44,583 bases of DNA from Candidatus Yanofskybacteria bacterium RIFCSPHIGHO2_01_FULL_41_21 (GTDB lineage: Bacteria > Patescibacteriota > Minisyncoccia > 2-02-FULL-40-12 > GWA2-44-9): the NCBI GenBank assembly GCA_001794025.1, contig MGJA01000010.1, positions 26,288-70,870 on the forward strand, written 5' to 3'. The notes under the pieces were generated by a model. The model did not search any database and was not told the DNA's origin. It saw only the letters and a list, made by a program, of their open reading frames with translations. Positions within the stretch are counted from its first letter, which is position 1, and each line of letters opens with the position of its first letter. Positions 1 to 44,583 of the stretch are shown piece by piece. A program made the position numbers and the translations under genes.

Positions 1-1779
1 ATCGCCTGGTCTGTCAACTGTAGAGTTGGTATTTAAATCAGAACTGTTAACAACAATATTCTGTTGAGTGAAACTATCAACACCGGAAAAAGTCGCATTC
101 GTAAGGACTGGGGCAAAGGCACCGGCTTGGGTTGATGATGGATTGATAGCTACTTGAAAGATTAGTTCATAAGCCAATGTTCCACCGGTACCGATACCGT
201 ATGGCAAGGTACCAATATTCCAAACAATTTGAGAATTACTTTTGTTGAAGGTCGGTTGGGTTTGACCACTGCCAACACTAACCACGTTTTTCCAAGTAAC
301 CCCTTGGGGTAACGTCCCGACTATTTTAGTATTTGAAAGTGCATTGCCCGGATTCGTCACCAGCCAATGAATAGTGAAGGTTGTACTCTTGCCAACTTGA
401 GGCGGCATCGGACCGGATGAGCCAAACGATGCATCGTTGTAATACATTTTTTGAGAAAATGTCGGTTGGCTCGTAATTTTGGTGATAATATCATCAACGA
501 CACTAATTTTATTAATATCAATCGTATCGGGAACATTCTCTGTTTCTAAAGCAATAGTCGCATGGACCAAGGTATTGCCAGAACCAGAACCTGACGTTTG
601 TTTTAATTTTACAGAAAAGACAACTGTACCAGTGGCTCTGGGCGCCAATGAATTAAAATCCGGAACCACGGTTGAATTCCAGTTAATAGTTCCCGTTGAA
701 GAATCGTAAAATCCACCACGCGTATCAAGCGACGACAAATCATACATACTACCGGCCAGTTTGACCGTTAAATTCAGTCCGCTGAATGTGAGGTTAGAGG
801 CGTTGGTATATTTGATTGAATATAAAAGTATATCGCCACCGTGAGAAATATAATTGGCGCTTCCATTAACTGTTGTGTTGATGTTAAGTAATGGTGTTGA
901 AATAACAGTGGTTACGGTTGTTTTCTCGTAGTCAACGTATGTTCCATTGATATTTCGTTGCAAGGTTACATTGACGGCCTTTGATTCGCCTTGTCGGCCA
1001 GTAAGAGTCCCCTGAATCGTAATTCTGGAACCTGAATCTTTTTTCACAATTGGCAAACTCCAAACTGTATTACCGGCAGTAGCATTAGGTGAGACCTTTG
1101 TTACCTTAAAACCATCCGGATAGGTCAATACAAATTGCAAGTCCGAAATATCATCTCCGCTTTGATTCCTGTAATCAAGGATATACGTTACCGCTTGACC
1201 CGATACTGAAGTCGGCGGACCGACAAGGGTCAGGGCAACTGGCACATCGGAAATAGTAGTTGAAAGTTGAGCCGATTTTTCAAATTTTGATTTCAAATCC
1301 CCTGCGTCAAATGTAAGTTTCGCAAACGCAACTTTAATATTACCCTTATCACCGACAAGAAATGAGTGAAATTCTTCATCTTTTGAAGCGCCAGGTTCAA
1401 GGTCGGGTTCATCTACAACTTGAACATTACCGTTACTGGTTACAATCTGGCCATCTTTTACAATCGCTGAACTTTGGGGATAGTTAAACGAAAGTTTTAC
1501 ATTACGAAGTGTTGTCTTGGTTTTGTTTTGATAATTAACTTTATAAACAATCTCATCCCCAACCGAGGCCTGAGTCGGACCATCTATAGTTAAAACAACA
1601 CCGCTCTCAGTAAACGAAGAGCCACCATACAAAAATAAAAGAACGCTAATTATCCCCAACACAACTGCGGTAATAGTAGACCAAAAAAGAGCCCTCCGCG
1701 ACATATGTGAAGTCGGTTTTGGCATTGCTGGTGGAACAGAATAAAGTGGAGTTTGGGTAAAAGTGGGTAAATCAGACAT
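1..1779 (-). CDS. Membrane-anchored protein with repeated Ig-like/DUF11-like beta domains; 3' end runs off the window
   Basis: Absent from the ORF track because it has no stop in the window. Manual translation from ATG 1779 gives MSDLPTFTQ...ALFWSTITAVVLGIISVLLFLYGG (TM helix) then VVLTIDGPTQASVGDEIVYKVNYQN; the same frame reads sensibly at position 1. Confidence 0.75.
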   Translation of the reverse strand, partial: MSDLPTFTQTPLYSVPPAMPKPTSHMSRRALFWSTITAVVLGIISVLLFLYGGSSFTESGVVLTIDGPTQASVGDEIVYKVNYQNKTKTTLRNVKLSFNYPQSSAIVKDGQIVTSNGNVQVVDEPDLEPGASKDEEFHSFLVGDKGNIKVAFAKLTFDAGDLKSKFEKSAQLSTTISDVPVALTLVGPPTSVSGQAVTYILDYRNQSGDDISDLQFVLTYPDGFKVTKVSPNATAGNTVWSLPIVKKDSGSRITIQGTLTGRQGESKAVNVTLQRNINGTYVDYEKTTVTTVISTPLLNINTTVNGSANYISHGGDILLYSIKYTNASNLTFSGLNLTVKLAGSMYDLSSLDTRGGFYDSSTGTINWNSTVVPDFNSLAPRATGTVVFSVKLKQTSGSGSGNTLVHATIALETENVPDTIDINKISVVDDIITKITSQPTFSQKMYYNDASFGSSGPMPPQVGKSTTFTIHWLVTNPGNALSNTKIVGTLPQGVTWKNVVSVGSGQTQPTFNKSNSQIVWNIGTLPYGIGTGGTLAYELIFQVAINPSSTQAGAFAPVLTNATFSGVDSFTQQNIVVNSSDLNTNSTVDRPGD

Positions 1780-1797
1780 AGGGGTTTATTAATTATA

Positions 1798-2508
1798 TCA
1801 TTTTATAACCTGATAGAGAAAACCGAGGGATGATATTTTGCGCCCGACAGTGTATTCAAAAAAGGTATCTAAAGTGGAATGTTTAGTCGCTGGGGCTAAA
1901 CTTGTACCAATTAAAGAGTTTAAATCATTCTTTTCAAGCAATACACCTTGCCCACCCGCCAAAAAACAATCTGCGCACATCACTCCACCAAGTTCGGTGC
2001 TCAAGGCAATCATCCGTTCAGTCCCGACCATGGGATCGGTTGAGCAAACCACACATCTTTCAATTTGAGGTGCATATCCTAAAACTTTCAAAAAGCCCGC
2101 TTGATGTTTTCGAAATAACGGAAGAATGCCATCCGAAGACACATCATCAAAATCAACCAGCATCGTATTTAAAAATTCCCAGAGATGAGCATCTTTTTCA
2201 TTTTCAAAAGCAATCTTGTCCAGCACTTCGGTAAAAAATTGAACCGCCACCAGTTTGGGCAATGATTCCTTAATATTTAAATGTTGGTGAGACATCACCG
2301 CCGAAGAAATAATCGGCATTGATTTTCCATGAATCACTTCAAACTCCACGGTATTTAATAATTCCAAATGCATTGACTGCACCGAAGTCGGCTTGCACAC
2401 TCCCCTCGCCATCGCCCGCATCGTCCCATAATCCTCCGAATACAAAGTCACAATCTGATCGTATTCATTGGCCTGCTGTTTTTTAATCACAATCGCTTTA
2501 GTCCTCAT
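1798..2508 (-). CDS. recO: DNA repair protein RecO
   Basis: N-terminal OB fold (KAIVIKK..NEYDQIVTLYSEDYG..RAMARGV.K) and a C-terminal Zn finger CVVC...CADC after LGYAP. Confidence 0.9.
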   Translation of the reverse strand: MRTKAIVIKKQQANEYDQIVTLYSEDYGTMRAMARGVCKPTSVQSMHLELLNTVEFEVIHGKSMPIISSAVMSHQHLNIKESLPKLVAVQFFTEVLDKIAFENEKDAHLWEFLNTMLVDFDDVSSDGILPLFRKHQAGFLKVLGYAPQIERCVVCSTDPMVGTERMIALSTELGGVMCADCFLAGGQGVLLEKNDLNSLIGTSLAPATKHSTLDTFFEYTVGRKISSLGFLYQVIK

Positions 2509-2547
2509 GCGGGAGTTTCTAGTTTACAGTTTCTAGTTTACAGAAAA

Positions 2548-3123
2548 TTATTTAGCCATTTTTAATAATTCTTCCAAGACAACTGGTAATTCTTTTATTC
2601 CAGTTTCTTGACTGAAATGTCCCTTGCCATGCTCAATAAGTGTCCTAGCTCCTAATTTTTCTTTAAATGCATCCAAATTATCCAATGATACAAATTCATC
2701 GTCGTCAGAAAAAACAGCAACAATATTTTTTGTATGGTTTTTAACACTTTCAAAATCAATGGGTGTTTCTACCCATGGTCTCGCAATCTCAATTTCATTT
2801 TCGTCATAAACACCAATCAATTTTTTAATCCATCCGGCGACAAACACAACACCACCTATTTTCGCGTCTTCTTTTAGATCTCCCAAATATCTCAAAATGG
2901 CTTGGCAACCAATACTGTGACCGATTAAATACGTATTTTCATCTGGTTCCCCTACTAATTTTTCTAAAAACGGAACCCACTCCTCAATCCTAGGTTCATC
3001 TGTATTCGGCATAGCCGGCACCTGCACTTCAAATCCATTATTTTCCAACTCTTTTTTCAACCATGGAAACCAACCCTCTTCAGGAAACCCGCTCCAACCA
3101 TGAATAATAAATACTCGTTTCAT
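2548..3123 (-). CDS. YdeN/RBBP9-family alpha/beta hydrolase
   Basis: IIHGW..WFPWL, GHSIG nucleophile elbow, SDDDEFV and GHF motifs. Confidence 0.9.
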   Translation of the reverse strand: MKRVFIIHGWSGFPEEGWFPWLKKELENNGFEVQVPAMPNTDEPRIEEWVPFLEKLVGEPDENTYLIGHSIGCQAILRYLGDLKEDAKIGGVVFVAGWIKKLIGVYDENEIEIARPWVETPIDFESVKNHTKNIVAVFSDDDEFVSLDNLDAFKEKLGARTLIEHGKGHFSQETGIKELPVVLEELLKMAK

Positions 3124-3732
3124 TTATTCTATTACATGCTTTTCAAGAAAAACCGGCTTATTCTGACTAAGAGTTTTTTCCACAGTATCACCAACACCTT
3201 CACTTGCATTAACCTGAAACCCTACCAAGGCATCTGAAGCATTTACAACTTCGGTATTTCTTTCAAAATAGGTATTGGGGTCAACTACGGTATTTTGTTT
3301 ATTTTCTATCAATGCCTGAGGATTTGCTTTTCTTAACGCTTCCAATTGAGTTATTAATAACCCGGCTTGTTCTGAAGTTATCACTCCTTCCGTCGCCCGT
3401 TTGCGATAATGGGCAGAATAAAGTTCAAGAATAACTGGTAAGAATATTTTTATATATTTCGCTTCTGGATCTAACTTAAGGGCTTCATCCGTTGCGAACC
3501 AGTCGACATTTAAGGCCCCACCCGAAACAATACCGTCTCCTCGTTCTATTATTTTTCTCACCGCATTTCTAACTCCAATTTCTATCTCAGGACTAGTTTT
3601 TCTCCAACTACCGGATATTCCAAACCACAAAGTGCCTTTCCGGCGCTTTAAACTATCTAAACGAGTAAACAATTCCTCCAACGACCCAGCAAGTAATGAT
3701 TCTTTTTTATTTTGTGGAAGTTCTGTCGTCAT
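3124..3732 (-). CDS. SLOG-superfamily (DprA/LOG-like) nucleotide-binding protein
   Basis: GISGSWR, IVSGGALNVD, YFERN..VVNASDALVGF and G..DT...KPV motifs. Confidence 0.6.
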   Translation of the reverse strand: MTTELPQNKKESLLAGSLEELFTRLDSLKRRKGTLWFGISGSWRKTSPEIEIGVRNAVRKIIERGDGIVSGGALNVDWFATDEALKLDPEAKYIKIFLPVILELYSAHYRKRATEGVITSEQAGLLITQLEALRKANPQALIENKQNTVVDPNTYFERNTEVVNASDALVGFQVNASEGVGDTVEKTLSQNKPVFLEKHVIE

Positions 3733-3745
3733 TTTATTAAAAACC

Positions 3746-6700
3746 TTACTTTTTAATTCCTAAGTAAATCTTTTTATCTGGTCCCAATAAGGATTCCTTA
3801 TACAGGTCGTAGTCGCCGTGTTTCTCTTTTTGTTCAAGCGATTTTAAAACCGTATCTTTTTTAATTTCTTCGGACCATTCGGTGATGGCGGAAATTATTT
3901 CTTTGTCTTCACTATACCAATCAACCATGACAGAATCATCCATCTGGTATTTGGCTTCTTTGCGCATATCTTGAATTTGACGCATCAGTTCTCGCGCATA
4001 ACCTTCGCGAGTTAATTCCGGCGTAAGTTCCCATTCAAAATCCATTTTCGGTAAACTCTCGTCAGGTTTTATGTATTTTATTTTTTTAACATTTAACTCT
4101 TCCCTTATTAAATCTTCCAGATTCCCAAATTCTTCGGTAGATTTAAATATAGAAAGAGGTTGACGAACCTTAATTTGTTTATCCTTTCTCAATTTAAGGC
4201 CAACGGCTATGGCTTCTCTCGCTAAATTCATCCTTAATTCTAATTTATCATCCACATATTTCCTATGAAATTTCGGCCAATCAGTTAAATGAACGGATTC
4301 GGGTTCATTCATTGAAAATTGTAAATTGGTAACTGATAATTGTCGATTGCTTTGCAATCGGTGGTACATATCTTCCGCCATAAAAGGTGTAAATGGAGCA
4401 AGGAGTTTAGATACTTCTATTAATACATTTCTCAATAATGGCAATGCTTCTTTTCGACGACGCGAACGGCGCAACCACCAATTAGATAAATCATCAGTTA
4501 AAAATTGATCAATGGCTCGGCCTGCCGAAGCGACATCATATTTATCCAAATTATCGGTCACGGAAGAAATTGTCCGATGTAGACGAGACATCAGCCATTT
4601 GTCTAATAAGGTAAAAGTCAAAAGCCCTAAGTCATAAGTATCAGAATTATTACTTTTTGCTTCTTCCTTTTTACTTTCTGCGTAGAGTTCATAAAAACGA
4701 ATACAGTTTTGAAGTGTGAAGAAAAAACCTTTCAATTTATCTTCAATCTCCCGAGGGATTACGGCTTTACTTTCCCCAGCCGCAACAGTGGACATAAAAT
4801 ACCAACGAATAACATCCGTACCGTATTTATCCATCAGTTCCATCACGGGCACAAAGTTACCTTTTGATTTAGACATTTTCTGGCCTTTCTCATCTAGGGT
4901 GTGTCCAAGAACTAAAACATTTTTATAAGGAGCACCCCGACCAAGCAAAGTTGAAATACCTAAAAGTGTCCAGAACCAACCACGGGTCTGGTCAACGGCT
5001 TCCACAATAAAATCGGCCGGAAATTGTTTTTTAAAAACATCTTTATTTTCAAACGGATAATGCCATTGAGCAAAGGGCATCGCGCCGGAATCAAACCAGA
5101 CATCAATGAGGTCGGGAATCTTTCTCATTTTTGACTTACACTTTGGACATTTAATGACGACGTCATCAATAAATGGCCGGTGTAAATCCAATTCGCCGTA
5201 TTCATTGCGCGGAATTTTGCGCCATTCCAGTTTACGAATTTCCGCAAGATTAGGAGCAAAATACGGGAAGACATCGGGATTTTTCAATTCGTCTCCGGAA
5301 TATCCATGAGCAATGGCCTGAAAGAAATACATCGGCTGACCATGAGTAACTATCAAAATTTTCTTGTTGCGGTGCTTTGATTCCATATCTTTCATAAAAT
5401 CAGTCACTCGTGTCCTTATTGATTCCGCGCTTTCGGTTCCTTCCGCATACTGCATGGTTCCGGTATCCGATTTACCCTCAAATTCAAGAAGGTATTCCTT
5501 CTCAACTAATCTTTCATCTGTTTCGACTTTATGGTGCAAAACCTGACCCGCTATTTCCGCGGTCTCCTTAGTTCTAAAAAATGGTGAGGCATAAATCGCA
5601 TCAATGCCATCTAGTTTTAAAAGTTCCAATGAACGCTCCACACCCTCTCGACCTTCATCTGTAAGGTGGTAGGTGTCTAAACTAAGTTGTGAATTGACAA
5701 TTGGTTTATCACTACTTTCATTACGAGTCGTCGCTCCATGACGCATTATGTAATAAGTATTTTTAGAACCGAGAGACAGTTTCTCCAGTTCTTTAATAGA
5801 GCCAATGGCGGTTTTGTGGTCACACTGACCGCACTCCCAAATTGGGAGTGGTGTCCCCCAATATCTTTCACGGGATAGTGTCCAGTCCCTTCCTTCTCGC
5901 AACCATCCGCCAAATCGTCCATCTTTAATATGTTCAGGAACCCAATTGACGGTTGCATTATTGGCGAGCAATTCTTTGTTAAGCGCAGATGTTCGTATAA
6001 ACCAAGACGTTTTGGCGTAATACAACAAAGGCGTATTACAACGCCAACAGAACGGATAGTCGTGCTCATAGTCCTCAATTTTTAAAAGTTGATTTCTTTC
6101 CTGAAGTTTTTCAAGAATTAAATCTTCAACGGCCTTGTTCTTTTTTCCGTTCTCAATAATAGCTTTTCCGCCGAGTCCGTCACCCAGAGAATCAATAAAC
6201 TTCCCCTGTTCGGTAACAGTATGAATTTTTGGTAAGTTTAATTTTGTACCAAGAATATAGTCATCTTCACCATACATCACCGCCGTATGAACCACGCCCG
6301 TTCCGTCTGTTGTAGAAACAAAATCTGCTGGATAGACCTTATATGATGTATCGGATTTCAGTTCCGGCACATCAAACAATGGTTCATATTCTAAACCAAC
6401 CAGTTCACTGCCTTTGTAGTTCTTGGCCATTAGCGAATAGCCATTAGCCGACCCAAATACTTTTTCCACCAAATCCTTCGCTAGGATTAATTTTTCTCCA
6501 TCAAGTTCAACGGTCGCGTAATCAATTTCGGGTCCCACCGCTAAAGCAACATTGCCCGGTAACGTCCACGGGGTAGTCGTCCATGCAAGAATATACACCG
6601 GCGAATTTCCAATTTCCAATTTCCAATTTCCAATTTTGGAATGCGGACCTATAACTTTAAATTTAAGGTAGACGGACCTCTCCGTCGTCAGTTTATATCC

Positions 6701-7288
6701 TTGAGAAACCTCATGGGCCGAAAGAGCTGTTCCGCATCGGACACAAAGAGGCACAATCTTGTGGGCCTGATAAAGCAAGTCCTTATCCCAAATCGTCTTA
6801 AGAATATTCCAGACCGATTCCATATATCCCGTTTCGTAGGTAACATACGGATGATCCAGATCCAGCCAAAAACCCATCCGCCGCGTCATGTCTTCCCATT
6901 CTTTGGTATACTTCCAAACACTTTGTCGGGCTTTGCGATTAAACTTAGCAATACCGTATTCTTCAATCTGTTTTTTATTACTAAAACCCAGTTCTTTTTC
7001 AATTTCAATTTCCACGGGTAAACCATGGGTATCCCAACCGGCTTTTCGGAGAACAAAAAAGCCCCGCATGGTTTTATAGCGTCCGTATAAGTCCTTCGGC
7101 AAACGAGTTAAAAAGTGACCGATATGGGGCTTGCCATTGGCGGTGGGCGGACCTTCCCAAAACACAAAACGCTTCCCCTCCCGGCGAAGCTCAAGTGATT
7201 TCTCAAAAATAGCATGATCGTCCCAAAATTTCCGGACCTTATCCTCCGTATTCTTGAAGTCGTACACCAGGTAGTAGAAATCCGACAT
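3746..7288 (-). CDS. ileS: Isoleucine--tRNA ligase (type 2-like) with an inserted histidine-phosphatase domain; true start may be GTG 7267
   Basis: EGPPTANGKPHIGH (HIGH), GWDTHGLP, WTTTPWTLPGN, SRERYWGTP, DVWFDSG, DQTRGWF, KMSKS; the insert carries YIMRHG. Confidence 0.95.
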   Translation of the reverse strand: MSDFYYLVYDFKNTEDKVRKFWDDHAIFEKSLELRREGKRFVFWEGPPTANGKPHIGHFLTRLPKDLYGRYKTMRGFFVLRKAGWDTHGLPVEIEIEKELGFSNKKQIEEYGIAKFNRKARQSVWKYTKEWEDMTRRMGFWLDLDHPYVTYETGYMESVWNILKTIWDKDLLYQAHKIVPLCVRCGTALSAHEVSQGYKLTTERSVYLKFKVIGPHSKIGNWKLEIGNSPVYILAWTTTPWTLPGNVALAVGPEIDYATVELDGEKLILAKDLVEKVFGSANGYSLMAKNYKGSELVGLEYEPLFDVPELKSDTSYKVYPADFVSTTDGTGVVHTAVMYGEDDYILGTKLNLPKIHTVTEQGKFIDSLGDGLGGKAIIENGKKNKAVEDLILEKLQERNQLLKIEDYEHDYPFCWRCNTPLLYYAKTSWFIRTSALNKELLANNATVNWVPEHIKDGRFGGWLREGRDWTLSRERYWGTPLPIWECGQCDHKTAIGSIKELEKLSLGSKNTYYIMRHGATTRNESSDKPIVNSQLSLDTYHLTDEGREGVERSLELLKLDGIDAIYASPFFRTKETAEIAGQVLHHKVETDERLVEKEYLLEFEGKSDTGTMQYAEGTESAESIRTRVTDFMKDMESKHRNKKILIVTHGQPMYFFQAIAHGYSGDELKNPDVFPYFAPNLAEIRKLEWRKIPRNEYGELDLHRPFIDDVVIKCPKCKSKMRKIPDLIDVWFDSGAMPFAQWHYPFENKDVFKKQFPADFIVEAVDQTRGWFWTLLGISTLLGRGAPYKNVLVLGHTLDEKGQKMSKSKGNFVPVMELMDKYGTDVIRWYFMSTVAAGESKAVIPREIEDKLKGFFFTLQNCIRFYELYAESKKEEAKSNNSDTYDLGLLTFTLLDKWLMSRLHRTISSVTDNLDKYDVASAGRAIDQFLTDDLSNWWLRRSRRRKEALPLLRNVLIEVSKLLAPFTPFMAEDMYHRLQSNRQLSVTNLQFSMNEPESVHLTDWPKFHRKYVDDKLELRMNLAREAIAVGLKLRKDKQIKVRQPLSIFKSTEEFGNLEDLIREELNVKKIKYIKPDESLPKMDFEWELTPELTREGYARELMRQIQDMRKEAKYQMDDSVMVDWYSEDKEIISAITEWSEEIKKDTVLKSLEQKEKHGDYDLYKESLLGPDKKIYLGIKK

Positions 7289-7402
7289 GCACCTTAGGTT
7301 TTAGACCCAAGCCACAACATCGGACTTTCTTGTTATCTTTATGTCCCGAGGCAGTTAATCTAATCGGTGTAACTAAAACCCGGTCGGATTTTCACTACCT
7401 GG
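7267..7402 (-). repeat. Structured ~136-nt element, family A copy 1, ending at the ileS GTG
   Basis: CCAGGTAGTGAAAATCCGAC...GTCGGATTTCTACTACCTGG terminal inverted repeat; homologous to 17452-17590. Confidence 0.8.
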
Positions 7403-7416
7403 TACATATCCTCTTT

Positions 7417-7444
7417 ACTATACCTTATTTTGATTAAAATTCAA
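7417..7444 (-). promoter_or_regulatory. Putative sigma70 promoter for ileS
   Basis: TTGAAT-N16-TATAGT on the minus strand. Confidence 0.4.
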
Positions 7445-7674
7445 CTTGATTTTATGTAAAAAGAAGCCCTTAATACTCTCGAGAGTAGGCTACTGTATTT
7501 CGAATCAAGGTCCGGAATCGCCGAAATCCCAAATTCCTAATCCTGCCAGAATTGTGAAGATCAAGGTCTTTGCAAGCGTGCGGATAAATTTGTGACACTC
7601 CTTATCTGTCTTTAATGCGGATGTTTAGCTGCCGCAACAAAAACCGTAGCCAAAGAAGAAGCCAGATAATAAAT

Positions 7675-7795
7675 GACGCGGTATGACTCCGACAACGTGC
7701 CGTACCTGTACCTCAACGACGACGAACCGGCGCTGAACGCGAACTGGAACGACAATGCCAATCCGAAGTGGGGTGCCCCGTCCTTCGGTAGTGTC
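7675..7795 (+). repeat. DGR template repeat (TR) including IMH*
   Basis: Aligns without gaps over 121 nt to the reverse complement of 9350-9470; rich in AAC/GAC/TAC codons; mismatches fall at TR adenines. Confidence 0.97.
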
Positions 7796-7797
7796 CA

Positions 7798-7834
7798 TAA
7801 ACTTAAAAACGGCTTCATGCCGTTTTTAAGTTTA
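7798..7834. other. Perfect 16-bp hairpin directly 3' of the TR, with the avd stop codon in its loop
   Basis: TAAACTTAAAAACGGC-ttcat-GCCGTTTTTAAGTTTA. Confidence 0.8.
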
Positions 7835-8186
7835 GTGATTTCATCCAGCCACCAAGTTGTTTGCCAATATCTTGAATTTTAGATTCAAGAGAAAGATATT
7901 TTTTGTTATCAATTATCCTTAGTTCTCTAGCTGAACGTAGTAGAAACTTTAATACTTCAAATTTATTATTGGCGACAATAAGAATTGGCAATCTCTCATC
8001 TTTTGAAACCGCGACTGCCCCATAAATTTGCTCTATAAAATCCAACAAGTAATCTTCACAGCGTTTACCCAAAAGATACTGATCCTGTTTGGGGAACATT
8101 TTTAAGTAACCATAAAACTCTTTGTATAAATCGGCGGTCTTTTGGACTATTGGCGCTTCTTGGTCAATTTGCTGTATATTGTTCAT
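7815..8186 (-). CDS. avd: DGR accessory variability determinant Avd (four-helix bundle)
   Basis: 123 aa; FPKQDQYLLG, LKFLLR.A.EL and IGKQLGGWMK match the Avd/four-helix-bundle family; lies between TR and RT. Confidence 0.9.
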   Translation of the reverse strand: MNNIQQIDQEAPIVQKTADLYKEFYGYLKMFPKQDQYLLGKRCEDYLLDFIEQIYGAVAVSKDERLPILIVANNKFEVLKFLLRSARELRIIDNKKYLSLESKIQDIGKQLGGWMKSLNLKTA

Positions 8187-8189
8187 GTT

Positions 8190-9238
8190 ATGAAAATTAA
8201 TTTATTTGAAAAAACTATTTCCATGGAGAGCTTACTGGAAGCTTGGGATAAATTCAAGGCCGGCAAGAGACGAAGAACCGACGTTCAAATATTTGAGAAA
8301 AGGCTTGAAGATAACCTTTTTAAACTACACGGGGAACTCAGTAGTAAAACTTACCGTCATGGTCCGTACGAAAAATTCTATATTCGCGATCCAAAAGTTC
8401 GGCTCATACACAAGTCCAGTGTCAGAGATCGAGTTGTTGACCATACTATTTTCAAAACCCTAAACGAAATCTTTGAACCCACATTTATTAACGAATCTTA
8501 CTCGTCCAGAATTGGTAAAGGCACCCATCGAGGTATTAAAAGTTTAAAAGAATATCTTATAGAGACACAAAAAGTGTATGGCAAATGTTTTGTCTTAAAA
8601 TGTGACGTTAAAAAGTTTTTCCATTCAATCAATCACAATATTTTAATTTATATCATTCAAAGAAAAGTTACCGATCTAAACATGATCTGGCTCATCAAAC
8701 TACTACTGAAAAGCTTCCCGATTCGGGCGCAATTCGAGAGAGAGAGAGAGAGAGTAAAGCGTGCCCTATCGGTAATTTAACCTCTCAACTATTTGCTAAC
8801 ATATATTTGAACGAGCTTGATCAATACATAAAAAGAGAATTGCATGTAAAAAATTACATCCGTTACACTGATGATTTTATTGTCGTCCACCATAACAGAG
8901 AGTTTCTAGCTCAATTCATAACAACTATCAGAGTTTTTCTTCACGTAGAGCTAGGGCTGAAATTACACCCGAACAAAGTTGGCATCCGTAAGTATCGCCA
9001 AGGCATAGACTTTTTGGGCTATGTCGCTCTGCCTCGGGCCACGGTTTTACGGACAAAAACTAAAAATCGAATCCTGCGAAAAATCAAAGAAAGATTACTG
9101 CAGTTAAAAGAAGGCAAAATTACAGAAGAAAAATTTATGCAAACACTAAATTCTTATTTGGGAGTTTTAAGTCATGCCAACAGCCACAAATTACGATCAG
9201 AGATTATGGATTATATTTGGAAAAATTTGAATGAGTGA
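8190..9238 (+). CDS. DGR reverse transcriptase, frameshifted in the (GA)9G tract at 8736-8754 (348 aa if one GA unit is lost)
   Basis: First frame: DPKVRLIH..VRDRVV, SYSSRIGKGTH, LKCDVKKFFHSINH. Second frame: PIGNLTSQLFANIYLNELD, YIRYTDDF, GIDFLGY, SYLGVLSHANS. Confidence 0.92.
8736..8754 (+). repeat. (GA)9G dinucleotide tract at the RT frameshift
   Basis: ttc-GAGAGAGAGAGAGAGAGAG-taaagcg. Confidence 0.95.
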
Positions 9239-9256
9239 GTTTATTAAAATTAAATG

Positions 9257-9284
9257 CCCCCGAGTGCGCACGCGCACTCGGGGG
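9257..9284. terminator. GC-rich 12-bp hairpin between convergent RT and target; terminator and/or DGR homing stem-loop
   Basis: CCCCCGAGTGCG-cacg-CGCACTCGGGGG, about 65 nt 3' of the VR, followed by a T-rich run on the minus strand. Confidence 0.65.
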
Positions 9285-9337
9285 ATAAAACCTCAACCCC
9301 CAACCATCAACAACCAATCAGGTCAAAAGGTCAAGGA

Positions 9338-9982
9338 TCAACCTTCAATGACACTCCCGAAGGACGGGGCACCCCACCCCGGAAAGGCACCGTCGCTCCA
9401 GTCCGCGAGCAGCGCCGGCTCGCCGCCGCCGAGGCACAGGCACGGCACGCCGCCGGAGACAAACCGCGACCGGACGAGATCCATATAGTGGTGGTTCAGC
9501 ACCTCGCTGAACACCATCAAGTGGATGTACCCCGCCCACAACCCGTAGCCGAACCGACCTGCCGACTCGATATTGGACTGCGCGACTGACGGCTTGGTGT
9601 TGAGACGCTGACGCCCATCTTCGACGCCGACGAGCATCCGCGGAACGGTGACGAGCGGGTCGAGGTCGCTCAGCGCCGAGACGGTCAAGAAGTTCTGTCC
9701 CATCTTGCCATTGAGCTGAATCCTGGCCATGTACTCGTTCCAGTCCATCTCACTGACCGGCCGCGGCTGGGGCGGCACGAGCAGGAACGGCGTGCCATCG
9801 GCGGGAAGCCGGTCGGCGAACCGGTCGAACATGTCGGCTGTCGCCAGTTTGGCGTCAGCGAGACGTGCCCGCGAGATTTCGAAAACCTCGACGGGTGTCA
9901 GCTGACGAAGTGGCGGAGCGAACAGCGCGCCGATGTCGTCAGACGAGAAGGCCTTGCGGGTTGTCGCGGTCTGCGTGGTCAT
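9338..9982 (-). CDS. DGR target (variable) protein, 214 aa, with a C-terminal VR; fold possibly CLec-like
   Basis: The C-terminus SRFVSGGVPCLCLGGGEPALLADWSDGAFPGWGAPSFGSV is the mutagenised copy of TR-encoded TRYDSDNVPYLYLNDDEPALNANWNDNANPKWGAPSFGSV; SD-like AAAGGTG upstream. Confidence 0.92.
   Translation of the reverse strand: MTTQTATTRKAFSSDDIGALFAPPLRQLTPVEVFEISRARLADAKLATADMFDRFADRLPADGTPFLLVPPQPRPVSEMDWNEYMARIQLNGKMGQNFLTVSALSDLDPLVTVPRMLVGVEDGRQRLNTKPSVAQSNIESAGRFGYGLWAGYIHLMVFSEVLNHHYMDLVRSRFVSGGVPCLCLGGGEPALLADWSDGAFPGWGAPSFGSVIEG
9350..9470 (-). repeat. DGR variable repeat (VR) including IMH
   Basis: 23 mismatches at TR adenines (16 A>G, 6 A>T, 1 A>C) plus one T>G in the 3' conserved block. 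Confidence 0.97.
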
Positions 9983-10051
9983 GGGACACCTTTCTGGCGC
10001 CTCTGGCGCCTCTTGAAGTTGAATATGATTGTAAAGCTAATCCTACTCTAA

Positions 10052-10080
10052 ATTATACGCCTATCTTATATAAAAGTCAA
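10052..10080 (-). promoter_or_regulatory. Near-consensus sigma70 promoter of the DGR target gene
   Basis: TTGACT-N17-TATAAT on the minus strand, about 70 nt upstream of the ATG. Confidence 0.7.
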
Positions 10081-10122
10081 GGTGTAGTTTTTACGGCTTT
10101 ATAACTTGATTTTCGAGCTATT

Positions 10123-11808
10123 TTATATCCGTTCTAATGTCTCAATACCCAACAATCCAAGGCCATCTTTGAGAGTACGAGCGACGGTTTTAATGAGTAT
10201 TAGGCGGGCATCACGGCGAGCAATATCATCGTCATCAAGCACTCGGACATTTTCGTAAAATTGATTAGCAATAACGGCCAACCAATATAAGTAGCCAGTC
10301 AAATAATGAGGGTCAATTTTCTCAACACTTTCTCTGACACTATCTGGAAAATCTAAAAGGTATTTCATCGCCACCGTTTCCCACTTACCTTCCATTTTTG
10401 AAAAATCGGGTTTTGCTTGTTCGCCGGCCTTTAATAAAATACTATGCAACCGAGCATAGGTATACTGAAGGTATGGCCCGGCATCCCCGGAAACAGAAAG
10501 TGATTTTTCAAAATCAAAAATTATATCTTGACCGATGCCCTGTCTTAAAATTGAATATTTAATAGCTCCGACGGCAATCTTTTCTTTATTCTTGTCAGAG
10601 GTTGATTCAGGCAACCTGGAGATAGTTTGTTCTATCAATGATTCAGCCGTGATTACATCTCCGGTTCTGGAAGACATTTTTCCGGTTGTTAATCGGAGCA
10701 TCCCATGACCGACATGTTTCGTTCGCGAAGCGACTTCCGGCATTGTCAGCTCCATAACTTTCAGCAACACTTTGAAATAATCGTTAATTTCATTCCCAGT
10801 AACAATAACGGACAGGTCGGGATGATAAAGATCAAATTTATCCTTATTCACGCCTAGCTCTTTGGTTTCATAAGTTGGAAGACCTTTAGCATTGACGAAA
10901 ACACGAGTGTGGAAACCATAATCTTCACCCCTAAAAATAACGGCGCCGTTCTCCCCGGCCACAAATATATCCGGGTGTGCTTTAACGATTTCCAATCCGG
11001 CCGGTCCGACCTCGCTTTCAAAAAAATAATGGTCAAACTTTGTACCAAGCTTTTTATAAATATTATCAAAGTAATTTAAACTTTCTTCCCGACCTTTTTG
11101 ATAGAGTTCATTTATCTCTGAGTCGCTTTTATCATAAATCTTCTGATTAATTTCGTTAATCTCATCTTTTATTACACTTTCTTCTTCCGCATCTTCATAA
11201 GATTTGGACCCAAAAGAATACGCTTGAGCAATTTTTTCCATTACTAAATCGCGGGATAATGTTTTTTCTTTCTTCATGGCCCAAATCGCTTTTGCGACAT
11301 GGAGACCGACATCGCCCTGGTAATTAACCCTGACAACTTTCGCTTCAGAAAATTCATACAACCGAGCCACCGCCTCTCCGATAATATTCGGCATCAAGTG
11401 GCCGATATGAAAAAGCTTGAACGGATTTGGATCTGTATATTCAACGATAATTGTTTTCTTGGCAAAATCTTTATTTTTCCCATAATTACTATCTTCATAA
11501 ATTATTTCTAATTGTTTCTGTAAAAATTCCGATTTCGCATAAAAATTCAAAAACCCATTCGGCGCAACCTGAATATCAAACATCTCCGCCAATATATTCT
11601 TAGAAAGTTTGTTTTTTATATCACCAGCGACATCAGCTGGTTTATTTCCTTGTTTTTTAGCCAAGACAAAAGCGATATTAGTAGAATAGTCCCCCAGCTT
11701 GGAATCGGGCGGAATGAGAACATCAAAAGAAAGTCCCTCCATAAGACCACTTAATTCTTCCCTCAGTATTTGCCTTGTTGTTTTATCCATTGTTTTGCTT
11801 CTAGTCAT
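10123..11808 (-). CDS. argS: Arginine--tRNA ligase
   Basis: GDYSTNIAF, VEYTDPNPFKLFHIGH, KMSSRTG, GPYLQYTYARLHSIL, C-terminal LLGIETLERI. Confidence 0.95.
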   Translation of the reverse strand: MTRSKTMDKTTRQILREELSGLMEGLSFDVLIPPDSKLGDYSTNIAFVLAKKQGNKPADVAGDIKNKLSKNILAEMFDIQVAPNGFLNFYAKSEFLQKQLEIIYEDSNYGKNKDFAKKTIIVEYTDPNPFKLFHIGHLMPNIIGEAVARLYEFSEAKVVRVNYQGDVGLHVAKAIWAMKKEKTLSRDLVMEKIAQAYSFGSKSYEDAEEESVIKDEINEINQKIYDKSDSEINELYQKGREESLNYFDNIYKKLGTKFDHYFFESEVGPAGLEIVKAHPDIFVAGENGAVIFRGEDYGFHTRVFVNAKGLPTYETKELGVNKDKFDLYHPDLSVIVTGNEINDYFKVLLKVMELTMPEVASRTKHVGHGMLRLTTGKMSSRTGDVITAESLIEQTISRLPESTSDKNKEKIAVGAIKYSILRQGIGQDIIFDFEKSLSVSGDAGPYLQYTYARLHSILLKAGEQAKPDFSKMEGKWETVAMKYLLDFPDSVRESVEKIDPHYLTGYLYWLAVIANQFYENVRVLDDDDIARRDARLILIKTVARTLKDGLGLLGIETLERI

Positions 11809-11836
11809 TTCTTTTTACTATGATACTATAATAAAC

Positions 11837-12898
11837 ATGAACAGCGAACAATACGACGCATTACCAATCGAAGCAGTCAAAAAGGTCTATCCCGGAGTGG
11901 TCAGCATTGTTATCTCCAAATACATGCCGACAATTCAAGGCAATATGCCTCTACCATTGATGCCATTCCCAAATCCTTTTGGACTTGGTCAAACACCAAC
12001 CGAAGGAACACCCCCAACGAGTGGAGAAAAAGTAAAAGTCGGAGGTGGTTCGGGCTTCGTGGTTCAGTCCGATGGCTTGATCCTCACCAACAAACATGTT
12101 GTTTTTGATACCGATGCCGACTACACTGTCGTCACTAATGACGGGAAAGAATATATTGGCAAAGTTATCGCCCGTGACCCGATTAGTGATATTGCTGTAG
12201 TTAAAATTGAAGCTACCGATTTGCCTGTAATCAAGCTCGGTGATTCCACCAAACTGGAACTAGGTCAGACCGTCATCGCCATTGGTAATGCTCTCGGTAT
12301 GTTTCGAAATAGTGTTTCCAAAGGTATCATTTCGGGCATGTCCCGTTCTATTTCAGCCGCCTTGGGCACCGATGGAGAAATGGAGCACCTCCGCGGTGTC
12401 CTCCAAACCGACGTCGCTATTAACCAAGGTAATTCCGGCGGACCACTCATTAATTTAGACGGCGAAGCCGTCGGTATTAACACCGCCATTATTTTCGGAG
12501 CCCAAAACATTGGTTTCGCTATTCCTATCAATTGGGCTAAACAAGATTTGGACGATATTCAAAAGCACGGCCGAATTATAAAACCATTTTTAGGTCTTCT
12601 TTGTTTGCCTCTCAATAAAAAATTCCAAAATCAATATCACCTTGCTCGTGATAAAGGGGCCTTGGTCGTCCGTGACCATCGTCCAAATTCCGTCGCCGTC
12701 GTCCCCGGCTCTCCGGCCGACCGTGCAGGCATTAAGGAAAATGACATCATCACCCACGTTAACGGCGAAGAAATTCCCGAAGACACCGACTTAATAGAAT
12801 TACTCAAAAAACTCAAAGTTGGCGACGAAATTGAGCTCACCCTCCTACGAGCCGGCCAAGAACTCAAAGCCAAAACAATTTTGGAAGAACGCAAATAG
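11837..12898 (+). CDS. HtrA/DegP-like trypsin serine protease with PDZ domain
   Basis: GSGFVV..DGLILTNKHVV, DIAVVKI, QTDVAINQGNSGGPL, PGSPADRAGIKENDII; start taken at ATG 11837 because the longer ORF overlaps argS. Confidence 0.9.
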   Translation: MNSEQYDALPIEAVKKVYPGVVSIVISKYMPTIQGNMPLPLMPFPNPFGLGQTPTEGTPPTSGEKVKVGGGSGFVVQSDGLILTNKHVVFDTDADYTVVTNDGKEYIGKVIARDPISDIAVVKIEATDLPVIKLGDSTKLELGQTVIAIGNALGMFRNSVSKGIISGMSRSISAALGTDGEMEHLRGVLQTDVAINQGNSGGPLINLDGEAVGINTAIIFGAQNIGFAIPINWAKQDLDDIQKHGRIIKPFLGLLCLPLNKKFQNQYHLARDKGALVVRDHRPNSVAVVPGSPADRAGIKENDIITHVNGEEIPEDTDLIELLKKLKVGDEIELTLLRAGQELKAKTILEERK

Positions 12899-12908
12899 TC
12901 GCTCCCTC

Positions 12909-13069
12909 CACCCCAACCCCCGACTCGACCGATAATAAACCTGCTCCAGCGGCAGGTTTTTATCTAGACCGCTCGGTTCCTCACCAAGCACCTCGGATTA
13001 TGTCTTCCGCACCCATCGACATAATCCTAGCTTCGGAACCTCCGCGACTTCTCGCTGGGGGTTAGGGTG
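12909..13069. repeat. Nested-hairpin intergenic element
   Basis: Outer CACCCCAACCCCC/GGGGGTTAGGGTG; inner AAACCTGC/GCAGGTTT and GGATTATGTC/GACATAATCC stems. Confidence 0.55.
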
Positions 13070-13212
13070 TTAGTCGCTTGGGTTTGTTTCTAACCAATCG
13101 TGCAGATTGAGAAAAATAGTGAGGGCTTCGCTCATCTTCCTAAATCCTATATACTAGAGATGGTTGTTAGTTTTTCGCTAATGGCTAAGTTCTAATCGCT
13201 AATTACTATCTA

Positions 13213-13659
13213 ATGGCGGAATACGTGAATAATTCTAAGGCGGGGTTTGATTATGAAATTCTTGAGACATTAGAGGCGGGTTTGGTTTTGAAAGGCACGG
13301 AAGTTAAATCCATCAAAACCGGCAAGGCCTCTATTAAGGGCTCATTTGTAAAAATTATAAACGGCCGACCTCAACTTATCGGCGCCACTATCTCACCTTA
13401 TCAACCCAACAATACTCCCCCCGATTATGATCCGACCGCCACCCGCATGCTTTTATTATCCAAAAAACAAATCAATGTTATTGTTGGTCTCGCCCAATCC
13501 CAAGGCCTGACTCTGATTCCCTTAAAAATATACGACAAAAAAGGAAAACTGAAACTCCTTATCGGTATCGCCCGTGGAAAGAAAAAATACGACAAACGCT
13601 CCACATTAAAAATCAAAGATTCAGCGCGCCGAAAACAAAGAGGGCTTAGTGAGGACTAA
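13213..13659 (+). CDS. smpB: SsrA-binding protein
   Basis: N.KAGFDYEILETLEAGLVLKGTEVKSIK, GKKKYDKR; near tmRNA. Confidence 0.95.
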   Translation: MAEYVNNSKAGFDYEILETLEAGLVLKGTEVKSIKTGKASIKGSFVKIINGRPQLIGATISPYQPNNTPPDYDPTATRMLLLSKKQINVIVGLAQSQGLTLIPLKIYDKKGKLKLLIGIARGKKKYDKRSTLKIKDSARRKQRGLSED

Positions 13660-13663
13660 GCCA

Positions 13664-13936
13664 TTAGAGATTTTTATACTCTAATTCTTTTAAAATATCT
13701 TGAAGTTGAATCTTGAGTTGAGCCCTTCCATTACCACCCTTAAGATAACTTTCTCTTCTTTTTGCATCGGACCATTTTAAATACGTTTCATAATAAATAA
13801 GTTTGAGAGGTATCCTATTTCTTGTTGCTATATTCTTGCCACTAAAATGTTCTCTCATTCTTCTTTCTAGATTATTAGTATAGCCAGTATAGAGTTGTCT
13901 GTCTTTTATACTAAATAAAATATAGACGTAATACAT
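13664..13936 (-). CDS. Small GIY-YIG nuclease family protein
   Basis: YYVYIL...LYTGYTNNLERR..EH, LIYYE, A.RRE.YLK. Confidence 0.9.
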   Translation of the reverse strand: MYYVYILFSIKDRQLYTGYTNNLERRMREHFSGKNIATRNRIPLKLIYYETYLKWSDAKRRESYLKGGNGRAQLKIQLQDILKELEYKNL

Positions 13937-14037
13937 TATTCAAAGCTAAGCTTTGTAAAAAATAAAATCAAGCTTGTGCTTGATTTTATTTTTGCCCAGC
14001 TAAGCTGGGTCTGCTCGGAAGGGACCGAGCTGAGCTC

Positions 14038-14417
14038 GGTGGAGATGGGCGGAGTTGAACCGCCGTCCAAAGGTTTATTACAATGACGTGTACTGAGGTA
14101 GCGCATTTGATATTTCGCGAGCGGTTAAAAAATGAACAAAATAAACGCCCACTAGCCCTTACAATTTTTCGGCAGAATTCGGAAGGACAACGGTTCTGCT
14201 AAAGTTCGCTTATGACACTCCAGAATCCGCTAGCGAGCATCGCGGTAGAATGGCTTCCTACTTAACCTTGACCAGCTAAGCTGGTTGAATTAGGCGAAAG
14301 CGTAATTGGTATTTTGATTGCCAGTTACAAGATTTAGTCGAGAAATTAAAGTGGTTAACAACCATCCACTCTCAGCGTCAATTGTAAAAAGAACCAATGT
14401 CGAGGCCTTTCATCCCC
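14038..14417 (-). ncRNA. ssrA: tmRNA; predicted tag (A)GNQNTNYAFA* at 14322-14290
   Basis: 5' GGGGATGAAAGGCCTCGAC; 3' GGCGGTTCAACTCCGCCCATCTCCACC; resume context TAACT-GGC; tag ends YAFA. Confidence 0.92.
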
Positions 14418-14461
14418 AGACCTTAAGTATAACAGAAAACGTGATAAAAATCAAGACCTAA

Positions 14462-15124
14462 TTAATCTAGTATTTCGCTGAATTCTTTGGGTATTTCAAT
14501 AGAAACTTTTATGTCCTCATCTGTAGTTGCGGTTTTAAAAAGAAGCTCGGTGGCGCAGAGAGCCAAAACGTTGTCGGGCAGTGTTTCAGGAGCGCCATAC
14601 TTCATATCCCCCACAATCGGGTGGCCAATTTCGGAAAGCTGAACTCTGATCTGATGGAATCTCCCTGTTTCAAGTTGAATCCGAAGCAAGGAATTTTTTG
14701 AACCGGATTTTACAGTCTCATAATATAAAATTGCAACATCGCCTTCTGGGTCAACGACAGATTGTCTGGAACTTTCATCTTTTGTTAAATGATGTTCAAG
14801 TATTCTGGATGCGGGCTCGGGTTTGCCAATCACGACCGCATGATAAATCTTTTTAATTGTTCGCTCGCGGATCTGTTCCGAGAGCCGGGCTGCGCCCTTG
14901 GATGTTTTGGCAAAAAGAATTATGCCCGACACATTTCTGTCCAGACGATGCAGGACACCTAGAAAAACATTTCCCGGTTTTTTATCCCGCTCTTTTAAAA
15001 ACATTTTTACCTGCCAATAAAGAGTATCATCATCAAGTTCTGGCCCGTCCCCTTTCTGAACCAAAACACCTGCCGGTTTGTAAACGGCAATGAGATGATT
15101 GTCTTCGTATAAAACTTTTATCAT
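14462..15124 (-). CDS. RluA-family pseudouridine synthase
   Basis: VLYEDNHLIAVYKPAG, HRLDRNVSG, TGRFHQIRVQL..IGHPIVGDMKYG. Confidence 0.92.
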   Translation of the reverse strand: MIKVLYEDNHLIAVYKPAGVLVQKGDGPELDDDTLYWQVKMFLKERDKKPGNVFLGVLHRLDRNVSGIILFAKTSKGAARLSEQIRERTIKKIYHAVVIGKPEPASRILEHHLTKDESSRQSVVDPEGDVAILYYETVKSGSKNSLLRIQLETGRFHQIRVQLSEIGHPIVGDMKYGAPETLPDNVLALCATELLFKTATTDEDIKVSIEIPKEFSEILD

Positions 15125-15168
15125 TATATTAATCCTACCTGTTATTAATGTAGTCCACAATAAAAAAG

Positions 15169-15209
15169 CGGTTAGGAGCGGACGGTGCGTTCACCGGCCG
15201 CTCCTAACC
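15169..15209 (-). terminator. Intrinsic terminator of the KGG-protein operon
   Basis: GGTTAGGAGCGG...CCGCTCCTAACC stem followed by a T tract on the minus strand. Confidence 0.65.
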
Positions 15210-15215
15210 TTTTGC

Positions 15216-15437
15216 TCACATCCCTGGAGGATCATCGGGGATCAGTTTCTTCAACCGCCGGCGTTTGGCCTGTGTTTTTTTCCCGCCTCGACGTCCGGCC
15301 TCGCGGGCTTCTTCCACCGTCCATTCATGACATGTCTTCTTCTTGTGAGCGGCCCGACCGCCCTTACTTGAAACTTCGTGCCTTTCCCTTAGCGACAATG
15401 AATGGAATCCTCGTCGCCCTCCTTTTTCAGTATTCAT
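15216..15437 (-). CDS. KGG-repeat stress-induced protein (YciG/Con-10-like)
   Basis: GFHSLS..ERHEVSSKGGRAAH...HEWTVEEAREAGRRGG; purine-rich SD before ATG 15437. Confidence 0.85.
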   Translation of the reverse strand: MNTEKGGRRGFHSLSLRERHEVSSKGGRAAHKKKTCHEWTVEEAREAGRRGGKKTQAKRRRLKKLIPDDPPGM

Positions 15438-15810
15438 ACCTTCCCCCTTCATACCGCCCTGATAAGCCATCATCTCCCGTGATTCTGTCTTGTTCAAAAT
15501 CCGCTTTCATTCCCTTGACTTCTGACCCGACATAAAAGTCGGGCTGAAGATCGTCCACCTCTGAAAAATCCTCAAATGTCGGCAACGATGGCAACCTGTG
15601 TCGCCGCTCCTTGTCGGTCTCCATCTTTTTTTTCTTGCTACCAACCCAATTCAATCGGGTTGGTTTGGTAGCAACGGTGGGTTGGGCCATCGTTGCCTTC
15701 TTCACTCTGGTTCTTGAGAAACACCTCGCGGACCTCCTGGCTACCGCCCCATCCCTCTTCAAACACGGCTTCTTCACCTTCTTGAGAAGAACCACTCTCT
15801 TTTTTCCCAT
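15427..15810 (-). CDS. Hypothetical protein with basic N-terminus and acidic C-terminus
   Basis: AGGAGG upstream of ATG 15810, promoter upstream, stop overlaps the KGG gene start. Confidence 0.5.
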   Translation of the reverse strand: MGKKRVVLLKKVKKPCLKRDGAVARRSARCFSRTRVKKATMAQPTVATKPTRLNWVGSKKKKMETDKERRHRLPSLPTFEDFSEVDDLQPDFYVGSEVKGMKADFEQDRITGDDGLSGRYEGGRYEY

Positions 15811-15861
15811 GTGTGCAGGGGCCTCCTTGACCCACAACCAACAGGAAAAACCTTCGTTCAT

Positions 15862-15891
15862 ACTATACAACCATCCGATGATAAGTGTCAA
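15862..15891 (-). promoter_or_regulatory. Putative sigma70 promoter
   Basis: TTGACA-N18-TATAGT. Confidence 0.55.
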
Positions 15892-15896
15892 CCCCG

Positions 15897-15964
15897 TCCC
15901 GTTAGAGAAAAGTCGCCCCTAGGCGGCTGAAGCCGTGCCTTCGGCAGGGCGTTCTCTAACGGGA
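15897..15964. repeat. Short element with TCCCGTTAGA terminal inverted repeats (family B)
   Basis: TCCCGTTAGAGAA...TTCTCTAACGGGA. Confidence 0.75.
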
Positions 15965-16037
15965 TCAATAAAATTGGTAAATGTTGTATTTTCCAGATAG
16001 ACATGATATTATAAACTCCGATAGAAATTTCAACACG

Positions 16038-16553
16038 TTGGTAAAACATCTTCAACTCAACAATCAAATTCGAGCCCTTCAAGTTCAAGTAATTGATTCT
16101 GAAGGTAAACAGCTGGGCGTTATGACCATCCAGAAAGCGCTTCAGATGGCTCGAGATAGTGATTTAGACCTTGTTGAAGTTGGACCAAATGCCGTTCCTC
16201 CAATTACAAAAATAATGGACTACGGCAAGTATATTTACCAGAAAGAACGTCAGGAAAAGAAAACCGGCGGTGCTAAAAAACAGCGCGTTGAACTGAAAAC
16301 AGTGAGAGTTGGTTTCAAGACCGGCGCTCACGATATGGCCTTCAAGGCAAAAAAGGCCCTTGAATTTTTAGAAGAGGGCCATATTTTAAAGTTAGAGTTA
16401 ACCCTCCGTGGACGAGAAAAAGCCCTCGCTCCGATGGGGAAGGAAAAACTTCTCCAATTCCTCACAAACATCACCGTCCCCTATACTATACAGGAACAAA
16501 TCAAACGAGGGCCCTACGGTTGGGTAATTACTATAAAAAAAGATATTAAATAG
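16038..16553 (+). CDS. infC: Translation initiation factor IF-3 (start codon uncertain, TTG assumed)
   Basis: NNQIRA..V.VIDSEGKQLGVM, LDLVEV.PNA.PP..KIMDYGKY.Y, RGRE. Confidence 0.92.
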   Translation: MVKHLQLNNQIRALQVQVIDSEGKQLGVMTIQKALQMARDSDLDLVEVGPNAVPPITKIMDYGKYIYQKERQEKKTGGAKKQRVELKTVRVGFKTGAHDMAFKAKKALEFLEEGHILKLELTLRGREKALAPMGKEKLLQFLTNITVPYTIQEQIKRGPYGWVITIKKDIK

Positions 16554-16606
16554 CTCCCCTTTCCAACATTGAAAATTGGAAATTGATAACTGAAAATTTT
16601 ACCAAT

Positions 16607-16804
16607 ATGGCACACGCAGGAAAAACAAACAAATCATTTGCCAAGCGAATTAAAATGAGCGGCACCGGCAAAGTTATGAAACGACCACCGGGGCAGAATC
16701 ATTTTAATTCCAAGGATACCGGCAATCAGTCCCGTAACAAGCATGGTGACAAAGTTGGCCCACACGAACTTACCGATAAAGTTAAGGCATTAATATTTAA
16801 CTGA
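16607..16804 (+). CDS. rpmI: 50S ribosomal protein L35
   Basis: KTNKSFAKRIKMSGTGKV; lies between infC and rplT. Confidence 0.88.
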   Translation: MAHAGKTNKSFAKRIKMSGTGKVMKRPPGQNHFNSKDTGNQSRNKHGDKVGPHELTDKVKALIFN

Positions 16805-16918
16805 TTACCCAAGAACGAAGTGATTGGTTGTAAGAAGTTACCCCCTCACTCAATTTAAAAAGTGAGTGAGGGGGTGGCAAGTTTACAACTATTCGCTACA
16901 CTCATAGGTAAACATCCC

Positions 16919-17263
16919 ATGACCAGAGTTAAACGAGGTGTAAGAGCCACAAAACGAAGAAAACGACTTCTTGAACACACCAAGGGTTTTTTGTGGACCC
17001 GTAAAAACAAATATCGCCAAGCTAAAGAAGCATTATTGCATGTTTGGAGTTTCCAGTTTGCCGACCGCAAGAAAAAGAAACGCACCATGCGTAATCTTTG
17101 GACCATTAAAATCAATGCCGCTGTTCGCGAACACGGTGTCACCTATTCCAAGTTCATTAATCAATTACTCAAAGCCGACGTCGCCATTGACCGTAAAATC
17201 CTCGCCGACCTCGCCGAACACGAACCCAAAGTGTTTGAACATATCTTCAAATCAGTTCAGTAA
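16919..17263 (+). CDS. rplT: 50S ribosomal protein L20
   Basis: MTRVKRGV, DRKKKKR..R.LW..KINAA.R, IDRKILADLA. Confidence 0.95.
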   Translation: MTRVKRGVRATKRRKRLLEHTKGFLWTRKNKYRQAKEALLHVWSFQFADRKKKKRTMRNLWTIKINAAVREHGVTYSKFINQLLKADVAIDRKILADLAEHEPKVFEHIFKSVQ

Positions 17264-17270
17264 ATTCTCA

Positions 17271-17303
17271 ATTAAAAACCCGCCAATAAGGCGGGTTTTT
17301 AAT
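17271..17303. terminator. Bidirectional intrinsic terminator
   Basis: ATTAAAAACCCGCC-aataa-GGCGGGTTTTTAAT between convergent rplT and tRNA-Glu. Confidence 0.8.
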
Positions 17304-17309
17304 TTTTAG

Positions 17310-17381
17310 CAGCGCCACGGAGAATCGAACTCCGATTGACGGCTTGAAAAGCCGCTGTCCTAACCGTTAGACGATGGCGCC
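17310..17381 (-). tRNA. tRNA-Glu(TTC)
   Basis: GGCGCCATCGTCTAACGGTTAGGAC..GCGGC-TT-TTC-AA-GCCGT..GGAGTTCGATTCTCC. Confidence 0.92.
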
Positions 17382-17451
17382 AAACAACAGAACTATTATC
17401 GCATAAAAGTTGAGGAATGACAATAAAAATGATAAGATCTAATCCTAATGG

Positions 17452-17590
17452 CCAGGTAGTGAATATCCGACTGGATTGTATCTAGCGCCGAATTTTACTA
17501 CTTCTCGGTTGATTAATTTATATCTTAATAATATTTGGTACTACGCATCCAGATACAATCTGAGGCGTATGTCGGATATCTACTACCTGG
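17452..17590 (+). repeat. Structured ~139-nt element, family A copy 2, abutting the tsaD ATG
   Basis: CCAGGTAGTGAATATCCGAC...GTCGGATATCTACTACCTGG-ATG. Confidence 0.8.
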
Positions 17591-18721
<1,131 letters not shown>

Positions 18722-18751
18722 AAGTGGGATTTTGTAGTAATATAAATATAA

Positions 18752-20899
18752 ATGTCCGAAGAACTACCAAAGACCTACAATGCCGGTGAAGTAGAGGGTA
18801 AGATTTATAGACACTGGGAAGAGAGCGGTTTTTTTAATCCCGACAATCTGCCCGGGAAACGTGAAGAATCATTTTCAATTATTCTGCCTCCCCCAAATGT
18901 AACGGGTATTTTACATATGGGCAGTGCCCTAATGCTGGCCGTAGAAGACATCCTTATTCGTTACGCCCGAATGAGAGGGAAAAGAGCCCTTTGGGTTCCC
19001 GGTACTGACTCGGCAGCCATTGCCACTCAGACAAAAGTTGAAAAAGAAATTCAAAAAAAGGAGGGTAAAAATCGTCATGATCTGGGTCGTGAAGAACTTT
19101 TAAAGCGAATTGATAAATTCATTGAAGAAAACAAGACCACAATCCTGACTCAAATCAGGGCAATGGGAGCTTCGGTTGATTGGAGTCGCTATGCCTACAC
19201 AATGGATAATGCCCGTTATCGGGCGGTTATGACCGCGTTTATTAGAATGTACGAAGAAGGATTAATTTATCGCGGTAATCGTATTGTTAACTGGGACCCT
19301 AAAGGTCAAACGACCATTTCTGATGATGAAATTGTTTATGAGGAACGAAAAGCAAAGTTTTATACTTTTCGTTATACAAAGGACTTCCCTATTTCTATAT
19401 CTACTACCCGTCCTGAAACAAAGGTTGGTGACACAGCTGTAGCGGTCCATCCCGATGATCCACGATACAAAGAATATGTCGGCAAAGAATATGATTTAGA
19501 ATTTGTGGGTGTTCCTCTCCATATTAAAATTATCGCTGATAAATCAGTGGACCCGGAATTTGGCACTGGTGCCTTGGGGGTTACTCCAGCCCATTCAATG
19601 ATTGACTGGGAAATCGCGGAACGTCATGGTCTACCCGTGAAACAAGTTATCAATGAATATGCCCGCATGACGGTGGGTGGAGACAATTTATTGGATAAAA
19701 AAGTAGCCGAGGCAAGAGAATTTATTGTTCAGTGGCTTGAAGATAATAATCTTTTGGAGAAGACAGAGGAAATAACTCAAAACATCAGTACCGCTGAAAG
19801 AACCGGTGGTATTATTGAACCGCTTCCAAAACTTCAGTGGTTTGTGAATGTTAATAAAGAAATTCCCGGTCGTGGTAAAACACTCAAAGATATTATGCGC
19901 GACCCGGTTGCCAATAATGAAATCAGAATAATCCCCAATCATTCTACAAAAACATACTTCCATTGGATTGATAATCTCCGGGACTGGTGTATCAGTCGGC
20001 AAATTTGGTTCGGACATAGAATTCCAATTTGGTATCGTGGCGAAGAAATAAAATGCGGTCTAGAAAAACCGGAAGGTGAAGGATGGGAACAAGATCCCGA
20101 CGTATTAGATACGTGGTTTTCTTCGGCCCTTTGGACTTTTTCCACCCTTGGCTGGCCCGATGAAACACCGGATCTTTTGTCATACCATCCAACCACGGTT
20201 CTTGAAACCGGGTACGACATTTTATTTTTCTGGGTTGCCCGAATGATTATGATGAGCGGTCTTCATCTTAAACAAATCCCTTTTAAGACAGTGTACCTGC
20301 ATGGATTAGTACGAGATGAACAAGGAAGAAAAATATCAAAGTCATTAGGAAACAATCTGGATCCTTTGGAAATGATCGCCAAGTATGGAGCTGATTCGGT
20401 TCGGATGTCACTAATCATCGGCACCGCCGCCGGAACAGACAGTAAAATATCGGAACCAAAGATTAAGGGATATCGAAATTTCTCCACAAAACTTTGGAAC
20501 ATATCTCGCTTTGTCCTTATGAGCATTCCTGATCCAATAGAATTAGAAAAAATATCATTAGTACCCGAAGACCAAAAGTTATTGGACGAACTTTCAATTA
20601 TTGCCAAAGATATTACCAAGGATATGGAAGAGTTTAGATTTTATCTGGCCGGTGAAAAAATCTACCATTATATCTGGCATACTTTTGCCGACAAAATTAT
20701 TGAAGAAAGCAAAACAAAACTTGCAAGTGAAAATCCGGATATTAAGACATCAGCCCAACGAATGTTACTTGAAATACTTATCACCTGTCTTAAACTTCTC
20801 CACCCATTTATGCCTTTCGTTACCGAAGAAATTTATTCTAAACTACCCATCACCAACAAAAAGTTGTTGATGATTGAGACCTGGCCGAGTATACTGTAA
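18752..20899 (+). CDS. valS: Valine--tRNA ligase, short form without the C-terminal coiled coil
   Basis: PPPNVTGILHMG, TTRPET, DWCISRQIWFGHRIP, DVLDTWFSS, GYDILFFWVARM, KISKSLGN. Confidence 0.95.
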   Translation: MSEELPKTYNAGEVEGKIYRHWEESGFFNPDNLPGKREESFSIILPPPNVTGILHMGSALMLAVEDILIRYARMRGKRALWVPGTDSAAIATQTKVEKEIQKKEGKNRHDLGREELLKRIDKFIEENKTTILTQIRAMGASVDWSRYAYTMDNARYRAVMTAFIRMYEEGLIYRGNRIVNWDPKGQTTISDDEIVYEERKAKFYTFRYTKDFPISISTTRPETKVGDTAVAVHPDDPRYKEYVGKEYDLEFVGVPLHIKIIADKSVDPEFGTGALGVTPAHSMIDWEIAERHGLPVKQVINEYARMTVGGDNLLDKKVAEAREFIVQWLEDNNLLEKTEEITQNISTAERTGGIIEPLPKLQWFVNVNKEIPGRGKTLKDIMRDPVANNEIRIIPNHSTKTYFHWIDNLRDWCISRQIWFGHRIPIWYRGEEIKCGLEKPEGEGWEQDPDVLDTWFSSALWTFSTLGWPDETPDLLSYHPTTVLETGYDILFFWVARMIMMSGLHLKQIPFKTVYLHGLVRDEQGRKISKSLGNNLDPLEMIAKYGADSVRMSLIIGTAAGTDSKISEPKIKGYRNFSTKLWNISRFVLMSIPDPIELEKISLVPEDQKLLDELSIIAKDITKDMEEFRFYLAGEKIYHYIWHTFADKIIEESKTKLASENPDIKTSAQRMLLEILITCLKLLHPFMPFVTEEIYSKLPITNKKLLMIETWPSIL

Positions 20900-20902
20900 G
20901 TA

Positions 20903-21661
20903 ATGTCTCTCATGACTGCCGGTTTACTTGTCGCCCTTGGTCTTCTGCCCAGTTTGATCTGGATGTTTTTCTTTTACCGTCAGGACTGTCATCCAGAACC
21001 AAAATATCTCATCACCAAGACATTTTTGATGGGAATCATAATCTCTCCCCTTGCGGTACTCCTTCAATTGGGATTTAAACAAATTGATTCTTGGACACCC
21101 TTCAATACCTTAATCGCTCAAGGGTCATTGTTTTTTCTGTGGGCCGCCTTCGCCGAAGAATTTATAAAATATTATGCGGTTCGAACAATTGCCCTCACTG
21201 ATTCGGCTTTTGATGAACCGGTTGATGCCGTAATTTATATGATAGTAGCTGGTCTTGGATTTGCAGCAATTGAAAATATCCTTTACCTCTTTACATCTAT
21301 TGTCAGTAATGGAACCCAAACAACCTTGCTCCTTTGGGGTATGCGTTCGGTTGGTGCCACTCTTCTCCACGCTTTATCATCAGGTATTATCGGTTATTTT
21401 TTGGCTCTATCTTGGTTCTTCCAAAATCATCGCAAAAAATTACTTTTTGTCGGATTGGCTGTTGGAACATTATTCCACTTCTCATTCAATGCTTTTTTGG
21501 CCAATGCCGATAACCAATTCCGAGGATTAATGTTATCGGTTGGCCTCCTGTGCGTAATGGCGTTTCTTGTTTTCTTGTTGTTTGTTAAAATAAAGGAAAG
21601 GTCTTCAAGCGCTATTCCTCGTTTATCAGTGGCAACCGAAAAAGAAATATCATCTGCATAA
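20903..21661 (+). CDS. PrsW-family intramembrane metalloprotease
   Basis: EEFIK, FDEPVD, GLGFAAIENILY, HALSS, HFSFN; multiple TM helices. Confidence 0.9.
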   Translation: MSLMTAGLLVALGLLPSLIWMFFFYRQDCHPEPKYLITKTFLMGIIISPLAVLLQLGFKQIDSWTPFNTLIAQGSLFFLWAAFAEEFIKYYAVRTIALTDSAFDEPVDAVIYMIVAGLGFAAIENILYLFTSIVSNGTQTTLLLWGMRSVGATLLHALSSGIIGYFLALSWFFQNHRKKLLFVGLAVGTLFHFSFNAFLANADNQFRGLMLSVGLLCVMAFLVFLLFVKIKERSSSAIPRLSVATEKEISSA

Positions 21662-21663
21662 CC

Positions 21664-21779
21664 CATCCCGTTAGAAATGAACCCTACGGGTATATATATG
21701 AAAATCAATAATATAAAAATGATTGTAACTAGCCACCACCCCAAGACGGTGGACGGTTTGCTACATTTCTAACGGGATG
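21664..21779. repeat. Family B element; right TIR supplies the Hsp20 ATG
   Basis: CATCCCGTTAGAAATG...CATTTCTAACGGGATG (16-bp perfect inverted repeat). Confidence 0.85.
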
Positions 21780-22190
21780 CAGGACTTTTTTCCAGACGAT
21801 AATCAAGATTCCATGTATCCCGTTTCACTGACGGTAAGCAAGAAAGATGCCAAAACAAAAGACGAAGGTCATTTGACCGTTGACGTTTATCAGACCGACG
21901 ATGATATTGTTATCCGCTCAACCATTGCTGGAGCCAAAATAGAAGATATAGATATCCAGGTTACCCAAGACATGATTACCGTTAAAGGCACACGTAGGGC
22001 TGAGGAGCAAATCAATGCTGAAAGTTTTTTTCATCGTGAACTTTATTGGGGCGCATTCTCACGAGCTATCATTCTCCCCGTGGATGTTGACCCTGAAGGT
22101 GCTAAAGCCAGTTATAAAAATGGTATTCTGACTGTTCGCCTCCCTAAACTAGAAAAAAATCGGACCAAAAAACTTAAAATATCCGGCTGA
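21777..22190 (+). CDS. Hsp20/alpha-crystallin small heat-shock protein
   Basis: VDVYQTDDDIVI, ELYWGAFSRAIILP, ASYKNGILTVRLPK. Confidence 0.92.
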   Translation: MQDFFPDDNQDSMYPVSLTVSKKDAKTKDEGHLTVDVYQTDDDIVIRSTIAGAKIEDIDIQVTQDMITVKGTRRAEEQINAESFFHRELYWGAFSRAIILPVDVDPEGAKASYKNGILTVRLPKLEKNRTKKLKISG

Positions 22191-22198
22191 TTCCTCAA

Positions 22199-23362
22199 AT
22201 GTTTCGCTCACCCTCTTTTAGAACTCTCATCTCCCGGCTCATAATCGCCGGGGCTGTTATCCTCATCGGCTTTCCGCTTGGGATGCTCGCCTATCTTCGT
22301 ACCCTTGCTCCCCCACCGCCTGTACCGGTTAAAAATATCGCGTCACTTGTTGAACAATCTTCAAGTCACGATACGACCATAATTGTCGGTAATAAAAAAT
22401 TTGTTATTAAAAAAGGTACGGTAGCCAACTGGACAGAATCATATACCCGCAACTATACGGGTGAAAAAGACGTCCGCTTTACTGATGCCATTGCTGACTA
22501 TGTTTCCAAGTTGGCCAAAACTGCAAACCGGGTTCCTGTTGATGCTAAGTTTACTATCAATGATGGCAAGGCCATTATTTTGACGCCGGCTCAAAATGGC
22601 CAAGAACTCAATGTTCTTACCGCCACAACAGAACTTCGCCAAGGTCTCCTCGCCAATAAGTCGGAAGTAGAACTTGCACTAGAAATTACCGAACCGGCGA
22701 TAACAGAAGAAAAAATAAGCTCCCTTGGTATTAATGACCGTCTTGCTATTGGTGAGTCCAATTTTACCGGCTCAACTACCGCCCGAATTCAAAATATTAA
22801 GGTTTCTTCAAAAAAATACAACGGCTTTATTATTAAACCCAATGAAACATTCTCTTTCAATACCATTCTCGGCGATGTGGTCGCTTCTACTGGCTATGCT
22901 CCGGAAAAAGTTATTAAGAATGGCCAAATTATGTATGAATACGGCGGGGGTATTTGTCAGGTCTCAACCACGCTTTTCCGAGCCGCTATTATGGCCGGTT
23001 TCCCCATTGTTGAACGTAAGCCCCACGCCTTTCCTGTTCATTATTATGAACCCCAAGGATTTGATGCCACTATTTATCCCGGCTCAAGTGATCTGAGATT
23101 TATAAATGATACTGCCGGTCCAGTTCTTATCCAAACCCATATCGTTGGCAAAAATATATATTTTGAGATATATGGCAAGAGTGACGGCAGAACAGTAACC
23201 ATGAACGGACCATATCAATACGATATCCAACCGAACGGCGCCATGAAGGCCTATTTCACCCGCACAATTAGTTTCGCCGATGGCGCCAGCACCAGTAAAA
23301 CCTTTTATTCAAACTACAGATCGCCAGCACTATATCCCACCGAACCGAATCCTTACCAATAA
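22199..23362 (+). CDS. VanW-domain protein with N-terminal TM and PG-binding-like region
   Basis: R..NI, NG.IIKPNETFSFN, GGGICQVSTTLFRA, GFDATIY...DLRFIN. Confidence 0.88.
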   Translation: MFRSPSFRTLISRLIIAGAVILIGFPLGMLAYLRTLAPPPPVPVKNIASLVEQSSSHDTTIIVGNKKFVIKKGTVANWTESYTRNYTGEKDVRFTDAIADYVSKLAKTANRVPVDAKFTINDGKAIILTPAQNGQELNVLTATTELRQGLLANKSEVELALEITEPAITEEKISSLGINDRLAIGESNFTGSTTARIQNIKVSSKKYNGFIIKPNETFSFNTILGDVVASTGYAPEKVIKNGQIMYEYGGGICQVSTTLFRAAIMAGFPIVERKPHAFPVHYYEPQGFDATIYPGSSDLRFINDTAGPVLIQTHIVGKNIYFEIYGKSDGRTVTMNGPYQYDIQPNGAMKAYFTRTISFADGASTSKTFYSNYRSPALYPTEPNPYQ

Positions 23363-23422
23363 ATAAAATAGAACTTTACCCGCACCTACTGGTGCAGGGC
23401 ACTGCACTCCTCTTTAGTCGCT

Positions 23423-23507
23423 TGGTGCCCTCGAGAGGATTTGCACCCCTACGCCTTTCGGCACCGCCTCCTAAGGGCGGCGTGTCTGCTAGTTTCACCA
23501 CGAGGGC
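23423..23507 (-). tRNA. tRNA-Leu(TAG)
   Basis: GCCCTCGTGGTGAAACTAGCAGACACG-CCGCC-CT-TAG-GA-GGCGG, long variable arm, encoded CCA. Confidence 0.9.
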
Positions 23508-23590
23508 AATATTCTTTTTTTACTTTTGGCTTATTACTTATACCTTTTGTCATAGTGTACCGATTTTCTGTCTTTTTTTCAATCAAGCAT

Positions 23591-23621
23591 AAAATCCGTC
23601 GAGCTAAGCTCGACGGATTTT
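23591..23621. terminator. Palindromic hairpin with AGCTAAGCT core downstream of the pilin cluster
   Basis: AAAATCCGTCGAGCT-a-AGCTCGACGGATTTT. Confidence 0.65.
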
Positions 23622-23665
23622 AACTTACGCATGCGTAACTAACTCGCTAAAGGACAGTCAAGAAC

Positions 23666-23965
23666 TTAACCTCTGAAAGTAATAACGTATCCGATTGTTT
23701 GTAAGATAATACCGACAGCCAACACAATCGCTGCTCCAACAATACCATTCCAAACAATCTTTTTTGCTTCGGCCGGGTCAGATGCCATCATCCAACGAAT
23801 ACCGCCATAAACAATAACTATAACGGCGATAACCATACTGGCAACAATCAAGAATTGGGCAACTGAAGTAAGGATATTCTGAATTGCTGGAAGCGTTATT
23901 GCTGACCCACCCACAATAGGAGTTGGCGCAACAATCGCTAATTTTTGTAATTTATTCATAGCCAC
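23666..23965 (-). CDS. TrbC/VirB2-like pilin
   Basis: Two TM helices: VIAVIVIVYGGIRWM..AKKIVWNGIVGAAIVL. Confidence 0.75.
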   Translation of the reverse strand: MAMNKLQKLAIVAPTPIVGGSAITLPAIQNILTSVAQFLIVASMVIAVIVIVYGGIRWMMASDPAEAKKIVWNGIVGAAIVLAVGIILQTIGYVITFRG

Positions 23966-24017
23966 CCCCTTTCATATAATTATAAATTTTCATTTATTAA
24001 TTTTGACTGGTTACTAT

Positions 24018-24404
24018 TTACGGAATTATACAAATTCCCCAAAAACTTATCTGACAAAAGAATGTACCATCCACTATTGAATACACGGTGGCCAGGATCA
24101 CACCAGTCGCCAAGATCACACCCGCACCAATCGTGGCATGTTTCAGCCGTAACAGCCCGTTCGTGAACTTGCTTGGATTGGCCTGAGCCATCATCGTCAT
24201 TATACCACTCAAAACAATAAAAATCACGGCCAAAATCATGCTTGTTATAATCATAAACTGGGCGATATTGGTAACAATAACGGTTATAACATCTGTGGTA
24301 ATTGGATTTCCAGCTGGCAAGTTAGCAAGAGCTGAAGTTGCCATAAAAATAATCAATAAGACGGCCGGAATTGCAAAAAAATATTTTTTTAACTTTTTAA
24401 TCAT
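24018..24404 (-). CDS. TrbC/VirB2-like pilin
   Basis: Signal peptide, then ILAVIFIVLSGIMTMMAQAN..LKHATIGAGVIL. Confidence 0.72.
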   Translation of the reverse strand: MIKKLKKYFFAIPAVLLIIFMATSALANLPAGNPITTDVITVIVTNIAQFMIITSMILAVIFIVLSGIMTMMAQANPSKFTNGLLRLKHATIGAGVILATGVILATVYSIVDGTFFCQISFWGICIIP

Positions 24405-24406
24405 TG

Positions 24407-24832
24407 TTATGGCGTATTTGGGCAACTAAGTGGTGTGTAATCCAGCCAAGATGTAGTACTTGGACCGGTATCGGCACTGCTGATTGCATTACCCACTGTC
24501 GCGATAATCGTATAAGCACCCAAAACCACAATCATACCCACCACGGCGTAACCCAAACTCTTTCTGGCAGTTGTAAATTTTGTTTCATTTCCTTGAGCAG
24601 CCATCATCTGAAATCCATACCAAACAATCATCACCACCATAACTATGGTTACAAAGCGGGTACTCCAACAGGCCAGACCGGTTACAATTCCAAATAAACT
24701 TTGAATCGTCAGATTAATACCCGGCGCATTTTGAAGGCCTCCACCAACAGTAGATGTGGCCGCCATCATCGGCACCGCCGGTAAAAACAATCCCCCCATC
24801 CCCGAAAATAACTGTATAAGATATTTTTTCAT
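24407..24832 (-). CDS. TrbC/VirB2-like pilin
   Basis: VMIVWYGFQMMAAQGNETKFTTARKSLGYAVVGMIVVLGAY. Confidence 0.78.
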   Translation of the reverse strand: MKKYLIQLFSGMGGLFLPAVPMMAATSTVGGGLQNAPGINLTIQSLFGIVTGLACWSTRFVTIVMVVMIVWYGFQMMAAQGNETKFTTARKSLGYAVVGMIVVLGAYTIIATVGNAISSADTGPSTTSWLDYTPLSCPNTP

Positions 24833-25098
24833 CCCGTTAGAGCCAGGAAGCGCTTAATCCTGTTTTGGATATAACGCTTGCCCATGCCAGTTTTAAGATA
24901 CACTTCTCTATCTCGTGCATCTGTTTTATTAATACACATTTCATAATATATTAGTTCAAATGGGCCTCTTCCTTTCGTCTACGAAGTATACTTTCCGTCG
25001 TTGTGTTCCTGAAAGCGCTTCCGTAAATCCACCGTAAACCCTGTATACCAACGTTTATCTTTAGTACTTTGTATAATATAGACATAGTAGCATGTCAT
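24829..25098 (-). pseudogene. GIY-YIG nuclease with an in-frame TAG at codon 40
   Basis: MTCYYVYIIQS..WYTGFTVDLRKRFQEHNDGKYTS*TKGRGPFELIYYE...DARDREVYLKTGMGKRYIQNRIKRFLALTG*. Confidence 0.85.
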
Positions 25099-25112
25099 GG
25101 CTCTAACGGGAT
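24831..25112. mobile_element. Family B element carrying the GIY-YIG gene between 15-bp TIRs
   Basis: ATCCCGTTAGAGCCA (24831-24845) and TGGCTCTAACGGGAT (25098-25112). Confidence 0.7.
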
Positions 25113-25118
25113 TCATGG

Positions 25119-26564
25119 TTAATTGCAAATAGTCGGATCGGCTGTGCATGATACTCCCGGCTTGTTCGTACAGAACCCGTTTACGCACAACGATTGGGTC
25201 GGTGGCGGATTGGTTCCACCAAGTTCAATAACGCTGATAATCAAACTTATGAATCCTTTGCCGATGAATATAATCGCTAGACCCATAACAGTGTACTTGA
25301 GAATATCTCTCCCTTTTTGAAAGTTAGCCGGTACCGGCCCGGCTGTCAACATTAAGAAACCCGCATACATAATCCAAAGCACCGCCAACGGCACGGAAAT
25401 ATAAATAATCCATTGAGTGACAATGTCTATAACATCAAACAAATCATTCGGTCCGCCCGCCAGTGGATTATCAATTGAAAACGTAAAAGATTGCGCTTCT
25501 GTCGCCGCAGTGCATTGATAATCACAATAGGAATTAGTATATGTCCCGCTTGTATCTGCAGTACATGCATTATTTACGCACTTGTATTTAGTTCCACTAC
25601 CAGGAGGTGTAACGGCATCAATGAGAGCGCCGCCGGTATGATCCTTGCAAACCACCTGACAATCAGAGTGGGTCAGAGGGTCTGATATGATATTACCGCC
25701 ACCGCCAATATATCCATCAGCACAATGGCATGGTTTTGGGTTTATACTTGAATAACAATTAAGACAGCCGTTTTGCGAACCATAAACTATTTCTTGTCTT
25801 GAGCTTTCTACATTCTGACCGCCGGCCCCGGCATAAGCTACAAAATAAAACTGAAACGTATTCGCATTTACACTAGGAGAACCCACGTTCCATCTTGTTG
25901 ACAATGAACCATCTGCTCTCCAAACCACATCAGCAACAGTTCCGGCTGAATTAAATGTGCCTTGGACTTGGGCAAGAATTGGATCTACTCCCGTCACATC
26001 GTCATAAATGACATAATTGACCCCATTATTTGAACAACCAGTGCCAGAAACTTTCATATGCAAAGGTGATCCCATTATTGCTACCCCACTAAAGAGTGTG
26101 CTCCATTGGGCAGACGTTAATGTGCAGCTACCGCCAGTAGCGGTTAACTTTACAGTTAAATTAGGAGAGGTTATCTGGTTACTTGAACCATCTTGAGCTT
26201 TGATTTTCAGATAAACTGTTTGGTCGCCACTACGTCCTGAAAAATCTGAAGCGCTAAATGATGTCTGAAAAGAAATATTGCCTCCACCGCCAGTGGTTGC
26301 TGTAACCGTCAAAGTTCTAATACGAAAATCAACCCCGCTTTTTCCATAGACCTCTACAGTAAAAACCTGGCTATCACAACCGGTATTCCCCCCGAGTGTA
26401 TATGGGACATTCTCTCCGAGAGTAATGGTGTCTTTACCCCACGTTCCAGTGCCTCCGCCGCTACTAAGAACACAGGCAGCACTGACATTATTTTTGGGGA
26501 AAAATAAAAATACTGCTAAAGCGCCAATGATCAATAAGAATCTTAAAAACTTCATTGGTTTCAT
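25119..26564 (-). CDS. Secreted beta-rich, Cys-rich protein with a C-terminal VirB2-like pilin domain
   Basis: Signal peptide; IDNPL...LAVLWIMYAGFLMLTAG...KGRDILKYTVMGLAIIF. Confidence 0.75.
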   Translation of the reverse strand: MKPMKFLRFLLIIGALAVFLFFPKNNVSAACVLSSGGGTGTWGKDTITLGENVPYTLGGNTGCDSQVFTVEVYGKSGVDFRIRTLTVTATTGGGGNISFQTSFSASDFSGRSGDQTVYLKIKAQDGSSNQITSPNLTVKLTATGGSCTLTSAQWSTLFSGVAIMGSPLHMKVSGTGCSNNGVNYVIYDDVTGVDPILAQVQGTFNSAGTVADVVWRADGSLSTRWNVGSPSVNANTFQFYFVAYAGAGGQNVESSRQEIVYGSQNGCLNCYSSINPKPCHCADGYIGGGGNIISDPLTHSDCQVVCKDHTGGALIDAVTPPGSGTKYKCVNNACTADTSGTYTNSYCDYQCTAATEAQSFTFSIDNPLAGGPNDLFDVIDIVTQWIIYISVPLAVLWIMYAGFLMLTAGPVPANFQKGRDILKYTVMGLAIIFIGKGFISLIISVIELGGTNPPPTQSLCVNGFCTNKPGVSCTADPTICN

Positions 26565-27295
26565 TATATCGGATTTTGTGGATTAGGGGGAGGCGGTGTA
26601 TCAACATTATTTGGAGGTGTGCCCGCCCGACCGGACGACGCCGGTCGTTCGGGCGGGGGTAAAGAAGTAGTATTTTTGCGTCGTTTGAAGAACCACCAAG
26701 CCAGACCGGCTAGTATCAATCCGCCTAGAGTGTAGAGGATACCGGACCAGAGTCCATTTGATCCACCAGTCGACGGAGTCGGTGTCGCGGTTGGTGGAAC
26801 GGGCAATGATTGTTTGCAATCTTTGGGACAACTTAATGAATCCTCGCCCCGATCGGCGTTACAAACACCGTCATCATCACAAAATGAACTGTCGCTAACC
26901 GGAATGGTTAAGATCGGTTGGTTTTGAGAATCATAAAATATAACTTTCTGGCCATCGGCGACATATGGCGCTTTGACCGAAATTTTTCCTTTCATGAAAT
27001 TAACATCGCCTTGTTTTGGGTCAAATATGAAATGGTCCGCAATCTCACCGAGCACATTAATAATCTCCCCCCGATATGGAAACTGGGTTGTAAGTGGACC
27101 CTGAATAAATTCTTCACTTATAATATCATATTTAAATTGAAAATCCCGATCAGCATTCAACTGGCCGTTGTCATAATAGAGGTGGAATAGATACTCCGCC
27201 TTCGGAATTTGTTTATCAGCTATTCCTTCGGCACCCACTACCAGCGGGACTAGTATTAATGATATAAGTAATATTTTTTTAATCATTGATAGCAA
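26564..27295 (-). CDS. Exported protein with a Cys-rich motif, C-terminal TM and Pro-rich tail
   Basis: Signal peptide; CDDDGVCNADRGEDSLSCPKDC; TM followed by KRRK. Confidence 0.75.
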   Translation of the reverse strand: MLSMIKKILLISLILVPLVVGAEGIADKQIPKAEYLFHLYYDNGQLNADRDFQFKYDIISEEFIQGPLTTQFPYRGEIINVLGEIADHFIFDPKQGDVNFMKGKISVKAPYVADGQKVIFYDSQNQPILTIPVSDSSFCDDDGVCNADRGEDSLSCPKDCKQSLPVPPTATPTPSTGGSNGLWSGILYTLGGLILAGLAWWFFKRRKNTTSLPPPERPASSGRAGTPPNNVDTPPPPNPQNPI

Positions 27296-28956
27296 GCGTT
27301 AAATTGTTGAACATAATCTCTAGTTTCCACAAAACCAGTATTGCATGTCGTGTGACTAAGATTATTAAATACGCACTCATACCGCAGAGTGGGGCGTCCA
27401 CTACAATCTGTTTCGTATTTATTGACAGCCGTGCTTGAACTGCTACAACTCTCGCTTAAAGCGAGGGCATTATCAGGATTTATACTCACATTACACCCAT
27501 CACCTCCATTATACCCCGCCGCAATATCTCTTACTTGACCACCATAACAACGTCCGCCTTTAATTGATTTTGCGTATTCCGCCGCCATACAAATGTCCGC
27601 TTGGGCTACCATCTCAATAGTTTCGCCCGCTTGAAGCGCTTTTCCTTGAAGCCAGTCGCAGGTAACAGCATGATTAATACCGCACTGCTGGCGAAACATG
27701 TTTGCAGTCCCCGCTTGCATTTGCGTTAGTCCGCATGAAGGGGGCGTGCTACCGCTCTGCCGAGCGATTTTCCCTTGGGACTCAGTCCTTATAATTGCCT
27801 CAAGAAACTTTGCCGTATCTACACCAATGATTTGATGTTGACTCGCCACCGAAGAAATTAAGTATGTCCAGTCGGTTTTCCCGGGTGGAAGGGCTGGGTC
27901 ACTTATAAACGGTTTACAGGTGGAAGCGCTGCACACTGCGGCCATGTTGCCACATTGTGTCCCTGCCACTGTCGTATTTACTTTAATCGTCAATCCTTTT
28001 GTCGCTGATTGTTTGGCTGAAGAAGAGTCCTCAACTTTAACAGTAAAGGTTGCGGTACCGGTTGTGGTTGGTGTTCCGGAAATATTGGAACCGGAGATAG
28101 CGAGACCAACTGGTAATGTTCCGGAAGATAGGGTCCAAATATATGGAGCCGTGCCACCGGTAGCGGATAAAGATTGGGTATAAGCCGTATTCTGAACGGC
28201 ATCGGGTAGTGAAGCGGTAGCAATAGCAAGGACACCCCCTGTTGGCGCTTGGCAATTACCACTACAGACATTGGAGGTATATTGACCATTAGGGTCTAAA
28301 ACACACCTATTACTGCTATTGCATGAGTATTTGGGTACGACCGTACTTGGAGGTGGTGGTGTTGTCCCATCTACTACATCTTTCAATGTCCCCGTAGTGC
28401 ATTGAATTTGGTACCAAGGTGTACCTGGACACTCAGTATTAGTTGTGCAAGTTTTTGACGCATCTGTGTCACATACACCACTTTGCAGACAAACTCCAGC
28501 CGCTTGATTGGGGGCTAAACTCTTTAAAATAAAATTGGTAATGAGCCAGGCCCCGAGAATAATGGCAATACCGATAGCCGTATCCTTCATTATTTGTCGG
28601 CCCTTGGTCACCCCGCTGGAGTTGCCCTCGCGAGCATTGAAAAGAATAATAAAACCAGCAATAAGAAACATCAGCGTACCAACGGCTGGGACAATACCAA
28701 AAAATGTAAGGTCAATAACATTTTTCCCAAGTTCAATCAAAAGACACCGATTACAGGGTTGGGTATAATCGTGTGGAACTTGCGTACCATCAGGCAAAGT
28801 GTCCATCCGAGTCGCATTAGCTGGTTTATTGTTGAGACCGCACGGAACTATCGGAAACCAATCCACTGCTGAAGCAGTACGTGGCAATGTAAACAATAAC
28901 GAAACCAACAGAACGATAATTGTGAGATATTTTTTGGCCACTTGATTTCCTACCAA
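27283..28956 (-). CDS. Pilin-like TM pair + Cys-rich + Ig-like (He_PIG-type) + lysozyme/SLT-like domain fusion
   Basis: IVPCG; AGFIILF..GRQIMKDTAIGIAIILGAWLI; LPDA..NTAYTQSLSATGGTAPY.W..SGTLP.GL; AIIRTESQG, GLTQM, AAGYNGG. Confidence 0.75.
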   Translation of the reverse strand: MVGNQVAKKYLTIIVLLVSLLFTLPRTASAVDWFPIVPCGLNNKPANATRMDTLPDGTQVPHDYTQPCNRCLLIELGKNVIDLTFFGIVPAVGTLMFLIAGFIILFNAREGNSSGVTKGRQIMKDTAIGIAIILGAWLITNFILKSLAPNQAAGVCLQSGVCDTDASKTCTTNTECPGTPWYQIQCTTGTLKDVVDGTTPPPPSTVVPKYSCNSSNRCVLDPNGQYTSNVCSGNCQAPTGGVLAIATASLPDAVQNTAYTQSLSATGGTAPYIWTLSSGTLPVGLAISGSNISGTPTTTGTATFTVKVEDSSSAKQSATKGLTIKVNTTVAGTQCGNMAAVCSASTCKPFISDPALPPGKTDWTYLISSVASQHQIIGVDTAKFLEAIIRTESQGKIARQSGSTPPSCGLTQMQAGTANMFRQQCGINHAVTCDWLQGKALQAGETIEMVAQADICMAAEYAKSIKGGRCYGGQVRDIAAGYNGGDGCNVSINPDNALALSESCSSSSTAVNKYETDCSGRPTLRYECVFNNLSHTTCNTGFVETRDYVQQFNACYQ

Positions 28957-29031
28957 TTACTAATCCTTACAAATGTACGAATAACATCGGCTTCGGTTAT
29001 TTGTATATTCGTATCAATTCGTAATTAGTAG
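28950..29031. repeat. AT-rich palindromic element, family C copy 1
   Basis: CTACCAATTACTAATC...GTAATTAGTAG; the reverse complement of 33762-33843 has the same ends. Confidence 0.7.
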
Positions 29032-29033
29032 AA

Positions 29034-30338
29034 CTACTTCTGCATCAACACTGTCACCCGAGATTCGGCCCGACTCACTGCATCCCGAATTGGTAATCGA
29101 TTAAAGTTAACATCGTCAATCATATCGGCAAAAATTGTCTCAATGACTATATTGTCGGCTTGATACCAAGAACGAGCTGAAAGGGCTTGAACGGCAAAAA
29201 CACCAAGATCAGGGTCATTACGCTGAAGATCAATTAAATCACGGCGGGCTGATGGTCGTTTTGTAGCATTAAGATAAGTCGTCACTCCTTCCCTGGAAGC
29301 AAGGTAATTTACAAACTTCCAGGCCTCAACCGGATGAGCCGATTTGGATGTCACAGCAACTGCCCAATAATTGGCAAAATTACGAATATCATTCAATGAT
29401 GCTTGGGGCATCGGCGCCACGGCAAAATTTAAACGTGGCGCTTTAGAACGGATCACTTGTGAGTTATGAACATAGCCGACCATCATCGCCAGTGTTCCTT
29501 CCGTAAAGGCATCAATTGAGTAATGTTGGCTATCATTCCAAGAATAATTTGGGTTACGAGGATTGGCAAAGTCCGTATAATATTGCACGGCAATCTCACC
29601 AACATGCTGACCATCTATACCCGAACCAAATGTTGCTGAATGTTGATCAGCTGAAGTCATTTGGACCCCGGATTGAATCATCATGCCCATCAAAATATCA
29701 GTTGAACGATTAATATTGCGGGCTGTGCCCAATGAAAATCCGGATTGAATAATGTTACCGCTCTGATCAGTCCTGGTTAATAATCTAACATCAGCATTAA
29801 CTTCTTCCCATGTTTGAGGTGGCCGAGTGATACCGGCACTATTGAATAGGTCTTTATTGTAATAGAGTCCAAGCGTATCAACATATAGAGGCATACCGTA
29901 AATTTGAGTATTATTATAGACAAGATCTTGATAGGCCACATCAACAAATTGGTCTTTAAAACTCTGAATCGTAAATGGATTCTTTTTATCAGGCACGTCA
30001 GGCGGTAATGGTAGAAATTTATCACCATGTTTTGGTAACCAAGTATTATGAATCATCAAAACATCAGGCCCAGTACCGGCCGCAAGGGCGTTCACAAATC
30101 CTTGTTCGTATTGTTCAAAGGTGAACATCCGATACTCAATATCAATATTACTATTCTGGGCTTTAAAATCAGTAATGACTTTATCAAAAGCGTTGCGATC
30201 ATCAAAGACGCCCCAAAATTCAAGTTTTACCGGAGTTGAACCCCCTCCCCCAATATTCCTCAAAATCAAAACAATAGTAATAAAAACCGCAATCACAATA
30301 ATCCCGACGAGAATGTAAAAAAGTTTATTGCTGTTCAC
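29034..30338 (-). CDS. Sugar-type ABC extracellular solute-binding protein
   Basis: LEFWGVFD, ALAAGTGPDV, YGMPLYVDTLGLYYNKDLF, PPQTWEE, EAWKFVNYL. Confidence 0.88.
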   Translation of the reverse strand: MNSNKLFYILVGIIVIAVFITIVLILRNIGGGGSTPVKLEFWGVFDDRNAFDKVITDFKAQNSNIDIEYRMFTFEQYEQGFVNALAAGTGPDVLMIHNTWLPKHGDKFLPLPPDVPDKKNPFTIQSFKDQFVDVAYQDLVYNNTQIYGMPLYVDTLGLYYNKDLFNSAGITRPPQTWEEVNADVRLLTRTDQSGNIIQSGFSLGTARNINRSTDILMGMMIQSGVQMTSADQHSATFGSGIDGQHVGEIAVQYYTDFANPRNPNYSWNDSQHYSIDAFTEGTLAMMVGYVHNSQVIRSKAPRLNFAVAPMPQASLNDIRNFANYWAVAVTSKSAHPVEAWKFVNYLASREGVTTYLNATKRPSARRDLIDLQRNDPDLGVFAVQALSARSWYQADNIVIETIFADMIDDVNFNRLPIRDAVSRAESRVTVLMQK

Positions 30339-30438
30339 AGAAATTTACAATTTACTAATTTACAATTTTCAGTAAATGTATCAATTGATCAATGAATCAT
30401 TGAAAATTTATTGTAAATTGAAAACTGAAAATTGATTA

Positions 30439-30990
30439 TTATTTCCGAAAGATCATTCCGTAATGAAATTGACCGGCATTAAATTGTCGGACAAATGTGA
30501 ATCCTTCAGCGACGAATAATGCTTGCATATCGTTGGTATCAGTTCGAAGCTCATTGGGCGGACCTAGGCCACCGCCACTCTTTTTCCATTCAACCAAAAT
30601 TATCGTTCCTTGGGACTTTAAAACTCTTTTTGCTTCTTTTAATATGTCTTGTTTTTTATTTGACTGAAAGAGAATGTTTATGAGTATGACCATGTCTTGG
30701 GATTCATCATTTGCCCCAGTATTTCCAACAATCTCCAAGTTGGCCCGTTTCGTTTCAATATTTTCTAAACCCACTGCTTTAGCTTGGGCTTTAAAACTAT
30801 CCAATTTGTCTTCCATAATATCTAAAGCCAGAACATGACCATCTTTCCCAACTCGCTGAGCAACCAAAATTCCAATGTGGCCCGCGCCACACCCAAAATC
30901 AGCAATATTCATACCTGGGGAAATACCAAACTCCCCGACAATGATGTCGGGGTTAAGAAAACCCTCTGATGAAAACGGGGCCGATTCCAT
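30439..30990 (-). CDS. Class I SAM-dependent methyltransferase
   Basis: IADFGCGAGH, VLALDI, EAKRVLKSQG.IILVEW. Confidence 0.88.
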   Translation of the reverse strand: MESAPFSSEGFLNPDIIVGEFGISPGMNIADFGCGAGHIGILVAQRVGKDGHVLALDIMEDKLDSFKAQAKAVGLENIETKRANLEIVGNTGANDESQDMVILINILFQSNKKQDILKEAKRVLKSQGTIILVEWKKSGGGLGPPNELRTDTNDMQALFVAEGFTFVRQFNAGQFHYGMIFRK

Positions 30991-31026
30991 CCTTTAATTT
31001 TATCACTAAAATCACCTAAAGTTATC

Positions 31027-31141
31027 CACGAATTAGAAACTTGCCCTTTAGCCCCAGACCCACGGAACCAGTCCCGTCGGTTCCCCCGCTTCGCGGGTCC
31101 CCTTCCGCTACTGGGTCTTAAGGGCAAGTTTCTAATTCGTG
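31027..31141 (-). repeat. Structured element, family D copy 1 (22-bp perfect outer stem)
   Basis: CACGAATTAGAAACTTGCCCTT/AAGGGCAAGTTTCTAATTCGTG around a GC-rich core shared with 34210-34314. Confidence 0.8.
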
Positions 31142-31170
31142 TTTATTTTGAAAAATAAATGATCGATTTT

Positions 31171-31326
31171 GTAACTCGCTGGCCCAGCCAAATTCAAGGC
31201 GCGAGCGAGCACCGAAGTGAGCCGTATTTGGAGATACGGCGAACGAGGAGCACAGCGGCAACGCAGAAGTTGGCTGGGAGCCCGCTTCGGCGGCTGAAAG
31301 CCGCAGCGGTGCGGCCAGCGAGTTAC
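31171..31326 (+). repeat. Structured element, family E copy 1; contains the gyrA stop codon
   Basis: GTAACTCGCTGGCC/GGCCAGCGAGTTAC outer stem; homologous to the reverse complement of 34948-35095. Confidence 0.75.
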
Positions 31327-33749
31327 GCGACTACAACGGAAGCGAGTTTATCACCAGAGTCAAGACGCATAACTCTTACTCCTTGTGTCGCCCGCCCAAG
31401 GATAGAAATACTCTCAATAGAAGTACGAATTACTTGACCCTTAAGAGAGACGGCGATAATTTCTTTTTGTTCTTCTGAAGTAATATGAGCTGAAACCAAT
31501 TTCCCTGTTTTGGGCGTCAATTTTGCGGTCATAATTCCGTGACCGCCTCGTTTTTGAATTTTATAGGCCCTAAGATCCGAGCGCTTACCATAACCATTTT
31601 CCATGAGCACTAATAAATTAAGACCCTTCTCCGCCCCGGACGGAATAACATCTGCGCCGACAACACGCTGATCCTTGTCCAGACGTACACCAATCACACC
31701 GGAAGCTCCTCTTCCCATTGGTCGGACATCCTTTTCTTTAAATCTAATTGCGTTACCGCCTGATGTTACTAATGAAATTTGATCGTCACCTGATGTTGGT
31801 AAAACCCAGCCCAAACGGTCATCACCATTAAGTTTAATGGCGATCATACCGTTGCGTCGCACCTGTGAAAAAGCGTCCATTTCTACTTTTTTAATCACAC
31901 CATGATCGGTTGCCATGAAAAGGTACATCTGTTTTTGGTCTTTTGGAATCGGCACAATTGCTGTAATAACATCACTGGGTGAGACCTGTAAGAAATTAAC
32001 AATCGCTTTTCCTTTTGATTGTCGGGACGATTCCGGAACTTCATAGCCTTTGGTTTGGAATACCTTACCCGAATTGGTAAAGAATAATATATTATCGTGG
32101 GTGTTGGCGAGGAAAAAATGGGAAATCACATCTTCTTCTTTGGTGGCCATGCCCATCAATCCCTTGCCTCCTCGTTTTTGGGATTTCAATATATCGGGAG
32201 CCATCCGTTTCACATAACCGTCCCGAGTAATCATAAAGAGTGAATTCTCTTCCGGAATCAATTCTTCTTCGCCAATTTCACGAAGAGCGGACTTCACGAC
32301 TTTTGTCCGTCGTTCGTCGCCATATTTTTCCTGAATTTCTTTGAATTCTGTTTTTACCAAGCCCAAAATTTTCTTCGGGCTCTTGAGTAAGTCCTCAAGA
32401 TACGCAATGAGTTTTAATTTTTCAGCCAGTTCTTCTTCAACTTTTTTCCGTTCTAGTCCGGCTAAGGCCTGCAGACGCATATCCAAAATCGCTGCCGTCT
32501 GTTTATCCGAAAGCTTAAACTTTTTCATTAAATTAACCGCGGCATCTTCTTTGGAAGCTGAAGCCCGAATAATTTTGATAACTTCGTCAATATGGTCAAG
32601 AGCTATTTTTAGACCCTCCAAAATATGGGCTCGGTCTTTGGCCTTCTGAAGTTCAAACTTACTGCGCCTAATAATTACTTCTTTGCGATGATCAATGAAT
32701 TTCTCAAGCAAGCCCTTCAAGCCAAGAATCTGGGGTTGAATCCCGTCAACCAAAGCGAGCATATTGAAGTGAAATGCCTTTTGAAGCTCGGTGTATTTAA
32801 ATAACTGATTCAAGACCTTACGCGGAAATGCATCTTGTTTCAAATCAATGGCAATACGCATGCCGTCCTTATCTGATTCATCACGCAAATCTCTAATACC
32901 ATCAATCTTTTTTTCTTTTACCAAGTCGGCAATCTTGATAATCAATTCTGATTTATTTACCTGATATGGAATTTCGGAAATAATAATTTGAAAACCTTTC
33001 TTGGCACTTTCCACGATTTCCGCCTTGCCCCGAGTAATAACCGGTCCCCGACCGGTAGCATAGGCATTAATAATATCTTGTTCATTGTAGATAGTAGCGC
33101 CGGTCGGAAAATCGGGACCCTTCACAAATTGCATCAAGTCCTTAAGATCGGCGTCGGGAACATCAATTAAATGCATCATGGCCGCCAAGACCTCGGTCAA
33201 ATTATGGGGTGGGATATTGGTGGCCATACCAACAGCGATACCCATTGAGCCATTAATTAAAAGATTTGGAACGCGCGTCGGCAAAACAACCGGCTCTTGG
33301 TGGGAGCCGTCATAGTTATCACGAAAATTAACTGTATCTTTATCAATGTCGGCCAAAAGTTGATCGGAGATGCCGGCAAGACGGGCTTCGGTATATCGCA
33401 TCGCCGCTGGCCGATCACCATCAACCGATCCAAAATTCCCCTGACCATCTACTAACGGATAACGCAAAGAGAAATCCTGAGCCATTCTAGCCAATGAGTC
33501 ATAGATGGCAGTATCTCCGTGTGGGTGATAGTTGCCCATGGCATGACCGACGACTTTGGCCGACTTTTGCGGTTTTGAAGAATGACGCAAACCCATTTCT
33601 TGCATGGAATACAAAATACGCCGATGAACAGGTTTTAAACCATCACGCACATCCGGCAAAGCACGATCAATAATCGTGCTCATAGCGTATTCCAAATACG
33701 ATTGCTGGACTTCTTCTACTATTTCTCTTGACTTAACGTTGTCGGACAT
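31323..33749 (-). CDS. gyrA: DNA gyrase subunit A
   Basis: RALPDVRDGLKPVHRRILY, YHPHGD, AAMRYTE, GyrA box QKRGGKG, C-terminal pinwheel repeats. Confidence 0.97.
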   Translation of the reverse strand: MSDNVKSREIVEEVQQSYLEYAMSTIIDRALPDVRDGLKPVHRRILYSMQEMGLRHSSKPQKSAKVVGHAMGNYHPHGDTAIYDSLARMAQDFSLRYPLVDGQGNFGSVDGDRPAAMRYTEARLAGISDQLLADIDKDTVNFRDNYDGSHQEPVVLPTRVPNLLINGSMGIAVGMATNIPPHNLTEVLAAMMHLIDVPDADLKDLMQFVKGPDFPTGATIYNEQDIINAYATGRGPVITRGKAEIVESAKKGFQIIISEIPYQVNKSELIIKIADLVKEKKIDGIRDLRDESDKDGMRIAIDLKQDAFPRKVLNQLFKYTELQKAFHFNMLALVDGIQPQILGLKGLLEKFIDHRKEVIIRRSKFELQKAKDRAHILEGLKIALDHIDEVIKIIRASASKEDAAVNLMKKFKLSDKQTAAILDMRLQALAGLERKKVEEELAEKLKLIAYLEDLLKSPKKILGLVKTEFKEIQEKYGDERRTKVVKSALREIGEEELIPEENSLFMITRDGYVKRMAPDILKSQKRGGKGLMGMATKEEDVISHFFLANTHDNILFFTNSGKVFQTKGYEVPESSRQSKGKAIVNFLQVSPSDVITAIVPIPKDQKQMYLFMATDHGVIKKVEMDAFSQVRRNGMIAIKLNGDDRLGWVLPTSGDDQISLVTSGGNAIRFKEKDVRPMGRGASGVIGVRLDKDQRVVGADVIPSGAEKGLNLLVLMENGYGKRSDLRAYKIQKRGGHGIMTAKLTPKTGKLVSAHITSEEQKEIIAVSLKGQVIRTSIESISILGRATQGVRVMRLDSGDKLASVVVA

Positions 33750-33761
33750 AAATTAAATTTC

Positions 33762-33843
33762 CTACTAATTACAGATTACTACAAATATACGAATAACTGA
33801 TTGGGATTGCATTTGTATATTCGTTTAGATTAGTAATTGGTAG
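33762..33843. repeat. AT-rich palindromic element, family C copy 2
   Basis: CTACTAATTAC...GATTAGTAATTGGTAG. Confidence 0.7.
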
Positions 33844-33846
33844 TAA

Positions 33847-34194
33847 CTATCGGTTTCCTGATACTGGTAACGGATGAATCTGATCATCTCCCGTTGTGGA
33901 TTGATTATTCACAACGTCTGTCTGTTTATTGTCTCCAAACAGATTATAAATCTGGGCCTTACCATCACTGAAAACTTGAACAATAGAGCCGAATAGCGAC
34001 TTTGATTCTTCGGCAAATTTCTTATCTTGGGCTTGAGATTGTTCTTCAGGATTCAATAACGCATAAATGTTGCGCTGAAAAGAATTGAACCACACGAAAA
34101 CAACAACCGCAACTACAACGATCGTACAAAGCACTGTTGCCAGTTCACGAACATGGTGAGGTTGTTGTCTGATTTCGTGGATGATGTGTTTCAT
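33847..34194 (-). CDS. Hypothetical single-TM protein
   Basis: IRQQPHHVRE followed by a hydrophobic helix; co-oriented with neighbours. Confidence 0.7.
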   Translation of the reverse strand: MKHIIHEIRQQPHHVRELATVLCTIVVVAVVVFVWFNSFQRNIYALLNPEEQSQAQDKKFAEESKSLFGSIVQVFSDGKAQIYNLFGDNKQTDVVNNQSTTGDDQIHPLPVSGNR

Positions 34195-34209
34195 AATATG
34201 TTTGACGAC

Positions 34210-34314
34210 TGATTTACAGCTAACCCTTTAGACCCAGTAGCGGAGGGGGTCCCTCTGGGGGAACCGACGGGACTGGTTCCCCGGGTCTGGGGCGAAAGGG
34301 TTGGTTGTAAATCA
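34210..34314 (+). repeat. Structured element, family D copy 2
   Basis: GACCCAGTAGCGGAGGGGG...GGGGGAACCGACGGGACTGGTTCC..GGGTCTGGGGC core inside a different outer stem. Confidence 0.8.
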
Positions 34315-34944
34315 CAGAGTGAACATTACCAATTTTGTTTCTTCGGCCGGCAGTAATTTTTTAACAATCTTATATTTCTCTACTTTTTCCGGAGTAAGAC
34401 CCAGTTCTTTTACGAATTTTTCCGGAGCTTCTAGTTTATCGTTCAATGAACCATCTTTATAATGCATTGGAATTACAATCTTGGGTTCAATTTGATTAAT
34501 AACCTCAACTGCGGTTTTGGCATCAATTGTGTACGTCCCACCAACCGGAATCATTAAAATGTCTACGTCGCCAATGTCTTCTACCTGATGGTCCGTTAAC
34601 ACGTGACCAAGATCACCCAAATGACAAATATTTAAATCTTCGGCCTTCAATACATAGATAGTGTTCAATCCCCGCTCCGCCCCCTCTTTATTATCATGAA
34701 AGGACTGGATACCACGAATAGCAATGCCATGATTCTCATACTCACCCGGATTCTGAATGATAAATGCCTCCGGATTAGCATCTTCTATATTACTGTGGTC
34801 GTGGTGTTGATGGCTCACCAAAATGATATCATCTTTAATTCTGGGTGGTTTGAGTCCGATTTCTTTGGAAAACGGATCAATCAAAATACTACCCTCTTTG
34901 GCTTCCAATCTGAAACAGGATTGTCCATACCAGGTAATAGTCAT
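34312..34944 (-). CDS. MBL-fold metallo-hydrolase
   Basis: ITWYGQSCF, LIDPF, SHQHHDH, HLGDLGH, VIPMHY; start ATG 34944. Confidence 0.9.
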   Translation of the reverse strand: MTITWYGQSCFRLEAKEGSILIDPFSKEIGLKPPRIKDDIILVSHQHHDHSNIEDANPEAFIIQNPGEYENHGIAIRGIQSFHDNKEGAERGLNTIYVLKAEDLNICHLGDLGHVLTDHQVEDIGDVDILMIPVGGTYTIDAKTAVEVINQIEPKIVIPMHYKDGSLNDKLEAPEKFVKELGLTPEKVEKYKIVKKLLPAEETKLVMFTL

Positions 34945-34947
34945 ATA

Positions 34948-35095
34948 TAACTTGCTGACCGCACGCTCGCCTTTCGGCTTTGAGCGGCTCTCGGCCAATT
35001 CCTTCGTTAAAATCTCCGCTTGATTCTCGGCGTATGTCTATACGCCTCGTCTCAATGCTCGATTTTGCCTCGGACTTGACCAAGTCAGCGGCGTT
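34948..35095 (-). repeat. Structured element, family E copy 2
   Basis: GCTGACTTGGTCAA...GGCGTATAGACATACGCC...GCCGAAAGGC...GCGGTCAGCAAGTTA. Confidence 0.7.
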
Positions 35096-35193
35096 CTAGG
35101 TACTTTAATTGTAGCAAATTTGAAAGACAAAATCAATGGTAAAAAAGAAGAACGCCGCGATATTCTGCGACGTTCAATGCAATCTGACTCAGC

Positions 35194-35445
35194 TTACTTG
35201 GTCAGGAGCTTGCCCAAAAGCTCGTTGTTCTTTTTCAGTAGCTTATGGGCCTTCTTTCGAAACTCTGGTGCTTGCATTTGCTGCTCAATCTCTTTCCCAA
35301 CGGCAATGCGAATGATCTCGCCGACTGGCTTGCTGTTGACTTCGGCAATTAGCCGAAGTCTTTCCAAGTCATCTACCGGAATTCTTACTGACACTATTCT
35401 GTCCATGAGCTTATACTCCTTGAGAACACCCTCGGCAAACTCCAA
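35194..35445 (-). CDS. Small ribbon-helix-helix (CopG-like) protein
   Basis: IVSVRIPVDDLERLRLIAEVNSKPVGEIIRIAV pattern; TTGACT-N17-TATTGT upstream. Confidence 0.6.
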   Translation of the reverse strand: MEFAEGVLKEYKLMDRIVSVRIPVDDLERLRLIAEVNSKPVGEIIRIAVGKEIEQQMQAPEFRKKAHKLLKKNNELLGKLLTK

Positions 35446-35509
35446 GAATGTTGCCCATACAATACATTGTTACTAATAATAAGTCAACCCAGCGTAATGG
35501 TTCAATCGC

Positions 35510-35538
35510 TTGCAAAACTTATTACTTTAGTGTATATT
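35510..35538 (+). promoter_or_regulatory. Putative sigma70 promoter of the S1 gene
   Basis: TTGCAA-N17-TATATT. Confidence 0.5.
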
Positions 35539-35640
35539 ATTATCACTCTTATTAGGAGAGCTCAAAAATCAATTAACATCGGATTTCTCGTTCAGGACTT
35601 TGATTAAAAGGCCCCGTGGAGATTCCGAATCTTCTTTAGT

Positions 35641-36726
35641 ATGACCGAATCCACGACAGAAATTAAATCAATGAAGGATCTTCTTTTAAAAGAAGAATTT
35701 TTCCTTCCTAAACCCGGCAGTATTTTAGGTGGAACAATTATTAACACTTCCAAGACCAGTGTCATTGTTGACCTTGGTCCCATTGGAATCGGCATCGTTT
35801 ACCCCGGCGAATTTTACGACAATCCGGATCGGATGAAGACACTCAAAGCCGGCGATACAATATCTACCATGCTTATTGAATTGGAAAATGACGAGGGTTA
35901 TCGTGAACTTTCCCTCAAAGCTGCCCAGGTCACAACTGCCTGGCAAGATGTTAAAAAAAAGAGAGAATCAGGTGAAGTTATAGACACCATAATCGTGAAC
36001 ATCAACAAAGGCGGTTTGATTGTTGAGGTTTCCGGTATCCAAGGTTTTCTCCCCTTGTCCCAGCTCGCCGGCGAACATTATCCTAAAGTAGATGGTGGTG
36101 ACACGACTAAAATTGTCCAAGCCCTTCAAAAATTCAAAGGTCAAGTATTTAAGGTCAAAATTCTTGATTTTAATGAAGCCGAAAACAAACTCATCGTCTC
36201 CGAACGGGCTATTCAAGAAGAAGCCGCCAAAGAAGAACTGGGAAAATTGGCTATTGGCGAAACAGTAAATGGTACCGTCACAGAAGTAACGGATTTTGGA
36301 GCATTTGTAAAATTAAGTGACACTTTGGACGGCTTAATACATTCTTCTGAAATTGATTGGAAATTTATTGAAAATCCGCGCGAGATCCTACATATTGGCG
36401 ACACTGTCACCGCCAAGATTATAAGTTTGGATGGCGGTCGGGTTTCTCTTTCCCTCAAAGCCCTCAAAGAAGACCCTTGGATCGGAATTGATAATTTGTA
36501 TCAAGTCGGTCAAAAGATTAGAGGCAAAATATCCAAAGTTCGCAACTCTGGAGCATTTGTGGAATTAGCCGGCGATATCATTGGTTTCGTCCCCCTGGCT
36601 GAACTTGGTGGTCAAACCCCACAAGAAGCCCTGGTTGCCGGACAAGAATATGACATGGCCATTCTTAGTATTGATGCCAAGGATCACAAACTCACTCTTA
36701 CTCTCGACAATAAGGCAAAAGAGTAG
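35641..36726 (+). CDS. rpsA: 30S ribosomal protein S1-like protein (4 S1 domains)
   Basis: NKGGLIV..GIQGFLPLSQL, VTDFGAFV.L..GLIHSSEIDW, RVSLSLKAL..DPW. Confidence 0.85.
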   Translation: MTESTTEIKSMKDLLLKEEFFLPKPGSILGGTIINTSKTSVIVDLGPIGIGIVYPGEFYDNPDRMKTLKAGDTISTMLIELENDEGYRELSLKAAQVTTAWQDVKKKRESGEVIDTIIVNINKGGLIVEVSGIQGFLPLSQLAGEHYPKVDGGDTTKIVQALQKFKGQVFKVKILDFNEAENKLIVSERAIQEEAAKEELGKLAIGETVNGTVTEVTDFGAFVKLSDTLDGLIHSSEIDWKFIENPREILHIGDTVTAKIISLDGGRVSLSLKALKEDPWIGIDNLYQVGQKIRGKISKVRNSGAFVELAGDIIGFVPLAELGGQTPQEALVAGQEYDMAILSIDAKDHKLTLTLDNKAKE

Positions 36727-36730
36727 TATA

Positions 36731-36843
36731 ATCCCGTTAGAAATTAACCCTAACGGGAGCACGACGGTTAATTATTGATTAAAGCTATCTGCCAGTCCCA
36801 CCACCACAAAGCGGTGGACGGGTAGTAAAATTTCTAACGGGAT
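36731..36843. repeat. Family B element; right TIR overlaps the ftsH ATG
   Basis: ATCCCGTTAGAAATT...AATTTCTAACGGGAT(G). Confidence 0.85.
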
Positions 36844-38659
36844 GAAATCCTACATTCGTTATTTTTTAATTGTTTTTGGAATCTTAATGATCACAGCTGG
36901 AATTGCTGCTTTCTTTGATTCTTCTTTTAAGAGTCCCCCCGTTATCGCTCTATCTGAATTAGTTACTAAAATCAATGCCGGTGATATTAAAGAAATTAAC
37001 GTTACGGGTGACACTATTAAAATCATTGCCACCAATGGTGACCAATCTTTAACCAAAAAAGAGACGGCTATTTCTGCGTTTGAAACACTCATCAATCTTG
37101 GAGCTGACAAGGCCAAACTTTCAGCGATAAAAATTCAAATCCAAGAGCCGTCGGGTTTTGAATCCATTGTCTCCGGTCTTATTCCAATCGTCCTTCCGTT
37201 TCTTTTTATCTGGCTAATTTTCTGGTTTATGTTCCGTCAGGCCCAGAAGGGCTCAGGTCAGGCAATGTCTTTTGGGAAATCAAAGGCCCAACTCGCCGAT
37301 ACTTCCGGTGGTAGCCGAAAACCGGTAACATTTGCCGATGTCGCAGGACTCATTGAAGCCAAAGCTGAAGTGTCCGAAATAGTTGAATTCCTAAAAGATC
37401 CAAAGAAATTCCAAAAACTCGGCGCCCGAATTCCCCGTGGTGTTTTGTTGGTCGGTTCACCGGGTACCGGCAAGACCCTCCTTGCCCGAGCGGTTGCCAA
37501 TGAGGCCCATGTCCCCTTTTATTATGTCTCGGGTTCTGAATTCGTAGAAATGTTTGTCGGGGTCGGCGCCAATCGTGTTCGTGACACCTTTGAACTCGCC
37601 AAGAAGACAGCTCCCTCTATTATCTTCATTGATGAAATTGATGCCGTCGGTCGTCACCGTGGAGCCGGTCTTGGTGGTGGTCATGATGAACGCGAACAAA
37701 CTCTCAACCAAATCTTGGTGGAGATGGACGGTTTTGATACTAATAATGCCGTCATTGTAATGGGCGCCACAAATCGTCCTGACATTCTTGATCCGGCCCT
37801 ACTCCGTCCCGGTCGTTTTGACCGACGTGTAATTCTTGATGAACCATCGCTCAAAGACCGCGAGGCGATCTTAAAAATTCATGCTATGGACAAACCCCTC
37901 GCCAAAGATGTTAATCTTGTTCCCGTTGCCGAACGCACCGTGGGATTTTCCGGCGCGGAACTGGCCAATCTGTTAAATGAAGCCGCTATCTTGGCCGCCC
38001 GATCTGATCAAAAAGAAATTACCCAAGACAATATCCTGGAAGCAATTGAAAAGGTCATCCTTGGTCCGGAACGACGCAGTCATATTTTAACCAAAAAAGA
38101 AAAAGAGATTACCGCCTATCACGAAGCCGGCCATGCTTTGGTGGCATCATCATTACCTCACTCCGATAAAGTCCACAAGGTCTCCATTGTTTCTCGCGGT
38201 CGGGCTGGTGGCTTTACTATGAAAGTGCCCAGCGAAGATAAATATCTTAAATCCAAACCGGAATTTGAATCGGAACTGGCGGTTCTTTTGGCCGGTTACG
38301 CTGCCGAAAAATTAATCTTTAAACAAGTAACAACCGGTGCTTCCAATGATTTGAAAGTCGCCTCCGAACTCGCCCGCCGAATGATTACCCAATACGGCAT
38401 GTCCGACACCCTTGGCCCCGTCTCCTTTCACGAAAAAGACGACCTAGTGTTTTTAGGCAAAGATCTTTCTTCGGCTAAAAGTTATTCCGAAACAATCGCC
38501 TATCAGATAGATACAGAGATAAAGAAATTTGTCTCTAAGGGTCTTGCCTCCGCCAAAAAAATATTGTCCCAACACATTGATAAACTCAATCTCATCGCCA
38601 AAGAACTCATCAAAAAAGAAACTCTGGAACAAAAAGAGTTCTACGCCCTCGTTAGGTAG
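36842..38659 (+). CDS. ftsH: ATP-dependent zinc metalloprotease FtsH
   Basis: Two TM helices, [36 protein letters not shown]. Confidence 0.97.
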
Positions 38660-38722
38660 CGAATAGCCAATAGCGGGTAGTGATTAGAACTTAGTCGGAA
38701 AATATAATAAGCTATGATAGTC

Positions 38723-38794
38723 GGGCGTGTAGCTCAGTGGTAGAGCACGTCACTTATAATGACGCGGTCGATGGTTCGATCCCATCCACGCCCA
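38723..38794 (+). tRNA. tRNA-Ile(TAT)
   Basis: GGGCGTGTAGCTCAGTGGTAGAGCA-CGTCA-CT-TAT-AA-TGACG..GGTTCGATCCC..CACGCCCA. Confidence 0.88.
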
Positions 38795-38811
38795 CAGCAG
38801 TTTAAAATTAT

Positions 38812-38884
38812 GCGCGGTTAGCTCAGTTGGTAGAGCGCTTCCTTTACACGGAAGATGTCGAGGGTTCGAGTCCTTCACCGCGCA
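38812..38884 (+). tRNA. tRNA-Val(TAC)
   Basis: CTTCC-TT-TAC-AC-GGAAG anticodon arm in a full cloverleaf. Confidence 0.93.
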
Positions 38885-38888
38885 CAAA

Positions 38889-39608
38889 ATGCAAATCTCC
38901 AAAGTTTACGAAGACGATAATCTTCTTGTTATCAATAAACCGGCGGGACTTATCGTTCATCCTAAAAATGCAAGTGATATTCAGGAAAGTGTCGTCTCTT
39001 GGCTCATTAAAGAATACCCCAACATCGAAAATGTCGGCGAACCTTTTATCGCTTCAGGCACGGAAAGTCCCCGAGCCGGTATTGTTCATCGTTTAGACAA
39101 AGACACCTCAGGTCTTTTGGTTGTCGCCAAAAACAATGAGACCTTTTATTACCTAAAATCCCTCTTCCAGACCCGTAAAATTCAAAAACATTATTACGCT
39201 CTCGTGTATGGCCGACCCAAGGAAGGCCACGGAATTATTGATGCCCCCATGGGTAGAATCGGCCTAAAACGAACCATCAAACTCGATGGCAGCAAGTTAA
39301 TCGATGGTAAATCTGCAATTACTGAATACGAAATTGCCAAGAGTTTTGATAAATTTACCCTATTAGATGTTGCCCCTAAGACCGGCCGAACTCATCAAAT
39401 TCGCGTCCACCTCCAATCTATTGGTTGCCCTATTGTTGGAGATCCCATCTATGGACCAAAGGGTTGGCAAAAACCCGCCGGGCTGACTCGCCTCTTTCTT
39501 CATGCCTACAAACTTGAATTTACCACTCAAGATGGTAAATCGTTAGTATTGGAATGCGAACTCCCTTTAGAACTAAAAACTATACTTGAGGATTTATCCC
39601 GCACATAA
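38889..39608 (+). CDS. RluA/RluD-family pseudouridine synthase
   Basis: INKPAGLIVHP, GIVHRLDKDTSG, TGRTHQIRVHL, LFLHA. Confidence 0.93.
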   Translation: MQISKVYEDDNLLVINKPAGLIVHPKNASDIQESVVSWLIKEYPNIENVGEPFIASGTESPRAGIVHRLDKDTSGLLVVAKNNETFYYLKSLFQTRKIQKHYYALVYGRPKEGHGIIDAPMGRIGLKRTIKLDGSKLIDGKSAITEYEIAKSFDKFTLLDVAPKTGRTHQIRVHLQSIGCPIVGDPIYGPKGWQKPAGLTRLFLHAYKLEFTTQDGKSLVLECELPLELKTILEDLSRT

Positions 39609-39655
39609 GGAGGACCACCTCTGATGGCCCCGCCGGTCCTCCTTATGTGCGGGAT
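39596..39655. repeat. 21-bp perfect inverted repeat overlapping the pseudouridine synthase stop
   Basis: ATCCCGCACATAAGGAGGACC/GGTCCTCCTTATGTGCGGGAT. Confidence 0.7.
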
Positions 39656-39694
39656 TTACAGAAAGTCATCTCTGTGCTAGAATAACCAAGCATT

Positions 39695-40102
39695 ATGAAT
39701 TCTATATCTAAATTCCGAACCGGCCTGACGGAAACCGACAAATTTGAAACCATTAAACCTGGCTGGACTATTCGCGTTAACCAAAGAATTAAAGAAGGTG
39801 AAAAGACCCGCGTGCAGGCCTTTGAGGGTATGGTTATTTCTCGTAAGCACGGCTCTGAAGCCGGGGGTACCATTACTGTCCGCAAGGTATCTGATAACAT
39901 CGGCGTTGAAAAAACATTCCCAATTTATCTCCCCTCAATTGAGAGTGTCAAAGTTGTCCGCAAGGCCAAAGTTCGTCGCGCTAAACTCTATTTCCTCCGC
40001 GATAAGACCAACAAAGAAATCCGTAAGAAAATCCGCACCGAACAACCAAAAGTCATTACTAAAGTCAGTAAGAAAAAGAAAGCGGTTGAAGTCGCCGAGT
40101 AA
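39695..40102 (+). CDS. rplS: 50S ribosomal protein L19
   Basis: IKEGEKTRVQAFEGMVI, TITVRKVS..IGVEKTFP, KVRRAKLYFLR. Confidence 0.96.
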   Translation: MNSISKFRTGLTETDKFETIKPGWTIRVNQRIKEGEKTRVQAFEGMVISRKHGSEAGGTITVRKVSDNIGVEKTFPIYLPSIESVKVVRKAKVRRAKLYFLRDKTNKEIRKKIRTEQPKVITKVSKKKKAVEVAE

Positions 40103-40145
40103 TCTTCTCAATAAATCTCTTTTCTGTTAGAATTTCTCATACATT

Positions 40146-40232
40146 GCGGACGTGGCGAAACTGGCAGACGCACTACCTTGAGGTGGTAACGGGGGCAACC
40201 CCATGGAGGTTCAAATCCTCTCGTCCGCACCA
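40146..40232 (+). tRNA. tRNA-Leu(GAG)
   Basis: GCGGACGTGGCGAAACTGGCAGACGC, TT-GAG-GT loop, long variable arm, CCA. Confidence 0.9.
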
Positions 40233-40292
40233 AGCGACTGAAGAGAAGCGAAGTGCCCTGCTCCAGAAGGAGCGGGTGCAGTTCCTCATGAA

Positions 40293-40368
40293 GCGCGGTT
40301 AGCTCAATTGGTAGAGCGCCACATTGACGTTGTGGATGTTATAGGTTCGAGTCCTATACCGCGCACCA
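40293..40368 (+). tRNA. tRNA-Val(GAC)
   Basis: CCACA-TT-GAC-GT-TGTGG; CCA end. Confidence 0.93.
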
Positions 40369-40378
40369 AAACATAACC

Positions 40379-40416
40379 AATCAAAAACTCCCTTGAGGGA
40401 GTTTTTGATTGAGGTG
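40379..40416. terminator. Terminator hairpin; inverted copy at 42227-42264
   Basis: AATCAAAAACTCCC-ttga-GGGAGTTTTTGATT-GAGGTG. Confidence 0.75.
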
Positions 40417-40447
40417 TTATTTGACGAGAAATATTTGGTATTTTATT

Positions 40448-41599
40448 TTATAATCCAACGTCAACTTTCACCTCTGTTTCTGACTCAACTTCAATAGAAT
40501 CTTCGGAAGATGTTTCTTGATCTGATTCATTTTCCGTTTCTTCTTTTATTTCTATATCATCATCAACGTCAGGTATCTTCATCTCAAGTTCAATTTTTTC
40601 ATTCATATCCACTAAAAGTTTGGCTTCCTGCGCAATACGAATTGCCTCTTGGAAACTTGCGAAAGCTTCTCCGTACGTTTGCGCTTCTATTTCCGCTTTT
40701 CCGCGAGCAACCACGCTTTCTGCTACTTCAAGTCGGGCTTCCGCCTGCGCGCTAACGCTTGCGCTTACGGATGATTTCATCTGTTCAATAAAGTTGCGAG
40801 CTTCACTGATTTTATTTTCCGCCGCTTTAAGCTTTCCTTCTGCGGCAGATCTAAATTCGCCATTTGCCTCAACGGACACTTTTACTTCAGCGTTACTTCG
40901 AGCTTTCACAGTTGTGTTTAAGAGAGCGCGAACTTCCAATAAAAGGGATTCTACCTCAGCGCGAATGTTCCCTTTTTCGGCGGCTATCCGAGATAATACT
41001 TGTTCATGGGCTTTAAGTGATGCCTCAAAATCTGAATTGATTTCAAGAGAAGCATTTGTATTTTGTTCTGTCTCTATTTTTTTCGTCTGATCTTCAAACG
41101 CCTTAGAATGACCATCTAAACGAGATTCTATTTGAGCGCGCATCTCGGCATTTAAGCGCCCCTCCGCGGCAAGTTTTTCAGCTTCTTCCAAACGTCGCTC
41201 AACTCGGCGCGCATCCCATTTGGCTTGCGCTTCACTAGAAACAGCGAACCAACCACGAACTTCCTCATTAACGCTGACTTTCACTGGGTACAAGACATCC
41301 CCGGTAAGAGCACTTTCAGCGGCAAATGATGTCCCTCCCCCAACAAGTAATGCGATAATTAATATAATAGGCATAGGTTGTAGTTTATTAATTAATATTT
41401 TTTTTAATGTCAATATTTCCACGAAAGAGGAAATATAGGATTTCGACCTTTCCTGCAATATGTGTCGTATAGAGTCCACATTTCTTACAGGGTGTTTTTC
41501 TGTAAATAACAACAACTCCGCCCTCATTTTCTCTTTTTCTATAGACGAGAGCTTTACCAGTTCTACTTTATTAAAAATGTTTAGAGAATTTTTGTCCAT
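40448..41599 (-). CDS. Membrane-anchored helical protein (DUF5667-like), probable anti-sigma partner
   Basis: GGGTSFAAESALTGDVLYPVKVSVNEEV..RRLEEAEKL; directly downstream of the ECF sigma factor. Confidence 0.7.
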   Translation of the reverse strand: MDKNSLNIFNKVELVKLSSIEKEKMRAELLLFTEKHPVRNVDSIRHILQERSKSYISSFVEILTLKKILINKLQPMPIILIIALLVGGGTSFAAESALTGDVLYPVKVSVNEEVRGWFAVSSEAQAKWDARRVERRLEEAEKLAAEGRLNAEMRAQIESRLDGHSKAFEDQTKKIETEQNTNASLEINSDFEASLKAHEQVLSRIAAEKGNIRAEVESLLLEVRALLNTTVKARSNAEVKVSVEANGEFRSAAEGKLKAAENKISEARNFIEQMKSSVSASVSAQAEARLEVAESVVARGKAEIEAQTYGEAFASFQEAIRIAQEAKLLVDMNEKIELEMKIPDVDDDIEIKEETENESDQETSSEDSIEVESETEVKVDVGL

Positions 41600-41611
41600 A
41601 ATATTTAATGA

Positions 41612-42118
41612 CTAATCTAGTTCTTTTTCTGTTAATTGCCGCAGTTTGTTCATTCCTCTATGAATACGCACCGATACAACATTTTCTGATACTCCTAGTA
41701 CAGCTGATATTTCTTTCGGAGATAGATCGTCAATAAACCGCATCTGTACAATATTTCTATATGATTCATCCAATAGTTTCAGCTTCTGAACAATACCTTT
41801 CGCCACAAGGCGCTGTTCCAGATTGGACGCATGCTCATCTTCGGGGGAAAACCCTTCTTCCATAAGTTTATCTAACGAAAGGGTCTTTTTCCTTCTTATT
41901 TCGTCCACGATGACATTGTGCAATATGCGGTATAAAAAGGCGCGAATATTTTCAATTTCTTTGCCTTGAGAGAGATATATCCATGTCCTGCAGAATGTCT
42001 CCTGCACCAAGTCCTTTGCCAGCTCTCGGTCATAGATTCTGAAGTAGCAATGACGAAACAACGCATCAGCGTATGCATCGTGCACTGCCAAAAATTGTTC
42101 TTCAATACCGGGCTTCAT
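41612..42118 (-). CDS. ECF-type RNA polymerase sigma factor
   Basis: AKDLVQETF..W, RAFLYRI..N..VDEIR, LSPKEISAVLGVSENVVSVRIHRG. Confidence 0.92.
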   Translation of the reverse strand: MKPGIEEQFLAVHDAYADALFRHCYFRIYDRELAKDLVQETFCRTWIYLSQGKEIENIRAFLYRILHNVIVDEIRRKKTLSLDKLMEEGFSPEDEHASNLEQRLVAKGIVQKLKLLDESYRNIVQMRFIDDLSPKEISAVLGVSENVVSVRIHRGMNKLRQLTEKELD

Positions 42119-42226
42119 GATAGATGTCGGAAAGAATGCAAAAATCTTACATCAATATTTCTTTAATAGTACCAAAATATTTGGAATTGGAAATAGAAAA
42201 AAGGATCCAATTTCGTCAAACAATCG

Positions 42227-42264
42227 CACCTCAATCAAAAACTCCCAGATGGGAGTTTTTGATT
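42227..42264. terminator. Terminator hairpin 3' of tRNA-Phe; inverted copy of 40379-40416
   Basis: CACCTC-AATCAAAAACTCCC-agat-GGGAGTTTTTGATT. Confidence 0.75.
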
Positions 42265-42270
42265 TTCATG

Positions 42271-42342
42271 TGCCGGGTCCCAGAGTCGAACTGGGCACGC
42301 CTGCCTCTTCAGGGCAGCGCTCTACCGATGAGCTAACCCGGC
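42271..42342 (-). tRNA. tRNA-Phe(GAA)
   Basis: GCCGGGTTAGCTCATCGGTAGAGCG-CTGCC-CT-GAA-GA-GGCAG. Confidence 0.92.
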
Positions 42343-42496
42343 AATCACTAACGGGTCAATCATATCATCTGCCTTATCTTTTTTCAATTGTTATCCCCTT
42401 TTTTGATGACATATGCACTTTTCCACTTTCAAAACCGAACCCGTGTGTTATATTAAAGGTATAAACTACAGACAACTTCTAAAATATATCAACATT

Positions 42497-43156
42497 ATGA
42501 GAAAAGATAAAGTTAGAGTTTATAAATTACGACGAGAGGGTAAGAGTTACAAAGAGATAAGAAAACTCCTAGGTACTCCTTTAAGTACCATCGCTGGTTG
42601 GTTGAAAGATGAGGAATGGTCAAAACAAATAAGAGATGAGTTGGGGGCAAAAGAATCCATGGCATTCCCCTCAAAATTAATTGCTATCCAAAAAGCCAAC
42701 AAAGCCCGATGGATAAAGAAATATAAAGAATACAAGTCAACTGCCGAATTGGAATTTTCTAAGTTTCAAAACGATCCTCTTTTTATATCAGGGCTTATGC
42801 TTTTTTGGGGTGAAGGAAATAAATCCCCCAAAGACAGCACTGTCAGATTGGCCAACAGTGACCCAGCCATGATTAGAATATTTTATAATTTTCTTACCAT
42901 TACCATGAATATTGATCCGGAAAAAATAAAAATACACTTACTGCTATACCCAGATCTTGTAGATGATATGCAAAAATCATTCTGGAGCAAATCTATAGGC
43001 ATTCCACTATCCCAATTTATAAAATCAACCTACATAAAAGGTAAGCATCCGACACGCCGATTATCATATGGGGTTTGTATGATTTACGTATGTAGCCGAG
43101 AGTTGAAAGACAAGATATTGGTTTGGTTAAATCTCTATCAAAAACTTCTTGTCTAA
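42497..43156 (+). CDS. N-terminal HTH plus LAGLIDADG-like domain protein
   Basis: LRREGKSYKEIRKLLGTPLSTIAGWLK (HTH); ISGLMLFWGEGNK..VRLANSDPAMI. Confidence 0.65.
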   Translation: MRKDKVRVYKLRREGKSYKEIRKLLGTPLSTIAGWLKDEEWSKQIRDELGAKESMAFPSKLIAIQKANKARWIKKYKEYKSTAELEFSKFQNDPLFISGLMLFWGEGNKSPKDSTVRLANSDPAMIRIFYNFLTITMNIDPEKIKIHLLLYPDLVDDMQKSFWSKSIGIPLSQFIKSTYIKGKHPTRRLSYGVCMIYVCSRELKDKILVWLNLYQKLLV

Positions 43157-43191
43157 TGGTTATTTTTGAGGTAACATACAAAACATAATTC

Positions 43192-43265
43192 GCGGGTATA
43201 ATATAGTAGTAGTATATTTCCTTGCCAAGGAAAAAGCGTGGGTGCAAATCCCATTACCCGCTCCA
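43192..43265 (+). tRNA. tRNA-Gly(GCC)
   Basis: GCGGGTA..TTTCC-TT-GCC-AA-GGAAA..GGGTGCAAATCCC..TACCCGCTCCA. Confidence 0.88.
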
Positions 43266-43311
43266 ATACAAAAACAGGCCCTAGGGCCTGTTTTTGTATT
43301 GGAGCGGGTCT

Positions 43312-44583
43312 TTATCTAATAACTCCACCCCACTCAATAACTGTAAATCCTTCCCGTGGAATTGAATGTAACTGGACGGGCTCCACTTGGACTGGTTTAT
43401 TCAATGGAGAAAAGTCCATCAATATGCGAATGATTGTGTCCGGCTTAGGAACAACCAGCATTGGCGCCAAAGTGTCCATCGCCTGAGTGCCGAGGAAACT
43501 AACAAAATAGTACGGGGATCCCTGCATACGTGGCTCCCAAAATTCAACAAAATTAGCAATCTCTTTTGTATTTAATCCAAGCTTAGTTAACGAACTTAAC
43601 AAGAACGTATGAACATTACTTTGAGCCACAACAAACCCTTTCTTCGGTTGCTCATAAATTCCACCCCTTCCCTCCCAGAACAAGTATGGATATTGTTTTC
43701 CCGATTGTATTTCCGTAAGTGTTCCATCCGGCTGGGCTAAAACTTTCCACCCATTATCATACTGGGGTTCCGTATAACTGAAACCTCCTTGGGGCTCAAG
43801 ATACACAGAAACTTCAGTTGCATGTTCCGGATAAAGATAGATTACCGGTTTACCACATTCGGCTTCCGGAACAAATTTTGCGTTTTCAAACTTGATTAAG
43901 CGCTGGAACGGATCCACCCAAAAGAACATCGGGTGAGAATTTATATATTCTTCGTAAGTAAATCTGTCTTTAAGATATTTATTCTCATAACTATCCTTTA
44001 AGAGCTTGTGGTTAGTATCTTTGAGTTGATAAATGGTGTCACCTTTTGAGTTTGTTCCGGCAACAACAAGATCACTTGTTTGATTTATTGTGTCTGTAAC
44101 TACTGAAGCGTAGTTACTACTACCACAACCGGTTACATCTGAATAGTTATATTGATCAGTATTGCGCGAACCACCACTCCAAGTCACTTGGGGTACTCTA
44201 TCATCCCCCACAAAATCAACTACGAGCTTATAGGCAACCTTAGTTCCATCAGGAGCGCGCATATAAAATCCATTTCTAGTTGTAGTATCTTGGACCCTCG
44301 AAGTAAATACATCTCCTTGGGAAATACTGAATGACTTTTCTGAATTTGTAACTAATAAATCAAACATCCCGCGGAAAGTGGAATCACGCTTAAGAATCTG
44401 TCGAGGTTTCAGCCCTTTGATTTCATCAGGAAAAGCTAATCCGGGTAATTCATAGTCCGCGTCTACCGTTACTCCACTATTTAACTTCATATACTGACCG
44501 TCACCAAGTGAATCTGATTGTTTTTTAAGAACATAAATATCTGATCCTCTCGATTGTGAAGACATTAAAACCATTCTATAAAT
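43312..44583 (-). CDS. Hypothetical protein with a C-terminal KPVIYLYP domain; probably 5'-truncated by the window edge
   Basis: CGKPVIYLYP, YPYLFWEG, LGLN.KE...F.EFW, GFTVIEWGG. Confidence 0.75.
   Translation of the reverse strand: MYRMVLMSSQSRGSDIYVLKKQSDSLGDGQYMKLNSGVTVDADYELPGLAFPDEIKGLKPRQILKRDSTFRGMFDLLVTNSEKSFSISQGDVFTSRVQDTTTRNGFYMRAPDGTKVAYKLVVDFVGDDRVPQVTWSGGSRNTDQYNYSDVTGCGSSNYASVVTDTINQTSDLVVAGTNSKGDTIYQLKDTNHKLLKDSYENKYLKDRFTYEEYINSHPMFFWVDPFQRLIKFENAKFVPEAECGKPVIYLYPEHATEVSVYLEPQGGFSYTEPQYDNGWKVLAQPDGTLTEIQSGKQYPYLFWEGRGGIYEQPKKGFVVAQSNVHTFLLSSLTKLGLNTKEIANFVEFWEPRMQGSPYYFVSFLGTQAMDTLAPMLVVPKPDTIIRILMDFSPLNKPVQVEPVQLHSIPREGFTVIEWGGVIR

Follow-up and report, generated by a model that had tools for sequence, protein, structure and literature searches.

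A GA dinucleotide tract as a candidate slipped-strand switch on DGR hypermutation in a Candidatus Yanofskybacteria genome

The stretch of DNA analysed in this study (44,583 nt of contig MGJA01000010.1 of Candidatus Yanofskybacteria bacterium RIFCSPHIGHO2_01_FULL_41_21, hereafter the window) carries a complete DGR, composed of a template repeat (TR), the divergent genes for the accessory protein Avd and the reverse transcriptase (RT), and, convergent with the RT, a target gene that contains the variable repeat (VR). The RT gene is interrupted within a (GA)9G microsatellite, and this tract is probably a slipped-strand contingency switch on DGR hypermutation. The components of the cassette are:

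7677..7795, + strand: template repeat (TR), a 119-nt inverted repeat with 9350-9468, match 81%
7805..7827, no strand assigned: hairpin AAAAACGGC-TTCAT-GCCGTTTTT, read directly from the sequence, between the TR and the 3' end of avd
7815..8186, - strand: avd, accessory gene, 123 aa (Pfam bAvd PF22296, E 3.1e-19)
8190..8780, + strand: N-terminal half of the RT, 196 aa including an out-of-frame tail (RVT_1 positions 8-107, E 1.1e-8)
8736..8754, + strand: (GA)9G microsatellite, site of the frame break and proposed switch
8753..9238, + strand: C-terminal half of the RT in the -1/+2 frame (SKACPIGNLTSQ ... YTDD ... stop; RVT_1 positions 115-203, E 3.1e-11)
9257..9284, - strand: GC-rich hairpin of 12 bp, a terminator-like site between the convergent RT and target genes
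9338..9982, - strand: DGR target gene, an ORF of 214 aa with the VR in its C-terminus
9350..9468, - strand: variable repeat (VR), the 119-nt partner of the TR, inside the target ORF 9338-9982

The TR and the VR, the latter placed at the 3' end of the target gene, differ by 23 mismatches over 119 nt, of which 22 fall on adenines of the TR (27 A in total) and the remaining one is T>G. This almost exclusive location at TR adenines supports the view, put forward in an earlier note on this DNA, that the highly mutated VR is a sign of past RT activity. The avd product scores 69.9 bits against PF22296 (cut-off 40), and the start codons of the divergent avd and RT genes are separated by 3 nt. Both parts of the split RT gene match RVT_1, the domain being divided by the break. 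The N-terminal half contains the RT motifs as far as KCDVKKFF, ends with a TAA at 8778-8780 and yields a product identical to the database protein P0123, and the C-terminal half holds YTDD and PIGNLTSQ (motif 4 of the DGR clade, I/LGxxxSQ), its 161 aa matching the corresponding part of P0129, an intact allele, without a difference. The G+C content of the target gene (~64%) is well above that of its surroundings (~38%); its protein matches DUF5701 weakly (E 1.2e-5, under the cut-off) and its homologues vary most at residues 174-202. A single VR sequence is on record for the species, from 5 contig records among which the 1 substitution lies elsewhere than in the VR. In contigs of runs X1 and X3 a TR-like sequence, which may be a VR variant, is joined to the VR flank (7794 to 9324). 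In the hairpin at 9257..9284, which the terminator scan placed 54 nt beyond the target stop, 10 of the 12 pairs are G-C; we take it to be a possible DGR target-recognition hairpin or cruciform. The other hairpin (7805..7827), which the same scan did not call and whose loop shows small indels at 7815-7818 in contigs of runs X1-X3, may also have some role.

The earlier note had located the break of the RT frame in (GA)9G at 8736-8754, and this was confirmed, as the two RT halves sit in different frames on either side of the tract (caattc-GAGAGAGAGAGAGAGAGAG-taaagcgtgccc). The upstream frame, opened by the ATG at 8190, terminates with QFERERERVKRALSVI and a stop at 8780, and the motifs are read in another frame (...RERERESKACPIGNLTSQ...YTDD...) to 9238, in line with the earlier description. 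It also proved correct that the loss of one GA, or the gain of two, gives a single ORF (182 + 5 + 161 = 348 aa, or 350 aa; offset -1/+2) and that neither half has another lesion, both being free of further stops. The repeat is perfect and lies within the reading frame, with 9 units giving the OFF and 8 or 11 units the ON state. It encodes the loop immediately before RT motif 4 (PIGNLTSQ), and since a GA repeat reads as (Glu-Arg)n in each of its three frames, the gain or loss of units alters only the frame of the downstream part, with the catalytic YTDD included. No ATG, GTG or TTG is present in the frame of the C-terminal half upstream of 8807, and therefore motif 4 cannot come from an internal start; a split RT assembled from two polypeptides is ruled out, because the first start in that frame (8807) lies downstream of the motif. 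Within the window all matches to a 12-nt GA pattern fall inside the tract (0 expected, 100 shuffles), and no other dinucleotide repeat of at least 5 units exists anywhere in the 704,475-bp genome.

Nineteen sequencing runs were listed by the run search, all as assembled Logan contigs and not as reads, of which 4 were aligned to the window; positions 8729-8763 are masked in these alignments, so that tract length within a sample is invisible. The truncated protein of the 9-unit allele occurs in 3 + 10 + 2 contig records, possibly overlapping (P0123, P0124 and P0127), and a 198-nt contig of run X4, which comes from a different study, covers 8606-8803 with 0 differences and 0 gaps. The 9-unit allele is thus reproducible and, as the majority allele, appears stable, though the samples may not be independent. 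The predicted allele with two additional GA units was found as P0129 (339 aa, linker ERERERE), which matches both halves of the window exactly, and an out-of-frame allele of 12 units is represented by P0002 and P0130. One cluster at 90% identity therefore contains ERERER-VK... (9 units), ERERERE-SK... (11 units, intact, 339 aa) and ERERERER-VK... (12 units), the lengths of 11 and 12 units being inferred from protein sequence and each backed by only 1 or 2 contigs. Tract length thus differs among near-identical genes, with both ON and OFF alleles present. A further pair of related loci, L011 and L026, shares 96% DNA identity and has tracts of 24 and 18 nt; in another lineage four records (L033, L034, L035 and L135) have the same 17-nt in-frame tract. 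Summed depth rises in bin 8734-8814, and contigs of runs X1-X3 end close to the tract; both were considered as signs of allelic bubbles and set aside, as strain variants fit them equally and bins without a repeat are raised too.

Comparison of tract length in orthologous RTs, which the earlier note had called for, revealed variable lengths and all three frame states among the relatives. A search with the N-terminal half, which is unbiased as to frame, gave 80 metagenome loci, of which 22 have at the homologous site a (GA)n tract that is 13-39 nt long; the full-length query added a further 80 loci, 7 of them with a (GA)n tract between the end of the N-terminal half and motif 4. Pooled, homologous tracts of 10-39 nt are present in 29 of 160 related loci. 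Among the 20 tract-bearing loci with both halves, 6 are in frame, 9 are shifted by 1 and 5 by 2, whereas the frame is kept in every one of the 129 relatives that have both halves but no tract (out of frame 14/20 vs 0/129; Fisher p = 2e-15, uncorrected for kinship). Counting distinct loci and including the window, the frame states are distributed as 4 : 9 : 6 (chi-square p = 0.37), an even spread that is unlike the single fixed shift of programmed frameshifting. Both halves are open in 13 of the 14 OFF loci (the exception being L011). Values of dN/dS for the N- and C-terminal halves, respectively, are 0.083 and 0.057 for the window vs L001, 0.073 and 0.085 for L008 (OFF) vs L033 (ON), and 0.27 and 0.26 for L011 vs L026 (both OFF). 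Purifying selection acts on the C-terminal half, downstream of the break, as strongly as on the N-terminal half (dN/dS 0.06-0.26), and in OFF alleles the gene is kept without decay. A simple pseudogene, for which the earlier note had expected relatives fixed at one broken length and decaying, does not match these three frames, open halves and selected C-terminal parts.

The 120 database proteins listed span 106-340 aa. Those under 300 aa number 109, and in 94 of them an (ER)n tract is present and motif 4 is missing. At E 6e-54 or better, about 16 full-length proteins (hand count) have the (ER)n tract in frame, against the 94 truncated ones; as a measure of the ON fraction this ratio was rejected as unreliable, since gene calling, clustering and length windows confound it, and 30 of the 94 truncated proteins end exactly at the tract and may reflect contig ends.

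On the RT tree the tract is patchy, with at least 11 changes needed, at least 4 of which are forced by well-supported branches (mean of shuffled labels 25), which indicates repeated gain or loss at one loop. In the 18 linkers of tract-less sister genes inspected, no tract relics were found, only an ordinary short linker. Compared with the solved RT of the Bordetella phage (8ub7), the tract-coded segment of P0129 is an insertion, and residues 168-185 of the P0129 model have pLDDT below 50; both observations indicate that the loop with the tract tolerates changes of length. Searches for MutS_V and MutL domains found none in this genome (completeness score 96.9%), with controls positive in 11 of 14 genomes. 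Simple sequence repeats (SSRs) are scarce in it: it has 1 dinucleotide repeat of at least 5 units and 4 G/C runs of at least 8, and of these 5 repeats 3 are located in or at DGR RT genes. Each of the three DGR-type RTs of the genome bears a repeat, the two besides the RT described here having a poly-G run at their 5' end. Such a 5' run is present in 31 of 106 GA-less relatives but in none of the 25 with GA (p = 0.001, without correction for kinship), and 56 of the 131 distinct relatives sampled have either a mid-gene GA tract or a 5' poly-G run.

The three frame states, the intact halves, the selection on the C-terminal half and the alleles of 11 and 12 units support the phase-variable switch on DGR mutagenesis proposed earlier. 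With 9 units the RT of this genome would be OFF, its product being a 196-aa fragment without motifs 4 to 7. Slipped-strand mispairing at replication, apparently without mismatch repair, would alter the number of GA units; lengths of 8 or 11 would give the full RT of 348 or 350 aa and diversification of the VR, and cells in the other two frames would retain the current VR. A population could in this way hedge between exploring new receptor variants and locking in the present ones. For this, switching should be frequent and reversible within a lineage, the OFF state should truly halt mutagenesis and the arrangement of the tract is presumably under selection as such.

One alternative is that this lineage simply has an RT pseudogene, or that the count of 9 units is an assembly or sequencing error. 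The gene is indeed broken in the assembly, repeats are error-prone in PCR-based libraries and the contigs of runs X1 to X3 break near the tract, but the same 9-unit allele recurs in numerous contig records and a contig from a different study has it too, neither half has a second lesion, dN/dS of the C-terminal half is 0.057 against the nearest relative, and avd, TR, VR and target gene are intact, so that we regard a dead gene or artefact as very unlikely. It is somewhat less improbable, if still unlikely, that the GA tract is a tolerated mutational hazard, recurring in a permissive (Glu-Arg)n loop and frameshifting without mismatch repair, with the broken alleles recent, mildly deleterious and either reverting or purged, and with no adaptive switch. 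The disorder of the loop and its being an insertion relative to the Bordetella phage RT agree with this, as do the lack of detected MutS and MutL, the many gains or losses on the tree and the ordinary short linkers, with no GA relic, of tract-less sister genes. Against it stand the near absence of SSRs elsewhere in the genome (3 of 5 in or at DGR RT genes), the length of the tracts (up to 39 nt) and their persistence over lineages ~50% diverged in protein sequence, and a second SSR type, the 5' poly-G run, which marks other RT clades and never accompanies the GA tract (31/106 vs 0/25); moreover, the consensus alleles are mostly OFF (14/20), which is hard to square with simple purging. The present data nevertheless fit both a selected switch and a tolerated hazard, and do not separate them.

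Rescue at the RNA level, in which the tract is a recoding site where polymerase stutter or a ribosome slip of +2 / -4 nt throttles RT dosage and does not switch it off, was judged about as improbable as the hazard. Three DNA frames of similar frequency among relatives with intact halves would be expected if frame matters little; a 2-nt shift on a GA repeat gives an identical codon, with GAG and AGA re-pairing perfectly two bases away, and strong hairpins directly follow the tract in some relatives (z below -2 in 6 of 26 3' flanks, e.g. L003, L039 and L079). On the other hand, there is no X XXY YYZ slippery heptamer at the tract, and the RNA of the window is little structured (z = +0.23 for the 106-nt tract region; the 5' flank folds weakly, z -0.93, and the 3' flank is unstructured, z -0.02). 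The shift needed varies among relatives (9 one way, 5 the other), unlike in known programmed frameshifts; bacterial transcriptional slippage is established at long A/T homopolymers and is not known from dinucleotide repeats; and true DNA-length alleles, one of them in frame, make switching at the DNA level sufficient. Classical -1 programmed frameshifting was rejected, since relatives need different shifts (6 are in frame, 9 and 5 are not), and there is neither a slippery motif or long A/T run nor significant or conserved structure. A universal hairpin-tract-hairpin cassette was discarded as well: it fits some relatives (L039; the 5' side in the L033 family; the 3' side in L003 and L079), but not the window, and is not general, z being below -2 in 2 of 26 5' flanks and in 6 of 26 3' flanks. 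There is also a slim chance that the tract acts as a dinucleotide recoding signal on top of DNA switching, its length setting RT dosage like a rheostat and forming, with the 5' poly-G runs, a general layer of hypermutation control in CPR bacteria; ribosome hops of +2 / -4 or polymerase stutter would then yield a small, tunable share of full-length RT from any DNA frame.

The regulation of DGR activity is largely unknown, and continuous mutagenesis of a working receptor is costly. If the slipped-strand model is true, a repeat that gates the RT is a switch on a mutator, by which most cells keep a proven variant and a stochastic minority explores. The clade-wide pattern (56 of 131 relatives, and all three RTs here) suggests a general control principle in ultra-small bacteria without mismatch repair and with few regulators, and metagenome surveys may count as 'broken' many DGR RTs that belong to live elements and are thrown out by annotation pipelines. 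A full-text literature search, covering main texts, found nothing linking DGRs to repeat-tract switching; supplementary tables of the DGR surveys might list frameshifted RTs. In the excerpted text of Wu et al. 2018 (PMC5758913), frameshifts are mentioned only for TR/VR indels, and the text of Roux et al. 2021 (PMC8144416) has no mention of the subject under the terms sought.

The best solved relative of the machine described here is the DGR of Bordetella phage BPP-1 (bRT-Avd; P0129 vs bRT chain 8ub7_A, E 2.8e-37). Both systems have Avd, a TR/VR pair with adenine-specific changes and the IGxLTSQ motif, but bRT lacks an insertion at the position of the (ER)n tract. To our knowledge, no repeat-based control of bRT has been described. 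Inactivated DGR RTs beside intact TR/VR, from which very recent inactivation or sequencing error was inferred, were reported by Schillinger et al. 2012 (PMC3521204). These resemble the window in the frameshifted RT next to a TR/VR with adenine mutations only; however, as far as the excerpted text goes, they are single cases (a nonsense mutation, an IS insertion and a frameshift) with no repeat tract or recurrence mentioned, whereas here the break lies at a conserved microsatellite.

The closest parallel to the tract itself is the (AG)12 phase-variation tract in a Type III methyltransferase gene of Mycoplasma mycoides subsp. capri, as outlined in excerpts of PMC3498834. In both cases a perfect AG/GA coding repeat sets the frame, an out-of-frame length stops at a nearby TAA and an enzyme, not a surface protein, is switched. 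Here, however, the enzyme belongs to a hypermutation cassette, being its RT; the tract is conserved at a single loop in many environmental lineages that have diverged deeply, and switching is proposed from sequence. Simple-sequence contingency loci of host-adapted bacteria (Haemophilus, Neisseria, Campylobacter and Helicobacter; passages in PMC3315296, PMC11868660 and PMC2715451) share with the proposed switch slipped-strand length changes that lead to stochastic, heritable and reversible ON/OFF states and bet-hedging. Such loci number in the dozens in those bacteria, and most of them lie in genes for surface structures or restriction-modification, whereas the genome of this free-living or episymbiotic CPR bacterium all but lacks SSRs outside its three DGR RTs. 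Hypermutable repeats, reversible frameshifts and bet-hedging outside classical pathogens have also been described, in the abstract of a preprint, for contingency loci of phages T2 and T4 (bioRxiv 10.1101/2025.10.21.683753), although those repeats lie in different genes, unlinked to any retroelement. Finally, phasevarions, i.e. phase-variable Mod methyltransferases (excerpts of PMC5909438 and PMC7383803), offer the same two-tier arrangement, in which an SSR toggles an enzyme that alters many phenotypes; their downstream effect is reversible methylation, whereas the one proposed here would be permanent diversification of the target gene.

The reverse transcriptase (RT) gene of the diversity-generating retroelement (DGR) carries at window positions 8736-8754 a GA tract, which reads caattc-(GA)9G-taaagcgtgccc. 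The RT frame, opening with the ATG at 8190, crosses this tract and terminates at 8778-8780 (…QFERERERVKRALSVI, then stop), and the frame offset by -1/+2 (…RERERESKACPIGNLTSQ…YTDD…) is open to 9238. The Pfam RVT_1 profile is split cleanly, with positions 8-107 matched before the tract (N half) and 115-203 after it (C half), and no further stop codon is present in either RT half of the window. The tract is the sole occurrence of the 12-nt GA pattern in the window (0 expected from shuffles), and a whole-genome scan revealed that it is the only dinucleotide repeat of at least 5 units in the 704,475-bp genome. Reading of the sequence and of both frames confirmed the tract and frame break described in the earlier note, and the lengths of the halves bear out its calculation that the loss of one unit gives a 348-aa product. 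The truncated N-half protein recurs exactly in 3 + 10 + 2 contig records (from several sources, possibly overlapping). Sequencing runs were compared as assembled contigs, with window positions 8729-8763 masked in the contig alignment; a 198-nt contig of run X4 (a different study), corresponding to 8606-8803, showed 0 differences and 0 gaps relative to the window.

The RT is part of a complete DGR, with the following components:

7677-7795: template repeat (TR), 119 nt, inverted pair with the variable repeat
7815-8186, minus strand: bAvd gene (69.9 bits), divergent from the RT gene, start codons 3 nt apart
9338-9982, minus strand: target gene (214 aa), convergent with the RT gene
9350-9468: variable repeat (VR), 119 nt, inverted pair with the TR

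TR and VR differ by 23 mismatches, 22 of which fall at TR adenines, and a 12-bp GC hairpin separates the RT and target genes. The target gene has approximately 64% G+C over its whole length, also beyond the VR (surroundings about 38%, genome 41%), and it is not a chimera, since contigs of other samples bridge the AT-rich RT gene into this G+C-rich gene. G+C-rich islands (600-nt; 0.54-0.67) were also observed in many related loci, including L113, L090, L129, L074, L019 and L124, where they precede the RT by about 0.6-2 kb (RT start at 2501 in those loci). Another hairpin (7805-7827) separates the TR from the 3' end of avd, and its loop (7815-7818) contains small indels that distinguish the contigs of runs X1-X3. 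In contigs of runs X1 and X3, window position 7794 is joined to 9324 on opposite strands, the RT-target spacer leading into sequence closer to the TR than to the window VR (shorter side of the X3 joint, 118 nt); this joint may mean that those samples carry a different VR variant, or that an inversion has taken place between TR and VR, which are inverted relative to each other. Elsewhere in the window, a gene (3746-7288, minus strand) encodes an isoleucyl-tRNA synthetase-like protein of 1180 aa, in which the class I catalytic domain is split into two stretches by an inserted histidine phosphatase domain (His_Phos_1, E 4.6e-22, residues 513-673).

A search of 5.8 billion proteins with the N half gave 488 matches. 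Among the 120 matches listed, 109 were shorter than 300 aa, and 94 of these 109 lacked motif 4 and had an (ER)n run beyond residue 140; wherever the source is named for the matches listed, it belongs to the Patescibacteria/CPR lineages. Both halves were then mapped by tblastn at 160 loci, and the tract and frame offset were scored. These comprised 80 metagenome loci fetched with the N-half query, which favours no frame, and 80 species-representative genome loci fetched with P0129 (an intact 339-aa allele of the window RT), which favours in-frame genes.

Tract and frame state at the related loci
Metagenome loci: tract in 22/80 (13-39 nt); in frame 6 (4 distinct); shift 1, 9; shift 2, 5; cut by contig end, 2
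Genome loci: tract in 7/80 (10-33 nt); in frame 7; shift 1, 0; shift 2, 0; cut by contig end, 0

Each of the 129 tract-less loci in which both halves were present was in frame, and therefore frame breaks are limited to tract-bearing genes (out of frame: 14/20 tract-bearing vs 0/129 tract-less loci; Fisher p = 2e-15, uncorrected for kinship). Of the 14 out-of-frame loci, 13 have both halves open as far as the tract; the exception, L011, has a further lesion. No GA relic was found in the 18 linkers of tract-less sister genes inspected, which have an ordinary 10-15-residue linker instead. A FastTree phylogeny built from 142 distinct N halves required a minimum of 11 changes in tract presence, of which at least 4 are forced by well-supported branches (shuffled labels: mean 25); the tract is thus clustered, yet repeatedly gained or lost at the same loop. 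Compared with the solved structure of the Bordetella phage RT (8ub7, E 2.8e-37), the tract encodes extra residues inserted directly before motif 4. In the AlphaFold2 model of P0129 (mean pLDDT 75.7), pLDDT drops below 50 over residues 168-185, which lack secondary structure; a flexible loop of this kind accounts for the tolerance of (Glu-Arg)n runs that vary in length.

In the pairs compared, dN/dS of the C half was as low as that of the N half: 0.057 and 0.083, respectively, for the out-of-frame window vs in-frame L001 (79% aa identity), 0.085 and 0.073 for out-of-frame L008 vs in-frame L033, and 0.26 and 0.27 for L011 vs L026, both out of frame; in more distant pairs synonymous sites were saturated. 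Judged by these substitution patterns, the split RT genes are not decaying pseudogenes.

The 90%-identity cluster of the window RT has 11 members, several of which match the window allele (…QFERERER-VKRALSVI). Two database proteins, P0002 and P0130 (…QFERERERER-VKRALSEI), correspond to 12 units, out of frame, as counted from the protein. Intact P0129 (…QFERERERE-SKACPIGNLTSQ…), with flanks identical to both window halves, implies 11 units when counted in the same way, which is exactly the allele with two added units predicted in the earlier note. L011 and L026 share 96% DNA identity and have tracts of 24 and 18 nt. Two observations count against very fast switching: in another lineage, four records have one 17-nt in-frame tract in common, and the 9-unit allele is found again in different samples. 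Taken together, the phase-variable switch proposed in that note is supported, and the RT tract is probably a slipped-strand contingency switch. A GA repeat encodes Glu-Arg in every frame, so a change in unit number alters the downstream frame alone, and the product of the out-of-frame state lacks motifs 4 to 7. A two-piece enzyme is unlikely, as the second frame offers no start codon ahead of motif 4. MutS_V and MutL domains were not found in the genome, scored 96.9% complete (a control search found them in 11/14 reference genomes), and repeat instability should therefore rise.

Besides the split RT, the genome encodes two further DGR-type RTs, three in all. Both are intact, each forms a head-to-head pair with a bAvd gene, and in each a poly-G run in a common CCGT-Gn context separates the start of avd from the conserved RT body:

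Contig C7 of the source genome (G000:C7:57915-57925; L163 2496-2506), RT strand: G11, the longest homopolymer of the genome
Contig C11 (G000:C11:22073-22080; L164 1442-1449), RT strand: G8 as recorded, with 7 N directly after it, so that its true length may differ

G/C runs of at least 8 number four in the whole genome. The run of RT#2 follows the sole upstream GTG start and precedes a possible GTG start downstream. In the set of 131 distinct related loci whose upstream sequence is long enough, G7 to G14 was found upstream (-17 to -82 nt from the RT match start, in loci within L012-L156) in 31/106 GA-less vs 0/25 GA-bearing RTs (Fisher p = 0.001, uncorrected for kinship; background 14 SSR hits in 367 kb), and thus 56/131 RTs have one or other repeat. 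The GA tract and the poly-G run seem to exclude each other and to follow RT clades.

The distinct loci, window included, are spread roughly evenly over the three frames (4 : 9 : 6, p = 0.37), and the window has neither a slippery heptamer nor a significant fold (z = +0.23), which argues against a classical one-direction programmed frameshift. In favour of slippage at the RNA level across the GA tract, a 2-nt shift gives back an identical codon and strong 3' hairpins occur in 6/26 relatives, but this explanation is unlikely. In some relatives a hairpin (e.g. GATTCGC…GCGAATC) ends exactly at the tract start (L008, L013, L033, L039, L040 and L124), and in some a G+C hairpin begins directly after the tract (L003, L039, L079, L124, L064 and L082), overlapping the PIGN codons in L003. 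Such tract-flanking hairpins are not universal, and the window has only a weak predicted 5' fold (z -0.93). We give a similarly low probability to a non-adaptive origin, in which the tract is a tolerated hazard, because SSRs are nearly absent elsewhere in the genome, tracts of up to 39 nt persist and a second, apparently mutually exclusive, repeat type exists.

Contingency loci in general are well established. The switching of an enzyme gene by an intragenic AG/GA repeat is also established, e.g. in a Mycoplasma Type III methyltransferase (PMC3498834). Single frameshifted DGR RTs beside pristine TR/VR pairs are described by Schillinger et al. 2012 (PMC3521204), who attributed them to an inactivation that happened recently or to errors in sequencing. 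In full-text literature searches, no link of DGRs to repeat-tract switching was found. The probable mechanism, a slipped-strand contingency switch, is known, and its place seems to be new: the engine of a targeted hypermutation system, conserved across CPR lineages.
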